From positions 192,001-256,000 of the forward strand of contig CAWDSK010000003.1 of assembly GCA_963804995.1 (NCBI GenBank): a stretch of DNA of 64,000 nt. Reading direction: 5' to 3'. The stretch is from an uncultured Acidobacteriota bacterium (GTDB lineage Bacteria; Acidobacteriota; Terriglobia; UBA7540). Made by a program: the position numbers and the translations under genes. Shown one piece after another: positions 1 to 64,000 of the stretch. How positions within the stretch are numbered: the first letter of the stretch is position 1; each line of letters opens with the position of its first letter. The notes beneath the pieces were generated by a model. That model saw nothing but the letters and a program-made list of their open reading frames with translations, made no database searches and was not told where the DNA came from.

Positions 1-1131
1 TACCGCGCCCGGGCCGACTGTCGTTGCCCAGCCTGCCAGGCGTGAGATGAGGGTCGACGCCCCGATTCCGAGAATGATTCCCACGATTCCCCCCGCGATT
101 GACAGCGTTATCGCCTCAACCAGGAACTGCGTAAGGATATCGCGCGTCTTGGCGCCGATAGCCTGGCGCAATCCAATTTCTCGCGTCCGCTCACGGACAG
201 AGATCAGCATAATGTTCATAATGCCGATACCGCCCACCACCAGCGACACAGAAGCAATGGCCGCGAGCATGACCGCCATGATGCTCGCCGACGCCTCTTG
301 CGCTGCGAAGAGCTCTTGCAAGTTGCGGATCGAGAAATCGTCGGCCTCGGATGCCTGCAGATGATGGCGCTGGCGAAGCAGCGCTTGGGCCTCGTCCTGG
401 GCGGCCTGAATCACCCCGGCGGATTTTGCCTGCATCATGATGGTGTTCACGGCGTCCGCATTGGCTGAGCTGACCCCGATGACTTTCCGTTTGGCGCTTG
501 AAATCGGGAGCAAAATAACGTCGTCCTGGTCCTGCCCTTGGGACGATTGGCCTTTGGGTGTCAGTACGCCGACGACCGTGAACGGCACATTCTTGATGCG
601 AATCACCTGGCCGATCGGGTCCGCGCCGCCAAACAGATTGTCCACCGGCGTCTTGCCCAGCACCGCGACTTTGGTCGCCGAATCCACATCCTGCTGAGTG
701 AATTCCGCCCCGTCCGAGACGGAGAGTTGACGAATGGTCAGATAGTCAGGAGTAACGCCATAGATTTGCGTCGCCCAATTGTTATTCCCGGAAACCACCT
801 GGGCGCTGCCACGAACATACGGCGCCGTGAGCTCAACATCAGGACACTGCACGGGAATTTCTCTGGCATCCGCTTCCGACAACGTAACCGCATTGCCGGT
901 GCCCAGGCGCACTCCGGAGCTGCTCGTGCTGCCCGGGATAATGATGATGATGTTGCTGCCGATGCTCGCGATTTGGTCCTGAATACGCTGCGTGGCGCCG
1001 GAGCCAATCGCCACAGTGGCAATCACGGATGCGACGCCGATCACAATGCCCAGCATGGTCAGCGCCGAGCGCAGCTTGTTCATCGTCAGCGCCCGGAACG
1101 CGATGCGCATGGATGATATTAGCTTCTTCAT
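1..1131 (-). CDS. MacB/FtsX-family ABC transporter permease, 3' end runs off window
   Basis: Manual translation: [36 protein letters not shown]...GGIGIMNIMLISVRERTREIGLRQAIGA. ATG overlaps the ATPase stop (ATGA). Absent from the ORF track because there is no stop in the window. Confidence 0.92.
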   Translation of the reverse strand, partial: MKKLISSMRIAFRALTMNKLRSALTMLGIVIGVASVIATVAIGSGATQRIQDQIASIGSNIIIIIPGSTSSSGVRLGTGNAVTLSEADAREIPVQCPDVELTAPYVRGSAQVVSGNNNWATQIYGVTPDYLTIRQLSVSDGAEFTQQDVDSATKVAVLGKTPVDNLFGGADPIGQVIRIKNVPFTVVGVLTPKGQSSQGQDQDDVILLPISSAKRKVIGVSSANADAVNTIMMQAKSAGVIQAAQDEAQALLRQRHHLQASEADDFSIRNLQELFAAQEASASIMAVMLAAIASVSLVVGGIGIMNIMLISVRERTREIGLRQAIGAKTRDILTQFLVEAITLSIAGGIVGIILGIGASTLISRLAGWATTVGPGAV

Positions 1132-1886
1132 TGCGAAACCTCGACCGGCGTCCGGAGGTAAGCCAACAGGTCCTCGCTGGCTTTCTTGGGGTTGATCACC
1201 GGCGCGTCGCTGACGACGAGGCCATCGCGAAAGCCGATGATTCGACCCGCGTGCGCGGCGACCTCATCCGAGTGTGTGACCAGAACAATGGTGATGCCTT
1301 GAACATGGTTCAAATCCTCGAAGATGCTCATGATTTCGGCGCTGGTGTGCGAGTCAAGCGCCCCGGTGGGCTCGTCAGCCAGAAGGATTTCCGGTTTGTT
1401 GATCAGCGCGCGCGCGATGGCCACGCGCTGTTGCTGGCCACCCGAAAGCTGCGTGGGGAGATTGTGCTCGCGGCCGGCCAGTCCAACCAAGGTCAGCGCG
1501 TGTTCCGCCCGGTCGTCCGCATCAGGAGTATCAGTGTCCTTGTACAACAACGGCAGTTCCACGTTCTCCAGGGCACTCATGCGCGGCAGAAGATTGAAAT
1601 TCTGGAAGACGAAGCCGATCTTCTGGTTGCGAATTTCCGCAAGCTGGTCGCGATCAAGGCTCTCCACCGAATTACCATCGAGCAGATATTGACCTGAGGT
1701 TGGCCGGTCGAGACAGCCGATCAGGTTCATGAAAGTCGATTTGCCTGAACCTGACGCGCCCATGATCGCCACATACGTACCCTTCTCGATGGTGACGGTG
1801 ACGTTCACCAGGGCGTTCACGGTCACTTCCCCCAACCAGTAGGTCTTCTTGAGGTTTCTAACGTCGATGAGCGGTGGCACCAGCAC
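1128..1886 (-). CDS. ABC transporter ATP-binding protein (MacB/LolD type)
   Basis: Walker [10 protein letters not shown], signature [15 protein letters not shown], Walker [13 protein letters not shown]. Confidence 0.95.
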
Positions 1887-1891
1887 CCTCC

Positions 1892-3345
1892 CTAGAATCC
1901 CGGGCCCCGGCGCCCGCCGCTGGCGCCGGGCGCCGAAGGCGCGGCCGCAGCCGGGGTGCTCGTAGCCGTGGTAAACCTGACCACAACCTGTTCTCCCACT
2001 TGTAGGTCGCCTGAAGTTACGGCCGTTGATTTGCCATCCGAGAGCCCAAAAGTCACCGGCACAGCTTTGAGCTTTCCAGCCGGCAGGGCATAGACTTGCT
2101 GCTTACCGGCTGGTGCCGGCGGGAGGCCGACCTTCGCCAGCACTGCTGCCGTTGGGTGGACTCGCAAGACAGCGTTCGGCACCTTGAGCGCATCATCCAG
2201 TCTTGCGGTCAGGATGCGCGCATTGGCCGTCATCCCCGGAAACAGTTTGAGATCAGGGTTGGCAACCGAAATCACGACATCGTACGTGACCACGTTCTGT
2301 ACATTGATCGGCGCCTTGCGGACGGCCGAGACTTGCCCGTGGAAGGTGGTGCCTGGATAGGCATCAACAGTGAATGTCGCTTTCTGGCCGGCGCTGAGGT
2401 TGCCGATATCGGACTCGTCCACGTTGGTATCGAGCTGCATTTTTGTGAGGTCTTGTGCGATCTCGAAAATGGTGGGGGCCGCAAACGATGCCGCAACGGT
2501 TTGGCCTACATCCATGCGACGTGCGATGACCGTACCATCCACGGGCGCGGTGATCTTGGTATGGTCGAGGTTGGCCTTGGCCTGCTCCAGTGACGCGCGT
2601 GATTGGCGTTCCTGGGCTTGGGCGGACATCAACTGGTTTTGCGTTACGCTCACCTGGGACTTCGCTGACTGGATGGTCTGCTTGGATGCTTCAATCTGGG
2701 ACTGGTCCGCCGCCACCTGAGCATCAGCAGCGTCCACGGCAGCCTTGGCGATGTCGTGATCCGTTTGGGAAATTATTCCATCCTTGAAAATGATGTCTTG
2801 CCTTTGCCATTGGTTTTTTGCGTTAAGCGCGTTGGCCCGGTCCTTGGCCAAAACTGACTCCGCACTCTTCTCATTGGCCATTGTCCCGGCCAGATCTGAT
2901 TTCGCCTTTTGGACCTGCGCGGCGGCCGTCATTGCAGCCGAGTGTACAGATGCCAGTGCAGCCTGGGCCTGGTCGACTTGCGTCTGGAATACCTGGGGGT
3001 CGATTTCCGCCACCAGCTGGCCTTTGGTTACCTTCGTGTTGAAGTCAGCGTATAGCGCTTTGATGTTGCCTGATACCTGGCTGCCGACCTGCACATCCAC
3101 AACTGCGTTGAGCGTGCCTGTCGCCGTGACACTGGCTTGGATCATCCCTCGCTCAACAGACACTAGTATCGTAATGAATTGCGTTCAGCGAATGCATCCG
3201 CCACAGTTCCAAGATTACGGCCAGTACCTACGACAATGCCGGCTGCCATGGCCCATTTGGCCCATTTGTGCCGGGGAGGTGCCTTGACTGGCAGCGGGGG
3301 AACCGAAATCAGCGGCGGGAGGTAATTCTGTATGGACATGATCAT
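1892..3345 (-). CDS. MacA-like efflux periplasmic adaptor subunit, two apparent +1 indels near 3165-3230
   Basis: VGSQVSGNI, coiled-coil hairpin, ITAPVDGTVIARRMDVGQTVAAS, VDESDIG. The N-terminal TM segment is in ORF 3163..3345 and joins after removing two extra bases. Confidence 0.85.
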
Positions 3346-4330
3346 CTACTGCCGTGGCCATCGGTCACCATCCTTTTTTTGCTCGGGGAGACTGCTGCTC
3401 TCCGCCGCTGATCCGTCCCACTTGTGCCGTCCGAGACACGCGCAGCACCTCGTGTGTTCGGCGAGTAGGCCTCTGCCAATCGCTATCAATTGAGTCGTAC
3501 CCAACCACAAATCATCTCGGGGGCTAAATACCCAACACCGCTATTCCTTCCGGCATGCTGCAATACCCTTCTGAGTTCTGCTGGGCATCCCACGGGGGTG
3601 GGAGGCCGGCGATATCCGCCTCCCACCAAAACTTAGGAGCCATTATCTTTATACTGCCGGGTCAATTCGATGTCAGTTCCACACGGCTCACCTGTATGGT
3701 CACAATTGCTCATCCCGGTTTGTTACGCTAAGACGCGGCGACTGTATAGCAGCACGGTGCGGCGAATCTCGGAGCTAGCGCCTCCGATCCATCGAGGCTA
3801 CGCACAGAGGGTGTCAGGGCAAATGTAAATAGAATCTGGAAGTAAAGTTTCGGCTCACGACACTAGGGGGACATCCCTGTCCCACCAGTGGTTTACTGGT
3901 GAACGACAGCGCCGCGAGCGGATTTGGCCTGGGAAGTCGCCTTCCCGTCAAGTGGGCGCCACATGGTTCTATAACGGCCTACTTGTAGAAGTGCCCATGC
4001 CTGCGCAGGATTACAGAACCTGTCATCGATGACTGGCCGGGAAAAACGCCATGGGTTAGGGCCAAGTCGCTCAACTCCCGCCTCGTATGCAAGATGCTAG
4101 CTTGTGTCCGCAGCGGGCGGCTACAAGGACTTTTCACTTTTGCATTTTGCCTTGCCCTTGCGGCTCGGCCGCGCCGCGCTATCTTCTTCCCTTTTGCCTT
4201 CCACAGGTGTATACGATTACCCCATCGCGTGGTCATGATGTACGCAGCTTGCGCAGATCACGAGCAGCGCCATGCACCTGACCCGGACAGCAGGCGCGAC
4301 CGCGCGGAAACCCGAGGTGAGATTACGCGC

Positions 4331-5212
4331 ATGTTGAAGCTTGACCGCCGCACCTTTTTGGCATCGGCCGGAGTGGCTCCGGTCCTGGCTGGCTGGAAGT
4401 CCGCCCCGCGCGCCGAGCGCGTCTACGACGTCCCTGCAGCCATTCACCGCTACCGCAAGCTGGATTGCCACAATCACATCTTCGGTGAACCCCGCCAGGT
4501 GATCGCTGCGGCGGACCGGCTGGAAATCGAGAAAGTTGCGATTTCCATTCCCGTCACGAAACCGGGCGAGGCCACGCCGGAGGCTTGTCGCGCGGCCAAC
4601 GATCGGGTGCTGAAGGCGATGCAGGATTTTCCCGGCCGCTTTCTGGGCCAGTGCTTCATCAATCCCCATTATCAGCGCAACGCGCTCGAGGAGATGACCC
4701 GGTGCCTGGACGCCGGCATGATCGGTCTGGGCGAACTCTATACGGCCGTGCGCATCAATGACCCTCAGTATTTCCCCATCTTTGAGAAGTGCATTGAGCT
4801 GAGGGTTCCCCTGCTGAGCCACGCCGGGGGAGATCGCAAGGATTACCGTGAGCCCAACCTGCCCGGCGCATCGAATGCCGACGATTTTGTGGAGGCCGGC
4901 CGCCGTTATCCGGAGCTGATGCTGATCTACGGTCACATCGGCGGAGGAGGCGACTGGGAGTCTGCCTGCAAAGCGTTGCGCAGCGCGCCCACCGTGTTTG
5001 CCGATACCAGCGGCAGCGTCACCGACGAAGGCATGGTCGACTTCGCCGTCAAATGTCTGGGAGTCCATCGCCTGCTCTTTGCCACAGATTTGAATTTCGA
5101 AACCGGCGTGGGAAAAATCCTGGCAGCGCAGCTTACTGAGGAAGAACGTCACCAGATCTTTTTCGACAACTTCAATGAACTTTTAAGGAAGCGGTCCAAC
5201 CATGCGCATTGA
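4331..5212 (+). CDS. Tat-exported amidohydrolase_2 family protein
   Basis: Twin-arginine DRRTFL after ATG 4331; DCHNH metal motif, GHIGGG, LLFATD. Confidence 0.85.
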   Translation: MLKLDRRTFLASAGVAPVLAGWKSAPRAERVYDVPAAIHRYRKLDCHNHIFGEPRQVIAAADRLEIEKVAISIPVTKPGEATPEACRAANDRVLKAMQDFPGRFLGQCFINPHYQRNALEEMTRCLDAGMIGLGELYTAVRINDPQYFPIFEKCIELRVPLLSHAGGDRKDYREPNLPGASNADDFVEAGRRYPELMLIYGHIGGGGDWESACKALRSAPTVFADTSGSVTDEGMVDFAVKCLGVHRLLFATDLNFETGVGKILAAQLTEEERHQIFFDNFNELLRKRSNHAH

Positions 5213-5996
5213 TTTCCACACTTATATCGGACACTGGCCGTTCCGGCAGTTACGCGGCAACACCCCGGCTGGCCTGGTTGATTACATGGGGCGGTTCGGC
5301 ATCGATCAGACGGTGGTCGCGAATATCAACGGCGTGTTCTACAGAAACACGCAGCCCGCCAATGAAGAGCTGGCCGAGGCCATCAAACCCTTTCCCGGCC
5401 GCTTCATCCCCTATGCGGTCATCAACCCCAGTTATCCCGACTGGGAGTACGACTTCGAAGTCTGCCACACCAAGCTCGGGATGAAAGGCCTGCGGCTCTA
5501 TCCCCAGTACCATGATTACAAGCTGACGGACCCGCGCCTCGCGAAATTGCTGGAGCTGGCGCGAGGACTCAAGATGCCGGTGGCTTTTTCGCGGTGGCTC
5601 GAGGACGATCGCCAACGCTCCTGGATGGATATCGGGGGGGAACTGACGCTCGATAGCCTGGTCCCCATGATTAAGGACAACCCGGGAACCTTTGTGCTCC
5701 TGAACGTCAACTTCTACCCGATTAAAGATGAGTACCTGAGTGGTCTCCACAACGCGGACGTATATTTCGATACGGTGTATGCCACCGCGAGCCTGCCCGC
5801 TCAAAGTGGTTACGACCTTCTCCGGCTGATCAAGGAGTTCGGGGTCGACCGCTTCCTGTTCGGCAGCGCGTATCCTTTTCGGGACCCGATTTCGGCGCTT
5901 ATTCGTCTGGAGGTCGTGCATGAATTGGACGCGGCGGCGAAGGATGCCATCTGGTCGGGCAACGCCCAGCGGTTAATAAATCGGCGTTCGGGATGA
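5202..5996 (+). CDS. amidohydrolase_2 family protein
   Basis: IDFHTY, GLRLYPQYH, FLFGSAYP; overlaps the upstream paralog. Confidence 0.82.
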   Translation: MRIDFHTYIGHWPFRQLRGNTPAGLVDYMGRFGIDQTVVANINGVFYRNTQPANEELAEAIKPFPGRFIPYAVINPSYPDWEYDFEVCHTKLGMKGLRLYPQYHDYKLTDPRLAKLLELARGLKMPVAFSRWLEDDRQRSWMDIGGELTLDSLVPMIKDNPGTFVLLNVNFYPIKDEYLSGLHNADVYFDTVYATASLPAQSGYDLLRLIKEFGVDRFLFGSAYPFRDPISALIRLEVVHELDAAAKDAIWSGNAQRLINRRSG

Positions 5997-6092
5997 GGCG
6001 GTAGGGTTGAGAGTTAATATCGCGAGGCGGAAGTTCGTTAATGAAGGCTGCCCCAATCCCTCGGGCCGAGAAAGTGTGGCCCATTCCTAAGT

Positions 6093-6263
6093 GACCCCCT
6101 CACCCGTCCCGCACCGGCTGATGAGAACGCCGGCTGCGGTCCACCCTCTCCCCCAAAGGGGCGAGGGTTATAGATTCCAATTAAACCTCCCTCTCTCATC
6201 CGAGCAAACCCAAACTGACTCCCCCCTCGCCCCGTTGGGGGAGAGGGGCGGGGGTGAGGGGGT
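6093..6263. repeat. REP-like palindromic core family A (GACCCCCTCACCC...CCCTCTCCCCCAAAGGGGCGAGGG...GGGTGAGGGGG)
   Basis: Related copies at 11788, 47221 and inside the MITEs at 23339, 24976, 30127. Confidence 0.85.
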
Positions 6264-6365
6264 TGTCGCATCCGGCGAGCACACACGATTCTTCTCTGAA
6301 ACCATCTTATTCCGCTAAAATGGGTGCGCTTTTCGGCGACTTTGAAGGAGTGTGCGGTTCAGTCC

Positions 6366-8491
6366 ATGCGCATTGGAGTAGATACAGGCGGTACGTTTAC
6401 GGACTGCGTCGTCTTTGCGGGCGGCCAGGTCCGGATCCTGAAGGTCTTCTCCACACCTGAGGACGCCTCGAGCGCTATCGTCCGAGGGGTTATGCAACTG
6501 GCGAGATCCTCCACAACGTCCTCCGGCCGCAGGGACACGGAGCAGCAGCCGCCTGCCGGGAAAGTGCCGCGTCTCAACATCATTCATGGAACCACGGTGG
6601 GAACCAATAGCCTGATCGAGCGGCGTGGCGCGCGCGTGGCACTGATCACCACGGCCGGCTTCGAGGACCTTCTGGAAATTGGCCGCCAGACCCGGCCGCG
6701 CCTCTACGACCTGAACGTCCGGCGTGAACCCGCTTTGGTGCCGCGCGCTTTGCGTTTCGGAATAAAGGAACGGATTGCGGCGGATGGCAAGGTCCTCCTC
6801 CGGCCCTCCGAAAGCGCCATTCGCAACCTGAAGCGGCGTGTGAAAGAGTCACAGGTCGAGTCCCTCGCCTTGTGCTTCCTGTTCTCTTTCGCCCATCCTG
6901 CCCACGAGCGCCTCGTAGCCCGCCGCCTCAGAGACCTGGGTCTGCCGATCTCCGTTTCTCACGAAATCCTTCCCGAGTTCCGTGAGTTCGAACGCCTTTC
7001 GACCGTGGTGATCAATGCTTTTCTGGCTCCGCGCATGGGCAGGTATTTATCCAGCCTTGACCACCGCATGAGCGCCGAGCTTCGACGCCTTGACTCCCCT
7101 CCTGGGTTGAGAAGGAGGGCAGTAGGTAGTGGGTCCCGCATCTACGTGATGCAGTCAAACGGAGGAATCTCCACCGCCGCACGGGCCGCACGGGAGCCGG
7201 TGCGAACCATCCTCTCCGGGCCAGCCGGGGGGGTGGTGGCTTCAGCGTGGCTCGCTCAGCAATTGGGAATTGCCCGCGCCATCAGCTTCGATATGGGAGG
7301 GACTTCCACCGATGTCTGTCTGCTGGATGGCCCCCCACGCACCACGAACGAAACTTCGCTCGCGGGCTTACCCGTCGCCGTGCCCGTGCTCGAACGTGCA
7401 TTCCGTGGGCGCTGGAGGCGGGTCGTTGGCGCGGCTCGAACGCGGGAGGTGCGCTACGGGTGGGGCCGGAGAGCGCGGGTGCTACCCCCGGACCGATTTG
7501 CTACGGCCGAGGTGGCAAGGGACTGACCGTGAGCGACGCCAACCTGCTTCTGGGACGCCTCGATCCCGACCATTTTCTGGGTGGAGACTTTCGCCTCGAC
7601 GCGGAAGCGGCGGAGCGCGGGTTCGAGCGATTCCTTGCCGCGCACGCCCGCCATGCCGGGTTCAGGACCACCCGCCAGCTTGCCGCGGGAATTGTGGCCG
7701 TCTCAAACGCCACCATGGAGAAAGCCTTGCGCGTGATCTCCGTCGAGCGCGGCTACGACCCGCGAGACTTCTCCCTCATCTGTTACGGAGGCGCGGGCGG
7801 CTTGCACGCGGCTGATCTGGCGCGCGCGCTGGGCCTGCCTGCCGTCATCGTCCCGCAAAACCCGGGCGCCTTTTCGGCTTTGGGGATCCTGCTCTCTGAC
7901 GTGGTGCGAGACGTGGCGCGCTCGGTTCTGCTGCATGTGCCCGCCAATAATAATTCGGCCCTGCGCCCTCTCGTCGCGAATCTCAAGCAGCGCTTCGTGG
8001 GGCTGGGTCGCCTGGCCCGTTCTGAACTACGGAACGAAGGCTTCGAGGTCGAGCGCGCGACGGCCGCGCAGAGCCTCAACCTGCGCTACCAGGGCCAATC
8101 TTATGAGTTGTCCGTACCCTTTACGGCGGGCTTTCGCCAGGCTTTCGAGCGTGCCCACGAAAAAGCTTACGGCTATGCCCATCCGGGGCGGGAGCTTGAA
8201 ATCGTCAACCTCCGCCTTCGCCTGGTGATTCCTACCCCCAAGCCACGACTGCGGGCGCAGAAGTCGAGGCCAGGGCGTGACGCGCGCGGGGCGCTCGAGA
8301 AAACCAAACCCGTGTGGTTCGGACCAGAGGCACACCCGACCGGGATTTATGCGCGCGAACGCCTAGGGCCCGGCGCCCGTTTGGTGGGTCCGGCAGTCAT
8401 CACCGAGTATAGTTCGACGACGGTTGTGCCCCCGGACTTCGCCTGCGAGGTTGACGAGCACTTGAACTTGATCTTAAAGAGATGCCCGTGA
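6366..8491 (+). CDS. hyuA: hydantoinase/5-oxoprolinase subunit A, two +1 indels at ~7394 and ~7440
   Basis: MRIGVDTGGTFTD, HGTTVGTN, SGPAGG, DMGGTSTD, GPESAGATPGP, YGGAGGLHA; pieces in ORFs 6324, 7270 and 7247. Confidence 0.88.
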
Positions 8492-8512
8492 CGATCCGCA
8501 GACGTGGACGGC

Positions 8513-8575
8513 CGAAATTCGAAACTCGAAAATCGAAATTCGGCGCGAGTTTCGAATTTCGAGTTTCAATTTTCG
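8513..8575. repeat. inverted heptamer repeat tract (CGAAATT / TTTCGAG)
   Basis: cgaaattcgaaactcgaaaatcgaaattcg followed by a complementary tract. Confidence 0.7.
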
Positions 8576-8620
8576 TTTTGTGGTAATCAGGAGCCGGGGA
8601 GGTTCCACAATGACGACACT

Positions 8621-8643
8621 GCCGACCTGAAGGTCGGCGCTAC
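8621..8643 (-). repeat. single GTAG-type REP hairpin
   Basis: Reverse complement reads GTAG-C-GCCGACCT-TC-AGGTCGGC. Confidence 0.65.
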
Positions 8644-8665
8644 TGTTCCCTATTCCCTATTCCCT

Positions 8666-10348
8666 ATGAAGCACGTTGACGCTGCCGAACTCGAAATCTT
8701 CAAAAACCTCTTCCACTCCGCGGCGGAGGAGATGGGCGCCGCGCTGCGCCGCTCGGCGTTCTCGCCCAACATCAAGGAACGCCGCGACTACTCGTGCGCG
8801 GTGTTTGACGGCCAGGGACGCGTCGTGGCTATGGGCGATCACATGCCCGTGCATTTGGGTTCCATGCCCATGTCGGTGGCCGCCGCCTTGCACGCCCTCA
8901 AGCTGGGGCCGGGCGACATCGCCATGCTGAATGATCCTTATGCCGGGGGCACCCACCTGCCCGATATCACGCTGGTGATGCCGGTGTGGGAGCAAGGCTT
9001 CGGGATACGGGATACGGGGCACGGGATACGCTTGGTCACGCCCCTACCTGCGTTGGAAGTACCGACAATCGGCGCCAACCTCAAGGCCGAACGCCGTTCG
9101 GCCCTACCAACGCGAAACCGCCCCAGCTTCTACGTCGCCAATCGCGCCCATCATGCCGATGTAGGCGGCGCGCAGCCTGCCTCGATGGGCCTCAGCCGGG
9201 AAATTTACCAGGAAGGCCTGCGCATCCCACCCGTGGCGCTGGCGCGGGGCGGCGTGCTTCAGCAGGACGTACTCTCCATCCTGCGCTCGAACGTGCGGAC
9301 CCCGCGCGAGCGCGAAGGCGATCTGTTGGCGCAGGTAGCGGCCTGCCGGTTGGGCGAGCGCCGTTTGCAGGAGCTGCTCGAAAGATACGGGCAGGCGCGA
9401 ACCAATTTCTATCTCAACGCCTTGCAGGCCTATTCCGCACGCCTGATGCGCGAAGCCCTGGCAAATATTCCGCCCGGAGTCTACACCGCGGAAGACTATC
9501 TCGACAACAACGGCTACAGCTCCAAACCCATTCGCCTGCGCGTCGAGATCACGATCCGTAAAGGGCGGGCGGTAGTGGATTTTACGGGCACCTCGCCGCA
9601 GTGTGAGGGCAGTGTGAATGCGGTGTTCGCGATCACTTATTCAGCGGCGTTCTATGTTTTCCGCTGCCTGCTGGGTGAGGATGTTCCAGCTTGCGCGGGC
9701 TTGATGGATCCCGTGGAAGTGCTCGCGCCGGAAGGCAGTGTGGTGAACGCTCGACCGCCCGCCGCGGTGGCCGCCGGTAACGTTGAGACCTCGCAGCGAA
9801 TCGTGGATGTCCTGTTGCGCGCCTTAGCCAAGGCACTGCCTGACCGAATTCCCGCCGCCAGCTCTGGAACCATGAACAACCTCTCCTTTGGCGGGATCGA
9901 TCCGCGCACGGGTGAGCCCTTTGCCTACTACGAAACGATTGCGGGCGGCATGGGGGCTCGGCCCTCTGTCGATGGTCTCAGCGGCGTGCACACCCACATG
10001 ACGAATTCGCTCAATACTCCCATCGAGGCCCTGGAATCCGCCTATCCTGTACGCGTGCGGCGTTACTCGCTGCGTGAAGGCTCAGGAGGCGCCGGCAAAT
10101 TCCGTGGCGGCGAAGGGATTGTTCGCGAGATGGAGTTTCTTACGGAAGTGCGTGGGAATATCCTGTCAGACCGCCGCCGCTTCGGGCCTTACGGTTTGGT
10201 AGGGGGCAAGCCGGGGCGACCGGGAAAGAATGAACTGACCGTGCGGGGAAGAACGCGCGTTCTACCGGGCAAGGTGGCCTTTACGGCTCCGCCCGGCAGC
10301 GTCTTGAAAATCGAATCACCTGGAGGCGGTGGGTGGGGTAAGCGGTAG
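8666..10348 (+). CDS. hyuB: hydantoinase B/oxoprolinase family protein with ~40-aa repeat-derived insertion
   Basis: SPNIKERRDYSCA, PVHLG, NDPYAGGTHLPD, HHADVGG, TPIEALE, SPGGGGWG; likely start MKHVDAAELEIF at 8666. Confidence 0.9.
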   Translation: MKHVDAAELEIFKNLFHSAAEEMGAALRRSAFSPNIKERRDYSCAVFDGQGRVVAMGDHMPVHLGSMPMSVAAALHALKLGPGDIAMLNDPYAGGTHLPDITLVMPVWEQGFGIRDTGHGIRLVTPLPALEVPTIGANLKAERRSALPTRNRPSFYVANRAHHADVGGAQPASMGLSREIYQEGLRIPPVALARGGVLQQDVLSILRSNVRTPREREGDLLAQVAACRLGERRLQELLERYGQARTNFYLNALQAYSARLMREALANIPPGVYTAEDYLDNNGYSSKPIRLRVEITIRKGRAVVDFTGTSPQCEGSVNAVFAITYSAAFYVFRCLLGEDVPACAGLMDPVEVLAPEGSVVNARPPAAVAAGNVETSQRIVDVLLRALAKALPDRIPAASSGTMNNLSFGGIDPRTGEPFAYYETIAGGMGARPSVDGLSGVHTHMTNSLNTPIEALESAYPVRVRRYSLREGSGGAGKFRGGEGIVREMEFLTEVRGNILSDRRRFGPYGLVGGKPGRPGKNELTVRGRTRVLPGKVAFTAPPGSVLKIESPGGGGWGKR

Positions 10349-10372
10349 TCGCGGCCTGAAACTAATCTGGTC

Positions 10373-10549
10373 GGCTGGCGCAGACCCCGGCCCTTTGAGG
10401 TCTGCGATTTCCGAAGGACACGCGTGGGAAGTGACGGCTTACAGAAATTGTCCTCCAGAATGGCCTGCTGTTGGAGGAAGTGGCCGCACCAAAGCCTGGA
10501 ATCCCTTTGGGAGATCGCAGACGCTAAAGAGCAAGCGTCTGCGCCAGCC
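10373..10549. repeat. inverted hairpin doublet related to the 167-bp array unit
   Basis: ggctggcgcagacc...ggtctgcg and cgcagacgct...agcgtctgcgccagcc. Confidence 0.65.
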
Positions 10550-10557
10550 AGCCCTGC

Positions 10558-10690
10558 TCAGCACCACCCCGTCGCTCGACGCGCCACCCCTCCTCATCTG
10601 AGGAGGGGAGTTCTTAAAAAGCTCCCCTCCTGATTTAGGAGGGGTGGCGCTCAGAGCGACGGGGTGGTTACGGTGGCGCCGGGGTGGTTA
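10558..10690. repeat. REP-like family B cluster (CTCCCCTCCT-CAGATG-AGGAGGGGTGGCGC...CGGGGTGGT)
   Basis: Inverted copies; same family at 12075 and 26725. Confidence 0.85.
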
Positions 10691-10784
10691 CGGCGGGTAG
10701 AGTCAGAGACGTGAATCGCAGAGTTGGGCTCACTCTGCGCCAGCCGCCCCGATAAGATGGGGCATGAATTTGTCAGGAGCAACT

Positions 10785-11756
10785 ATGAACTCTCTCGATC
10801 GGCGTGATTTTATGAAGACCGTAGCAGGAACTGCCGCACTGGCGGCTGGCGAAGCTCGGGTGGGCGCGGCCGAAACATCCGGTCCGGTATTCCTATCCAC
10901 CTGGGCGCATGGCAAACCGGCGAATGAACGCGCCGCGGAAGTCTTCAAGGGCGGTGGCAGCCTGCTGGATGCGGTTGAGAAAGGCATCAACGTGCCGGAG
11001 AACGATCCCGCCGTAACCAGTGTCGGCTATGGTGGGCTGCCCAATGCCGAAGGGGTGGTCGAGCTCAACGCTGCCATCATGGACGGCGCGCGGCATCGTG
11101 CCGGCTCCGTGTGCAACCTGCACATGATCAAGAATCCCATTTCGGTGGCGCGCCTGGTAATGGAAAAGACTCGCCACACCACGCTGGCGGGTGAGGGAGC
11201 CTTTCGCTTCGCGCTGAAAATGGGGTTCGAGCCCCAAACCCTCCTCACACCCCAGAGCCTTGCGAAGTGGCAGGAATGGAAAGCCAATCCCAAGCACGAA
11301 ACCTTCTGGCTGACTCCGGAGAACCACGACACCATCGGGATGGTGGCGACGGATGGCAAGGGACACGTAGTCTCGGGCTGCTCGACTTCCGGCCTGGCGT
11401 GGAAAATTCCGGGCCGCGTGGGAGACTCACCGCTGGTGGGGTGCGGAGTTTGCGCCGATGATAACGTGGGCGCGGCTTCGGCCACGGGGGATGGCGATCT
11501 GATGACCAATTACTGCACCAGCATCTCGATTGTGCACACCATGGCGCGCGGGGCGTCACCGCAGGAAGCGTGTATGGAATTGCTGCGTCACATGGTCAAA
11601 ACGGATTCGCGGAATAAGGACGGCCAGGTGGGAGTGATCGCCATCAACACGCGCGGCGAGATCGGCGCAGCCTGCATGAATGACCTCTTCCACTTGAAAT
11701 ACGCGATCTGGCAAAACGGGGAGAGCCAGATAGTTGATTCCGTGAAGCTGATTTAG
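10785..11756 (+). CDS. N4-(beta-N-acetylglucosaminyl)-L-asparaginase (glycosylasparaginase), Tat-exported
   Basis: DRRDFMK Tat motif, SVGYGGLP, autocleavage HDTIG, STSG, PGRVGDSP, ATGDGD; AGGAG RBS before ATG 10785. Confidence 0.88.
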   Translation: MNSLDRRDFMKTVAGTAALAAGEARVGAAETSGPVFLSTWAHGKPANERAAEVFKGGGSLLDAVEKGINVPENDPAVTSVGYGGLPNAEGVVELNAAIMDGARHRAGSVCNLHMIKNPISVARLVMEKTRHTTLAGEGAFRFALKMGFEPQTLLTPQSLAKWQEWKANPKHETFWLTPENHDTIGMVATDGKGHVVSGCSTSGLAWKIPGRVGDSPLVGCGVCADDNVGAASATGDGDLMTNYCTSISIVHTMARGASPQEACMELLRHMVKTDSRNKDGQVGVIAINTRGEIGAACMNDLFHLKYAIWQNGESQIVDSVKLI

Positions 11757-11787
11757 TGATATAGCGGTTGTCGGAGGTTACACTGCT

Positions 11788-11957
11788 GACCCCCTCACCC
11801 GTCCCGCTCCGGCTGATGAAAACGCCGGCAGCGGTCCACCCTCTCCCCCAAAGGGGCGAGGGTTATAAGCTCCAATCAACCGCTCTCTCCTCTGCCTAAA
11901 TTCAAATTAAATCCCCCTCGGTCGACGTGGCGACAGAGGGGCCGGGGGTGAGGGGGT
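11788..11957. repeat. REP-like core family A
   Basis: Very similar to the 6093 and 47221 copies. Confidence 0.85.
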
Positions 11958-12074
11958 TGTAGTATCCAGCGCAGAAGCACCACTCGAGGGGGCTTTTTAC
12001 TTTTGCCTTTTGACTTTCCTTTGCGGCTCGGTCGGGTGCCAGGGGACGTTTCCAAGCACGTCTATCATCCCCCG

Positions 12075-12252
12075 ACTCCCCTCCTCAGATGAGGAGGGGT
12101 GGCGCTCAGAGCGCCGGGGTGGTGCTGAAATAGGTAATGCTGATCGCGGCGGCAAGCCGACCGGCAGATGGGATAACCACCCCGTCGCCTCAGGTGCCCG
12201 CGTAACCACCCCGTCGCCTACGGCGCCACCCCTCCTGAATCAGGAGGGGAGT
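12075..12252. repeat. REP-like family B inverted pair, overlapping the 3' end of the CPBP gene
   Basis: actcccctcctcagatgaggagggg...ccacccctcctgaatcaggaggggagt. Confidence 0.85.
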
Positions 12253-15200
12253 TACGGGGCATTGTCAATTCCGTGCCACCCGGAGTCCAGAACATCCACG
12301 CCAGCACCGCTGCGGACAACAAGGCCAGCACGGCGCCATTCCAGAGAAAGAAGCTGCTGGGTTGCGTGAATGACTTCACCAAAGGTTCCCCCACCTGGGC
12401 ACAGAAAATCACCAGCACATAGGCCAGGATGTTGTCGCGAAGGAAAAGTCCAACCCCGACAACCACAGCTACCAGGGGGAGAAAATTCTCCACCCACGCA
12501 GCAGCATAAGCGCCCACCGAGTGCGCCTGCGTAGGCCCGAGCGATACCAGCAGGAGCGCAATCCCCACCCACAGCCACCACGCCCGAAGCTTCCACCCCA
12601 GGCGGACCACGAGGATTGCTATTCCCACCAAAGCCGCGTAAATCAAGCTCCGGGCAAGAGCGGGGAGGAAGAACCCCAGAGCGGGCGATAGGGTGTTGAA
12701 AGTCGGAGGGAAAAAGTCGTAGTTGATGGGGGCATAGGCATGAAAGAAATTCGTCAGGAGGGCCTCCAGCCGCGCCAGCCCCGCGCCGGTGGCAACGGAC
12801 AGAATCCCCACAACTAAAGCGTCGCGGCGCCACACGCGGCGTGCCGGCCCACGCCAGAGCCCCCAGGCGGCGGGATAGAAGCTCGCGGCCAATCCCAGCA
12901 ACAGCCACGCAATCAAGCCCATCACCAGCGGTATCACGATCACGCTAACCCCGACCTGGACGTAAAAAAGGTTGAGCGGACTCAACGTGTCGTAGTTCTG
13001 GTCGAACATACTTATCTCATTCAAGGTTGACGCGAGAAACAGCATGGTGACCCCGACTCCAAACTTTGCCGAGCGTTTCCAGGGCATGCGTCCGGACCGC
13101 ACCTGGCTGACAAAGAGAATCAACCCGACCGCCACTAACGCGATGGCCATCAGGATGGACGCCCCTTTCAGCACGAAGTTGATAAGCCGGTTGCTCTGCC
13201 GTTCCCGCACCCATTCTTCCGGCAACTTAAAAAATCGCGAGAACCCCACCACCTGGTCACCGGCAATATTCACATCGAGTCGATAGTGGGCATCTCCGAC
13301 ATTGCGAGAATCGCCGGGCTTGGCCTGCCAAACCAGCGTGTAGTCTTCGCGGGCCTTGCGCTCTTGCGCCTCGGAATCTTGCAGGTCGAAGTCCTCCAAG
13401 CGGTATCCGTGCTCACGCACCGCCCCGGCGGCCAACTCAAGCGCCTGATCAGAGGTGAGTTTGGCGCCCGGCGCGTCCTCGGCGAGCATGTGGTGGTATC
13501 CAAAGACCTCGCCCGAACCCGGATCGACATAAACCAGGTACTCTTCCTTTTCGAGGGGGCGGAAATAGCGGACGTGCCACAAGGCAAGGCGGGTTGCCTG
13601 GCGGTAAATCTGGTCGGACCGCTCAAGGGATTTGCGCTCCGCAATGTATCGAAGGGCCTGCGGATCAATGTTCTCACTGACCCACACCACATGCCGGTAA
13701 GTAGCCGGATCAATCTGACGATGGCGCAAGAAATCGTCGGCGATGCTGAGCGCGTCGTGCGGAGATTCGCGCAGGAAACTTCCCTTCCCAAATTGATAAA
13801 CGGGGATGGATGCCAGGGCGGTGAAAATCAGCGTCAGAGCGCCTGCCAGCATGAGTCGCGACTTGCGAAGGGGTTCGTAGACGAGTGGCGCATCTACTAT
13901 TGCGGCCGGCTCCTCGTGGGGAGGTGCGGCGACCTTTCCTGCCCCATTCAGCAACGGACCCTCGTCCGAAAATGAGCCGGTTTTCAAGTACGCGCCGCAC
14001 GCCACGATCAGCGGGATGAGCATGATCCCCGCCGCCGCTGCGCCAGACAGCATCAGGTAATGATTGGGCGAGCAGATTAGAAGAAACGCGGTGTAGAGCG
14101 CATCCACTGAGTAGTGCCAGATCAGCGTGGCCAGGATTCCGAAACGCAGCATGATAACGCCAACAATGATGCCCCCCAAGCCCACCTCCAAGCCGCGGAT
14201 AAAGAAGGGTTGATTGGGATAGGCCGAGTGCAGGAATCCCCAGATGAAGGCCGACAGCACCACGGCCGCCGGCCCTGACTTCAGGAATCTCCGTAGCACG
14301 GGGATGGCAAAAGCGCGGAATTGTATTTCCTCGGAGACCGCCGGCATGAATCCCATGAAGAGAACCATGACCCACGGGAAGCGCGTATTGAGCAAATCCG
14401 AGAAGGGAACATCCGCAGGCGCCCAGGCTCCGAGTTTATCGGCGGCAAGATAGAACACGGTTTGATAAGCGAAGAAGAAGAACGTCATGGCGATTCCCAC
14501 CACGTTCGCGAGAAAGAAGGAACGGGTGCGAAGTCCCTGCCAACTGAAGTAACCACGAATGGAAAGGGCGCCCGGGTAGGCGTCGCGATAGACGGGCTCC
14601 GAACTGGCCAACAGGAGGAAGATGAGCGCGCCCAACCCCAGGGCGGAGAGCAGATTGTCCCGCACGTAGGTACTGACAAAGCTCGAATATGGATCCGTGG
14701 TGCGATAGCCGAATTCCGCCAGCGAAAAGGTATTCAACTGGCCGAGGAAATAGAGGATGGCGGCGACCAATCCGAACCCTATGGAAAGCCTGATGGGTAC
14801 GTCGCGCTTGCGCACGCGCTGGATGAGCAGCGCGAGGCCCACTATGCACAAGAGGATCCAGGGGACTTCATCCACAACCTGGGCGGCATTGTTGCGGGAA
14901 CGCAGCTTTTCGTAGTCGCGGGTCCACCCTTCGGGGATCTTGAGGAATTCCCGATAGCCCCCCACCTGGTCACCATCCACTTCCACTTCCAGGCGCCAAC
15001 TGCCCTCACCGAGTTCGATATTCTTTTGCTTCCAGGTGAAGGAATGATCGGTTCGCGCCTGGCGTTTTTCTATTTGGGTATCGACAAACTCCAACCCCGC
15101 CAGGTCACGCCGCATAACCTCCAAAAGAAACTTCTCTGCGATGGCACGAGCGGCTGCCGGTTCCAAATTCGCACCCGGCGCCGATTCCAGCACGTCATGG

Positions 15201-15595
15201 TCGAAGCCCACCACCTGTCCCGCGGGACTGACATCTACGCGGAATTCTTCTTTCTGTTGCGGCTTGAACCAGCGGTGCGACCAATGCCACAGTTGGATGG
15301 GACCCCGCGACAGGGTATCCATGCGCTCGAGGCCTTGCGTGCGCTCCAGATAGACCTTGGCGTTGTCGTCGTATTCAAACACCGCGGCATGCCGGTAGCC
15401 TTGAATATTCCAGGCGCGCTCCGCCAGGAATTTCAGGGCCAGCGGCGTAGAATCGTCGCGGTTCACACGAAACTCAATGGCGGCCTCAGGAAAGGCGTGG
15501 GAAAAGTACTTTACTCCAATGGCCAGTGAGATGGCCGCCACAGTAACCGCAATTGCGATGGTTCGGCGGTCGGTAGAAGATAAGGTCGTCGCCAT
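12218..15595 (-). CDS. large CPBP (type II CAAX/Abi) intramembrane metalloprotease with duplicated soluble domains
   Basis: EEIQFR, FIWGFLH and WHY motifs; many TM helices; GAGGAG RBS before MATTLSS. Confidence 0.8.
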   Translation of the reverse strand: MATTLSSTDRRTIAIAVTVAAISLAIGVKYFSHAFPEAAIEFRVNRDDSTPLALKFLAERAWNIQGYRHAAVFEYDDNAKVYLERTQGLERMDTLSRGPIQLWHWSHRWFKPQQKEEFRVDVSPAGQVVGFDHDVLESAPGANLEPAAARAIAEKFLLEVMRRDLAGLEFVDTQIEKRQARTDHSFTWKQKNIELGEGSWRLEVEVDGDQVGGYREFLKIPEGWTRDYEKLRSRNNAAQVVDEVPWILLCIVGLALLIQRVRKRDVPIRLSIGFGLVAAILYFLGQLNTFSLAEFGYRTTDPYSSFVSTYVRDNLLSALGLGALIFLLLASSEPVYRDAYPGALSIRGYFSWQGLRTRSFFLANVVGIAMTFFFFAYQTVFYLAADKLGAWAPADVPFSDLLNTRFPWVMVLFMGFMPAVSEEIQFRAFAIPVLRRFLKSGPAAVVLSAFIWGFLHSAYPNQPFFIRGLEVGLGGIIVGVIMLRFGILATLIWHYSVDALYTAFLLICSPNHYLMLSGAAAAGIMLIPLIVACGAYLKTGSFSDEGPLLNGAGKVAAPPHEEPAAIVDAPLVYEPLRKSRLMLAGALTLIFTALASIPVYQFGKGSFLRESPHDALSIADDFLRHRQIDPATYRHVVWVSENIDPQALRYIAERKSLERSDQIYRQATRLALWHVRYFRPLEKEEYLVYVDPGSGEVFGYHHMLAEDAPGAKLTSDQALELAAGAVREHGYRLEDFDLQDSEAQERKAREDYTLVWQAKPGDSRNVGDAHYRLDVNIAGDQVVGFSRFFKLPEEWVRERQSNRLINFVLKGASILMAIALVAVGLILFVSQVRSGRMPWKRSAKFGVGVTMLFLASTLNEISMFDQNYDTLSPLNLFYVQVGVSVIVIPLVMGLIAWLLLGLAASFYPAAWGLWRGPARRVWRRDALVVGILSVATGAGLARLEALLTNFFHAYAPINYDFFPPTFNTLSPALGFFLPALARSLIYAALVGIAILVVRLGWKLRAWWLWVGIALLLVSLGPTQAHSVGAYAAAWVENFLPLVAVVVGVGLFLRDNILAYVLVIFCAQVGEPLVKSFTQPSSFFLWNGAVLALLSAAVLAWMFWTPGGTELTMPRNSPPDSGGVAP

Positions 15596-15700
15596 AGGCT
15601 CCTCTGCTTTGCACTGCGAACGTCTTACAGGCATTCGATTCGAACCGCTGCAGGTTATTTAGCGCGGTCGGTCACCTCTAAGATAGAGGACCGCCCGGCT

Positions 15701-16144
15701 TCAAGACAGCTCTTTTACCATCACCCAGGCAGCAGTTCCATCGGAATAATAGCCCTCGATCTCACTTACTTTCTGGTAGCCCCGCGCTTTGTAGAAACGC
15801 TGCGCCGCACGATTATCCTCGGCGGTTTCAAGACCGATCAGGCGGAGCTCCTGCTCTCTCGCCCAGCCCTCCGCGGCATCCATCAGGAGCGAGCCCACCC
15901 GGCGGCGGCGCCAGGCTTCCACCACGTCGATCGTAACGATGTGCAGGATTTTGCGCGGCTCCCGATTGGCAATCAGAAAACCGGTGATCTCACCGCCTTC
16001 TTCCGCTATCCATGTCTGGGATTGCCGATGTCCGATGAAGCGCGCCAGTTCTGACCGCGAATAAGAAATCCCCGGGGCAAAACACGACTGATCGATCTTG
16101 TACAACTCTTCAAGGTCCGCGGGAAGGAAGGAGCGAAGGCGCAT
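15701..16144 (-). CDS. GNAT N-acetyltransferase (RimI-like)
   Basis: IDVVEAWRRRRVGSLL, NRAAQRFY, YYSDG. Confidence 0.88.
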   Translation of the reverse strand: MRLRSFLPADLEELYKIDQSCFAPGISYSRSELARFIGHRQSQTWIAEEGGEITGFLIANREPRKILHIVTIDVVEAWRRRRVGSLLMDAAEGWAREQELRLIGLETAEDNRAAQRFYKARGYQKVSEIEGYYSDGTAAWVMVKELS

Positions 16145-16390
16145 GGGCGGTCCAGGTTAGGTGCGTACAAACGTTTGCGGTGTTGGGAAAATAAGAATGG
16201 TTCAATCCTTTGGTTGCGGCTCCACCGCGCCGCGCTCGCCTCGAGACTCCGAGGTGGAACCAAAGTCCGTTGGCCTAAGAGCCGAGGCGGTAGATCTGCA
16301 AATCCAGCCGGGCGCGAGGTGAGGAGGTCGGGCGCGGCATCACCTGCTGTCCCACTCTAATTTTGCGGGCCCGCGGCGTGTTGTAAACAA

Positions 16391-16460
16391 GTGGGACTGT
16401 CCCACTTGTTACTCTCCGCGCGGCATAGCGCGCGAGGTCCCACCAACTTTCCCGCCCTCA
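16391..16460. repeat. 70-bp GTGGGAC-rich intergenic element, copy 1 (copy 2 at 60447-60517)
   Basis: Manual alignment: 1 indel and 5 substitutions between copies. Confidence 0.75.
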
Positions 16461-16517
16461 TGCGTTTTTTTCCTATGACATTTCACTAGCGGATTCGCCG
16501 CGCCAAGCAACACTGCC

Positions 16518-17660
16518 TCACTCTTCCCGCCCGCAGGCGATTTCCAACAGCCGGTCGATGTCAGCCTCGTCATTGTAGAGATAGGGCGAAACCCGGATCA
16601 TCCCCTGGCGCAAACTCACTCCGATGTGATGCGCGCGCAGCCTTGCGTGTAACCGTGCCGTCGCTTCGAGTGTCGAGGCATGGAAGCCGAGGATCGTCGA
16701 CTCATGGCCAGGCTGCGCCGCCTCAGATAGCGTATAGCCACAAGCCAGCAGTCCCTGGCCCAAGCGATCAAGAAGAGCGCGACAGTGCGCGTACACCGCC
16801 TTGGTCGTGACACCCTCCACATATTCCAGCGAGGCGTCCAGTCCGGAAAGATTAATGAAACTTCCAGTTTCACCCGAATCGAAAACCCGCGCGTCGTGAA
16901 TCAAGGTGAATTGGTCTTTAGGAAGCGAGTCGAAATTCTCCGCGCCTTCCACCGCGTACCAGTTGATGACCGCGAGATCCAGTTTGCCGATGAGATCACG
17001 CTGCACATAGGCAAACGCCGTCCCGTAGGGGCCCAGCAGCCACTTGTACGCGGCGCAGGCCATCACGTCCACAGGCACGGCATTGAGATCCAACTCGATT
17101 GCCCCCACACCCTGGGTGCCGTCCACCACAAAAATCCCACCGAAGTCGTGAATCAATTTTCCAAACGCAGTGAGGTCAATGCGATATCCGCTGGTATAAC
17201 CGACCCAATCGAGCGCCAGCACACGGGTCCGCTTAGTGACGACGGCCGCCATTTGTTCAATCGTCACTTCCCCGTCGGTGGGATTGACGACCTTCACGTC
17301 CACACCTTTCCGCCGTAGATGAAGCCAGGTGAAAAGGTTCGACGGAAAATTCGAGCTGGCCACGACTACTTCATCCCCCACGCCCAGCCCCATGCCGGCC
17401 GCCACTATTCCAATGCCCTGCGTGGCACTGGTCGTGACGGCGATTTCCGTGGGGTCCGAGCCTACCAGTCGTGCGATCCGGGTGCGCACGCTCTTCGGCA
17501 AACGAAAGTAATCCGACTTGTCCTGAAGGCTGGGATTGGATTTGAGTTCAATCGCCTGGCGAAACCGATCCGCCGCAACGAGCGGGCAGGGAGCCTGGTA
17601 GGCGCAGTTGAGATAAATAGTAGGCGAGAAATCTGAGAATTCGTGACGATAGCTACGCAT
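16518..17660 (-). CDS. class V PLP-dependent aminotransferase (cysteine desulfurase-like)
   Basis: YLNCA, VDGTQ, AYKWLLGPYG, RVSPYLYN. Confidence 0.88.
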   Translation of the reverse strand: MRSYRHEFSDFSPTIYLNCAYQAPCPLVAADRFRQAIELKSNPSLQDKSDYFRLPKSVRTRIARLVGSDPTEIAVTTSATQGIGIVAAGMGLGVGDEVVVASSNFPSNLFTWLHLRRKGVDVKVVNPTDGEVTIEQMAAVVTKRTRVLALDWVGYTSGYRIDLTAFGKLIHDFGGIFVVDGTQGVGAIELDLNAVPVDVMACAAYKWLLGPYGTAFAYVQRDLIGKLDLAVINWYAVEGAENFDSLPKDQFTLIHDARVFDSGETGSFINLSGLDASLEYVEGVTTKAVYAHCRALLDRLGQGLLACGYTLSEAAQPGHESTILGFHASTLEATARLHARLRAHHIGVSLRQGMIRVSPYLYNDEADIDRLLEIACGREE

Positions 17661-17777
17661 AAGCCAATCCAATCTACAGCCTGGAACCAACCCACACAAG
17701 CTCTTCCGGTTTTCCAACGAGTGCGGCAGCGACTGGTGGCCTTCGGAAACTGCCCCGCCTGATCAGGCAGGCTAATC

Positions 17778-18605
17778 TCACTTTCCAAACATCCGTGCCA
17801 GCAGGGATGTCTTGGGTTTTCCCTGAGCCTGGAGAGGGACTGCCGCGAGCAGGGGTTCCACTCTTTCCGGCGGCCAAGGCGCCCCTTGACGCTCCCAGGA
17901 GGCCACTTCCAGAAGCGAAGTCCAAAGCTCCAGGCAGTGCAGGCAGGACGTGCGGTGGGCCTCCGCCGGATCCTTGTCGTACCAGCTTGCCTGGCCATCC
18001 AGGATGCGGATGAGCAGCCGCAACGGTGCGCAATCTTTCTGCCCACCGACCCGAGCCGCGTGACTGATGCCAATCCAGGCGGAAGGCCAGAGGCAGCGGT
18101 CCCCGGTTCGATCCAATACTCGCGCGTAATGGGAGCGCAGGCGGCCAAGTCCCTCGCCCGCCACGGAAGGAGAGATTCTCAAGATCCTTTCGATCGTCCC
18201 CTGGGAATAACCGGCGAGCGCGAGAAAATCAATTTCCTGATGTACCAGGGGCAAGCCTTTGAGTATCTCGACGAGTATATCTGCTGTGGGCGCCGGCGGC
18301 TCAAGGGCATCATGGGAGGGCACCAGCTTAGTAGCCATCCAATCCATCAGGAACCCACGCAGGTTCACCAGGAACTCGCGCTTCGACTGGTGTGAGAAAC
18401 TCCGCAGAGGCGCGCATTGGTCTCTTGTCAGGGCGCGCAAAGCCTCCGGCCAGAACTCCAAGCACTGGTCAACGGTCCACGGCGAATAAGTCTCGAACAG
18501 CCTGAAAGCAATGGGCGAGTAATCAGCAAGCAAAGCTTGCCAGGCGTCACGGTTCCCTTCCTCGCACCCTGGAAGGATTCTGTGAAAGGTCATCAAATTG
18601 GACAT
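17778..18605 (-). CDS. degenerate ECF sigma-factor-like protein fused to a C-terminal zf-HC2 (ZAS) zinc finger
   Basis: sigma2-like GNRDAWQALLADY; sigma4-like LKGLPLVHQEI...GYSQGTIERILRIS; C...ILDGQ...EAHRTSCLHC. Confidence 0.55.
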   Translation of the reverse strand: MSNLMTFHRILPGCEEGNRDAWQALLADYSPIAFRLFETYSPWTVDQCLEFWPEALRALTRDQCAPLRSFSHQSKREFLVNLRGFLMDWMATKLVPSHDALEPPAPTADILVEILKGLPLVHQEIDFLALAGYSQGTIERILRISPSVAGEGLGRLRSHYARVLDRTGDRCLWPSAWIGISHAARVGGQKDCAPLRLLIRILDGQASWYDKDPAEAHRTSCLHCLELWTSLLEVASWERQGAPWPPERVEPLLAAVPLQAQGKPKTSLLARMFGK

Positions 18606-18695
18606 ATTGGATTTAAGCAGTCCTGCTGGGCAGGCCCGGCGCACACACGGCCTTTAAGAAACGTGGGGACAAGCGAACTATCGGGACCCAGTCGC

Positions 18696-19238
18696 TTACT
18701 TTCGCTGGGCCTCGCGAATGCTCTCCTCCAAGTGCTCAGACACCACGGCGGCCGTATCGTTAACCGCTTGATCCAGGGAAGGAGGATTGTAAGGCCGTTT
18801 GATTGAATCCTGCCACACCGAAGCGCCGGTGCGGTCGGAAATGAAAACCTCAGAATGCACCATCTTCAACCGGCGCGACTCCAGGCACGACCCCCGTACC
18901 GTGGCGTCAGCTTCCTTGGGTTTGGTAACGAGGTGAAACCGTCCCGATTTGCCGAGCGCTTCGACCAGCTTATCGTTTAGCGAGTTGTCAATCCTCTCAA
19001 TGTAAAGGGTGTGGATTCGCATTAATTTCCGCGCGTCAGTAACGGTCTGGGTTCGCGGTCCGCCTCCGCCTCCCAAACTCGGAGCCGGTGCAGGACCCAG
19101 CGTAGGACGCTCCTCCTGCCGGGGCTGCTGCGGTGGCGGTTGCTGTTCGGGTGAATTTTCCGGCTTTTGCTCTTGCTGTGCCCACACCGACAGTGCGGCG
19201 ACGAGACACATCGCCACCCACCAACCACTTCTTTTCAT
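18696..19238 (-). CDS. hypothetical exported protein with Pro/Gln-rich N-terminus
   Basis: Signal peptide MKRSGWWVAMCLVAALSVWA; GAGGT RBS. Confidence 0.7.
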   Translation of the reverse strand: MKRSGWWVAMCLVAALSVWAQQEQKPENSPEQQPPPQQPRQEERPTLGPAPAPSLGGGGGPRTQTVTDARKLMRIHTLYIERIDNSLNDKLVEALGKSGRFHLVTKPKEADATVRGSCLESRRLKMVHSEVFISDRTGASVWQDSIKRPYNPPSLDQAVNDTAAVVSEHLEESIREAQRK

Positions 19239-19294
19239 GGCGACCTCATTACGCAGAATCTCTGCGGATCAGGCCCAATCCAGCCGCGCGGCGC

Positions 19295-19624
19295 TTATTG
19301 ACTATTCAACCTTTGATTAGCCCGGAGCGACCGTTGGCGGTCTTTCAAATCCTGCATCGAGTCCCTCTGCGCCTCCCGCATGTTACGCTGTGTGCGTTCC
19401 ATTTGGTGTTTGGCCTGCACGCGTTGGGATTTAGGGACCCGCTGCCCATTCCAAGAACGCTTTACATTCTTCTGTTGGATCTTCAAAAGACCGCGCTCGC
19501 GTTTCTGCTGCGCCTTAAGCTGCTTTTGTTGCTCTCTCAGATTGGAGTTCTGGGCTCGGACGGTGCGGACCGCACTGAGACCCAAACTAAGCGTAATAAG
19601 CATCACAACCAGAAGGTTGCGCAT
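19295..19624 (-). CDS. small basic exported helical protein
   Basis: Signal peptide, Q/K/R-rich helix, GGAGG RBS. Confidence 0.65.
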   Translation of the reverse strand: MRNLLVVMLITLSLGLSAVRTVRAQNSNLREQQKQLKAQQKRERGLLKIQQKNVKRSWNGQRVPKSQRVQAKHQMERTQRNMREAQRDSMQDLKDRQRSLRANQRLNSQ

Positions 19625-19896
19625 CCTGCCTCCCTAGGCGCTTTGGTAACTGCTAGACGCGAACATGCCCTGTCCTGAGCTTACCGGCTGGAGTATCCCC
19701 TCTCCATCTGTATCTTAGCGAGATTATGCCCAGAGTACAACACCTTCCCTTGCTGGAGGGCGGCACTAAGGCGCCGGACGGTCCACGGTCGGGTTCCCAC
19801 ACGAAGCGCGTCTGGCAATGCCGTCCCTTCCCCCCGAGAAGCAATTTTCTCCACGCCTGCTCATCAAGAGATACCCTGTCCCCTTCAGGAGATATC

Positions 19897-20976
19897 CTAG
19901 CCAGCTTCCGACACGGCAGGACGGAAGAAAACGTAAAGCATCCAAATCACAGTGGCAATACCGGCAACCAGCAGCACGGCAAACAAAGCGAACACGCCCC
20001 ATTGGCCTTGCACGGGCAGGCGGTGAGGATCAAAGTAAGGCTGAAGATAGGCAATTCGCACCAAGTGCCGCATTACCGCCATCAGGCAGATCGTGGCGAT
20101 GATTGCGGTGGTCGAAGCCGTAAGGCTGCGGCGCGCAATCACCACGGCCAGAATCGCGAACACCACCGCCACCGCCAGCAATCCAGTCGCAAATGCGCTC
20201 GTACCCAGAAACTGCCCGCGCACGTTCGCAGGCAGACTGAGCAGAAACCAGATCCCGACCAGGAACTCGGTGCCCGTGCCGGCCTGAAACCAGCGCAATC
20301 CATAGCGATGCGCCCAGGCGGCTAATTCCGGTGCTTCTTTCCTCCAAAGGCGCGAAACGAGCGCCACACCCAATCCCGCCACGGCCAGTGAAGCCACCAC
20401 AAAATGCAGCAGGCGCGCCACGCCTGAACTGGTCAACGGGCCCAGAATGCCGCCTACGTTGCCGCTCAGGAACTGCTTGTAGAAATCCTGAGGGTGCAGC
20501 ATGGCAGTCAGGTTTTTGGAGAAGAAGAGTGCCACATGCACGAAGATGACGCTGGTGGCCAGCATGACCCACGGCGCGCGCCGGCCCAATTCCTGCTGCT
20601 GCAGGTTGAACCAATATACGCCGTAGTATCCGAGCATCACCAGGAAGACGATGGCCAGCCAGAACCAGGCCATCATCACCGAAGAGGTGTAGAAAAGCTG
20701 GCCATACACAACTTGCAGGAAGAGCAACGGCGCTACGCCGAGCGTAATGGCAAATGCCACCACGGGCGGCAAAGCCTGCGCAACGCGGCGGGAAAATTCA
20801 CGGTGTTTGCTGTCCTTCAGGCCGAGAAAGCTTGAAACGGTTGCCATCACTACTCCACCCAGCAGAAAGTTCATGGGCAGCAGATGAAGGATAAAGGTGA
20901 ATACGAGTAGAAACTCGAGCAACCACACGGGCGCGGGCAACGGCACGGGAACCGGCGCAGGGATTACGGGGATCAT
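19897..20976 (-). CDS. cytochrome bd subunit I paralog, partner membrane subunit
   Basis: FILHLLPMN, GVAPLLFLQVVYG, RLLHF; multi-TM; ATGA-coupled to the upstream gene. Confidence 0.65.
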   Translation of the reverse strand: MIPVIPAPVPVPLPAPVWLLEFLLVFTFILHLLPMNFLLGGVVMATVSSFLGLKDSKHREFSRRVAQALPPVVAFAITLGVAPLLFLQVVYGQLFYTSSVMMAWFWLAIVFLVMLGYYGVYWFNLQQQELGRRAPWVMLATSVIFVHVALFFSKNLTAMLHPQDFYKQFLSGNVGGILGPLTSSGVARLLHFVVASLAVAGLGVALVSRLWRKEAPELAAWAHRYGLRWFQAGTGTEFLVGIWFLLSLPANVRGQFLGTSAFATGLLAVAVVFAILAVVIARRSLTASTTAIIATICLMAVMRHLVRIAYLQPYFDPHRLPVQGQWGVFALFAVLLVAGIATVIWMLYVFFRPAVSEAG

Positions 20977-22328
20977 GGTTGTGGCGCTCCTTCCCGGGAT
21001 GCTGGCGAGGTGTCGGCTTTCTCATTGGGCGTGATCTCAATGTCCGCGGGAGGTGGACCGAGACCCGCCAGCCAGGCGCCCAGGGCTTTGCGTTCCTCCT
21101 CTGTTCCAACGAAAGGAGGCATGAAACCCTTCAACTGGCTGAGGTGCACAAGCTGGTAGTCGATCATGGTCCAGCTCCATCCCTTTACAGCAAAGCGAAT
21201 GCTGTTGTAGCCATTCACCGTATGGCAGCTCGCGCATTGGACGCGGAAGATGTCTTCCCCAGCCTTCTCGAGCGCCTTGGGGTCCACCTCGTGGACGCGC
21301 ACCCAGAGCGCGGATTTCAGAATGCCATCCCGGCGAACGCGGTTGACATCCTCAGTGCGAAGTGTATTAGCGTACATGTAATCGTAAATGATGAAGGGTT
21401 TGCGGACGGCCTCGCGCACCCACTCCGTAACTCCGGTGGTGGAAAGTGCCATGACCGCGATCGCGAAAGCAAAGGTCAAATTGAAGTGGCGGGAATTCCG
21501 GTAAGCCCCAAAGTAAGTAAACAGAACCACCAGCCCCGAGAAAAAAACCGAGAGGCCGGCGAAGATGGTTACCGCCGGCGCCCCGCCCATCGAGATTTCC
21601 CGCGCCAGGACCGGCAGTGTGGAAATATACCAGAGGCCTCCCAGCGGGATCCCCAGCGTGCCCACCAGCACCCACTTGGCGGCGTAGTGGACGACCTCCG
21701 TGCGCAAGCCCACGTCACGCACCGCCGCCGCCGTCACCAGCGCATAAACGCCCGCCAGAGCCACGGAAACTGCGGTGCGCACCAGGCAAGACGGCCACAT
21801 GCCGGGATTAAAGAAGGCTGCGGCAAAGCTCGGCGCTTCGAGCCAACGGCCAGGCGTCAGCATGAAGGTCAGAATTCCATTGATGACGAACAGGCTCGCC
21901 CAAGCCGCCCCAAAGTAAATCCAGCCCACCAGCAAATGCGTGTCGGGGTCCAGACGGTCCCAACCATAGTAGTAAATGAAAGCCGCGGCGATTTCGACCA
22001 AGAAGAACACCCACTCAATCGCCCAACCCCACACGAAAACGTGGATGAGCGTAGCCGTGGCCTCCGGATTCACCAGGGCTATGGTCCACCAGATGCCCAC
22101 GCCACTCACCGCGCCGAAGACGAGCACGACCAGCACGAAGAACTTCGAGTGGGAGCGCACGTATTCGAGCAGCGCGGGATTGTTATCGCGATACGCCTTG
22201 CGTTCCGTCAACGGCAAGAAGAGGCCGCCACCGACCGCAAAATGAGAAACGAATACGTGCAGGATGGCGATGAAACCGATAATCACACCACCACCCAGCA
22301 AGGAAGGTTCCCAGACAGGGTAGTTCAT
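20973..22328 (-). CDS. cytochrome bd-type oxidase subunit I homolog fused to C-terminal cytochrome c
   Basis: LHVFVSHFAVGGG, WAIEWVFFLVE, EWVREAVRKPF, heme c motif CASCH and distal MPPF. Confidence 0.8.
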   Translation of the reverse strand: MNYPVWEPSLLGGGVIIGFIAILHVFVSHFAVGGGLFLPLTERKAYRDNNPALLEYVRSHSKFFVLVVLVFGAVSGVGIWWTIALVNPEATATLIHVFVWGWAIEWVFFLVEIAAAFIYYYGWDRLDPDTHLLVGWIYFGAAWASLFVINGILTFMLTPGRWLEAPSFAAAFFNPGMWPSCLVRTAVSVALAGVYALVTAAAVRDVGLRTEVVHYAAKWVLVGTLGIPLGGLWYISTLPVLAREISMGGAPAVTIFAGLSVFFSGLVVLFTYFGAYRNSRHFNLTFAFAIAVMALSTTGVTEWVREAVRKPFIIYDYMYANTLRTEDVNRVRRDGILKSALWVRVHEVDPKALEKAGEDIFRVQCASCHTVNGYNSIRFAVKGWSWTMIDYQLVHLSQLKGFMPPFVGTEEERKALGAWLAGLGPPPADIEITPNEKADTSPASREGAPQP

Positions 22329-22622
22329 GGTTGGACCGTGCGAGGTCGAGCGGGTCCCAGCCGAACGCGCTCATGTTAGTCCCGCAGGCATGGTTTTTCA
22401 AGGGGTAGCGCCGCGTTGGGTATAGAATACTATGCCTGCCGCCGGCGAAGCTGAAACTCAAGGGCGGAATACTCCGCCTATCTTAAACTTTAGTGAGTTT
22501 GCCGGTGTAAGCCAACTCATACAATGATTTCTCCATCCAACCAGGGAGTGAACGCCGGTTGGCAGACAGGCTGAAGCATCGTGTGAGCCGTCCAACGCCG
22601 CTTCCGAGCGGCCAATAAACCT

Positions 22623-23342
22623 ATGATGAAAGTCCTGATTGTGTGCTTGGCACTGGCTTTCACGGTACCGTGCTTGTACCCAATAGATCCGCCGGCCTCG
22701 GCAGGCTTAGCCGGCAAGTGGGTCTTGGATTTCTCCCAAACCAAAAATCCTCCGGCAGGTTTGCAGGATTACAGCATGGTCGTCGACCAAGACGCACAGC
22801 AAATCAAAGTCGAGACCACCCTGGTGGGCACACTGCAGGCGACTCCGGGCTCTGTCAGTCCAGGCGCTGGGATGGGCGGCGGTTCCGGCCGTGCAGCAGA
22901 CATGGGGATGGGCGGACGCCGGGGCATGGGAATGCCGCGCGGAGGTTCGGGAATGCCGGGAGGAGTGGGGGGCGGACCCCGCGGCGAAGGCCCGATGCAG
23001 GGCAACCTTGCGGCTTACCAGGTTTATCCCCAGAGCGTCGTTTACATGCTCGATGGCAGTGAAGCCCGCTCACAATTCTCTGACCCTGACGCGACCCAAG
23101 CTACCTCCAAAGTGGAGCGGACAGGGCACGACCAGATCCTCAGGGTCTCCTTGACGGGAAATAACGAATCGGCGGAGAAGACCGGTCGAATCAAAGTCAG
23201 CGACCAATGGCAACTCTCCGAAGATGGAAAATATCTGAAGCTCGATCGCACTATCAAGTCCCCGGAAGGCTCGGGAACTGTGCACATGGTATTCTGCCGA
23301 CCTGAGGAAAGGGCGGCCCGCGAGAAAGCCGACAGCCCCTAG
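22623..23342 (+). CDS. hypothetical exported protein with Gly/Met-rich insert
   Basis: Signal peptide; AGKWVLD...WQLSEDGKYLKL beta-rich pattern. Confidence 0.65.
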   Translation: MMKVLIVCLALAFTVPCLYPIDPPASAGLAGKWVLDFSQTKNPPAGLQDYSMVVDQDAQQIKVETTLVGTLQATPGSVSPGAGMGGGSGRAADMGMGGRRGMGMPRGGSGMPGGVGGGPRGEGPMQGNLAAYQVYPQSVVYMLDGSEARSQFSDPDATQATSKVERTGHDQILRVSLTGNNESAEKTGRIKVSDQWQLSEDGKYLKLDRTIKSPEGSGTVHMVFCRPEERAAREKADSP

Positions 23343-23575
23343 TGTGGTGTCCCGGTTAATATTTGACAAGGCTGTCCGACCCCCTCACCCCCCAGCCCCT
23401 CTCCCCCAAAGGGGCGAGGGGAGAGTTAATTCTCTTGCCCTCGCCCCTTTGGGGGAGAGGGTGGCTGGCCGAGGCGTTCTCATCAGCCGAGGCCAGAAGG
23501 GGGCCCCACGTTCTGCTTGTCGTGGGGGTGAGGGGGTTCTACCCTTGTCAACTCTAACTCGGGACACCACACTAG
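23339..23575. mobile_element. MITE with CTAG-TGTGGTGTCCCG terminal inverted repeats carrying a family A core
   Basis: CTAGTGTGGTGTCCCG...CGGGACACCACACTAG, perfect 16-bp inverted ends. Confidence 0.85.
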
Positions 23576-23631
23576 AACGGAATTCAGGTGGCGCGACAAA
23601 CAGAAATGCCGAACCGACAACGAGACAAACC

Positions 23632-24834
23632 ATGAAAAGGACCACCAAACCTCCGCGTGAATCCACCCAGCGCCCGCCCTGTGCCTGGCGCGCTTCGTAT
23701 CTCGCACTCGCCTTAACGTCCCTGCTGTTGGCAGGGTCGCAATCGAGCAGCCAACAGCCGACTGGGGCCACGCAGCAACCGCCCATTACCGTCCATGTCA
23801 AGGTGGTCAACGCGCTGGTCACCGTACGGGATAAGAAAGGAGCCATAGTCTCCAACTTGACCAAGGAAGATTTCGCGTTGGAGGACGACGGCCGTCCGCA
23901 AACCATTCGTTACTTCTCGAACGAGACGGATCTGCCGCTGACGCTGGGTCTGCTGGTCGATACCAGTATGAGCCAGCGACGCGTGCTTGGCGAAGAGCGC
24001 AGTGCCAGTTCCACTTTCCTCGATCAGGTGCTGCGCGTCGATAAAGACCAGGCGTTCGTGATTCACTTCGACCGCGAAGTGGAACTCCTTCAAGACCTCA
24101 CCTCGTCGCGGCAGAAGTTGCAGGCGGCCCTGGACCTGCTTCAGATGCCGCAGCGCTCCGAGGAAAATCGGGGCGATTCGCCTGATTCGGGATCGCAGGG
24201 CAACCCCGGTGGAGGCGGTGGCGGCGGACGTGGAGCAGGTGGACGTGGGGGCGGCTCACGTGGCGGGGGCACACTGCTCTATGACGCTGTTTACCTGGGG
24301 TCCAAAGACGTCATGGCGAAGCAGACGGGGCGCAAGGCTCTTATCGTTCTTTCCGATGGGGTCGACCGCGGCAGCAAGAAGACTCTGGCCAGCGCCATCG
24401 AGGCTGCGCAGCGTGCCGACACGCTGGTGTATTCCATTCTATTCCAGGCGGAGGAGCAGACGAGCGGTTACGGCCGTGGGGGGATGGGAGGAATGGGTGG
24501 TGGAATGGGCGGCAGAGGGGGTGGCATGGGTGGCGGGATGGGCGGTCGCCACGGCGGTGGCTACCCGCGATATCCCCAGGAATCGCGACCCGACGGCAAG
24601 AAGATCCTGGAGCGGCTTTCCAAAGAAACCGGGGGCCGCTTCTTCGAGGTTTCGAAAAAGCATCCCATCGACGCCACCTATGACCAAATCCAGGATGAAC
24701 TTCGCCATCAGTACAGCTTGGGCTATTCACCCAATCCACCCCACGACGAAGCCGGCTACCACAAAATAACGGTGACGGTTCCGAAGAAAGATGTGGTTGT
24801 GCAGACTAGGGATGGATATTATTCGGGGCAGTGA
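23632..24834 (+). CDS. VWA domain protein, Acidobacterial type
   Basis: VTVRDKKG, MIDAS DTSMS, TLLYDAV, LSDGVD, ELRHQYSLGY, TRDGYY; the ORF-track 5' extension is MITE-derived. Confidence 0.88.
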   Translation: MKRTTKPPRESTQRPPCAWRASYLALALTSLLLAGSQSSSQQPTGATQQPPITVHVKVVNALVTVRDKKGAIVSNLTKEDFALEDDGRPQTIRYFSNETDLPLTLGLLVDTSMSQRRVLGEERSASSTFLDQVLRVDKDQAFVIHFDREVELLQDLTSSRQKLQAALDLLQMPQRSEENRGDSPDSGSQGNPGGGGGGGRGAGGRGGGSRGGGTLLYDAVYLGSKDVMAKQTGRKALIVLSDGVDRGSKKTLASAIEAAQRADTLVYSILFQAEEQTSGYGRGGMGGMGGGMGGRGGGMGGGMGGRHGGGYPRYPQESRPDGKKILERLSKETGGRFFEVSKKHPIDATYDQIQDELRHQYSLGYSPNPPHDEAGYHKITVTVPKKDVVVQTRDGYYSGQ

Positions 24835-24975
24835 AGCTATCAGCTTTCAGCTCTCAGCTGTAAGCTTCGAGAAGTCAGCCTTCGGGTGTCGGATTCTGAA
24901 TGCGGCGCGTCACAACCGAAACCCCAAATTCGCCCTCGATCTGACGAGTTTCGAATTTCGTTCTTTCCCCAGCCC

Positions 24976-25186
24976 CTAGTGTGGTGTCCCGGTTAATATT
25001 TGACAAGGCTGTCCGACCCCCTCACCCCCCAGCCCCTCTCCCCCAAAGGGGCGAGGGGAGAGTTAATTCTCTTGCCCTCGCCCCTTTGGGGGAGAGGGTG
25101 GCTGGCCGAGGCGTTCTCATCAGCCGAGGCCAGACGGGTGAGGGGGTTCTACCCATTCTCAACTCTAACACGGGACACCACACTAG
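24976..25186. mobile_element. MITE, same family and orientation as 23339
   Basis: Same CTAG-bounded TIRs; internal sequence near-identical. Confidence 0.85.
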
Positions 25187-25220
25187 TACCCAGTCCCCGG
25201 CTTTCGCTGAGAACTGGCCG

Positions 25221-25730
25221 CTACAATTTCAGCAACAGGTGCTCGTCATCAAGATAGCGGTCGCCAACTTTCAGGGCGTGGGGCTCCATTCCGTATACCT
25301 CGAAACCAAGTGAGCCATACAGGGCCCGCGCCGCCACCAAGCCTTTCACCACGGTCAGCGTTACCTGTTCGACCCCCGGGCAGGCGCGAATCCTCTCCAG
25401 CAGCGCGACGAGCAGCGCCCGGCCCAACCCCTGCCCACGGCAATTGGTACTCACATACACCCCCCAGATTCTTCCCTTATGCCGAACCCTGGCGCCCGGA
25501 TAACGGTAGAATCCCGCCATACCTACCAGCTCGCCCGCTCGAAAGACCCCCATCACAAAGGCTTCGTCGGGATTTGCGCTCAGGCGTTCGGCGGCATCCT
25601 GGAGAGTGGTCTTCTTATGTTCCTCAGGGGTAGTAGCAAAGGATAGCGATTCGCGCTCCAGGCCCTCCAGCCGCAATTGCCAATAGGCGGCCGCATCCGC
25701 TGCAGTAAGAACTCGAGTCTCCACGTCCAT
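25221..25730 (-). CDS. GNAT N-acetyltransferase
   Basis: WGVYVSTNCRGQGLGRALL, ARALYGSLGF. Confidence 0.88.
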   Translation of the reverse strand: MDVETRVLTAADAAAYWQLRLEGLERESLSFATTPEEHKKTTLQDAAERLSANPDEAFVMGVFRAGELVGMAGFYRYPGARVRHKGRIWGVYVSTNCRGQGLGRALLVALLERIRACPGVEQVTLTVVKGLVAARALYGSLGFEVYGMEPHALKVGDRYLDDEHLLLKL

Positions 25731-25753
25731 CCTGATCGACCTTTCACGCCATC

Positions 25754-26517
25754 CTATTTCAAGGCGCGTTCAATCGCTGCGGCGGCGATGGGCGCCATGA
25801 GTTCGTATCCCTTATCATTCGGATGGAGCCCGTCGTTCGAGTAGCCATCGCGCAGCATGCCTTTATCATCCACCAGTGCCGAATAGTAGTCGGCGATTTC
25901 GCCATGGATGTCCGGGGCATAACTCTCCAGCCAGTGATTAAGGCTCATGATATCTGCCGGCGGCCGGCGCTCGGTTTGCTTGGCCTTGGTGTAGTCGCTG
26001 ACCGGGGTGAGCAGGCAGAGGATGACTTTGATGCCGTGGCTGGTAGCGAGGTCGCCCATGGCGCGGAAGTTGTCTTCCACCATCTCAGAGTCTCGGGGCC
26101 GGTGTTGCCGGCGATATCGTTGGTTCCAGCCAGAATGATAAGCGCCGACGGACGCAAATGGATCACATCAGGATACAATCGCGCCAGCATTTGAGGAGTG
26201 GTTTGCCCGCTGATGCCACGGTTCACATACGGCTTGCCGGGAAAGTATTTGGCGAGATCCCAGCCATCTGTAATGGAATCGCCCAGGAAGACGACGCGCC
26301 CTTTGACTTCTGGAGATTTCTCGAGGCGTACATCGTCATCGTGGTAGCGGCCCAGTTGGTTCCAGTCCTGGAGTTGGTCCGCCAGACGCGTCGCCAATGA
26401 CGGCAGACAACACGCCGCCTTGGGCGGATGGAAATCCTGAACCAATTGCGCCTGCGCCGCAAACGCCAGGCAAATGCTGAAGCACAGTCCGATAAGAACC
26501 TTCAGCGCTATTTTCAT
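25754..26517 (-). CDS. SGNH/GDSL hydrolase, one-base indel near 26087
   Basis: GDSIT, NRGISGQ, GTND in one frame; DGLHPN in the next. Confidence 0.85.
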
Positions 26518-26662
26518 TATGTCCTCCCTGCGTGGTGTTATACCTGAGCTTAGGGCAAGCCGTCAAAGAGATACATCGCGCCAAGACACTGCTTCCCTTC
26601 CCCTTGCCCCGTATGGCCGAACGCCATAAGATATCGTCCGCCGATACGCGGGAGTGTTACTT

Positions 26663-26687
26663 GTAGGGCCGAACGGCGTTCGGCCCT
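26663..26687 (+). repeat. GTAG-type REP hairpin
   Basis: GTAGGGCCGAACGGCGTTCGGCCCT; identical 23-mer inside hyuB. Confidence 0.75.
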
Positions 26688-26724
26688 GGGCCACCGTCAC
26701 CGCGGCTAATCAGGCTGCGGCGAA

Positions 26725-27009
26725 ACTCCCCTCCTCAGATGAGGAGGGGTGGCGCGCTGAGCGCCGGGGTGGTGCTGATAAGATAAACGGGTGCTGCCAA
26801 TCAATGTAGAGGCGGCGGCATTCATCCCGATCTGATCGGGACGCCGCCATATGGCGAGGTGAACTCGCCGCTGCGGCATCTTGACCCAGGTGGGATAACC
26901 ACCCCGTCGCCTTCGGCGCCACCCCTCCTGAATCAGGAGGGGAGTTCTTAAAAACACTCCCCTCCTCAGATGAGGAGGGGTGGCGCGCTGAGCGCCGGGG
27001 TGGTGCTGA
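26725..27009. repeat. REP-like family B cluster (3 copies) with nested GTAG doublet at 26806-26874
   Basis: Forward, inverted and forward copies; the inverted-to-forward junction matches 10601-10630. Confidence 0.85.
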
Positions 27010-27019
27010 CCGTGCCGCA

Positions 27020-27095
27020 GTAGCACAGCCACTCCTGGTTGTGTCATCAGGCTCGAACCTCGAGCCACCTTCACAGGCAGGAGTGCCTGTGCTAC
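27020..27095. repeat. GTAG REP doublet (GTAGCACAG...CTGTGCTAC)
   Basis: Two inverted hairpins, each starting GTAG. Confidence 0.7.
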
Positions 27096-27197
27096 CGTGC
27101 GGGCTCGGCGTCACAGAAATCAAGAGTTGCCCGGAGTATTTCCATTTCTGGTGGCGCGCATCCGCAGACGCCGACTCGTGCCCAAGGGAGAGAATGC

Positions 27198-29036
27198 ATG
27201 TTGCGAGCCAATCGAAAATGCAACCTGATCGGTCTGTTATTAGGAATCCTGATGCTGGGGGTAATGGGGATGTCAGCCGCTGACGAGAAACCGTCTTCAA
27301 ACGCCCCTCCGACTGTGCAAGAGGCTGTGGCGTTCATCAAAAGCGCAGAAGCCAGACTGCTCGAGCTCAATGTCCTGGCCGCCCGCGCCGATTGGGTAAA
27401 GGCCACCTACATTACCGACGACACCGAGATCCTGGCGGCGAAGGCCGACGAGCGCGCCATTTCCGCGCAGGTTGAGCTGGCGAAACAGGCCACGCGTTTC
27501 GACCACCTGAAGCTGCCCGCCGACGTTGCCCGCAAAATGCACCTGCTGAAAGTCGCACTGGTGCTCCCCACGCCCCGGGACCCGGCGCTGAGTTCAGAGC
27601 TCACCAACATCACGGCGCGCATGGAAGGTACCTATGGCAAGGGCAAGTGGTGCCCGCCCGGCAAGGACAAGTGTCTGGACATCGAAGACCTGGGCCGCCT
27701 CATGGGAGCGAGCCGGGATCCCAATGAACTGCGCGATGCCTGGGTGGGCTGGCACCAGATTTCCCGGCCCATGCGTCAGGATTTTGTACGCTTCGTCGAG
27801 CTCTCGAACCAGGGCGCGCGCGAACTGGGTTTCAAAGACACGGGCGCGCTGTGGCGATCGAAATACGATATGCCGCCAGACGACTTTGCCCGCGAACTCG
27901 ACCGGCTGTGGGAGCAGGTACGCCCGCTTTACTTGCAACTCCATGCCTACGTGCGCTGGAAGCTGCGCGAGAAATATGGCGACCAGGTGGTCCCCGCGAG
28001 CGGACCTATTCCCGCGCACCTATTGGGAAACATGTGGGCGCAAACCTGGGACTATACCTTTCCTCTGGTGGCGCCCGCGAACGCCGATCCGGGTTACGAC
28101 CTGACGGAAATCCTGAAGAGCCGCAATACGGACGCGCTCGGGATGGTGCGCTACGGCGAGCACTTCTTCACTTCCCTGGGCTTTCCGCCGCTGCCCCCCA
28201 CGTTCTGGGAACGCTCCATGTTCATCAAGCCGCGCGACCGCGAGGTGGTGTGCCATGCCAGCGCCTGGGATGTGGATTTTGAAGATGACCTGCGCGTGAA
28301 AATGTGCATCGATATCACCGCCGAGTATTTCTCCACAATCCATCACGAGCTCGGGCACAACTTTTATCAGCGCGCCTATAGCCATCAACCTTACCTCTTC
28401 CGTGAGAGCGCCAACGACGGCTTCCATGAGGCTATCGGCGACACCATCGCGCTCTCTATCACCCCGCCATACCTGGTGAAGCTGGGGCTGATCCCCAAGG
28501 CCCCCGATACCTCCAAAGACCTCGGCCTGCTCATCGAGAAGGCGCTTGAGAAAATCGCCTTCCTGCCCTTTGGATTGCTTATCGATCAATGGCGGTGGAA
28601 AGTCTTCTCGGGTGAGATTACGCCGCAGCAATACAACCGCGCCTGGTGGGATTTGCGATTGAAATACCAGGGTGTGGCCCCGCCCGTGCCCCGCAGCGAA
28701 GAGGACTTTGACCCCGGCGCCAAGTACCACGTGCCGGCCAATGTTCCTTACACGCGCTATTTCCTGGCAGACATCTTACAATTCCAATTCCATCGCGCCC
28801 TGGCGAACACCGCGGGCTGCACTGACCCGCTTAATCGCTGCTCGATTTACGAAAACAAGGAGGCCGGCGCGCGCCTGGCCAAGATGCTCGAAATGGGCCA
28901 GAGCCGTCCCTGGCCCGATGCCCTCGAAGCCATGACCGGCCAGCGTCAAATGGACGCCACAGCGATTCGCGATTACTTCGCGCCGCTCGAAAAGTGGTTG
29001 GAGGAGCAGAATCGGGGCAAGCCGGTGGGGTGGTGA
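27198..29036 (+). CDS. M2 family metallopeptidase (peptidyl-dipeptidase A, ACE-like)
   Basis: HLLGNMWAQTW, CHASAWD, HHELGH, HEAIGD, FDPGAKYHVP; signal peptide. Confidence 0.93.
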   Translation: MLRANRKCNLIGLLLGILMLGVMGMSAADEKPSSNAPPTVQEAVAFIKSAEARLLELNVLAARADWVKATYITDDTEILAAKADERAISAQVELAKQATRFDHLKLPADVARKMHLLKVALVLPTPRDPALSSELTNITARMEGTYGKGKWCPPGKDKCLDIEDLGRLMGASRDPNELRDAWVGWHQISRPMRQDFVRFVELSNQGARELGFKDTGALWRSKYDMPPDDFARELDRLWEQVRPLYLQLHAYVRWKLREKYGDQVVPASGPIPAHLLGNMWAQTWDYTFPLVAPANADPGYDLTEILKSRNTDALGMVRYGEHFFTSLGFPPLPPTFWERSMFIKPRDREVVCHASAWDVDFEDDLRVKMCIDITAEYFSTIHHELGHNFYQRAYSHQPYLFRESANDGFHEAIGDTIALSITPPYLVKLGLIPKAPDTSKDLGLLIEKALEKIAFLPFGLLIDQWRWKVFSGEITPQQYNRAWWDLRLKYQGVAPPVPRSEEDFDPGAKYHVPANVPYTRYFLADILQFQFHRALANTAGCTDPLNRCSIYENKEAGARLAKMLEMGQSRPWPDALEAMTGQRQMDATAIRDYFAPLEKWLEEQNRGKPVGW

Positions 29037-29061
29037 ACCGGAGGATCAAAGCACAAAAATC

Positions 29062-29164
29062 ACCACCAAGACACCAAGGCACCAAGAAACAACTCAAGGC
29101 TAGAAGCCGGATAAATTACTGGCCTCTAGCTGTGCTTTTCTTTGTGTCTTGGTGTCTTGGTGGT
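29062..29164. repeat. inverted octamer repeat (CACCAAGA / TCTTGGTG) between convergent genes, possible bidirectional terminator
   Basis: accaccaagacaccaaggcaccaag...ctttgtgtcttggtgtcttggtggt. Confidence 0.65.
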
Positions 29165-29174
29165 AGATCCCTGC

Positions 29175-30017
29175 CTATTTCTTCTCCAAGCTGCGGGCGC
29201 TATGGTCATGGGTGGGCTCAAGCCAGGCAACGTCTGCGCCACCCTCAGCAAAGCGCCGCAGACCGGCGTCTTTGATAGCAGCGTCGGGCACCTTGTGGAG
29301 CGGCGTGTAGCGGGGATGGTGGGATTCCTTGTAAGGATCGTTCCGCGCCGCATTGTAGCAACAGATCATCGACCAGCGCGGATTATCGGAATGGTTTTGG
29401 TCAGAACGATGCAGAAGGTTGCAGTGAAAGATCAGGGTGTCGCCCGGGTCCATCTCCACGTAAACCAATTCCTGTTTCTTTAGCACTTCGCGAACGCGTT
29501 CCATGTCGGCCCCGGCCTGTTGTCCGGTCAGAACGTGATTGATACGCCCCAGTTGGTGCGAGCCGCGAATGACCTGCACACAACCATTCTCCCGCGTGGC
29601 GGGATCGACAGCGATAAAGGCGCTACAAAGCAGCGGGAACAGGACCCCGTTCTCATACCAGTAGCCGTAGTCCTGATGCCAGGTCCAGGCGCCCCCCACC
29701 TTGGCATCCTTCATGACCATCTTGGAATGGTAGTGGTACACCTCGCCGCCGAGCAGCTTTTCCGCCGAGTTCACGATGGATTCCGAGCGCGCGAACATGC
29801 CGTAGAGCGAGTCACCGGGATGGTTCCACAGTGAGAGGCGCACCGTCCCGCCTTCGCCGTCTCCCCGGCCGAAGGAGTGCTGATCGAGCTCGCGGTCCTC
29901 TTTGGCAGCGCGCCGCAGCAGCCCGATTTCTTCATCATCAAACATCTTCCGGACCAGGACGAAGCCGTTTACTTCATATTCCTGAACCTCGCGATCGCTG
30001 ATGGGACCTTTGGCCAT
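29175..30017 (-). CDS. phytanoyl-CoA dioxygenase (PhyH) family Fe/2OG dioxygenase
   Basis: WHQDYGYW, GSH, LLHRS. Confidence 0.88.
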   Translation of the reverse strand: MAKGPISDREVQEYEVNGFVLVRKMFDDEEIGLLRRAAKEDRELDQHSFGRGDGEGGTVRLSLWNHPGDSLYGMFARSESIVNSAEKLLGGEVYHYHSKMVMKDAKVGGAWTWHQDYGYWYENGVLFPLLCSAFIAVDPATRENGCVQVIRGSHQLGRINHVLTGQQAGADMERVREVLKKQELVYVEMDPGDTLIFHCNLLHRSDQNHSDNPRWSMICCYNAARNDPYKESHHPRYTPLHKVPDAAIKDAGLRRFAEGGADVAWLEPTHDHSARSLEKK

Positions 30018-30126
30018 GGGGTAGTCCTTTGGAGAAAAATGGATTGCTAAGCCTAGACCATCATTGTGGAGCCATTGCGAGCGGCGCGTCAATACCCGGC
30101 GCGGGGAAAAGATTGAGGCAGCCCAC

Positions 30127-30328
30127 CTAGTGTGGTGTGAGTTGCCAATGGGTAGACCCCCCTCACCCGTCTGGCCTCAGCTGATGAGAACGCCTCGGCC
30201 AGCCACCCTCTCCCCCAAAGGGGCGAGGGCAAGAAAATTAATTCTCCCCTCGCCCCTTTGGGGGAGAGGGGATGGGGGGTGAGGGGGTCGGACAACGTTG
30301 TCAAATATTAACCGGGACACCACACTTG
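30127..30328. mobile_element. MITE, third copy of the 23339 family, inverted and more degenerate
   Basis: ctagtgtggtgt...tcaaatattaaccgggacaccacacttg. Confidence 0.8.
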
Positions 30329-30357
30329 CTTCTCCCCGCGCCGTACCGGTCATGCCC

Positions 30358-31542
30358 TCACGCCTTGGTAAGGAAAATCGGCAGGCCCTTCTTGTTGGCG
30401 TAATTGGGCAGGTAACTCCGGGTATCGTACATATTCTCAACGTCCACCCGGCGCGGTCCCAATTTCGGATCGGGGATCGGCACCATGGCGAAACACCCAT
30501 GGTTGATCGCCGTCATCATGCCGTGCTCGCCCTTTTCAATGCAATCCGTGGCCATGCTGGCGAACGTGGACGCCACCAGTTTATCGATGAAATCGGGGCT
30601 GCCACTGCGCAACTCATAGGTCAGGTCGCTGACCACTGTCTCCTGCCCCGAGGCCTGCTTGATTTCGTCGCTTAAATCTTCGCCCACGTTGGCCTTCTTG
30701 CGATGCCCGAAGGCGTCAGCTTCACCATACTCCTTAACGTTGTAGCCTTCCCACTCGGCGCCTTCCGAAAGCACTACCATCGAGTAATTGCTGGGATTCT
30801 CCTTCTTATCTTCGATCAGCAATTCAATCATGTGCTGCAGGTTGAACTTGTATTCCGGAATCCCGCAACGCAGCCCCCCGACGTAGGCCGTATACAGCGA
30901 TGTGTACCCGGCATCGCGGCCGAAAACACGGAACACGCCGATGCGCTCGTGCGAGCCCACCGTGGTGCGCTGCCGGTCAATGGCGTCCATGGCGCGGGTG
31001 ATGGCGGTGGAAAATCCGATGCAGTACTCCGTATTACGCACATCGTTATCCATGGTCTTGGGAACGGCGATCACCTTCACGCCTTCCTTGTCGAGCCGCG
31101 CGGCGTAGCTCAGCGTATCGTCACCGCCGATGGCCACCAGGTAGTCGAGGCCGAGCGCTCCGACGTTCTTGAGCACCTGCGCGGTGATGTCATAGACGAT
31201 CGAGGTCACACCCTTCTTGGTGCTCTCCGATTTCGGGAAAGTACCGCTTGCGCAGACCGGCGGCAACTTTTTCATCTTGGCCGGATTGGTGCGCGAAGTG
31301 TGCAGAAACGTGCCGCCCGTGCGGTCGATGGTGCGGGTGTTGTTGCGGTCGAGAGGAAGTATGTAACGCTCCCGGCTGGCGGGGTCCGCCAGGTCGACGT
31401 GCGTCAACCCTTCCCACCCGCGCCGGATGCCGATGACCTCGCAGTCGATCTCGCTGCCTCGATAGACAACCGTCTTGATGACGGAATTCAATCCGGGCAC
31501 ATCACCGCCCCCGGTGAGAATCCCGATACGCTTTGCCGCCAT
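30358..31542 (-). CDS. pfkA: 6-phosphofructokinase, PPi-type motifs
   Basis: TGGGDVPGLN, GGTFLHTSR, GGDDT, PKTMDND. Confidence 0.88.
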   Translation of the reverse strand: MAAKRIGILTGGGDVPGLNSVIKTVVYRGSEIDCEVIGIRRGWEGLTHVDLADPASRERYILPLDRNNTRTIDRTGGTFLHTSRTNPAKMKKLPPVCASGTFPKSESTKKGVTSIVYDITAQVLKNVGALGLDYLVAIGGDDTLSYAARLDKEGVKVIAVPKTMDNDVRNTEYCIGFSTAITRAMDAIDRQRTTVGSHERIGVFRVFGRDAGYTSLYTAYVGGLRCGIPEYKFNLQHMIELLIEDKKENPSNYSMVVLSEGAEWEGYNVKEYGEADAFGHRKKANVGEDLSDEIKQASGQETVVSDLTYELRSGSPDFIDKLVASTFASMATDCIEKGEHGMMTAINHGCFAMVPIPDPKLGPRRVDVENMYDTRSYLPNYANKKGLPIFLTKA

Positions 31543-32127
31543 GATTGCTCCTTGTAACTATGAGATTTGAACCCGCTCCCAGGGATGTGATTCGCGCTTC
31601 CTGGAGCGTAGAAGTTTACACCGCGCGGGAGCGTTTGGGAACCATGGTGCGGAGAACTACTGCGGAGCAAAACTCTGATTTCTGGTTTCTCAGCAAGGAT
31701 ATTGCGCACGTCGTAGGGGTCGCCGCGGCTGAAAGTCCGCCGATCTTAATGGCGCACGAGCGTTCGGCCGGGGCCAGCGCCGCCCCGGCGTCCGAAGCCA
31801 GCTCCGGGGCGCAGGGCGCTCTCCCCTACGTGTTGGGTTGCTGCTCCCCTGCGTTACAACTGCGGGGCAGTGAAAGTTGGCGTGAGGGCCGGCGGTGGGA
31901 AAATCTGCACACCCAGCCCGGCGAAAGATGGGGAGGTCAGGCCCGGCATCACGGGTTGTCCCACTTGACTTTTGCAGGGGGACAATTCGTCAAATTGGGA
32001 AAACTTCCAGGTCGCACAAGTTTGTCCCATTTGTGGCGATATCCGGGCATTGCGGGCGTAGTCACATCAAAATCCCCAAAACCTGCCCCACTGACCCCTG
32101 GTTTGCGGCTCCCCCGCACTCCCCCCC

Positions 32128-34088
32128 TCACTTCATCAGTTCAGCCCAAAACTGGTCGTCCGGCTCTCCGAAAGTGCGATAGCGGAAACCCTCCAGGTGC
32201 GGCGCGACGTTCCGCATCCAATTCGTGGGGTCAGTCCAGAGTACAGAGCGCGGCGCCATAGCCTTCACCAGATCGTTCAGATCCCAATGCAGCGCGAAAC
32301 CCGGAATCACCGCGTCGTGCAGATCGCGGGTGATGGGAACTTCCACCGCCGCGCGCAGGCTGTAGGGAGTCTGATCTATCCAGATCTTGCCGATACGTGA
32401 ATCGATGGCCGCGGCCATCAGCAGCCACACGCCCCGGCCGTCACGCGCCGCGGCGCGTATGCGGCTGGCATCAACGTCAGGCCGATCGACCAACAGGTCC
32501 ACCCCGCGCATAATATCGCTCGCGCGCAGGCCCGCCATATTCTTCCCAATCACCCAGGCGCGTATGTTCTGCTTGGTGGCGGCTTGGTCCTCATGCGTCT
32601 CGGGCAGCGGCACACCGCGCGGCTCTAAATTCAGCACCACAAGGTTTTGCGCGGCCAATCCCTCAGCCACGGCGGCGGGAAGGTCAACCAGCAGAACTGC
32701 GGGCTTCCGCCCCGGTGCGTTGGGCGCGTACAAAGTCGCGGATATTTCCAGCGTCGGCTCAACTTGCAATGCCAGTTGTTGAGTGCGAAACGCGTCTCCG
32801 GATGTGTCACTTACCACCCGCACGGAGGGCGCGTGGCCAATGGGAGATCCAGCCCACTTACGGATTTCCGCCTGCAACTGTTCCGTGCTGCCCTGGCTCA
32901 TCCTCTGGTGAAAACCTTCCGCGATCACCTGGGAAACACCGCGCCCCCCCACTTGGCCGGTCTCCGAGGCGAGCAGATCGAAATCCGGCACGGGCTCAAA
33001 GGGCTCTTCACGGAAGTTGCCTTTACCATCTTTCAGCCAGCGAATCATCCACTCGTAGATGTCCTCGCGAACCTCCAGCGGTATGCCGTGCGGACCCGGG
33101 CCGACCGCCCAACTGATCTTGTTTTCAGCGCCAAAAATCCGGTACCAGTCCAGGGCTTCCTGATAAGCATGACGGGCGCCGTCGATGGGAAAGAAATCGC
33201 CGACCGTGGATACCACCAGCCAGGGCTTGGGCGCGAAGAGCTCCATGTAATCCGCCACGTCCAGACCGGAGGAAAGGAAGAACGGAAAGCTCTGTTCAGA
33301 ATCCCCCGTGGGTCCCGCAAAGAGATAGTGCCAGGTGTTGGTGTAGCAGGCCGGCGCCGCGGCCTTGACGCGCGGGTCGAGGGCTGAGATGTAGGTCGTC
33401 AGGGTTCCACCCCCGAGCAGCCCGTGACGCCAATCTTATCGGCATCCACCTCCGGGAGGCTTACCAGATAGTCCAGCGCGCGCTTGGCATCCCAAATTCG
33501 ATAGCGGGCAAAGTTTTCACCCGCCAGGATGCTCTGTGCGCCGGCTTGGAAATGCTGATCGGTGGAGCCGCCGATAAGCGATGTCTCGACGCGCGGATCG
33601 TATGCTTGCTGGCGCTCACCCTGGCCGATAGGGTCGTAAGTCAGCACGACAAAACCCTTCATGGCCAGATTCGCGTCCATGACTTGCTCCCTAACCTTGC
33701 CTTGTTCCCAATGGCCCATCGGCCGAAGTATGCCTGGATGCTTGCCGCTCTCTTTGGGCAGATAAAGGTTTGCCGCAACATAAAATTGGGGAAGACTTTC
33801 GAAGATGAGCTTCTCGATGGTATAGCTCGGACGTTCAATCTTTCCGGTTACGCGTGCATTCAGCGGCCCGTTGTAATTCGGGAGCCCACCCAGCAACTCC
33901 AGGATCTTGGCGTGCACCTGGGCTTGGCGAGCTTGCGCTTCACCCACCGTGTGGATTTTCGCGAGCGCCGTCTCACGATTGGCAAGTTGCTGTTGTGCGA
34001 TGCTGTCCATCCAGCGCAGCAAGCTGTCGTCCTGCGCCAGTAAAGGCGCGACACTGAGGGCATAAACCAACAGGAGTTTTTTCAGCAT
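32128..34088 (-). CDS. acetylxylan esterase-like alpha/beta hydrolase, -1 indel in G-run at ~33410-33414
   Basis: Adding one G restores the nucleophile elbow GCSGGGTLTTYISALDPRV and joins both ORFs; signal peptide. Confidence 0.8.
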
Positions 34089-34326
34089 GCTAATCCCATC
34101 TCCATATTCTCAGGTAATTTTGGGCCGCCGTGCTTCTCGACCGCAGGCAAACACCGGGGTCTGTGGCCTTAGCCCACAGCTCGCCGATTCGTTCGTGAGG
34201 GCATGTCCATCATGGACCCTTGGGCGCCCGCGATTATACACCGACTGCTTGCGCCCGGGTCTTTCGGGCCAAGGCCGCGCCACGCTTGACCCCAGAGCAG
34301 TCCGGGGGTTAAACTCCCTTCGATGT

Positions 34327-34403
34327 GCGCCTGTAGCTCAGATGGATAGAGCGTTTGCCTCCGGAGCAAAAGGTCGCAGGTTCGAATCCTGCCAGGCGTA
34401 CCA
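34327..34403 (+). tRNA. tRNA-Arg(CCG)
   Basis: GCGCCTG/CAGGCGT acceptor stem, anticodon arm TTTGC-CTCCGGA-GCAAA, GGTTCGAATCC, encoded CCA. Confidence 0.96.
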
Positions 34404-34626
34404 AAATCCTCCGTGGCATAAGACGTTTCAAAGACATCAGGACGCACAGAGAGCAACTGGCTGGTGTGTGATTGCTCGCAGGTGGCAATCGCATCATACA
34501 AACCGCCAACCTCGGCCCTGCCCTATCATAAGGTGCACCGGAAATCGCGCCTGCAGTGTTCGGGAGCAATCTTTTGGGATTACGAACGGCAACGGGTTTG
34601 GATAGATTTCGCGTGGGAGGTTGAGC

Positions 34627-35649
34627 ATGAAAAATTGGACCCTGTCGCGGCGTCAATTTTTGCGCCGGGCTTCCGCGGGACTGGCCGTTGCTGGTTTTGC
34701 AGGAGGCGATTTTGTGGCATCAAAATACCCTGAGGAGGGCAAAGTAAGTGGGACCTCGCTCGCTATGCCCCGCTATGGCGCACAAGTGGGACAAGCTTAC
34801 GACCTCAAATCGCTGCGCATCTGGGACTGCCACACCCATTTAATTGGCTTCAAGGGTTCGACGCCAGCGGAGCGGATGGCGGACATGCTGCGTTTCGCCG
34901 ACCGTATGGATATTGAGCGGATGTGCGTGTTCCTGGGCATGAAGGAGGCCTTCCATGGTGGCCGGGAGGAGATGCGCCAGCAGAACGACGAGGTCCTGGA
35001 CGCCGTAAGCCACTCGGGTGGCCGCGCCCTGGGTTACGCCTTCATGGATCCCTTTTCCGATGTCCCCGCCTGCGTCGATGAAATCAACCGGTGTGTGCGC
35101 GACGGCCCCATGGTGGGTTTGAAGTTTGAGTATGACACGCTGCGCCATCCGGGTGAGCAGCCGGGCGCGCCGACCTACGGAACTCCTCGCGACCTGAGTT
35201 TTCTGGACCCGATTTTCAAGCGCGCCGGTGAGCTCGATGCCGTCATCCTGCATCACACCTGGATTAATTCGCTGGGACCCGAGGACCCCGCCGAATCCAC
35301 GCCCATGGAGATCGCCGCGATCGCCCGCCGCCATCCCACCGTGACCGTCATCTGCGGCCACACGGGAGGCAATTGGGAGCTGGGGATTCGCGCCATCCGC
35401 GGGGTGAAGAACGTTTACGCTGATCTCTGCGGGTCCGATCCCGTGGCGGGCTACACGGAGATGGCGGTGCGCGAATTAGGCGCGGAGCGCGTGATGTACG
35501 GCAGCGACGTGGGTGGGCGCAGCTTTGCGTCGCAGCTTGCGAAGGTGATGGGTGCGGATATTCCCGAATCGGCGCGGCGCCTGGTTCTGGGCGGAAATTT
35601 GCGCCGCGTGCTGCAACCCATTCTTACGGCAAAGGGGTTGAAGGTGTGA
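34627..35649 (+). CDS. Tat-exported amidohydrolase_2 family protein
   Basis: SRRQFL, DCHTH, GHTGG, MYGSD. Confidence 0.85.
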   Translation: MKNWTLSRRQFLRRASAGLAVAGFAGGDFVASKYPEEGKVSGTSLAMPRYGAQVGQAYDLKSLRIWDCHTHLIGFKGSTPAERMADMLRFADRMDIERMCVFLGMKEAFHGGREEMRQQNDEVLDAVSHSGGRALGYAFMDPFSDVPACVDEINRCVRDGPMVGLKFEYDTLRHPGEQPGAPTYGTPRDLSFLDPIFKRAGELDAVILHHTWINSLGPEDPAESTPMEIAAIARRHPTVTVICGHTGGNWELGIRAIRGVKNVYADLCGSDPVAGYTEMAVRELGAERVMYGSDVGGRSFASQLAKVMGADIPESARRLVLGGNLRRVLQPILTAKGLKV

Positions 35650-35691
35650 GGAGGGTGGCCGCGGCGCAAAGCCGCGGCGCGGGCATGTTGC

Positions 35692-35838
35692 GTAGCGCGG
35701 TCCCCCGCATTTGGGATCCGCGGTTCTTCGTTTTGGAAGAACCTCAAAGGTCGAACAAAGACGGCTTCTTCGCCATGATACATTCGCTCAATTGGCGCAG
35801 GAAGAGCCGCAGACCTCAACGGCGGAGGTCTGCGCTAC
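35692..35838. repeat. solo copy of the GTAG REP doublet that forms the 167-bp array
   Basis: GTAGCGCGGTCCC...CCGCAGACCTCAACGGCGGAGGTCTGCGCTAC. Confidence 0.85.
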
Positions 35839-35876
35839 ACGGGCTGTTCATCGACATAATGCTGAGGAAGCAAAAC

Positions 35877-38270
35877 ATGGTTGGCCACAAGCGGTCCGGC
35901 GGATGGCGCGTGGCATTCCCAGCGCCGACCTTGGGCCCAGCGATAGTCTTTAGCATTGGGGCACTCGTCTTCAGCGCGGCAGTGTTGCTTGGACAGAACC
36001 CCTGCGCCAATACGGCCGAGGGCCAGGCGTTATTCGGCAAAAACTGTGCGGGTTGCCATGGGGCTGACGCTTTGGGAAGTGACCGCGGACCGGCGCTCGC
36101 CGGCAATCGCGACTTGAGCGACCGGTCCCTGCGGAGTTTGCACGAGTTGATCAAGCTGGGGATTCCGGGGACGGGCATGCCGGCGTTCGATCTGCCCGAC
36201 AAAGATCTGGAGGCGCTTGCCGAATTCGTGCATTCACTCAATTGGCAGGCGGCGGGAACGAGCGTGCCGGGCGACCCTGCGGCCGGAGAGAAATATTTTT
36301 TCGGTAACGGGAAATGCAGTTCCTGCCACATGGTATCGAGCCGAGGGTCGGCCGTCGGTCCCAACCTCTCGAACCTCGGAAACGAAAAGACCCTCGAGGA
36401 GATTCGCGCGGCGCTTCTCAGCCCAATGCGCATGTGACTCCCGGCTACCAGTTGGTCACTGTCATCCTGCGCGATGGGAAAACCGTGCGCGGCTTTGCGC
36501 GCAACCGCACCAATTACGATATTCGTGTCGAAGACCTTCAGGGGAAATTCCATCTGATCGAAGAGGGCCAGTTTGTTTCGGTCCGCGCGGAGAAAGCCTC
36601 GGCCATGCCCGCGGTACAGGCTCGCCCGCAGGAGTTGCAGGATCTGATTGCCTACCTCAGCCACCTGACAGGTGTTGAGCCGGGCGCGCTGGCGGTCGCA
36701 TCTGCATTCTGCCCCCGGCGACATTGACTTTGAGCGGATTCTGCATCCCCGCCCCGGCGACTGGGCTACTTACAACGGGACCCTGAACGCGAACCGTTAC
36801 AGCGACCTCGCCCAAATCAACACCACCAACGTCAACCAGTTAAAATTGCGCTGGGTCTTCACGGTCCCCCTGTGGAAGAACCTTGTCCCTGACTCGCCGT
36901 ACTACGAGCAGAATTACGAAACCTTTGGGCTGGAGACGACGCCGCTGGTGGCCGACGGCATCATGTACATCACCGGTCCCGGGTCGGTCTTCGCGCTCGA
37001 TGCCCTGTCGGGGCGCTTGATCTGGCAGTACTCACGCCATCGCACTCCCAGCGTGGTGGGAGACGCGTCCCTCGGCACGAATCGCGGCGCGGCCATCCTG
37101 GGGGACAAGGTATTTTTTGTAACCGACAACGCACACCTGATCGCGCTCAACCGCACCACCGGAAAACTGGTTTGGGAAGCGGTGATGCCGGAAGAGGCCC
37201 AGCACTACGGTGGCACCGTGGCCCCCTTGGTCGTCAAGGATATGGTGGTCGCGGGTGTGGCGGGAGGCGATTGGGGGATTCGCGGATTTGTGGCCGCGTT
37301 TAAGGCCGAAACGGGTGAACGGGTTTGGCGAACCTATACCATCCCCGCCAAGGGAGAGCCGGGAATTGAGACTTGGGGTCCCCAAGAACCCAAGTTGGGA
37401 GGCGGTGGCACCTGGCTGACCGGCTCCTATGACCCCGAAACCGATACGCTTTACTGGCCGACCGGCAATCCCTGGCCTGATTCGGACGACCGCGACCGCC
37501 CCGGCGACAACCTGTATACCGATTCCATCCTGGCGCTCGATCCCGCCACGGGAAAGATGAAGTGGTATTACCAGTTCACACCCCACGATGTGAAGGATCA
37601 GGACGCTAATCAGCCCCCGGTGCTGATCGATGCACACTATCAGGGGCAGGACCGCAAGCTAATGTTGTTTGGGGGCCGCAATGGATTCTTCTATGTGCTC
37701 GATCGAACAAACGGCAAAGTCCTGCTGGCGAAGCCTCTGGTGAAATGGCTGACTTGGGCGAGCGGAATTGGCGCGGATGGGCGGCCGCAACTTCTGAAGG
37801 AAGGCAACGTATCCTGCCCGGATATTGCCACCAACTGGAACGCTACGGCCTTCAGCCCCAAGACCCGCCTCTATTACGTGATGGTGCGGGAGAGGTGCGT
37901 GGTCAACCTCGCGTCATTGCGGCGCGGCGAGGAACCGCCGCACGTGGAGCCGGAAAAGAAGTACCTGCGCGCCCTTGATATCGAAACAGGAAGGATTGTT
38001 TGGGAAATGCCGCAGGCCGGTCCCGCCCGCGAGAAGAGAGAAGCGGGGGTGCTGGCGACCGCGGGGGGTCTGATTTTCTACGGAGACCCGCCGGGAGATT
38101 TTGTGGCCTTGGATGAACGAAACGGGAAACCCCTGTGGCACTTCCCTGCCGGCGCGGAAAATAAAACCTCGCCCATGACTTACACGGTGGGCAATAAACA
38201 GTTTGTGGCGATCGCTATCGGGCCCAATGTGCTTTGCTTTGCCTTGCCTTCGGGGACGGCCATGAAATGA
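35877..38270 (+). CDS. di-heme cytochrome c / PQQ-dependent dehydrogenase fusion, indels at ~36423 and ~36707
   Basis: CAGCH and CSSCH heme motifs, then PQQ propeller (ETTPLV, NRGAA, SYDPETDTLYW, DNLYTDS, SPMTY). Confidence 0.85.
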
Positions 38271-38286
38271 GGGGCAGCGTACGGCG

Positions 38287-39097
38287 GGCCTGTTTCGTAG
38301 CGCGGTCCCCCGGTTTTGGGGTCCGCGGTTCTTCGTTTGCCTGACCCGCAAAACTCAAAGACCTCTTCGCCACGATACTTTCGCTCATATGACGCAGGAA
38401 GAACCGCAGACCTCAACGGCGGAGGTCTGCGCTACGCCGCTCGTGGCCCGGACGGCCTGTTTCGTAGCGCGGTCCCCCGGTTTTGGGGTCCGCGGCTCTT
38501 CGTTTGCCTGACCCGCAAAACTCAAAGACCTCTTCGCCACGATACTTTCGCTCATATGACGCAGGAAGAACCGCAGACCTCAACGGCGGAGGTCTGCGCT
38601 ACGCCGCTCGTGGCCCGGGCGGCCTGTTTCGTAGCGCGGTCCCCCGGTTTTGGGGTCCGCGGCTCTTCGTTTGCCTAACCTGCAAAACTCAAAGACCTCT
38701 TCGCCACGATACTTTCGCTCATATGACGCAGGAAGAACCGCAGACCTCAACGGCGGAGGTCTGCGCTACGCCGCTCGTGGCCCGGGCGGCCTGTTTCGTA
38801 GCGCGGTCCCCCGGTTTTGGGGTCCGCGGCTCTTCGTTTGCCTAACCTGCAAAACTCAAAGACCTCTTCGCCACGATACTTTCGCTCATATGACGCAGGA
38901 AGAACCGCAGACCTCAACGGCGGAGGTCTGCGCTACGCCGCTCGTGGCCCGGGCGGCCTGTTTCGTAGCGCGGTCCCCCGGTTTTGGGGTCCGCGGCTCT
39001 TCGTTTGCCTAACCTGCAAAACTCAAAGACCTCTTCGCCACGATACTTTCGCTCATATGACGCAGGAAGAACCGCAGACCTCAAAGGCGGAGGTCTG
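38287..39097. repeat. tandem array of five 167-bp REP-doublet units, fifth interrupted by the intron
   Basis: Units start at 38287, 38454, 38621, 38788, 38955; unit 5 resumes at 41011. Confidence 0.95.
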
Positions 39098-41010
39098 GTG
39101 CGCCGGGATAAACCGGCAGAAAGCAGAGAATGAAAATTTCTCACGAGGAAGGAGTAGCGATCCACTCGGCCCCGAGTTTTGCGCTGGGCGTCGTGAGGCG
39201 CACGGTGAAGCGTAAACAGGGGAATAGGTGGGCTGGGTATTGAGCTTCGGAAATGTCCAATCAGGACGCCGACGTTTTCAGACTAAACGGAAGGCAACAT
39301 GAGGCCGGGACGCCAACGCGAGTTCCGGCACAGTCCTGCGTAGTCGTAGACCCCAGACACGCCTAGACACTTTCTGCACGAGAACCGGGAGACCTCGGAG
39401 GCGCCGGCCGCCGTAGATCGTGGCCGGACGGCGGGAAAAGGCGATGGCCGTACAGCCCGCCTGCACGCTTTCGAGGAGTCGGACAGCGGAACAGTACCGA
39501 TGAATCATTTGAACAAAGACGGGAAGCCGTTGGCGGAGAATGAGGAGGGAAGGCCGCTGATCAAGGAGAACACCCGTTGGCCTAACACGCACCCGACACA
39601 GAGCGGGGCACGCGTGTCCCAGGGACTCGCGGGTGTGCGGAAAGCCGCGAAGGAACACAGGGAGATGAAGTTCACGGCCTTGCTCCACCACTTAACGGTC
39701 GATCTGCTGCGGGAAAGCTTTTACGCCTTGAAGCGAAAAGCTGCACCGGGAGTAGACGGCATGACGTGGCAGGAGTATGAAAGCGGGCTGGAAGGTCGAC
39801 TCGTCGATCTGCACAGCCGGGTCCACCGCGGAGCATTCCGAGCGAAGCCCTCGCGAAGGGCGTATATCCCGAAAGGCGACGGGCGGCAACGTCCGTTGGG
39901 GGTTGCGGCACTGGAGGACAAGATCGTCCAACAGGCCGTGGTCACCATCCTCAATGCGATTTACGAGGAAGACTTTCTGGGCTTCTCGTATGGCTTTCGA
40001 CCGGGATGCAGCCAGCATCAAGCGCTGGACGCGCTCTCGTACGCGCTCACGGTGAAGCACGTGAACTACGTTCTTGACGCGGACATTCGTGGATTTTTCG
40101 ATTCGATATCCCACGAATGGATGCTCAAGTTCGTGCAGCATCGCGTCGCCGACCCCCGGATTCTCCGGCTCATCCAGAAATGGCTGAAAGCCGGGGTGAT
40201 GGAGGAAGGCGAATGGTCGGAGACGGAGATGGGTACGCCACAAGGGGCGGTGGTCTCGCCCCTGCTGGCGAATATCTATCTGCACTACGTCTTTGACCTG
40301 TGGGTGCAGGCGTGGCGCAAGAAGCACGCCCGGGGAGACGTGGTCGTGGTGCGGTATGCCGACGATACGGTCCTTGGATTCCAATCGCAGACGGAAGCCG
40401 ACCGCTTTCTGGAGGATTTCCGGGAGCGGGTGGGGAAGTTTGGATTGGAACTGCATCCTGACAAAACGCGCCGGATCGAGTTCGGGCCGTTTGCCGAACT
40501 TTACCGGAAACGGAGAGGAGAAGGTAAGCCGGAGACGTTCGACTTTCTGGGCTTCACGCATATCAGCGGGAAGAACCGGAGGGGGCAATTTACCGTGAAG
40601 CGGAAGACGATCAGCAAGCGCCTGCGGGGGAAGTTGCAGGAACTCAAGCAACAACTCCGGCAGCGTCGGCACGATCCCATCGCGGATACGGGTAAATGGC
40701 TCCGGTCGGTCGTGCAAGGCTACTTCAACTATCACGCGGTACCGGGAAACCTCGACCGCCTGCGAATCTTTCGGGAACGGTTGACCCGACTGTGGCGAAC
40801 GCAACTGCGTCAACGCAGTCAACGCCACCGCCTCAACTGGGACCGACTGGGGAAGCTTGCGGCCTGCTGGTTGCCTGCTCCGCACGTTGTGCATCCTTGG
40901 CCATCCCAACGGTTCGCCGCCACACATCCGAGATAAGAGCCGTATGCGCTAACCAGCGCACGTACGGATCCGTGCGGGGGGTACCGGGTAACCGGTATCC
41001 CTACCGCAAC
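39098..41010 (+). mobile_element. group II intron, 1913 bp, apparently complete
   Basis: 5' GTGCGCC; domain V GAGCCGTATGCG...CGCACGTACGGATC at 40937-40970 with AGC triad; domain VI ending CGCAAC; removal restores GGAGGTCTG-CGCTACGCCG. Confidence 0.95.
39500..40936 (+). CDS. ltrA: group II intron reverse transcriptase/maturase, no endonuclease domain
   Basis: APGVDG, YIPK..GRQRPLG, SYGFRPG, DADIRGFFD, GTPQG..SPLLANIYL, YADD, FDFLGF, GYFNYH; no HNH tail. Confidence 0.95.
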   Translation: MNHLNKDGKPLAENEEGRPLIKENTRWPNTHPTQSGARVSQGLAGVRKAAKEHREMKFTALLHHLTVDLLRESFYALKRKAAPGVDGMTWQEYESGLEGRLVDLHSRVHRGAFRAKPSRRAYIPKGDGRQRPLGVAALEDKIVQQAVVTILNAIYEEDFLGFSYGFRPGCSQHQALDALSYALTVKHVNYVLDADIRGFFDSISHEWMLKFVQHRVADPRILRLIQKWLKAGVMEEGEWSETEMGTPQGAVVSPLLANIYLHYVFDLWVQAWRKKHARGDVVVVRYADDTVLGFQSQTEADRFLEDFRERVGKFGLELHPDKTRRIEFGPFAELYRKRRGEGKPETFDFLGFTHISGKNRRGQFTVKRKTISKRLRGKLQELKQQLRQRRHDPIADTGKWLRSVVQGYFNYHAVPGNLDRLRIFRERLTRLWRTQLRQRSQRHRLNWDRLGKLAACWLPAPHVVHPWPSQRFAATHPR

Positions 41011-41100
41011 CGCTACGCCGCGGGTGGCCCTGAAGGGGCGGAATAGGTGAATCCGTATAGCGCAGGGCAAGATGTGCGGGGTTTTGAAATGAGTTCTGGT

Positions 41101-42555
41101 TTACTCTGGCGGGATCTCCTCAGGATTTGTAAGAGCAATCCCTTCTGCGGGCTCCTCGGAATCCACGTCTCGAAGACTGCGTTTTGGACCCCATGCCCTG
41201 GGAAACTTCTTGGGCAACACCCCAGCACCGGATTTTCGTAACATCCTATCCAGAGCGAGCACGTAGGGGAAAATCGGAGCGCTCAGCATCCAAGCCGCCG
41301 AATAGTAAGCGAACGTCGATTCGCTGATGGAGGAAATGGTGATGAAGAGCAGAACTCCGGGGATATCAGGTGGGATCAAGGACTTGTCGCGTGGCTGGCG
41401 AAAGACGAAATGCTTTGCCGTAACCCACCAAACCACGGTAAGTGCGAGGATGGCCGCTCCACCCCCCAGGACGCCCGTTTGTATCAAGACGTGCAAGAAG
41501 GCGTCGTGAATATGTTGTCCGGACAAGTAGACGCGATCAGCCTGAAAACCAAAGCCCCACCAGGGAGATCTGAGAAAAAGATCCCACCCTTCTACCCAGA
41601 CTCTGGTGCGTCCGGTTATGGAGAGATCGACTTTGCCAGTCCGGGTTAAATAGAGGAAGGCGTGTGAGAAGAATCCCATCACACCCAAAAGACAGGTGGC
41701 GGCAACGCCTGCCGCGACGAAGACCGTGCGTCGGGCCCTTTGCACCCACATAACCAGAAAAGCGCTGGCCACAAACGCCAGAACTTCGGTGCGCCCATTG
41801 GCGATCACGAGGGAATAGAACGAAGCAAGAAATACCACGAACCAGATGAAACGGACAGAGCGCTTGCCCTCCCAAAGGCGGGAAAGAGCCACGATGCCGG
41901 AAATCGCGGCGTACCTTGCAAAACCCGTATTCCGCGAAGCCATCCCGAGTATCTCACCGCTGGCCTGATAGTTCCCCTCCCGAATCTCGCCTTGATAACC
42001 CGTCAAGGCGCCTCGACCCAGGCCTGGAATGACCCCCAATATGCCGAACGTAATGAAAACGCTCACCAGCCAGGTGAAGGTCATTACGTGCCGGAGATCT
42101 GGAAGGGGATTCGGTACCATGACTATCGCCACAAGCATCAACACAATCGACAGATAGGTACAACCAAAGAAAGTGGCATAGGAGGCATTGCTCGATACAA
42201 ACAGGGACGAAGCCAAACCCACAATCGAATAGAAAAACAGCCAGCCGAGTGGCCCGCTGATCCAGGGCGCTAAACGATTGATTCGAGTCATGATGACAAT
42301 AAGGGCGACCCAACCACCCAATATGGGAAAGTAGGCCCTGATACCCTGGATAAAAGCACCGGCAGTGGTCATGAGGCGCGGGTCGAATAAGAGATCGGGA
42401 GCGGCGTTATACCCCGCCCAGAGCAAAGTCCACATTCCGATGCCCATGATGGCATTGGGACTGATCCGCTTTTGAGCCAAGGCCGCCTGAGGCAGTGCGG
42501 CCGCCCTGCTGGCCCGCTGCACCCTGCGGATAGGTCTTGTTACGTCTACACCCAT
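41101..42555 (-). CDS. O-antigen ligase/polymerase (Wzy_C family)
   Basis: Multi-TM; TGRTRVW, PWWGFG, HIHDAFL...GVLG. Confidence 0.8.
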   Translation of the reverse strand: MGVDVTRPIRRVQRASRAAALPQAALAQKRISPNAIMGIGMWTLLWAGYNAAPDLLFDPRLMTTAGAFIQGIRAYFPILGGWVALIVIMTRINRLAPWISGPLGWLFFYSIVGLASSLFVSSNASYATFFGCTYLSIVLMLVAIVMVPNPLPDLRHVMTFTWLVSVFITFGILGVIPGLGRGALTGYQGEIREGNYQASGEILGMASRNTGFARYAAISGIVALSRLWEGKRSVRFIWFVVFLASFYSLVIANGRTEVLAFVASAFLVMWVQRARRTVFVAAGVAATCLLGVMGFFSHAFLYLTRTGKVDLSITGRTRVWVEGWDLFLRSPWWGFGFQADRVYLSGQHIHDAFLHVLIQTGVLGGGAAILALTVVWWVTAKHFVFRQPRDKSLIPPDIPGVLLFITISSISESTFAYYSAAWMLSAPIFPYVLALDRMLRKSGAGVLPKKFPRAWGPKRSLRDVDSEEPAEGIALTNPEEIPPE

Positions 42556-42604
42556 TTAGGCCTCATGGGAAGGTTCTGCCAGCCCTTCCTCGTAAATCCT
42601 TTTT

Positions 42605-43580
42605 TCAACCCAGAGCGGGCCCAACCCGCCGTGGGGGCTTCGGAACAGCAACCCGCCGGACGAGGCGGACGAAACAGCTCGATCCCCCGCGAAAGATTCG
42701 CCCAACCTCCTGGCGGTACCTCGCAGTTGCGGACTGATCGACCGGGTAAATCCCGGTTTTGCGGATGTGAAAGCGACTGCGGTCGATATCCGCATCCGGA
42801 AGAAAAAAGAACCGCCGCTTCATCAGCACGGTGTGGACATACATGACCTCGGCGCCATCACTCGCGCGGTTGATTCTGCCGTGGTCGTAAATGAGAGTTT
42901 CACCCCATTCGAGGTTTTCGCACGCCATGTCCTGGAAGGAGCACCGCAACACCCCATCGCGCTCGAGTCGCTTCACCACATGCGTGAAACTATCCACATC
43001 GCCCTTGAGGGCGAGGACATCTGCCCCGCCTGAAACAGCTTTGTAGAGATGCGCTCCCAGTTCATCAAAGAGCTGGTTGGCGGGAGTCGTAAACACCCGC
43101 TCCCAATCCGCACTCTTCAGAAACGCGGAGTTAACCTCAGAGCAGTTCCTTAGAACACAAAGGGATCCCGAAATCCATCCCTTTCGGCAACTAATAATGT
43201 CGTGACCGTCCAGGAGCGGCCCTAGAAATCGAGCCACATCGCCATAGATCACATCGAGGTCGCCAAATGCCCAGAATGCATAGTCACTAAGATACTCGTG
43301 GAAAATCACCCCGTAGGCAGGCCTGAAATCGCACAGTTTGAAGGCCGCGGGTACCTGAATCGGGATACCCAAAGTGCGGGAGGCAAGCTCACTGAACCCC
43401 GCAAGTGTGAAAGCATGTACTTTCACATTGGGGGGGAGAGGAACCGCAGGGGAGCTCATCCGTGAAGAGCAATACATCAAGATCGTAAGCATGCCCGACG
43501 GATTCGAAGTAAAAGGTTGCAATGTCCGGCAGGCTCCCAAAATAGGGCATCAGCATGGCGATCTTAGTGGGGCTTTGCAT
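42605..43580 (-). CDS. DUF6625-like putative glycosyltransferase, +1 indel in C-run at ~43450
   Basis: MPYFGSLP..DVLLFTD in one frame, then KLCDFRPAYG..FWAFGDLDVIYGD. Confidence 0.7.
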
Positions 43581-43681
43581 CTTTATGTTTGCAACCCTGG
43601 GAGCTGCCACCGTCGGCGCTCCCTTCGGTTCATTCCGGAATCATTCTACTTCATCAAGGAGGGCAGCCGTCCCGGCCTGGG

Positions 43682-43770
43682 GGTAGTGGGTCAATTTGAT
43701 GTAGAGGCGGCTTTACGCCGCCATTTGGCGAGGTAAACTCGCCGCTACGCCATCAAATTGACCCACTACT
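43682..43770. mobile_element. MITE with GGTAGTG-type TIRs and 8-bp TSD carrying a GTAG REP doublet
   Basis: 19-bp perfect inverted repeat GTAGTGGGTCAATTTGATG; flanks GGCCTGGG / GGTCTGGG. Confidence 0.8.
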
Positions 43771-43798
43771 GGTCTGGGACTGAACGGCTCCCCAGCCT

Positions 43799-45103
43799 TC
43801 AAGCGATCTCCACGGGGGCGCCCAAGGCTTTCTGGTAAATCTTCAGGAGGCGGTCCCCGAGCTTGTCCCAGTCATAGACCTCTTCCGCACGCCGTCGCGC
43901 CGCTTGACCCATTTTCGCGCAGAGTTCACGATCTTTATACAATCGTTCCAGAGCTTGGGCCATAAGTTCGATGGACTCATCCGGCGAGCGGGCCGGAATC
44001 CTGATGCCGCATTCATCCGTAACGTGAGTGGCGGGGCCAGCCAGGTCCATGCAGATCACAGCAATCCCCGCGGCCATGGCTTCCACCACCACGGCGCCTC
44101 CACCGTCGCGAAGGCTGGGGAACAGGAACACATCGCAGCGGGGCATCAGGCCCAGCAGTTCCTGGCGGGGCATCCATTTCTCCAGATGGACTTGTCTTTC
44201 AAGGGCCAGATCGCGAACCAAACCCTCCAGGCGGGGGCGCTCGGGACCATCACCCACAAGGGTGAATTTCACGTCCGCGTGATGCTTGGCAAACAACGCG
44301 AACGCCCGGATGGCCAAGGAGTACCCCTTAAGACCAAGCAGCTTTCCTGCCGAGAGCACCTGGAAAGGCCGGGTGGGCACGCTGTTGCCCTCCGATACTG
44401 CAACTCCCCCTCCCAGCCTGTTCCCGGCAAAGACCTCCAAGTCCTCCTTGGAGATGCCGTTGACGGGGAACAATTGGACTTTATCTCTCCAGCGAGCGGG
44501 AACCGCATTAACCGCTTCCCGATTGCAAAGTAGGATCCCCCGCGCGCGCCCCTGACCCCGCATGAAAAAGGGATCGTGCCGCAACACCCACTGTCCGAAA
44601 CTGCGGAAGCGCTCCCAAAGACGGGCGCTGGACGAGTATTCCTGCAAGAAGGCGTCCGGCGTCCGATGCGCCCCACCGCCCGGTCCGCGTAAATAAGGAA
44701 CGGGCAGAAGCGCGCCGAGGAAGCTTGCCATCCAGTCATTCGCGTAAGTCACATGATGAAAGGCGTTAAAATTGATCTGGCGGTGAAGCCTGCGTCCCAG
44801 GAAATAGGCGCGCAACTGCCACAGATAGGCGTAGAACTGAATTCCACCTTGCACGGACTTCAAGCGTTCGAGCCATCCCGGAAGGCTAAAGTAGCAGAAA
44901 TGCAGATGGCTTGATCCCTCTGGTTGCGCCCCCTGTTCTATGGCCTGCCGGCTCCGGGAATGGGTGAGAACCCAGACATCGTGAAACCGCCCCAACTGCT
45001 GAACAACATTCCATCCCAAAATCAGCTCCCCGCCCCCAAACTGCTCGGAGGCCCCTCCGGGCGCACAAGCAAACGCTGAAACCAGGACGCGGAATCTCGC
45101 CAT
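43799..45103 (-). CDS. GT4 glycosyltransferase
   Basis: KGYSLAIRAF, LVGDGPE, FLFPSLRDGGGAVVVEAMAAG. Confidence 0.9.
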   Translation of the reverse strand: MARFRVLVSAFACAPGGASEQFGGGELILGWNVVQQLGRFHDVWVLTHSRSRQAIEQGAQPEGSSHLHFCYFSLPGWLERLKSVQGGIQFYAYLWQLRAYFLGRRLHRQINFNAFHHVTYANDWMASFLGALLPVPYLRGPGGGAHRTPDAFLQEYSSSARLWERFRSFGQWVLRHDPFFMRGQGRARGILLCNREAVNAVPARWRDKVQLFPVNGISKEDLEVFAGNRLGGGVAVSEGNSVPTRPFQVLSAGKLLGLKGYSLAIRAFALFAKHHADVKFTLVGDGPERPRLEGLVRDLALERQVHLEKWMPRQELLGLMPRCDVFLFPSLRDGGGAVVVEAMAAGIAVICMDLAGPATHVTDECGIRIPARSPDESIELMAQALERLYKDRELCAKMGQAARRRAEEVYDWDKLGDRLLKIYQKALGAPVEIA

Positions 45104-45218
45104 AAGAGTATCTTGTGTATTATCCCACGGGTTTGAGCCCGCGTGGAGAGGTTGAGAGAAAAGCGACAAGATTAGCGCTGACTCACCGCAGGGGCGCCGC
45201 ATGGAGCGCGACAGCTCC

Positions 45219-46100
45219 TCAAGATTTATAGGCCACAAGATGGTACGTCGTTTCAGAGGGATGCTGCTCCATGCGGTCGTATCCCAGCGACGTCAACAAC
45301 ACCTGAATGTCGCCCGGTTTCACTTCCGGGGGCAGAAACTGCGGGTGAACCTCACAGCAGACCATTCGGCAACGCGGATCGGCGAGGGTCTGGCGAAGAC
45401 CTCTCATCACAGCATATTCAAAACCCTCCACATCGATCTTGACGGCACAGGGCGCCGGCAATCCCTGGGCTTCGACAAACGGGTCGCCCTGCACAACCTC
45501 AACAATCTGGAAAGGTACAGCATCCTTGTCTGCAGCCCCCTCGATAGCGCCCGCCAGCAGGCTGAAATTAGCGATGACGTTACCAATGTAGAGCTTCTCC
45601 TGGGAATTGCGCTCGCCCACGGCTTTTTGGAACGGGCGGACGTTGGCGAGATTGTTCAACTTGATATTCTCCAGGAGCTGCCCAAAGGTCCCCGGGTGGG
45701 GTTCAAACGCCACCACCATCCCTTTTTCTCCCACTGCCTTGGCGAGCAATACCGTGTAGACGCCCACATTGCTCCCAACGTCGTAAACGGTGTCTCCTGG
45801 TTTAAGCGAGTTCACCATGAGGTCAAGGGTGGGCTCCAAGCTGCCCGCCTCCACGGCGCGTAACTGTTCGGGAGTGCGGGTGATGAAATCAGCGGAGACG
45901 CTCCCCTTTTCCACCCGCAGGACGCCCTTACGTGACAGGACCAGATAGTGGTAAACCTTCCTCCCCGGAGTGCGCAGGCCAAGACCTCTGATGGCGCGGA
46001 TGAACCAGGGATTGTAAGACAGTCTGCGAATAATTCCGGGTAACGCCATACCTTCATCCTTGGCGACGCCCACTGGCAGTCGCACGAAAGTTTTTTCCAC
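45219..46100 (-). CDS. FkbM family methyltransferase (start uncertain)
   Basis: YDVGSNVG, AFEPHP, KIDVEGFE. Confidence 0.9.
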   Translation of the reverse strand: MEKTFVRLPVGVAKDEGMALPGIIRRLSYNPWFIRAIRGLGLRTPGRKVYHYLVLSRKGVLRVEKGSVSADFITRTPEQLRAVEAGSLEPTLDLMVNSLKPGDTVYDVGSNVGVYTVLLAKAVGEKGMVVAFEPHPGTFGQLLENIKLNNLANVRPFQKAVGERNSQEKLYIGNVIANFSLLAGAIEGAADKDAVPFQIVEVVQGDPFVEAQGLPAPCAVKIDVEGFEYAVMRGLRQTLADPRCRMVCCEVHPQFLPPEVKPGDIQVLLTSLGYDRMEQHPSETTYHLVAYKS

Positions 46101-46104
46101 ACCC

Positions 46105-47025
46105 CTAGACGGGCCTTAAGCCGTCTTGAGCCACCAGCACCAGACCCGCCAGGTTCCCCGCAACCCGCCTGAAGCTTGAGGCGTCAAGCGTCCTAACGCC
46201 CTCGACCAGGGTAAGTAGCGTGCGCACGAGGAGCCTAAAGCAGCATTGCGGACGCGAGAACTCCCGATGTTTATTGACAATGTAGAGTCGATTGATGACT
46301 TCCTTCTTGCCAAATAGATACCAATCCGGACGTCCAACTTTGGATGGGTAGTGATAGAAGCGCGCCTCAGCAACCACCGCCAGCCTGTACTTCTTCCTGA
46401 TTCGGTAACTGAATTCCAAATCCTCCAAATAGCTATATCCCGCGAAGAACTCATCAAATGAGTAAATTTCAAGAAGGTGCTTCCGATACGTCACGCAGTA
46501 GGTGGGAATCCAGTCGACGTAAGTAGTTTCTGAAATATGGCGGAGGGGGACCTGAAAGCCGGAACGCAGCACGGCTCCCTTTTTAGTTCCGTAAAACCCC
46601 AAGCTGGAGGCCAGCTTCGACCTCTTGAGCCAGGAAGCAAAGTCCGGCGGGTCGTTCAAAACGTTCAGACTCACTCCCCCCACGTCCTCGGGCGCATTCC
46701 CCCAAAACCGCAGCGTGGCCTCGAGCGCTTGAGGTTCCAGGACGATATCGTCGTCCATGAATCCAATCAAGTCGATCTTCGGCCCTACAAATTGCATGCC
46801 GCAGTTTCTTTTTGCCGAAGCCGACCCACGCGGGAAGGTGGTCACCAGGATGTTCAACTGAGGGAACTCCCGTGCCAGTGTGTTGCCCTCCCCCGCCTCA
46901 TCCACGAGAACCACTTGATCCGGCAAGCAGGTCTGCGTGGCCAGGCTCTGGAGCATCTTGCGAAGCTCCTCGCAACGGCCGACGGTGGGAATGATTACAG
47001 CCAGCTTGTTTACGAAACCAGGCAT
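46105..47025 (-). CDS. GT2 glycosyltransferase
   Basis: IIPTVGR, FMDDD, EDLEFSYR. Confidence 0.88.
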   Translation of the reverse strand: MPGFVNKLAVIIPTVGRCEELRKMLQSLATQTCLPDQVVLVDEAGEGNTLAREFPQLNILVTTFPRGSASAKRNCGMQFVGPKIDLIGFMDDDIVLEPQALEATLRFWGNAPEDVGGVSLNVLNDPPDFASWLKRSKLASSLGFYGTKKGAVLRSGFQVPLRHISETTYVDWIPTYCVTYRKHLLEIYSFDEFFAGYSYLEDLEFSYRIRKKYRLAVVAEARFYHYPSKVGRPDWYLFGKKEVINRLYIVNKHREFSRPQCCFRLLVRTLLTLVEGVRTLDASSFRRVAGNLAGLVLVAQDGLRPV

Positions 47026-47168
47026 TGCGAGGTCTCTTCTAACTCCTTACGCCCTCCTGGGAGCGGCAGTGGTTTATAGCCATGCTGGCGGATAAGCTAT
47101 GGCCATGCAATCTGCGATAGAACCGCTGAGGGCGTCACTCCAGGATTCAGGAATTTCCGGTCGCCTTC

Positions 47169-47396
47169 CTAGCCTCCTGAGTCAGAAGTTCGCTGACAAA
47201 GTCTCACTGGGTTCAAAGGCGACCCCCTCACCCGTCCCGCCCCGGCTGATGAAAACGCCGGCGGCGGTCCACCCTCTCCCCCAAGGGGGCGAGGGCAGTA
47301 AATTCAAATGAACTCCCCCCTCGGTCGCCGCGGCGACAGAGGGGCCGGGGGAGGGGGTTCTCCAATAATCAGCGAACTTCTGACTCGGGACACTAA
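47169..47396. mobile_element. MITE with GAGTCAGAAGTTCGCTGA TIRs and CTAG/CTAA flanks carrying a family A core (47221-47358)
   Basis: 18-bp perfect inverted match near both ends. Confidence 0.75.
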
Positions 47397-48523
47397 CTAT
47401 CAGCTACTTTCCACTTCCCTTCTACTCCCCTGAAACCGTCAAGCACCCCGCAGGCGATGCCGCGAGCGACATCTGGCCTGCCACGACTCAGGACCTTGAC
47501 AATCCGGCCAAAACACACCGGCAAGTTGAATAGGTGAAATAATACCCACCAATGAAGGGGCAGGAAATCACCGGCCAGTTCGATGCGGTTGCGCGTCGCG
47601 TAGTAATAACGGTGCGGGTTGAGCGGAGAACGCGCGATGCGGTCACTCTTATGCCGCACAGAACCCTTTCGGGTTACAAAACTGCGATACCCTGCCAAGC
47701 TGCTCCGGTAGCAGAACTCGAACTCCCAGCCGTCCCAAAATAGACCCGCCGCCAGGTAGCGGCCCGTGGCAAGATGCACGGTTTCAAGCGCGTCCCGGCG
47801 CATGAGCATCGAGGGACCGCTCACCCCCGCGGAAGGCCAGTAGTCGACGTCTTCTGGCGGCAGGGGCAAGTCCCCCCTGACCAACGGGCTAAAGAACCAC
47901 CGAAGCAGCGTCTTTCTTTCGGCATACTGGAGTTCCCCGGTTTCCGCGTCTACAACTGTTCCCCCGATGATGCCCGCATTTTCTTTGTGGTCAAGTTCCA
48001 CCACATTGGTAAGGGTATCCTTCTCAATCTTGGCATCATTATCCAACAAGAAGACGTAGTCCGCGGGCTGTGTCCTCCGCAAGGCATAATCGATGCCGAG
48101 ATTGATACCCCCAGGGTGTCCGTAATTGGCGGAGGTCTTGATCAGCACGGCCCTTTTCGCGGGCAGTGCGGCAGCGAGAGACTGCTCCTGGACAGCCTCT
48201 CCCCCCGCTCGAGCGACTGCTTCTGTGTACTCAACCAGCAGGTAGCCCTCGCTCTTTTGCGCCCATTCCTTCAGGCGCAAAGCGGAATCATCCTGAGAAC
48301 CATTATCAACGACAATCAACAGGTAGTCCGGGTAATCGAGATGGCGCACGGATTCCATGCACTCAACCGTGTCGCGCCACCCGTTCCAGTTCACGGTGAC
48401 GATGGCGACCCTGCGGTTCTGGCCTGACGGTCCTGAAGTTTCTGTAACCACAGTATTTTCTCCTCGGAACACTTGCCGAAGAACTTCAATGAGCGCACCG
48501 GGCGCGACGATGTCGAGACCCAA
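47393..48523 (-). CDS. GT2 glycosyltransferase (start uncertain)
   Basis: VNWNG, VVDNGS, LLDND, YYATRNR. Confidence 0.88.
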   Translation of the reverse strand: MGLDIVAPGALIEVLRQVFRGENTVVTETSGPSGQNRRVAIVTVNWNGWRDTVECMESVRHLDYPDYLLIVVDNGSQDDSALRLKEWAQKSEGYLLVEYTEAVARAGGEAVQEQSLAAALPAKRAVLIKTSANYGHPGGINLGIDYALRRTQPADYVFLLDNDAKIEKDTLTNVVELDHKENAGIIGGTVVDAETGELQYAERKTLLRWFFSPLVRGDLPLPPEDVDYWPSAGVSGPSMLMRRDALETVHLATGRYLAAGLFWDGWEFEFCYRSSLAGYRSFVTRKGSVRHKSDRIARSPLNPHRYYYATRNRIELAGDFLPLHWWVLFHLFNLPVCFGRIVKVLSRGRPDVARGIACGVLDGFRGVEGKWKVADS

Positions 48524-48625
48524 TCTCCATTTTGGTCTTTGGTTGCCAATTCCCCCCGGCCAAAAGGACGTGGGACAGGAACAACGGTGATTTCGTCCTC
48601 GTCTTAGGCGTTTGTAAATTCCCTT

Positions 48626-49606
48626 TCACCCCTGTGAGGCATCCTTGCGTGCGACCATATGTATCTGTTCTCCTCGCTCCCTCAGGACCATGTCTGTGAA
48701 TCCTAAGGATTTCACTTCGTCGATGATGAGCTGGGGAGTTGTCCCGCCGGGAAGAAAGGCGGGATGGATCTCACAGCAAAGTAGTCTGCAAGACGCATTT
48801 CTCAAAGTCCGGGTCAACCCGCGTATGACATGAAATTCATATCCTTCTACATCGATTTTGACCGCTTGGGGAATGGGCAGACCCTCGCGATCCATCACCT
48901 GATCCCCCACCTCGACGCTTACTGATTCCAGACCGGATGCGGCACTGGGCGCCGCTGTCGAAACGGTTTCCTGATCTTGCGACAAAGCATGCAGCAGCGA
49001 AGGGCAGGTTCCATCGTTCCATGAGAGGCGGCCTGCTCTATGATCATCACCCAGCGCCGTCCTCAAAATACGCACGTTCGAGAATCCGTTCAATCTCAGG
49101 TTCGCCTCAAGTTGCGCGCAGGCGCTGGTTTCAGGCTCCACGGCTACGACAAGACCGCCGCTCCCAACCACCTTTGCCATGGGAACACTGAACTGCCCAA
49201 GGTTGCTTCCCACATCGAGAAATACGTCTCCTTCCGCAAGCGACGACAACAGCGCATCAAGAAAATCCCTCTCGTAGCTCACGAAATACTGTTCGATCAC
49301 CCTGTATTCCAAGGCGGAACGAACGTGGAAGAGGACGTGGAGTCTTCCCAGGTCCACCCTCAGGATTCTGTGCTTCCCTCCTGTCACCCACGGATAACAC
49401 TTTCGCAGTATATTCGTAAGGTGAAGGCGTCGGGCTACAGCCAGAAAGCGCGGGTTGTAACTGAACTCCTTGAGAATTCGCATGGGGTTAACCAAAGCGG
49501 TCGAAAACCACGATTTTCTCGCGTTTGCTTCCATGGTATCCCTTCCGTACAGCCGTGCAATGACACTCCTCATGGCCCATGCCTCCCCCCGTTGGGTCGG
49601 CGACAT
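48626..49606 (-). CDS. FkbM family methyltransferase (start uncertain)
   Basis: LDVGSNLG, AVEPE, KIDVEGYE. Confidence 0.9.
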   Translation of the reverse strand: MSPTQRGEAWAMRSVIARLYGRDTMEANARKSWFSTALVNPMRILKEFSYNPRFLAVARRLHLTNILRKCYPWVTGGKHRILRVDLGRLHVLFHVRSALEYRVIEQYFVSYERDFLDALLSSLAEGDVFLDVGSNLGQFSVPMAKVVGSGGLVVAVEPETSACAQLEANLRLNGFSNVRILRTALGDDHRAGRLSWNDGTCPSLLHALSQDQETVSTAAPSAASGLESVSVEVGDQVMDREGLPIPQAVKIDVEGYEFHVIRGLTRTLRNASCRLLCCEIHPAFLPGGTTPQLIIDEVKSLGFTDMVLRERGEQIHMVARKDASQG

Positions 49607-49664
49607 CGGTCCAAGTCGCTTTATGACGCGCGCTGAGCCAGCATGAGCAGGACCAGGTTAAGCA

Positions 49665-50756
49665 TTAATCCCCGAGGGCCCTTTGTGCCTCCCGGTCGTG
49701 GCATCCCCATTTTCCACCGATTCCCCGGTAGCCATCCACAAAGCCGCGACAGACTGCCCACGCACTGCCAGGGCGCCCCCGCCACAGACTCCTTACCACG
49801 CGTCCCAAGCAGGAAGGTATGTTCATGAGGTAGAAGACCATGCGAAGATGCCAAGGCAACAGATGCTGAGCCAGGCGGATTCGATTGCGGGCGCAGTAGT
49901 AGTTCCAGAGCGGGCCGTACACTCCCCCGGTCCCGCTGGCAGCCCGATGATAAATGGCCGCGCCTTTCACCATCACGCTCTTATAGCCATGCTTCCGGGC
50001 CTGCCCGCAGAAGTCAACCTCCTCCAGGTACATGAACATCGCGTCGTCAAGGTAATAGCCGGCGGATTTGTGCACAGCTTCCAGCACATTTCTGTGCATC
50101 ATCATGGCCGCCCCATCGACCCAAAAAGTCATCTTGAGTCCATCCTCGGCCGGCGGCGCGCCCCGGAACAATTTCATGAGAAACGGAAAGAACTGCCCCA
50201 GCAGGGGAAAGGGGCCAATCGGATCAGGGCCTTCCCACAGCACGCGGCCACTTCCCGGCTCCCGGGTTATTGCCCCCACGATGCCGGCGCCCGCCTTTCG
50301 ATCTGCCTCGACAAGCTGGTTCAAGCAGGCCCGGTCAATTGTCGTATCGTTGTTAAGCAGAAACACGTAGTCAGCAGGTTGTGGGCGCCCAAGGGCATAC
50401 TGGATCGTCACATTGTTCCCCCCGGTAAATCCCAGGTTTTCCCCGTTGCGGATCAGGACCAACCGGTCTTTCGAGGCCACAGTATCCAGTGCTGTTTCTT
50501 GAGATTGCACACCGCCTTGGAGCGCCATCTCAGTAGTGTACTCGGCAAAGCCCTGCTGATCCGGCAGGGTTTCCCTGACCCAGGCGCGGAGCCTTTCCAC
50601 CGAGCCGTCAGCAGAGCCATTATCGGCAACCACGGTCAAGTAATTCGAATAATCGAGCTGCCGAATGGACTCCAGGCACTCCAGCGTCGCCTGCCAGCCA
50701 TTCCAGTTCAGGATGCTGATGACAACGCTGGGCTGGGTTTGAGATGCATCAATCAT
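49665..50756 (-). CDS. GT2 glycosyltransferase
   Basis: LNWNG, NLGFTGGNN, LLNND, YLEEVDFC. Confidence 0.9.
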   Translation of the reverse strand: MIDASQTQPSVVISILNWNGWQATLECLESIRQLDYSNYLTVVADNGSADGSVERLRAWVRETLPDQQGFAEYTTEMALQGGVQSQETALDTVASKDRLVLIRNGENLGFTGGNNVTIQYALGRPQPADYVFLLNNDTTIDRACLNQLVEADRKAGAGIVGAITREPGSGRVLWEGPDPIGPFPLLGQFFPFLMKLFRGAPPAEDGLKMTFWVDGAAMMMHRNVLEAVHKSAGYYLDDAMFMYLEEVDFCGQARKHGYKSVMVKGAAIYHRAASGTGGVYGPLWNYYCARNRIRLAQHLLPWHLRMVFYLMNIPSCLGRVVRSLWRGRPGSAWAVCRGFVDGYRGIGGKWGCHDREAQRALGD

Positions 50757-50780
50757 GGGCCGCTACCCGACGGTTGGGCA

Positions 50781-51881
50781 TTACCCTCCAACTCTCGCGG
50801 AGACTTGCCCCTGGATGAATCGCTCCAATTGATTCGTGCTCCGCTCCCAAGTGAATTGCCGTATCCCCCGATTCCCTGCCTCGGCGAGCCTCACGCGCAA
50901 CGCATCGTCATCCAGGACGCGCATCAGGTTGCGGGCCAGCGCTTCCGGGTCGCGTGGCGGCGACAAGAGCGCCGTGACCTCGTGCTCCGCGAACTCACGA
51001 ATGCCGCCGCAGTCGGTGGAGACGACGGCGCACCCACAGGCCATCGCCTCGGCGGGTGGAAGGGAGAAACCCTCAGCCCAACTGGCACAAAGATAGATGC
51101 TGCTCCCATTGTAAATCCGGTTGACGAGTTCTTTTTGGGGAGGATCCCTGAAGTATTCAACCCACTCCGGGATGGATTCCGAGCGTTGCGGCGCGCCGAA
51201 GAGTGTAACACGGAGATCCGGGTGCTGTTTCTTGACGATGCCTAAAGCCTGCAAGCCGTCCGGGCCACCCTTCTCCTGCATCGAGTGAAATAGCATGGCG
51301 ACTCCCTTGGGGCGGGTGGCAATGGGATCGAGGAGCCGATACTTCTCATGGTCGATACCGTTGGGGATGTACTCCATGTCCTCACAACCCAACTCGCGTC
51401 CGGTCTCATACAGCCATTGCGCAATAACCACCTTATACATGGGCGCGCGCCAAGTCGCGTCCACTCGATCCTTGGGACCAGCCCATGTTTCATAACCCTG
51501 AATTAAGTAAAGTTTTACCCCCTTACATTCAGGGTATCCGAGAACATATTCCGCCGTCGGCCAGGCTGTCGCAAAAACCACTTCACCGTCCGGTATCTTG
51601 GAGGCCTCCAGATCCGCGACATACATCATTCGGACCCTTCTATCGACATATTGCCAGTGAAGGCTGGGTTGAGAGACCAAATCGCGGAGTTTCGCCCCTT
51701 TCCTCCGCAGCCTCCGGTACAGGTTCTCAGCCGGAGGTGGCGGCACATTGCCAAGCTGACGCGGATGCACAATCGCCACTTCATGTCCTTTGGCGACAAG
51801 CCCATTCGCATACTCGTATACGACCCGAAAACCCCCAATGGGCACCCAGGGGTAAAGGGGTAAGAGAAACGTGATTCTCAT
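50781..51881 (-). CDS. GT4 glycosyltransferase
   Basis: ATAWPT, IPNGID, EGFSLPPAEAMACG. Confidence 0.9.
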   Translation of the reverse strand: MRITFLLPLYPWVPIGGFRVVYEYANGLVAKGHEVAIVHPRQLGNVPPPPAENLYRRLRRKGAKLRDLVSQPSLHWQYVDRRVRMMYVADLEASKIPDGEVVFATAWPTAEYVLGYPECKGVKLYLIQGYETWAGPKDRVDATWRAPMYKVVIAQWLYETGRELGCEDMEYIPNGIDHEKYRLLDPIATRPKGVAMLFHSMQEKGGPDGLQALGIVKKQHPDLRVTLFGAPQRSESIPEWVEYFRDPPQKELVNRIYNGSSIYLCASWAEGFSLPPAEAMACGCAVVSTDCGGIREFAEHEVTALLSPPRDPEALARNLMRVLDDDALRVRLAEAGNRGIRQFTWERSTNQLERFIQGQVSARVGG

Positions 51882-52912
51882 TCCTGGCTTTTTCCTCGCG
51901 CCAATTGTCTCCGGGCGGCCGCCTGGGCCCGGCGCATCACACCCCGGGTCAGGCGGACGGGCACGAACCACAAAAGTTCCACGATCACGCGGGGAGAAGC
52001 GCAACATTTCAAGGCCTCCCTCGCTTGCCGGAACGCCGTCCTGAACTCCGCCTGGCCCAGCGCCGCGCAGGAGATGCGCAGGGCGCGGAGCGACACACCT
52101 TCTCTGGCCTTTCCGCTTATGAAGGCCGCCCGGTCAGGGGGCAGCAGCGGACGAACTATAGCGATGCAGCGCTGTTCATCGACGATGGTTTCAGCCGACC
52201 TTATCAAATTGGTTGTCCAGGAATTGTCATGAACCCCAAACCCCGCCAGGGTGGTTGGTTCGTACCAGATGGGGTAGTGGGCGGCAATCCTCATCCACAT
52301 TTCCCAATCCAACGCGAACGTGAGGTCCGTCCGGAACGCCCCCAGTTGCTCGTACACGCTCCGTCTGACCACCATGGCGGCACACGCAATTCTATGGGAG
52401 ACGCCGATTCGCTCAATGAAGCCAGGCAAGATACCCGCCGTCGGGCTCTCAATCTCAGAGGTGTAAAGCTGACGCTCGTTGTTGTCAATGCAGGCATATC
52501 GGCAAAACGCCGCCCCCACCTCGTCCCTTCCCTCCAGTGCCGCCTTGAGACTCGCGTAGAAACCCGGAAACACCACGTTGTCATCGTGCAGAATGTGTAC
52601 CCACTCGCCCCGCGAGCGCTCGATGCAGCTATTCCAGTTAGCCACCCCGCCCAGGTTGCGCGCTTGGCGAAAAAACTCAACGCGCCCGCCCCCCACCCGC
52701 CGCACCAGCGACTCCGGATCACCTAAGGTGGAAGCGTTGTCCAGCACTTCAATTTGCATCGTCGCAGCGCCCGGATCCTGCGCCAGCACACTCTTCAAGG
52801 TCCTTTCAAGATAGGCCAATCGATTGTAGGTGGGGATCATTACAGACCAAAACGGCCTCGGTCCCATTCTGGCCGGGGGAGCGATCTTTGGAGGGGGAGG
52901 ATATGCCAACAT
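51878..52912 (-). CDS. GT2 glycosyltransferase
   Basis: SVMIPTYNR, LDNAS, ILHDD, DWEMWMR; start MLAYPPPP inferred. Confidence 0.88.
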   Translation of the reverse strand: MLAYPPPPKIAPPARMGPRPFWSVMIPTYNRLAYLERTLKSVLAQDPGAATMQIEVLDNASTLGDPESLVRRVGGGRVEFFRQARNLGGVANWNSCIERSRGEWVHILHDDNVVFPGFYASLKAALEGRDEVGAAFCRYACIDNNERQLYTSEIESPTAGILPGFIERIGVSHRIACAAMVVRRSVYEQLGAFRTDLTFALDWEMWMRIAAHYPIWYEPTTLAGFGVHDNSWTTNLIRSAETIVDEQRCIAIVRPLLPPDRAAFISGKAREGVSLRALRISCAALGQAEFRTAFRQAREALKCCASPRVIVELLWFVPVRLTRGVMRRAQAAARRQLARGKSQE

Positions 52913-53042
52913 GAGACTCGATCCATCTAGATTGCTGTCTTGCTCTGGCGAAACAGCGACATTGGGCGGCTTGGGTCTTCTGCCACGGTCCGTGCGACCT
53001 TCCCATCGGATTGAAGCCAATGGGCGCCGGCTTTGCGGCCAC

Positions 53043-53996
53043 TCACAGGTTGGGGCCGGCCGAACCTGTGCGTTCCTTCCACCACTGTACGGTATGCTGA
53101 AGCCCTTCCTCAAGACTGGACGACGGACGCCAACCAATCTCATTCCGCAAGCGGCGGATATCCGCCAACACGAAAGGCGGATCGACTGGATTGGTTTTAA
53201 TAGCACCGAACGCAAGGAGGTCGGTGCGACCCAAGGCTTCGCCGAGGAGTTGAACAATGGCCCGGACGGTGACCGGTTCGCCTGACCCAACATTCACAGT
53301 CCCTTCGAATTTGCTCTGGGCCACGGCGGCGATGGCGGATGCCACATCCTCGACGCACAGGTAGTCCCTTACTTGAAACCCTTCCGTACACTTCGCCGCG
53401 GTTCCCCTCATCAAGGCCAGGACCACGGAAGGCACTAGACGTGATTCCTGCTCACCCGGCCCGTATACATAAAAGACCCGCGTCCAGGCAAAACTCACAG
53501 AAGCCCCGCTGCAGAATAATTCCAGAACCGACCGCGTGGCGTCCTTGGAGGCAGCATAAAGAGTCCGTGGCTTCAAGGGAGTCAAACTCTCTGACAAGTA
53601 GCCGTAGTCATAATCGTACTCAAAACATGACCCGATCCCCACCAAGCGCCGGCAACCACTGCTCGCCAGGATCTGGGCGAGCGAAAGACTCATCGCCACA
53701 CAATCCAGGTTCTCTGGTGCAGTCCAATACCGACCCGGCACCGCGTACCATGCCGAATGAATGGCACAGTCCGGCCTCGCCTCAAGCACGATCTGCCGAA
53801 CCGCTGCGCTGTCCGATAGGTCTGCCCGCCTGACTTCCAGTCCGTCAATGCAATCGGACAGACGCTCGAGTGGCGACCCTGGCCGCGCTATGATGAAAAC
53901 CGAATGACCCTGCTGCACCAACAACCGCGCAATATGAGCGCCGATAAAGCCGCCTGCGCCAGTCACAAGAACTCGTACCTTTTCAACCCCCATCAC
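53043..53996 (-). CDS. NAD-dependent epimerase/4-keto-sugar reductase (extended SDR)
   Basis: TGAGGFIG, GSCFEY, YAASK, VRDY. Confidence 0.85.
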   Translation of the reverse strand: MMGVEKVRVLVTGAGGFIGAHIARLLVQQGHSVFIIARPGSPLERLSDCIDGLEVRRADLSDSAAVRQIVLEARPDCAIHSAWYAVPGRYWTAPENLDCVAMSLSLAQILASSGCRRLVGIGSCFEYDYDYGYLSESLTPLKPRTLYAASKDATRSVLELFCSGASVSFAWTRVFYVYGPGEQESRLVPSVVLALMRGTAAKCTEGFQVRDYLCVEDVASAIAAVAQSKFEGTVNVGSGEPVTVRAIVQLLGEALGRTDLLAFGAIKTNPVDPPFVLADIRRLRNEIGWRPSSSLEEGLQHTVQWWKERTGSAGPNL

Positions 53997-54021
53997 AGCA
54001 CCACCTGAAGGCCTTTCCTAC

Positions 54022-54582
54022 CTAAACAAATGGCGTAACAAAGTCGCGCAACAGAGGCAACTTTAAATCTTTCGGGGAAAGCAAAGGGTTCTCGGCTGGC
54101 CAAGTGATCGCCAAGTCAGGGTCGTTCCACCGGATGCCCCCTTCGGCCTCTGGCGCGTAACGAGAATCAACCTTGTAGAGCACTACCGACTCGTCGGTCA
54201 AAGTGCAATAGCCGTGCGCAAACCCCTTGGGAATGTATACGTAGTTCATGTGGGTGGCATTCAGTTCTAGGCTGTCCCACTGTCCGTACGTAGGAGAGGC
54301 CTCCCTGAGATCGACAAAAACGTCAAGCACGGCGCCCACCACGGCACGCACCAATTTGGTCTCTGCATGTGGAGGCCTTTGGAAGTGCAAGCCCCGAATC
54401 ACGCCGCGCCGGATGGAGGAAGACTGGTTTTCCTGAACCCACGCGGTAGTAAGACGGTGCTCCCGGAGAATCGCTTCATCGTAGGCCCGCATGAAGTAGC
54501 CCCGATCATCACGCACAGGTTTCAATTGAATCTCGTATGTCCCCTCAAGCCTCAGAGGTCGGATGTTCATTCCATTCTCCAC
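54022..54582 (-). CDS. rfbC: NDP-4-keto-sugar 3,5-epimerase (RmlC/RfbC family)
   Basis: DDRGYF, RGLHFQ, IPKGFAHG, GIRWNDP. Confidence 0.92.
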   Translation of the reverse strand: MENGMNIRPLRLEGTYEIQLKPVRDDRGYFMRAYDEAILREHRLTTAWVQENQSSSIRRGVIRGLHFQRPPHAETKLVRAVVGAVLDVFVDLREASPTYGQWDSLELNATHMNYVYIPKGFAHGYCTLTDESVVLYKVDSRYAPEAEGGIRWNDPDLAITWPAENPLLSPKDLKLPLLRDFVTPFV

Positions 54583-54701
54583 ATCGTATTTCGCTACCCG
54601 AGCCTACCCCTCTGGATGGGAATCCATCGGGCCCATGTGTGGCGTTATGGTTGAGATTCGTGGGTCACGAAGTCATAGTAATTGACTCTCGGGTTACCGA
54701 A

Positions 54702-56084
54702 CTACGCCGCTTCCCCGGATTCCCGATACCCGACACCGATGTATTGCAAACCCGACTGAAGCACAGCCTGCCTCTCGTAGAGCCTCCTTCCGTCCACTAC
54801 GAAAGCCTTCTTCTTCATCAAACTCGACAACCTCCGGAAGTCCACATTCTTGAATTGTGGCCACGCCGTTACCACGACCAGCGCATGGGCTCCCGTCACA
54901 GCCTTGAAGGGAGTCTCCGGGTAGGTCACGGAACAGTCTTTGAAGAGCGTCTTCCTGGCGTGTTCAAGGCCAATGGGATCGTAGACAGAGACCTTAGCCC
55001 CAGCCTTCAGAAGAAAATCGACAATGGGCTTGGCGGGTGTATCCCTCACATCGTCCGTGTCGGGTTTAAAGGCAATCCCCCAAACTGCCACCCGCTTATT
55101 CTTGAGCCCTCCCAACTGGTGGTTAAGCCTTTCCATAAGCCTCACAGGCTGCCGGTGATTGATGCCGATAACATCTCTCAATAGACGGGGTTGGTAACCA
55201 AGTTTCTCGGCAATGGCACAGAGCGCCGGGACATCCTTGGGGAGGCAGCTCCCCCCGTAACCACAGCCAGCTTTTAAGTAGGCCAGTATGCCCGGCGTAA
55301 GGCGCCCGCCATTGGATTTGCCCGACCAGGGCGTCAGACGAGCATCCAGGTGGAGTCCGCGCATAACGTCCAAAACGTCGATACCTCCAATGGTCTCAGC
55401 GATGGAAGCAATCTCATTCGAATAGCTGATCAAGGACGCCAGAAGTGAGTTGGAGGTGTACTTGATCATTTCCGCCGTTCGGAGGTTGGTGTGCACAATC
55501 GGACAGCGAAAGGGAGAGTACACCCTCTTGAAGACGCGGAAAGAGCGCTCGTCATCGCTGCCGATGACAATCCGGTCGGGACGAAGGAAATCTTTGATCG
55601 CGTCGCCCTCCCGCAAGAACTCGGGATTGGTGCACAACCCAAACTCGCCCGGAGCCTTCCGCGAGGTCCGGAGGAGGATCGGCTTGACGACCGTGTCGGA
55701 GGTGGAGGGAATCACGGTGGATTTCACGGCGACGACGTGATACCCGCCCTTTTTTCTCAGCACTTGCCCGATCTGCCGGGCCGCGGCTCGCACAAAACGC
55801 AGGTCAATCTTACCGTTCTTCGAAGGCGTGGGCACCGCAATCAGAGTGATCTCGGTATCCTCAACCGCTCGCGCCAAGTCGAGGGTAGCGGTAAATCGCT
55901 TTCTTTTCAGATTGCGTTCCAGCAACTCATCGAGGCCGGGTTCGTAAATCGGAGATTTACCTTTCAGGATGCTCTGAACTTTTTCCGGAATTTGATCCAC
56001 ACACACTACGTGGTGACCCACCTCGGAGAGGCAAACCCCGGAAACCAATCCCACGTACCCCGCGCCTATGATCGAAATCCTCAT
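54702..56084 (-). CDS. ugd: nucleotide-sugar 6-dehydrogenase (UDP-glucose dehydrogenase family)
   Basis: GAGYVG, VPTP, KSTV, NPEFLREG, GYGGSCLPKD, FKPDTDDVR. Confidence 0.92.
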   Translation of the reverse strand: MRISIIGAGYVGLVSGVCLSEVGHHVVCVDQIPEKVQSILKGKSPIYEPGLDELLERNLKRKRFTATLDLARAVEDTEITLIAVPTPSKNGKIDLRFVRAAARQIGQVLRKKGGYHVVAVKSTVIPSTSDTVVKPILLRTSRKAPGEFGLCTNPEFLREGDAIKDFLRPDRIVIGSDDERSFRVFKRVYSPFRCPIVHTNLRTAEMIKYTSNSLLASLISYSNEIASIAETIGGIDVLDVMRGLHLDARLTPWSGKSNGGRLTPGILAYLKAGCGYGGSCLPKDVPALCAIAEKLGYQPRLLRDVIGINHRQPVRLMERLNHQLGGLKNKRVAVWGIAFKPDTDDVRDTPAKPIVDFLLKAGAKVSVYDPIGLEHARKTLFKDCSVTYPETPFKAVTGAHALVVVTAWPQFKNVDFRRLSSLMKKKAFVVDGRRLYERQAVLQSGLQYIGVGYRESGEAA

Positions 56085-56096
56085 CCCCTCATCCTT

Positions 56097-57215
56097 CTAA
56101 CGTTCGTCGATTCTCGGATTGTCCCGGTACCACAGCGCCGTCCTTCGCAACCCTTCAGGGAGCGCGGTGCTGGGATTGAAATTCAAAAGGCTCCGAGCCT
56201 TGGAGATATCCGGACATCTCCGTAAGGGATTATCTGACAAGTAGGCGGAGTCTTCGCTTCTCTCGAACCGTAGCCCTACGTGCACGCCAAGTGCCTCCGC
56301 CGAGACCTTGATGACCGCCTCCGCCAACTCCCGCATGGATATTTCGGGCCGCTCCACCCCAATGTTGAACGCTTCTCCGCTCGGCCCTGACAGCAGGGCC
56401 TTAAAATACCCGGCTACGGCATCCGCAATATAGCAGAATGTCCTGGTCGGCTTCCCGTCAGACAGCATGACGATGTCCCGCTTTCCCAGGACCTCACTAA
56501 AAAAGTCGGGTATGACTCTCCTGTCCCCCAGTTTAAGCCCCGGGCCGTAATTGTTGAATGGCCGCACCATGCGAATGGGTAGTCCATGGACACGATGAAA
56601 GTTAACGCACAGAGTCTCGCCAAATCTCTTGGATTCGTCGTAGCAGGCCCGGGGCCCCGTGAAGGAAACATTGCCGGGATAGGTCTCCGGCGTTGGGATA
56701 TTTTCGGGTGTGGGGTTTCCATAAACTTCGCTGGAGGAGAAGAACAGAAAACCTTGGAGTGATTCCCGGTGCTTCAGAGAAAAATCCAGCAAGTCGCGCA
56801 GACCTCTAACATTTGCGTCCATGGTCTCTATGGGATGCCTGCGGTAATACGTAGGAGAAGCAATAGAGGCAGCGTGGAGAATGTAGTCAACCTTGAGAGC
56901 GTTTAGGGTCTCGGGCAACCCTTGCGATATGTCGTGATCGACGATCGTGACCGAAGGGGCTTTCACAATTTCATCCACCCAGTGTGCCCTGCCGCGTACG
57001 AAATTGTCCACGCCGATGAACCTGCAAGGATCAGCCTGGAGAACTGTGTGATTGGCCAAGTGAATCAAGCTGCTGATATAAGTCCCTACAAAACCGGAAA
57101 ACCCAGTCATTAGTAAGGTCTGACCACGCAGCTTGTCGATATCAGAGGAGAGTTCCGCAACGATCCTCTCGCAATCTTCTTGTATGATGAAATGCATGCT
57201 TGCTCCAGTAGGCAA
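56097..57215 (-). CDS. NDP-glucuronate decarboxylase-like SDR (Uxs family)
   Basis: AASIASP, SSSEVYG, GPRACYDESKR, TRTFCY, RRCPDI. Confidence 0.82.
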   Translation of the reverse strand: MPTGASMHFIIQEDCERIVAELSSDIDKLRGQTLLMTGFSGFVGTYISSLIHLANHTVLQADPCRFIGVDNFVRGRAHWVDEIVKAPSVTIVDHDISQGLPETLNALKVDYILHAASIASPTYYRRHPIETMDANVRGLRDLLDFSLKHRESLQGFLFFSSSEVYGNPTPENIPTPETYPGNVSFTGPRACYDESKRFGETLCVNFHRVHGLPIRMVRPFNNYGPGLKLGDRRVIPDFFSEVLGKRDIVMLSDGKPTRTFCYIADAVAGYFKALLSGPSGEAFNIGVERPEISMRELAEAVIKVSAEALGVHVGLRFERSEDSAYLSDNPLRRCPDISKARSLLNFNPSTALPEGLRRTALWYRDNPRIDER

Positions 57216-57230
57216 GGAAACTGAGGAGGT

Positions 57231-58031
57231 TTAATCCTTCCATACCTTCCAGGGGTAGTCCTTCTTCCACGCCTCATTCAACGCCACAAAGTCACGGTAG
57301 GTGTCCATGGAGTGCCAAAACCCGGTGTGAAGATAACTCATCAATTCCCCCTCGCGTGACAAGCGCTCCAAAGGTGTACGTTCCAGAACGCAATCATCAG
57401 CGTCGCTGAGGTAGTCAAAAACGCGGCGGTTAAAGACAAAAAAGCCGCCACTGACGTAGCCTTCTTGCGCCGGGGGCTTCTCACTGAATTTCTTGACCTG
57501 TCCATCCTCGACGAGAAGCTCTCCGTAACGGGAGACAGGTTGCACTCCCGTGACGGTCGCTATCCTCCCGTGTTGAGCGTGGAAATCCCAGAGTTTCTCA
57601 AGCTGAATGTCGGCGACACCGTCACCATAGGTGAGCATGAAGCTGTCTCCCCGAATGAAGGGCTCGATCCGCTTGACGCGTGCCCCGGTCATCGCTTCGG
57701 CGCCGGTATCGACAAAAGTGATGGACCAGGGCTCATGCCGGTTAACGGTGTGAAATTCCGGATTTTCGGGCGCATCCAGCCGCAGGGTAAAATCACTGTT
57801 CATGATCCGGTAGTTGAGAAAATACTCTTTAATCATCTGCCCCTTGTACCCGAGGCAGAGCACGAAATCATAGAAGCCATAGTGGGAGTAAATCTTCATG
57901 ATGTGCCAGAGGATCGGCTTGCCACCGATCTCCACCAGCGGTTTGGGGCGAAACTCAGTTTCCTCCCGGAGCCGGGTTCCCATTCCCCCGCATAAAATCA
58001 CGACTTGGCTCTTCATGGGGTTTGTGTTCAT
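57231..58031 (-). CDS. rfbF: glucose-1-phosphate cytidylyltransferase
   Basis: LCGGMGTRLREET..PKPLVEIG, LTYGDG, GFWHSMDT. Confidence 0.92.
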   Translation of the reverse strand: MNTNPMKSQVVILCGGMGTRLREETEFRPKPLVEIGGKPILWHIMKIYSHYGFYDFVLCLGYKGQMIKEYFLNYRIMNSDFTLRLDAPENPEFHTVNRHEPWSITFVDTGAEAMTGARVKRIEPFIRGDSFMLTYGDGVADIQLEKLWDFHAQHGRIATVTGVQPVSRYGELLVEDGQVKKFSEKPPAQEGYVSGGFFVFNRRVFDYLSDADDCVLERTPLERLSREGELMSYLHTGFWHSMDTYRDFVALNEAWKKDYPWKVWKD

Positions 58032-58076
58032 GTCCGAATGCCCTTAGACGCCGCCTCCGTTTCCATCCGGGATTTC

Positions 58077-58166
58077 GGTAGTGTCCTAGTCTGAATGTAG
58101 CGCCGGCTTCCAGCCGGCATCGAGCCCCGATGAATCGGGGCGCTACGTTCAAACTAGGAAACTACC
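58077..58166. mobile_element. MITE with GGTAGTG-type TIRs and 8-bp TSD carrying a GTAG REP doublet
   Basis: GGTAGTGTCCTAGTCTGAA...TTCAAACTAGGAAACTACC; flanks GGGATTTC / GGGATTTT. Confidence 0.78.
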
Positions 58167-59676
58167 GGGATTTTTCCATCTGGTGTAAAACCCGGTAAGT
58201 ATAAACAGCCACAGCCACCGTCCCTAGCGCGGTAGTGAGAGCCGTCACCCATACTACTCCCGCCACGCCAAACGCCTTCGCACAGAACACCTTGGCAGGC
58301 AAATTAACCACTGCCGTGACCACATAAACAACCACCTGGAATTTCAACATATTCGCGCCGGTGAGGAAAATATCCAGGGCAGCGCCGATGAGATTCACCA
58401 GCACCCAAACCCCCGCCCCCCCCAATAACAGGTAAGACGGTTGTATTTGCGGCCCCACCCAAACATGCACAATGAACTTTCCGAACACGGCCAAGCCCAA
58501 AGCGACCGGACCGAAGGCCAGCAGGGAGAGGACGACGGAGCGGATGACCGTCTTCTTCACCCATTTCACGTCCCCGCGCGCCACGGCCTCACCGTAAGCG
58601 GGCCAGAGCGGCATCACAAACATTTGGGCTATCGTGAAAACCATGAGGAACATTCGCATGGGGACCGCGTATTGCGTGACGGCCTCCGGTCCCAGGATCT
58701 GCGTGATGATGATATTGTCGGCCGTGAAGACGAAGACCCCGCTCGCCTGGATTATCAAAAACATGACGCCGGTGCCCATCACCTTCCGGGCGGCGGCAGA
58801 ATCCCAATACGCCAACCTCGGCAGGAGCCACGGCCGCTTCCAGCCAAACTCGTGAGTCCAATTGCCCAGGACTCCAAGGATGGGTCCGCCGGACAAAGCC
58901 AGCACCAGCCAGGGCAGTCCAACCTTAAGGTGCATAGCCACCAGCAATAACATGAACCCCGTGAGGTTCCCGGCAACATTCCAGAGATTGGTCTCAAACC
59001 CCTCCTGATGGCCCGTCTGCAGACGTTGGACGACACCCAGCGGCATGTTCAGTACAAAGCAACTGAGAAACACCAATACCGCCGGCCCGGCTTCCCGCAC
59101 GGCGGTGGCGGAAGATACGTTGAAGAGGCGAGGCCAGGGAACAATGGGATAAGCGAGTGCGGATAATCCCAGCAAAAGCCCGGCGATTCCGGCCAGGATA
59201 AAAAACGCGCTGGACACATACCGGTGTAACGATTCCCGGTCCTCTTTTCCATGCGCCTCGGAAATACAATTCAAGAGCCCACTGCCGATTCCCAAATCCG
59301 CAAACGACATCATGGCCACCACGGAGGTGATGGTCATCCACAAACCATACCGCTCTGTTCCGAGATATCGAACCGTCAGGCGGACGGTAATGAGCCCGGT
59401 GAGGACCGTCACGGCTCGCGCCGTCACGGAAGTGAAAGTGGTTAGCGCCGCGCGTCGATAACGTTCCCGGGACCGGCCTTCCTCCGTCGAGGTATCGAAC
59501 GGCTTCAAGCGCAGCAGGTCCTTCATGGCGCGCGTGCGGTCCAGGATTCCCCGCACACGGAAGAGGCTCGCAAAGTCCGCCGCAGCCGGCTCTTCCGAGG
59601 GCAACTTGCCCAAGGAGGCAACGAGGGGCGGCTCAGGTGCGGGAGGCGGATTTTTCACAATTGAATCAGTTGACAT
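58162..59676 (-). CDS. wzx: Wzx-type polysaccharide flippase
   Basis: Multi-TM; YLGTERYGLW, ADLGIG, ILGPEAV, PLWPAY. Confidence 0.85.
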   Translation of the reverse strand: MSTDSIVKNPPPAPEPPLVASLGKLPSEEPAAADFASLFRVRGILDRTRAMKDLLRLKPFDTSTEEGRSRERYRRAALTTFTSVTARAVTVLTGLITVRLTVRYLGTERYGLWMTITSVVAMMSFADLGIGSGLLNCISEAHGKEDRESLHRYVSSAFFILAGIAGLLLGLSALAYPIVPWPRLFNVSSATAVREAGPAVLVFLSCFVLNMPLGVVQRLQTGHQEGFETNLWNVAGNLTGFMLLLVAMHLKVGLPWLVLALSGGPILGVLGNWTHEFGWKRPWLLPRLAYWDSAAARKVMGTGVMFLIIQASGVFVFTADNIIITQILGPEAVTQYAVPMRMFLMVFTIAQMFVMPLWPAYGEAVARGDVKWVKKTVIRSVVLSLLAFGPVALGLAVFGKFIVHVWVGPQIQPSYLLLGGAGVWVLVNLIGAALDIFLTGANMLKFQVVVYVVTAVVNLPAKVFCAKAFGVAGVVWVTALTTALGTVAVAVYTYRVLHQMEKSR

Positions 59677-59718
59677 TACACGCGATGCCGATTTAAGAGG
59701 CTTGAATTTGTACGGTGC

Positions 59719-59795
59719 GACGTAGCGGCGGGTTTACCCCGCCATATCGCCAACGATTTCACCTGCGGATGGCGGGATAAACCCGCCGCTACGTC
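59719..59795. repeat. GTAG REP doublet (GTAGCGGCGGG...CCCGCCGCTAC)
   Basis: Long inverted ends; related to the cores at 43701 and 26806. Confidence 0.75.
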
Positions 59796-59870
59796 GTTCT
59801 TCATCAGCATGCTAAACCAACCATCAATAAGTTACGTCGTGGAAAAGGCCGGAAAAACGAGTATTCACCA

Positions 59871-60094
59871 AGACTCCCTAGCCCCTTTGTATTCAACAGC
59901 GTGAGCGCTTTGAGGCGCGGCCCGCATGGAAGCCTGATTAACATCCAAATACATCTGATTGATAGAATTCCACCCCCTACAGACTCCCCACCCCTTTTGA
60001 ATTCAACAGCGTGAGGCACATTGAGGCGCCCCCTGCAGGGGAGCCTGCCAAGCTGATTAACACTTAAGTATATCTGATTGAGAACATTCCGCCC
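59871..60094. repeat. imperfect ~110-bp tandem duplication upstream of the polysaccharide operon
   Basis: ATTCAACAGCGTGAG at 59891 and 60001; paired CTGATT boxes in each copy. Confidence 0.75.
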
Positions 60095-60145
60095 ATTAGA
60101 TTTCTCTTATTGCTGGCGGCGCGTTTTGAGGTGCCACGGGCGTCC

Positions 60146-60265
60146 GAAGCTGTGAAAAAATCCCATCAAACCTTTCACCGCGGAGACGCGGAGGCACAGA
60201 GGTTTGAAAACAAAGGGTCATTTCTCTGCGTCTCAGCGGTGAAAATGGTATTTTTTCACACCTTC
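60146..60265. mobile_element. MITE (GAAGSTGTGAAAAAA TIRs, TCC duplication) inserted in the loop of a palindrome
   Basis: 19/21 inverted match; the empty site restores CACGGGCG-TCC-CGCCCGTG. Confidence 0.75.
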
Positions 60266-60446
60266 TCCCGCCCGTGTCCACTCACGGCCAAGACCCCGAT
60301 GGATCGGGGCAGGTAGGCCGTGGCACGTCAAATTGTGGCGGTGGCTTTGGCGGATCGTTTGGCGCATCAGGGTGAAGCGGCTTTTGCGGTCTACCCCGGC
60401 AAACCACCCCCCGAATCTGTGGGGTCCGCGACTGTTTTTTGAGCAT

Positions 60447-60517
60447 GTGGGACATGTCCCACTTGTTACTCTCCGCGGGGCATAGCGGGCGTTGTCCCAC
60501 CAACTTTCCCGCCTTCA
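60447..60517. repeat. GTGGGAC-rich intergenic element, copy 2
   Basis: Matches 16391-16460. Confidence 0.75.
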
Positions 60518-60571
60518 CACCATTTTCACCATGAGTTTTTGTCAACAGATTGCCGCGCTACGCGACGCTGC

Positions 60572-62674
60572 TCAGAATTTCCAATCGGTTGTAAGCCGCA
60601 CCGCATTGCCGCTCAGCACCCCCAGCGATTGCGCGCTGTTGTAATGCGTGTAACCCAAAGTGACCACCGTGTGTGGCCCGGTTCGCAGCGTCAAGCCAGG
60701 ACTGAGAAGCAGCGCACGCGTCAACGCGCCGTCATGCTCAATCTGTTGGACTCCTACGCCGCTGGAAAAGTCATATCCCAGTGGTCCGTGCAGTTTCCCG
60801 TGGATATGAGTGGTGACGTAGTGGCGTTGGTAAAAGTCGGGATTGAAAAAGCCCAGGAAAGGCTTCTGTGGACCTCCCAGGAAACCGTACAGGAGCCCGG
60901 AGTAACCCACGTCAAGAGCCCCCAGGCGTTTGCGGAAAATATTCCGGTTGAAAGTGAAGGAGGCGCCGCGCGCGCGGTTGTAATCGGCCTCATGCCTCAC
61001 AGCCTCCGTTTGCCCGTTGTCGATTAACACGTGGTCGTACACCAAGGTGGAGCTGGTCGACAGGAAGGAATCCAGATTCAGTTCCGTACGGGAATTGAAG
61101 CGGTAGTTAAGCCCTGCTGAGGCACGGTCCTCCATGACCCCCAGCCGCACCGCCATCGGCGTATAGGCAAGCGCTGACCGCGCTGCAGTCAGATTCAGCG
61201 TCAGCTTCTTGCGCAGGGCATAGCTCAGGTTGATGAAGCCGAGCGGGCGGAATCCCGCTGTGCGAATCGGTTCTTCCGCCGTAGAAATCCCGGCGAGTTC
61301 GCCCGGTCCAAATCGCGTCAGGCCAACTCCGCCGCGCAGGGTGATCCGGGGGGTTAGATAAGTGGTTTGCCGGTAGAGAAACTCCGATGGCCCCACGGCG
61401 CCTTCGACCCCTCCGCTGGGGCTATTGGAAGGAAGGTAATACAACGACACGTAGGAATCCGACCGGCGTAGCGCTGAGAAACCCAACGTCGTTTCGTATC
61501 CAAAAGCCCGCAAGTCCTCAGTGGTGGAGGGATCTCCCGAGCTGATTTCCCGTGCGAAGGAAGCGGAGGTGTGCAGAGTAATCCGAGACTCGTCGTGAAT
61601 AGCGCTGGCCAGATCGCGCGCTTCGTCGTTCCGAGGGTTGAGAGCCCCCACTCTGTCCAGAAGGGCTTCGGCTTTCCTGGTGTTATGCAGCGCACGTTCA
61701 AGGTTGGCGAGTAGAAGGAGTGTGGAGGTGTTGAGCGGATCATCTTCCTCCAATTTCGCCGCCAGGTTGTGCGCGTACTGCAGATCCCCGCGGTGATAGG
61801 CCACCAGAGCGTTGCCCCGCAAGGCGTCTCGATCCTTGGGGTCTCGGGCGATGAGGCGATTGAAGCGCACAAGAGCATCCGCCTGACGGTCTTCGCGAAT
61901 GTCCAGGTAAGCGAGTTGCAACTGCGCCTCGCGGTCCTGGGGATGGGAGGTTAATGCCACGCCCAGAATCTCTCGTGCTTCCGGGTTACGACCGAGGCGC
62001 ATCTCAAGCCGCGCCAGGTCCAGGGCGTATTCAGGGTTGGCAGGATATCGCTCCGCCAAGTCCTGCAAAATGGGCAACGCCGCCGAAGGGCAGCCTGCCC
62101 AAACGTATACACGGGCTATGCCTTCGAGGGCGTCGGTATCCTCAGCGCGCTCCCTGAGCATCCTCTGGTAGCTGGCGAGTGCGGTGTTGAATTGCCCGTC
62201 CAGCGCCAGAGTGCGAGCCAGCCCCACGGTCGCGTCGCGGTCATCCGGGGCAAGCTCCAGGGCCTGTTGATACGCGTTGATCGCATCTGCATAATCGCCG
62301 CGCCGCGCCTCCAGCATGGCCATTCCTTCCAGCGCCACCAGGTCAGTGGGATTCCGCGCGGCACGCTCTCGATAGAATTCTTCCACAATCGAACGTTGCT
62401 CTGGCGACTTGGCCGCTGCTTCGGGAGGCGCAGGGGAGTTTCGATCGCTGGCGGCCAGGAAATCCGGTGCAAAGAATAACGGTGCCGCCATGGCAACTAG
62501 TAAATACGCGAGTCTCCTTCTCCACTTTGCGCCCAAGGTAGCTCTTGAGCTGCGCTGAAACACTGACAGGCGGTGGCAAGCAAGGGATAAAAGGGCCGGC
62601 TGCCACTTCTTTCGAATGGGTGGTTGCCCATTCAGGTCGCGATTGGAAATATCAGTGGTAAGGTTGGTGAGCAT
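60572..62674 (-). CDS. TPR-repeat protein with probable C-terminal outer-membrane beta-barrel
   Basis: Multiple TPR motifs, then amphipathic beta strands ending in aromatic DWKF. Confidence 0.72.
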   Translation of the reverse strand: MLTNLTTDISNRDLNGQPPIRKKWQPALLSLACHRLSVFQRSSRATLGAKWRRRLAYLLVAMAAPLFFAPDFLAASDRNSPAPPEAAAKSPEQRSIVEEFYRERAARNPTDLVALEGMAMLEARRGDYADAINAYQQALELAPDDRDATVGLARTLALDGQFNTALASYQRMLRERAEDTDALEGIARVYVWAGCPSAALPILQDLAERYPANPEYALDLARLEMRLGRNPEAREILGVALTSHPQDREAQLQLAYLDIREDRQADALVRFNRLIARDPKDRDALRGNALVAYHRGDLQYAHNLAAKLEEDDPLNTSTLLLLANLERALHNTRKAEALLDRVGALNPRNDEARDLASAIHDESRITLHTSASFAREISSGDPSTTEDLRAFGYETTLGFSALRRSDSYVSLYYLPSNSPSGGVEGAVGPSEFLYRQTTYLTPRITLRGGVGLTRFGPGELAGISTAEEPIRTAGFRPLGFINLSYALRKKLTLNLTAARSALAYTPMAVRLGVMEDRASAGLNYRFNSRTELNLDSFLSTSSTLVYDHVLIDNGQTEAVRHEADYNRARGASFTFNRNIFRKRLGALDVGYSGLLYGFLGGPQKPFLGFFNPDFYQRHYVTTHIHGKLHGPLGYDFSSGVGVQQIEHDGALTRALLLSPGLTLRTGPHTVVTLGYTHYNSAQSLGVLSGNAVRLTTDWKF

Positions 62675-62711
62675 GACTTGCCTGACCTTTGGTGGAATGT
62701 GGGTCTAAAGT

Positions 62712-64000
62712 TCAGACGCCCACGTCGGCGCCGGCGTGAGCGACCTTTTCCCAACCGCGTTTGCCAAACAGAAACTTGAGGGCGCCTTGAAAGCGGTAAT
62801 ACAGAATCAATTGACGGTATCCGATGTTTTCGAACAAGGCGAATGCCAACAACGTCAGCAGGTCACGAAACCGCGGGTAACGGTGATAGGTAAGTTCTTC
62901 CAGAAGCACCGCCCCCACCGAGAGAAAGCCCCCGTAGATTAAACCCAGCAAAACAAATAGAACCAGAATGACGGGAGGAACAATGCCCAGAACAAATCCC
63001 AAGGGCACCAGAAGGTAACCGAGGAATTCCACCACCGATCCCAGTCCCTCAACGTAAGCGTGGAAAGGGTAGCTGAGCAGGCCAACGATTCCATATTTCC
63101 CCTTGAAGAGAATTTCGGCATGTTTCCAGAGGGTCTGGCAAAGGCCCAATTGCCAGCGGCGGCGCTGGTGCGCCAACATGCGGAAGGAAGAAGGGCACTC
63201 CGTCCAGCAAACAGGATCGGAGGTAAAAGACATACGGATATGGCGATTATTCTCCGCCCCCCATTGATGGAGCTGGACAACCAAATCCATGTCTTCGGTC
63301 ACCGTATCGTGACTGTAGCCACCCGCTTCCTCCACGGTGGCGTGATGGAAGACTGCAAACGCTCCGGACACGATCAGGGTCCCACCCAGGAGATGCCAAC
63401 CCGTCCGGCCGAAAAGAAAGCTGCGGAGGTATTCCACCACCTGAAATCGCTCCAGGATGCTGGGGGGCAGGCCCACCTTTACGACTCGGCCGTCTTGGGA
63501 TTCGCACCCGTTCAGGATACGCACGATGCCCCCGCTCACGACCGTTTCCTGGGTGGAATTGACGATCGGGTCCATGAGCCGGAGCAAGGCATCACCCTCG
63601 AGCAGGCAGTCGGCGTCCAGGTTGCAGAAGTAGGGTGTACGGCAGAGGTTAATCCCGGTGTTGAGGGCGTCAGGTTTGCCGCCGCGAATCTTGCTGACCA
63701 CGCGGAGGTTGGGGATATCGGGATTCATGTAAATGGCGCGAATAGGCGCGGTGGGTAAAACAGGATGGTAGGTCCAGTCCGTCTCCAGAAGCCCGAAACT
63801 CTCGACCAACCGCGCGAGGGTCGAGTCGGTTGAGCCATCGTCCACGACAATGACATTGAACCGCGGGTAGTCCACCTTAAGGGCGGAGCGAACCGAATTC
63901 GCAATCACCCCTTCCTCATTCCAGGCAGGAATAATGATGGTAACGGGAGGAGCCAGAGGAGACTCGCGCAAGGCATCCAGCCCCTGATAAGCCAGCCGGC
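62712..64000 (-). CDS. processive GT2 polysaccharide synthase (PgaC/IcaA/YaiP-like), 5' end outside window
   Basis: DDGSTD, GKPDALN, LDAD, TEDMD, QRRRW, C-terminal TM helices; frame open to the window edge. Confidence 0.88.
   Translation of the reverse strand, partial: RLAYQGLDALRESPLAPPVTIIIPAWNEEGVIANSVRSALKVDYPRFNVIVVDDGSTDSTLARLVESFGLLETDWTYHPVLPTAPIRAIYMNPDIPNLRVVSKIRGGKPDALNTGINLCRTPYFCNLDADCLLEGDALLRLMDPIVNSTQETVVSGGIVRILNGCESQDGRVVKVGLPPSILERFQVVEYLRSFLFGRTGWHLLGGTLIVSGAFAVFHHATVEEAGGYSHDTVTEDMDLVVQLHQWGAENNRHIRMSFTSDPVCWTECPSSFRMLAHQRRRWQLGLCQTLWKHAEILFKGKYGIVGLLSYPFHAYVEGLGSVVEFLGYLLVPLGFVLGIVPPVILVLFVLLGLIYGGFLSVGAVLLEELTYHRYPRFRDLLTLLAFALFENIGYRQLILYYRFQGALKFLFGKRGWEKVAHAGADVGV

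What the first reader, a model, noticed from the sequence alone, without database searches (positions are those of the whole stretch)
38287..41030. Group II intron apparently specialised to home into a GTAG-REP repeat family
Seen: the intron (GTGCGCC at 39098 to CGCAAC at 41010) splits the fifth array unit at GGAGGTCTG|CGCTAC, in the 3' arm of the hairpin CGCAGACCTC-loop-GAGGTCTGCG and 2 nt from the complement of the REP GTAG tetranucleotide. Its stem-loop GCCGACGTTT-TCAGACT-AAACGGAAGGC presents CAGACU (39279-39284), which pairs with the last six exon bases GGTCTG (5 Watson-Crick pairs plus 1 G-U), as expected for EBS1-IBS1. Five matching empty junctions are in the window (four array units and ~35832). 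Known: En-less introns rely on ssDNA/replication forks, and hairpin targeting is described for IIC introns (terminators, attC). This intron has a 34-nt domain V with an AGC triad, so it is not IIC-like. Inference: a non-IIC retroelement exploiting a self-amplifying REP family as a harmless multi-copy landing pad.
Basis: partly seen in the sequence, partly recalled or inferred. Interest (0 to 1): 0.85.

Follow-up and report, generated by a model that had tools for sequence, protein, structure and literature searches.

The report
Group II intron homing into REPs
A mobile self-splicing intron has copied itself about forty times in this bacterium, always into the same spot of a small repeated DNA hairpin that its RNA guide loops match; the machinery is familiar, but the landing site and the fact that it lies inside a hairpin stem are unusual.

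Summary
Confirmed and extended. The intron (39098-41010, 478-aa RT without endonuclease) groups with bacterial class E. It has 40 copies, over 99.4% identical, in this genome. All 36 copies with full flanks sit at the same base in the 3' arm of a GTAG- or CTGG-tagged REP hairpin, or in one case a degenerate REP. The genome also encodes a RAYT beside such REPs. Besides EBS1 there are an EBS2 (pairs with the REP loop) and an EBS3; all three covary with the exons in relatives. Insertion follows the replication fork: 26 of 60 targets on the lagging-strand template are filled, against 1 of 75 on the other strand. That one exception is this window's copy, and its five empty neighbours lie on the disfavoured strand. 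REP targeting belongs to a small subclade; most relatives use non-hairpin sites. Best reading: ordinary endonuclease-free homing into single-stranded DNA, with guides tuned to an abundant repeat. Whether the hairpin itself is read could not be decided; IBS1 lies inside the stem, unlike class IIC. Eight literature searches found no report of this. This scan noted the same element before, in this genome and in others.

The parts
38287..39097 (+). Tandem array of 167-bp REP doublets (two GTAG-tagged REPs in inverted orientation per unit), 4.9 units, just downstream of a PQQ-dehydrogenase-like gene
38297..38327 (+). First REP of unit 1 (GTAG plus imperfect hairpin). Not a target: on the + strand it lacks IBS2 and the 3' tag, and on the - strand its IBS1 position has two mismatches to EBS1
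   Evidence: mismatches read from the sequence
38405..38435 (+). Second REP of unit 1 (10-bp stem, 7-nt loop, then CTAC = complement of the GTAG tag), empty target with junction after 38429. Same in units 2-4 (38596, 38763, 38930)
35692..35838 (+). Lone REP doublet of the same family with an empty junction after 35832
39085..39089 (+). IBS2 (-13 to -9), in the loop of the interrupted REP
39092..39097 (+). IBS1 GGTCTG, inside the 3' arm of the REP stem
39098..41010 (+). Group II intron, class E-type, 1913 nt, one of 40 copies in the genome
39133..39353 (+). Domain I core, Rfam group-II-D1D4-6
39254..39258 (+). EBS2 UGUCC
   Evidence: covariation
39279..39284 (+). EBS1 CAGACU; its first five bases equal CAGAC in the REP's own 5' arm
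39346..39346 (+). EBS3 G, pairs with C at +1
   Evidence: 58 of 61 relatives Watson-Crick, four pair types
39500..40936 (+). Intron-encoded RT/maturase, 478 aa, YADD motif, no endonuclease domain found
   Evidence: TIGR04416 at 346 bits against a cut-off of 300; only RVT_1 in Pfam
40937..40970 (+). Domain V, 34 nt, AGC triad, non-GNRA loop
40972..41008 (+). Domain VI with a bulge that includes A41003 (likely branch point, inferred)
41011..41016 (+). 3' exon CGCTAC: IBS3 (C), the last two stem bases and the complement of the GTAG tag

Best explanation
A recently expanded class E, endonuclease-free group II intron that retrohomes by the RmInt1-type route. The RNP reverse-splices into single-stranded DNA, almost always the lagging-strand template at the fork, and takes its primer from replication. 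It reads the target as a linear sequence. EBS1, EBS2 and EBS3 pair with -6 to -1, -13 to -9 and +1, and further positions (A-15, A-14, G+2, C+3, A+5) are probably read by the protein. In this subclade those determinants have been tuned to one strand of the host's RAYT-associated REP family: IBS2 and the two A's lie in the loop, IBS1 in the 3' arm, and +3 to +5 in the complement of the tag. This gives some 150 to 270 intergenic landing sites. The REP stem must be open during pairing, so the hairpin is more likely tolerated than required. Shown: copy number, site, covariation of EBS1-3, strand bias, class grouping. Inferred: the reverse-splicing route, protein-read positions, the state of the hairpin, low cost to the host.
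For: 36 of 36 fully flanked copies at one register, with -5, -4, -3, -1, +1 to +3 and +5 invariant in the 37 rows. Lagging template 26 of 60 against leading template 1 of 75 (Fisher p 3e-10), or 26 of 47 against 1 of 59 after merging clustered sites. Orientation flips across dnaA on contig C2. REPs with an A-C mismatch to EBS1 (GGTCCG) are filled 3 of 51 against 26 of 60 (p 7e-6). The opposite REP strand, which has IBS1, IBS3 and a hairpin but no IBS2 and another 3' flank, is filled 0 of 74. Covariation in relatives: EBS1 5.86 of 6 pairs against a shuffled mean of 4.2 and maximum of 4.7 (35 loops); EBS2 3.24 of 4 against 2.05 (21 types); EBS3 58 of 61. The sister intron in G005 has EBS1 CGGACU and sits in the C-at-minus-2 REP variant, which is the commoner one there (31 against 9 empty sites). 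Close relatives with a CAGAC EBS1 also occupy sites without a REP hairpin (L003; L174, L178). Hairpin stability does not differ between filled and empty good targets (medians -11.7 and -11.6 kcal/mol, p 0.22, n 26 and 28).
Against: EBS pairing alone does not explain the choice. Non-hairpin sites with IBS1, IBS2 and IBS3 on the lagging template are filled 1 of 125 (47 of them outside long ORFs), and 1 of 17 when CGC follows (p 0.003 against REPs). The extra linear determinants were read from the occupied REPs themselves, so they are partly circular. Only 5 to 7 non-hairpin sites carry them (1 filled), too few to test (p 0.22 and 0.37). Selection against other insertions is not separated from targeting. 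The 8-bp exon hairpin (-12.2 kcal/mol) outweighs EBS1-IBS1 (-6.3) plus EBS2-IBS2 (-2.4) in simple folding, which this model does not explain. Replichore calls rest on weak skew, and C1 and C9 were left unassigned. No experiment was done.
Confidence: 0.62

Rival explanations
1. Structure-assisted homing. The RNP uses the folded single-stranded REP: EBS2 docks on the exposed loop as a toehold, EBS1 (a mimic of the 5' arm) displaces the stem, and the protein holds the hairpin foot and tag complement. The hairpin is part of the address.
For: In all 36 occupied sites IBS1 is predicted paired (mean probability 0.997) and IBS2 unpaired (0.013). Non-hairpin IBS1-3 matches are almost never used (1 of 125). 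Two REP subfamilies with different loops and tags are both used (16 of 40 and 10 of 20). A distant relative (54% identity, G058) has 18 of 18 copies at the 3' end of another palindrome, with an EBS1 that matches that arm (read by eye).
Against: Most relatives use non-hairpin targets (1 of 50 with a stem), so the protein has no family-wide need for a hairpin. The weakest occupied site has a 6-bp score and -7.2 kcal/mol. Stability does not predict occupancy. A sister intron with the same EBS1 core sits in a non-REP site (L003).
Confidence: 0.25
2. Survivor bias. The intron inserts at many IBS1-3 matches, but only insertions in intergenic REPs persist.
For: 78 of 125 good non-hairpin matches lie in long ORFs; REPs are mostly intergenic (19 of 304 GTAG-type inside long ORFs).
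Against: 46 of the 47 non-coding matches are also empty, and the filled one is a degenerate REP. Copies differ by only 0-6 bases from their consensus, which leaves little time for purging. +2, +3 and +5 are invariant, which selection on location alone would not give.
Confidence: 0.08
3. The copies were spread as DNA, by RAYT-driven movement or gene conversion of an intron-containing REP, not by retrohoming.
For: A RAYT is present, and two RAYT-like genes have an intron copy in the adjoining REP. Variants among copies are homoplasic (27 of 36 site pairs incompatible).
Against: Flanks differ right up to the junction and belong to two REP subfamilies. Occupancy follows EBS pairing and fork orientation. 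All 38 full-length copies keep an open reading frame of the same length to the stop, though one has a 1-base insertion.
Confidence: 0.04

Closest known systems
Bacterial class E (IIE) group II introns, e.g. S.me.I4 of Sinorhizobium meliloti GR4 and Cl.be.I2 (PMC5894124, PMC3753933; passages read)
   Same: RT is 57% identical to, and in a 100/99 clade with, the disrupted intron on pRmeGR4b that I identify as S.me.I4. No endonuclease; EBS1, EBS2 and EBS3 present.
   Different: The passages read report no REP target and no in vivo mobility for class E. Here there are 40 copies in one repeat family.
RmInt1 and RmInt2 (class D, IIB3) of S. meliloti (PMC5894124, PMC4615759, PMC8914252; passages read)
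   Same: Endonuclease-free homing biased to the lagging-strand template with a minor leading-strand route; a multi-copy repeat as target (RmInt2 uses the inverted repeats of ISRm17); relaxed EBS2 pairing; distal positions read by the protein.
   Different: RT only 33-35% identical and outside the clade. Their targets are insertion sequences, 7-10 copies in strain GR4; no hairpin over IBS1 is described in the passages read.
Class C (IIC) introns inserting after terminators or in attC sites (PMC4424553, PMC7923331; passages read)
   Same: No endonuclease; association with DNA hairpins in intergenic space; many copies.
   Different: IIC has a 3-4 bp IBS1, no EBS2, and a stem-loop upstream of IBS1. 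Here IBS1 is 6 bp and inside the stem, and EBS2 covaries with the loop.
REP-targeting insertion sequences such as ISPpu9, ISPpu10, ISPa11, ISPsy8 (PMC1525189; one table passage read)
   Same: REPs used as a dedicated multi-copy target, with 100% association.
   Different: Those are DNA transposons. The only group II intron in that table is REP-associated in 2 of 9 copies.
GTAG-family REPs, REP doublets and RAYT/TnpA-REP (PMC3733652, PMC8266576; passages read)
   Same: Tetranucleotide at the foot of a short palindrome, hundreds of intergenic copies, inverted doublets and arrays, a RAYT flanked by them.
   Different: A second subfamily carries CTGG in the tag position; that string does not occur in the main text of PMC3733652.

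Membership tests
Group II intron (ORF-containing) | GUGYG 5' end, AY 3' end, domain I, domain V with triad, domain VI | tested here: met
   RF00029 scores 39.2 bits, just under its gathering score of 40, E 1e-6
Group II intron (ORF-containing) | RT/maturase ORF in domain IV | tested here: met
   TIGR04416 above cut-off
Group II intron (ORF-containing) | Splicing and mobility activity | not testable with these tools
   RNA runs held only fragments of relatives; mobility is inferred from 40 near-identical copies
Bacterial class E (IIE) | IEP groups with class E | tested here: met
   Clade 100/99 with the disrupted pRmeGR4b intron, apart from RmInt1/RmInt2. One reference only, named by inference from PMC5894124; no class F reference in the tree
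Bacterial class E (IIE) | No endonuclease domain; EBS1 and EBS2 present | tested here: met
Bacterial class E (IIE) | alpha-prime in a terminal stem-loop of DId3; 5-nt loop in domain V (PMC3753933) | tested here: inconclusive
   The Rfam model places a CGC-bearing terminal loop there, but the alpha pairing was not tested. The domain V loop folds as 4 nt, AACC
Class C (IIC) | No EBS2, 3-4 bp IBS1, hairpin upstream of IBS1 | tested here: not met
   EBS2 covaries, 6-bp IBS1, IBS1 inside the stem
Class D (RmInt1-like) | IEP groups with RmInt1/RmInt2 | tested here: not met
   33-35% identity, separate clade
Class D (RmInt1-like) | Works like it: bias to the lagging-strand template | tested here: met
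   26 of 60 against 1 of 75
GTAG-type REP | GTAG at the foot of a short palindrome, high copy number, intergenic, doublets | tested here: met
   304 GTAG-tagged hairpins, 19 inside long ORFs, 188 in inverted doublets; 38 CTGG-tagged
GTAG-type REP | Cognate RAYT flanked by the REPs | tested here: met
   The C6:722.5 kb protein passes NF047646 (117 bits, cut-off 80) and has CTGG REPs on both sides. The C5:58.5 kb Y1 gene has GTAG REPs on both sides but was not scanned against NCBIfam
GTAG-type REP | RAYT actually cleaves or spreads these REPs | not testable with these tools
   needs biochemistry

The most novel reading that the evidence does not exclude
Class E introns have a hairpin-invasion mode of targeting distinct from IIC. 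EBS2 binds the loop of a folded single-stranded REP as a toehold, EBS1 copies the REP's own 5' arm and displaces it, and the protein reads the tag complement. Separate lineages (this subclade, and the 54% relative in G058) evolved it on different palindrome families. Each insertion parts the tag from its hairpin and so removes a substrate of the host's RAYT.
Probability: 0.25. Interest if true: 0.8.

Novelty: new variant of a known kind. Interest (0 to 1): 0.56.

Why it matters
It adds RAYT-associated REPs to the natural target types of group II introns. A 2015 review lists homing sites, terminators and attC sites (PMC4424553, passage read). It also gives a natural data set of 40 insertions and over 100 empty alternatives from which the targeting rules of class E can be read: three EBS elements, distal A's, fork bias. 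The site poses a concrete puzzle: IBS1 is buried in an 8-10 bp GC-rich stem both in target DNA and in precursor RNA, yet about 43% of well-oriented sites are filled. Solving that would show how endonuclease-free RNPs handle structured single-stranded DNA, and would give a multi-site integration tool for REP-rich bacteria.

Tried and rejected
Plain GC skew is weak in this genome. I used a cross-validated 6-mer model, KOPS-like word counts and the dnaA position, and left C1 and C9 unassigned (5 fully flanked copies there). The test of hairpin need against full linear matches was underpowered (n 5 to 7). RNA data: no run held half of the words. Four runs laid at 85% likeness gave only fragments of relatives, with no spliced junction of this element; this is uninformative. 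A genealogy of the copies was abandoned because variants are homoplasic, which may be recombination or read mis-assignment during assembly polishing. The first covariation script dropped 35 rows through a faulty pattern and was redone on alignment columns. There, 12 of 80 rows were left out: 4 wrong 5' calls, 4 duplicate sequences, 4 short flanks. The first boundary script missed introns starting GAGCG or GAAAGCG; these were read by eye and are not in the counts. The automatic stem score misses shifted or bulged stems: 5 of 9 sites of the 88-93% relatives pass, while 8 of 9 look REP-like by eye on the 5' side. PDB hits (LtrA, GsI-IIC and others) were all about equally distant and did not help with class. 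IIC and class D membership were rejected. A possible extra EBS2a pair with A-14 (mentioned for IIB1 in PMC12584367) was considered but not tested. Literature searches gave no report of a group II intron homing into REPs; the library lacks most subscription papers, and bioRxiv supplements were not available.

Full report
Observation. The intron runs from 39098 to 41010 and interrupts the fifth unit of a 167-bp array (4.9 copies) at GGAGGTCTG|CGCTAC. Domain I matches Rfam group-II-D1D4-6 at 171 bits. The 478-aa ORF passes the group II RT/maturase model and shows no endonuclease family in Pfam. Domain V is 34 nt with an AGC triad. CAGACU is in the loop of the expected stem-loop. The five empty junctions exist as stated.

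Copies. The genome (7.55 Mb, 9 contigs) holds 40 copies at 99.4% identity or better, and four lie at contig ends. The 38 full-length copies differ from their consensus by 0-6 bases. Thirty-six copies have full flanks on both sides and could be scored in the genome with introns removed. Of 5167 RGTCYG|C sites there, the 36 occupied ones are 35 hairpins and one degenerate REP. The targets are two subfamilies of one palindrome, ending CGCTA (complement of a GTAG tag) or CGCCA (complement of CTGG).

The repeat. A census found 304 GTAG-tagged and 38 CTGG-tagged hairpins, mostly outside long ORFs and often in inverted doublets. Of 14 Y1-transposase matches, two are flanked by these REPs and have an intron copy in the adjoining REP. 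The one scanned is a RAYT by NCBIfam cut-off. The repeat therefore meets the sequence criteria of a RAYT-associated REP; RAYT activity is untested. The host is probably an acidobacterium, inferred from the named closest homologues.

Guides. Alignment of domain I from relatives shows three covarying elements. EBS1 pairs with -6 to -1: 5.86 of 6 over 35 distinct loops, shuffled maximum 4.7. EBS2 at 39254-39258 pairs with -13 to -9: 3.24 of 4 over 21 types, shuffled maximum 2.6, best of two registers. EBS3 at 39346 pairs with +1: 58 of 61 Watson-Crick (all; 68 of 80 rows kept; related sequences are not independent). In the REP, IBS2 falls in the loop. This helps explain why only one strand is used: the opposite strand also offers GGTCTG|C in a hairpin but lacks IBS2, has another 3' flank, and is filled 0 of 74. 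REPs with C at -2, a mismatch to EBS1, are filled 3 of 51 against 26 of 60.

Replication. dnaA lies at C2:124 kb, and intron orientation on C2 flips across it. C3 has 6 of 7 copies on one strand, C5 4 of 4, C6 15 of 15. With strands called from dnaA and a cross-validated word model, and C1 and C9 left out, 26 of 60 targets on the lagging-strand template are filled against 1 of 75 on the leading-strand template. The exception is the window's copy; local skew gives no sign of an inversion there. Its empty neighbours are thus on the disfavoured strand. This matches the major and minor routes described for RmInt1 (PMC8914252, PMC5894124; passages). In G058 the 18 copies of a 54% relative fall into two orientation blocks with one exception; its origin was not located.

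Class. On S. meliloti pRmeGR4b the RT matches a disrupted intron at 57% and an intact 419-aa one at 35%. PMC5894124 places a disrupted class E intron (S.me.I4) and one RmInt1 copy on that plasmid, so I identify them that way. In a 46-row tree the window RT is in a 100/99 clade with the former and apart from the class D pair. Long branches meet near the root, and no class F reference was available.

Spread of the habit. The 92-93% sister in G005 has EBS1 CGGACU and a changed EBS2. Its six copies sit in REP-like sites with C at -2, though five of them mismatch EBS1 at another position. That variant is the commoner one in G005. The 88% relative in G026 has two REP-type 5' flanks and one site without a REP. 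Among relatives below 88% with a standard 5' end, 1 of 50 has a stem over the site. Exceptions read by eye are L068, an ORF-less derivative L170, and the 18 G058 copies at the 3' end of a different palindrome. REP targeting is therefore a derived state of a small subclade and has probably arisen more than once in class E; the number of origins was not tested.

Hairpin or sequence. EBS pairing alone is not enough: non-hairpin matches to IBS1-3 on the favoured strand are filled 1 of 125. Adding the positions that are nearly invariant in occupied sites (A-15, A-14, or CGCNA) leaves only 5-7 non-hairpin sites, too few to decide. A-14 and A-15 are also enriched in non-REP relatives (36 and 29 of 46), which fits reading by the protein as in RmInt1 and RmInt2 (PMC4615759, passages). 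Against a required hairpin: IBS1 is predicted paired in all 36 occupied sites and must melt, stability does not predict occupancy, and close relatives use unstructured sites. For it: the loop-toehold geometry is exact, and a distant lineage shows the same arm-mimic arrangement. In precursor RNA the exon hairpin (-12.2 kcal/mol) outweighs the EBS duplexes, so how the intron splices out remains unexplained. On the tag strand the insertion separates GTAG from its hairpin. Since the motif is needed for cleavage by the TnpA-REP enzymes tested (PMC8266576, passages), filled REPs are probably dead as RAYT substrates; this is inference.

Literature. Eight searches found no report of a group II intron homing into REPs. 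The nearest items are REP-targeting IS elements, with one intron at 2 of 9 (PMC1525189, one table passage); RmInt2 in IS inverted repeats; and IIB introns next to attC sites, where the authors state that no role of upstream structure had been reported for IIB (PMC7923331, passages and supplement 1). I read passages only, plus the abstract and outline of PMC12584367, passages of PMC4424553, PMC3753933 and PMC3733652. Earlier notes of this scan describe the same element in this genome and similar cases in others. They are unchecked notes, and my counts do not rest on them.

Verdict. A real, genome-wide, guide-encoded specialisation of a class E intron on RAYT-associated REPs, most likely by ordinary fork-coupled homing (0.62), with structure-assisted invasion as the live alternative (0.25). 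New variant of a known kind; interest 0.56.

Noticed in passing
G000:C3 about 98.3-99.06 kb: An ORF-less group II intron of another lineage (different domain V) sits just behind a different short hairpin; near-identical domain V/VI ends at C3:45.9 kb and C6:2113.8 kb.
   Followed up: partly
G000:C3:1520741 (minus strand): One copy has a GTAG-type REP on its 5' side and a CTGG-type end on its 3' side: possible recombination between copies or an assembly misjoin.
   Followed up: no
G000 C2 start, C6 end, C7 start, C9 end: Four contig ends fall in or next to intron copies; tandem pairs of copies in neighbouring REPs at C7:1-3886 and C6:2168574-2172663.
   Followed up: no
G000 C6:842676, C2:652257, C5:460087, C1:441116, C1:206552, C9:36980, C1:135675: Seven truncated relics of related class E introns (five 5' stubs, two 3' stubs); the 5' stubs lie in non-REP sites that resemble targets of relatives in other genomes.
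   Followed up: partly
intron copies, positions 58, 373, 732, 858, 910, 1103, 1381, 1658, 1705: Shared variants occur in incompatible combinations (27 of 36 pairs): gene conversion or polishing chimeras.
   Followed up: partly
L034, L068, L009, L039, L170, L014: Several relatives begin with non-standard 5' ends such as GAGCG, GAAAGCG or GTAAGCG after a well-paired IBS1.
   Followed up: no
L167, L169, L171, L170, L182: ORF-less class E derivatives of about 650 nt in G026 and G005, one pair in direct tandem, one in a REP.
   Followed up: no
G058, L014, L027, L051-L066: 18 copies of a 54% relative, all at the 3' end of a different palindromic repeat, with an EBS1 equal to its 5' arm.
   Followed up: partly
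window 35646-36727: The cytochrome c gene upstream of the PQQ-dehydrogenase-like gene appears split over two or more frames near 36430 and 36700; assembly error or pseudogene.
   Followed up: no
window 10380-10404: An empty CTGG-type REP whose target strand is on the favoured template.
   Followed up: no
window 34327-34400: tRNA gene with anticodon CCG.
   Followed up: no
G000, about 10 sites such as C1:511471 and C3:9261 (intron-removed coordinates): A multi-copy element contains GGTCTG|CGCCA without a hairpin and with a poor IBS2; none is occupied.
   Followed up: partly
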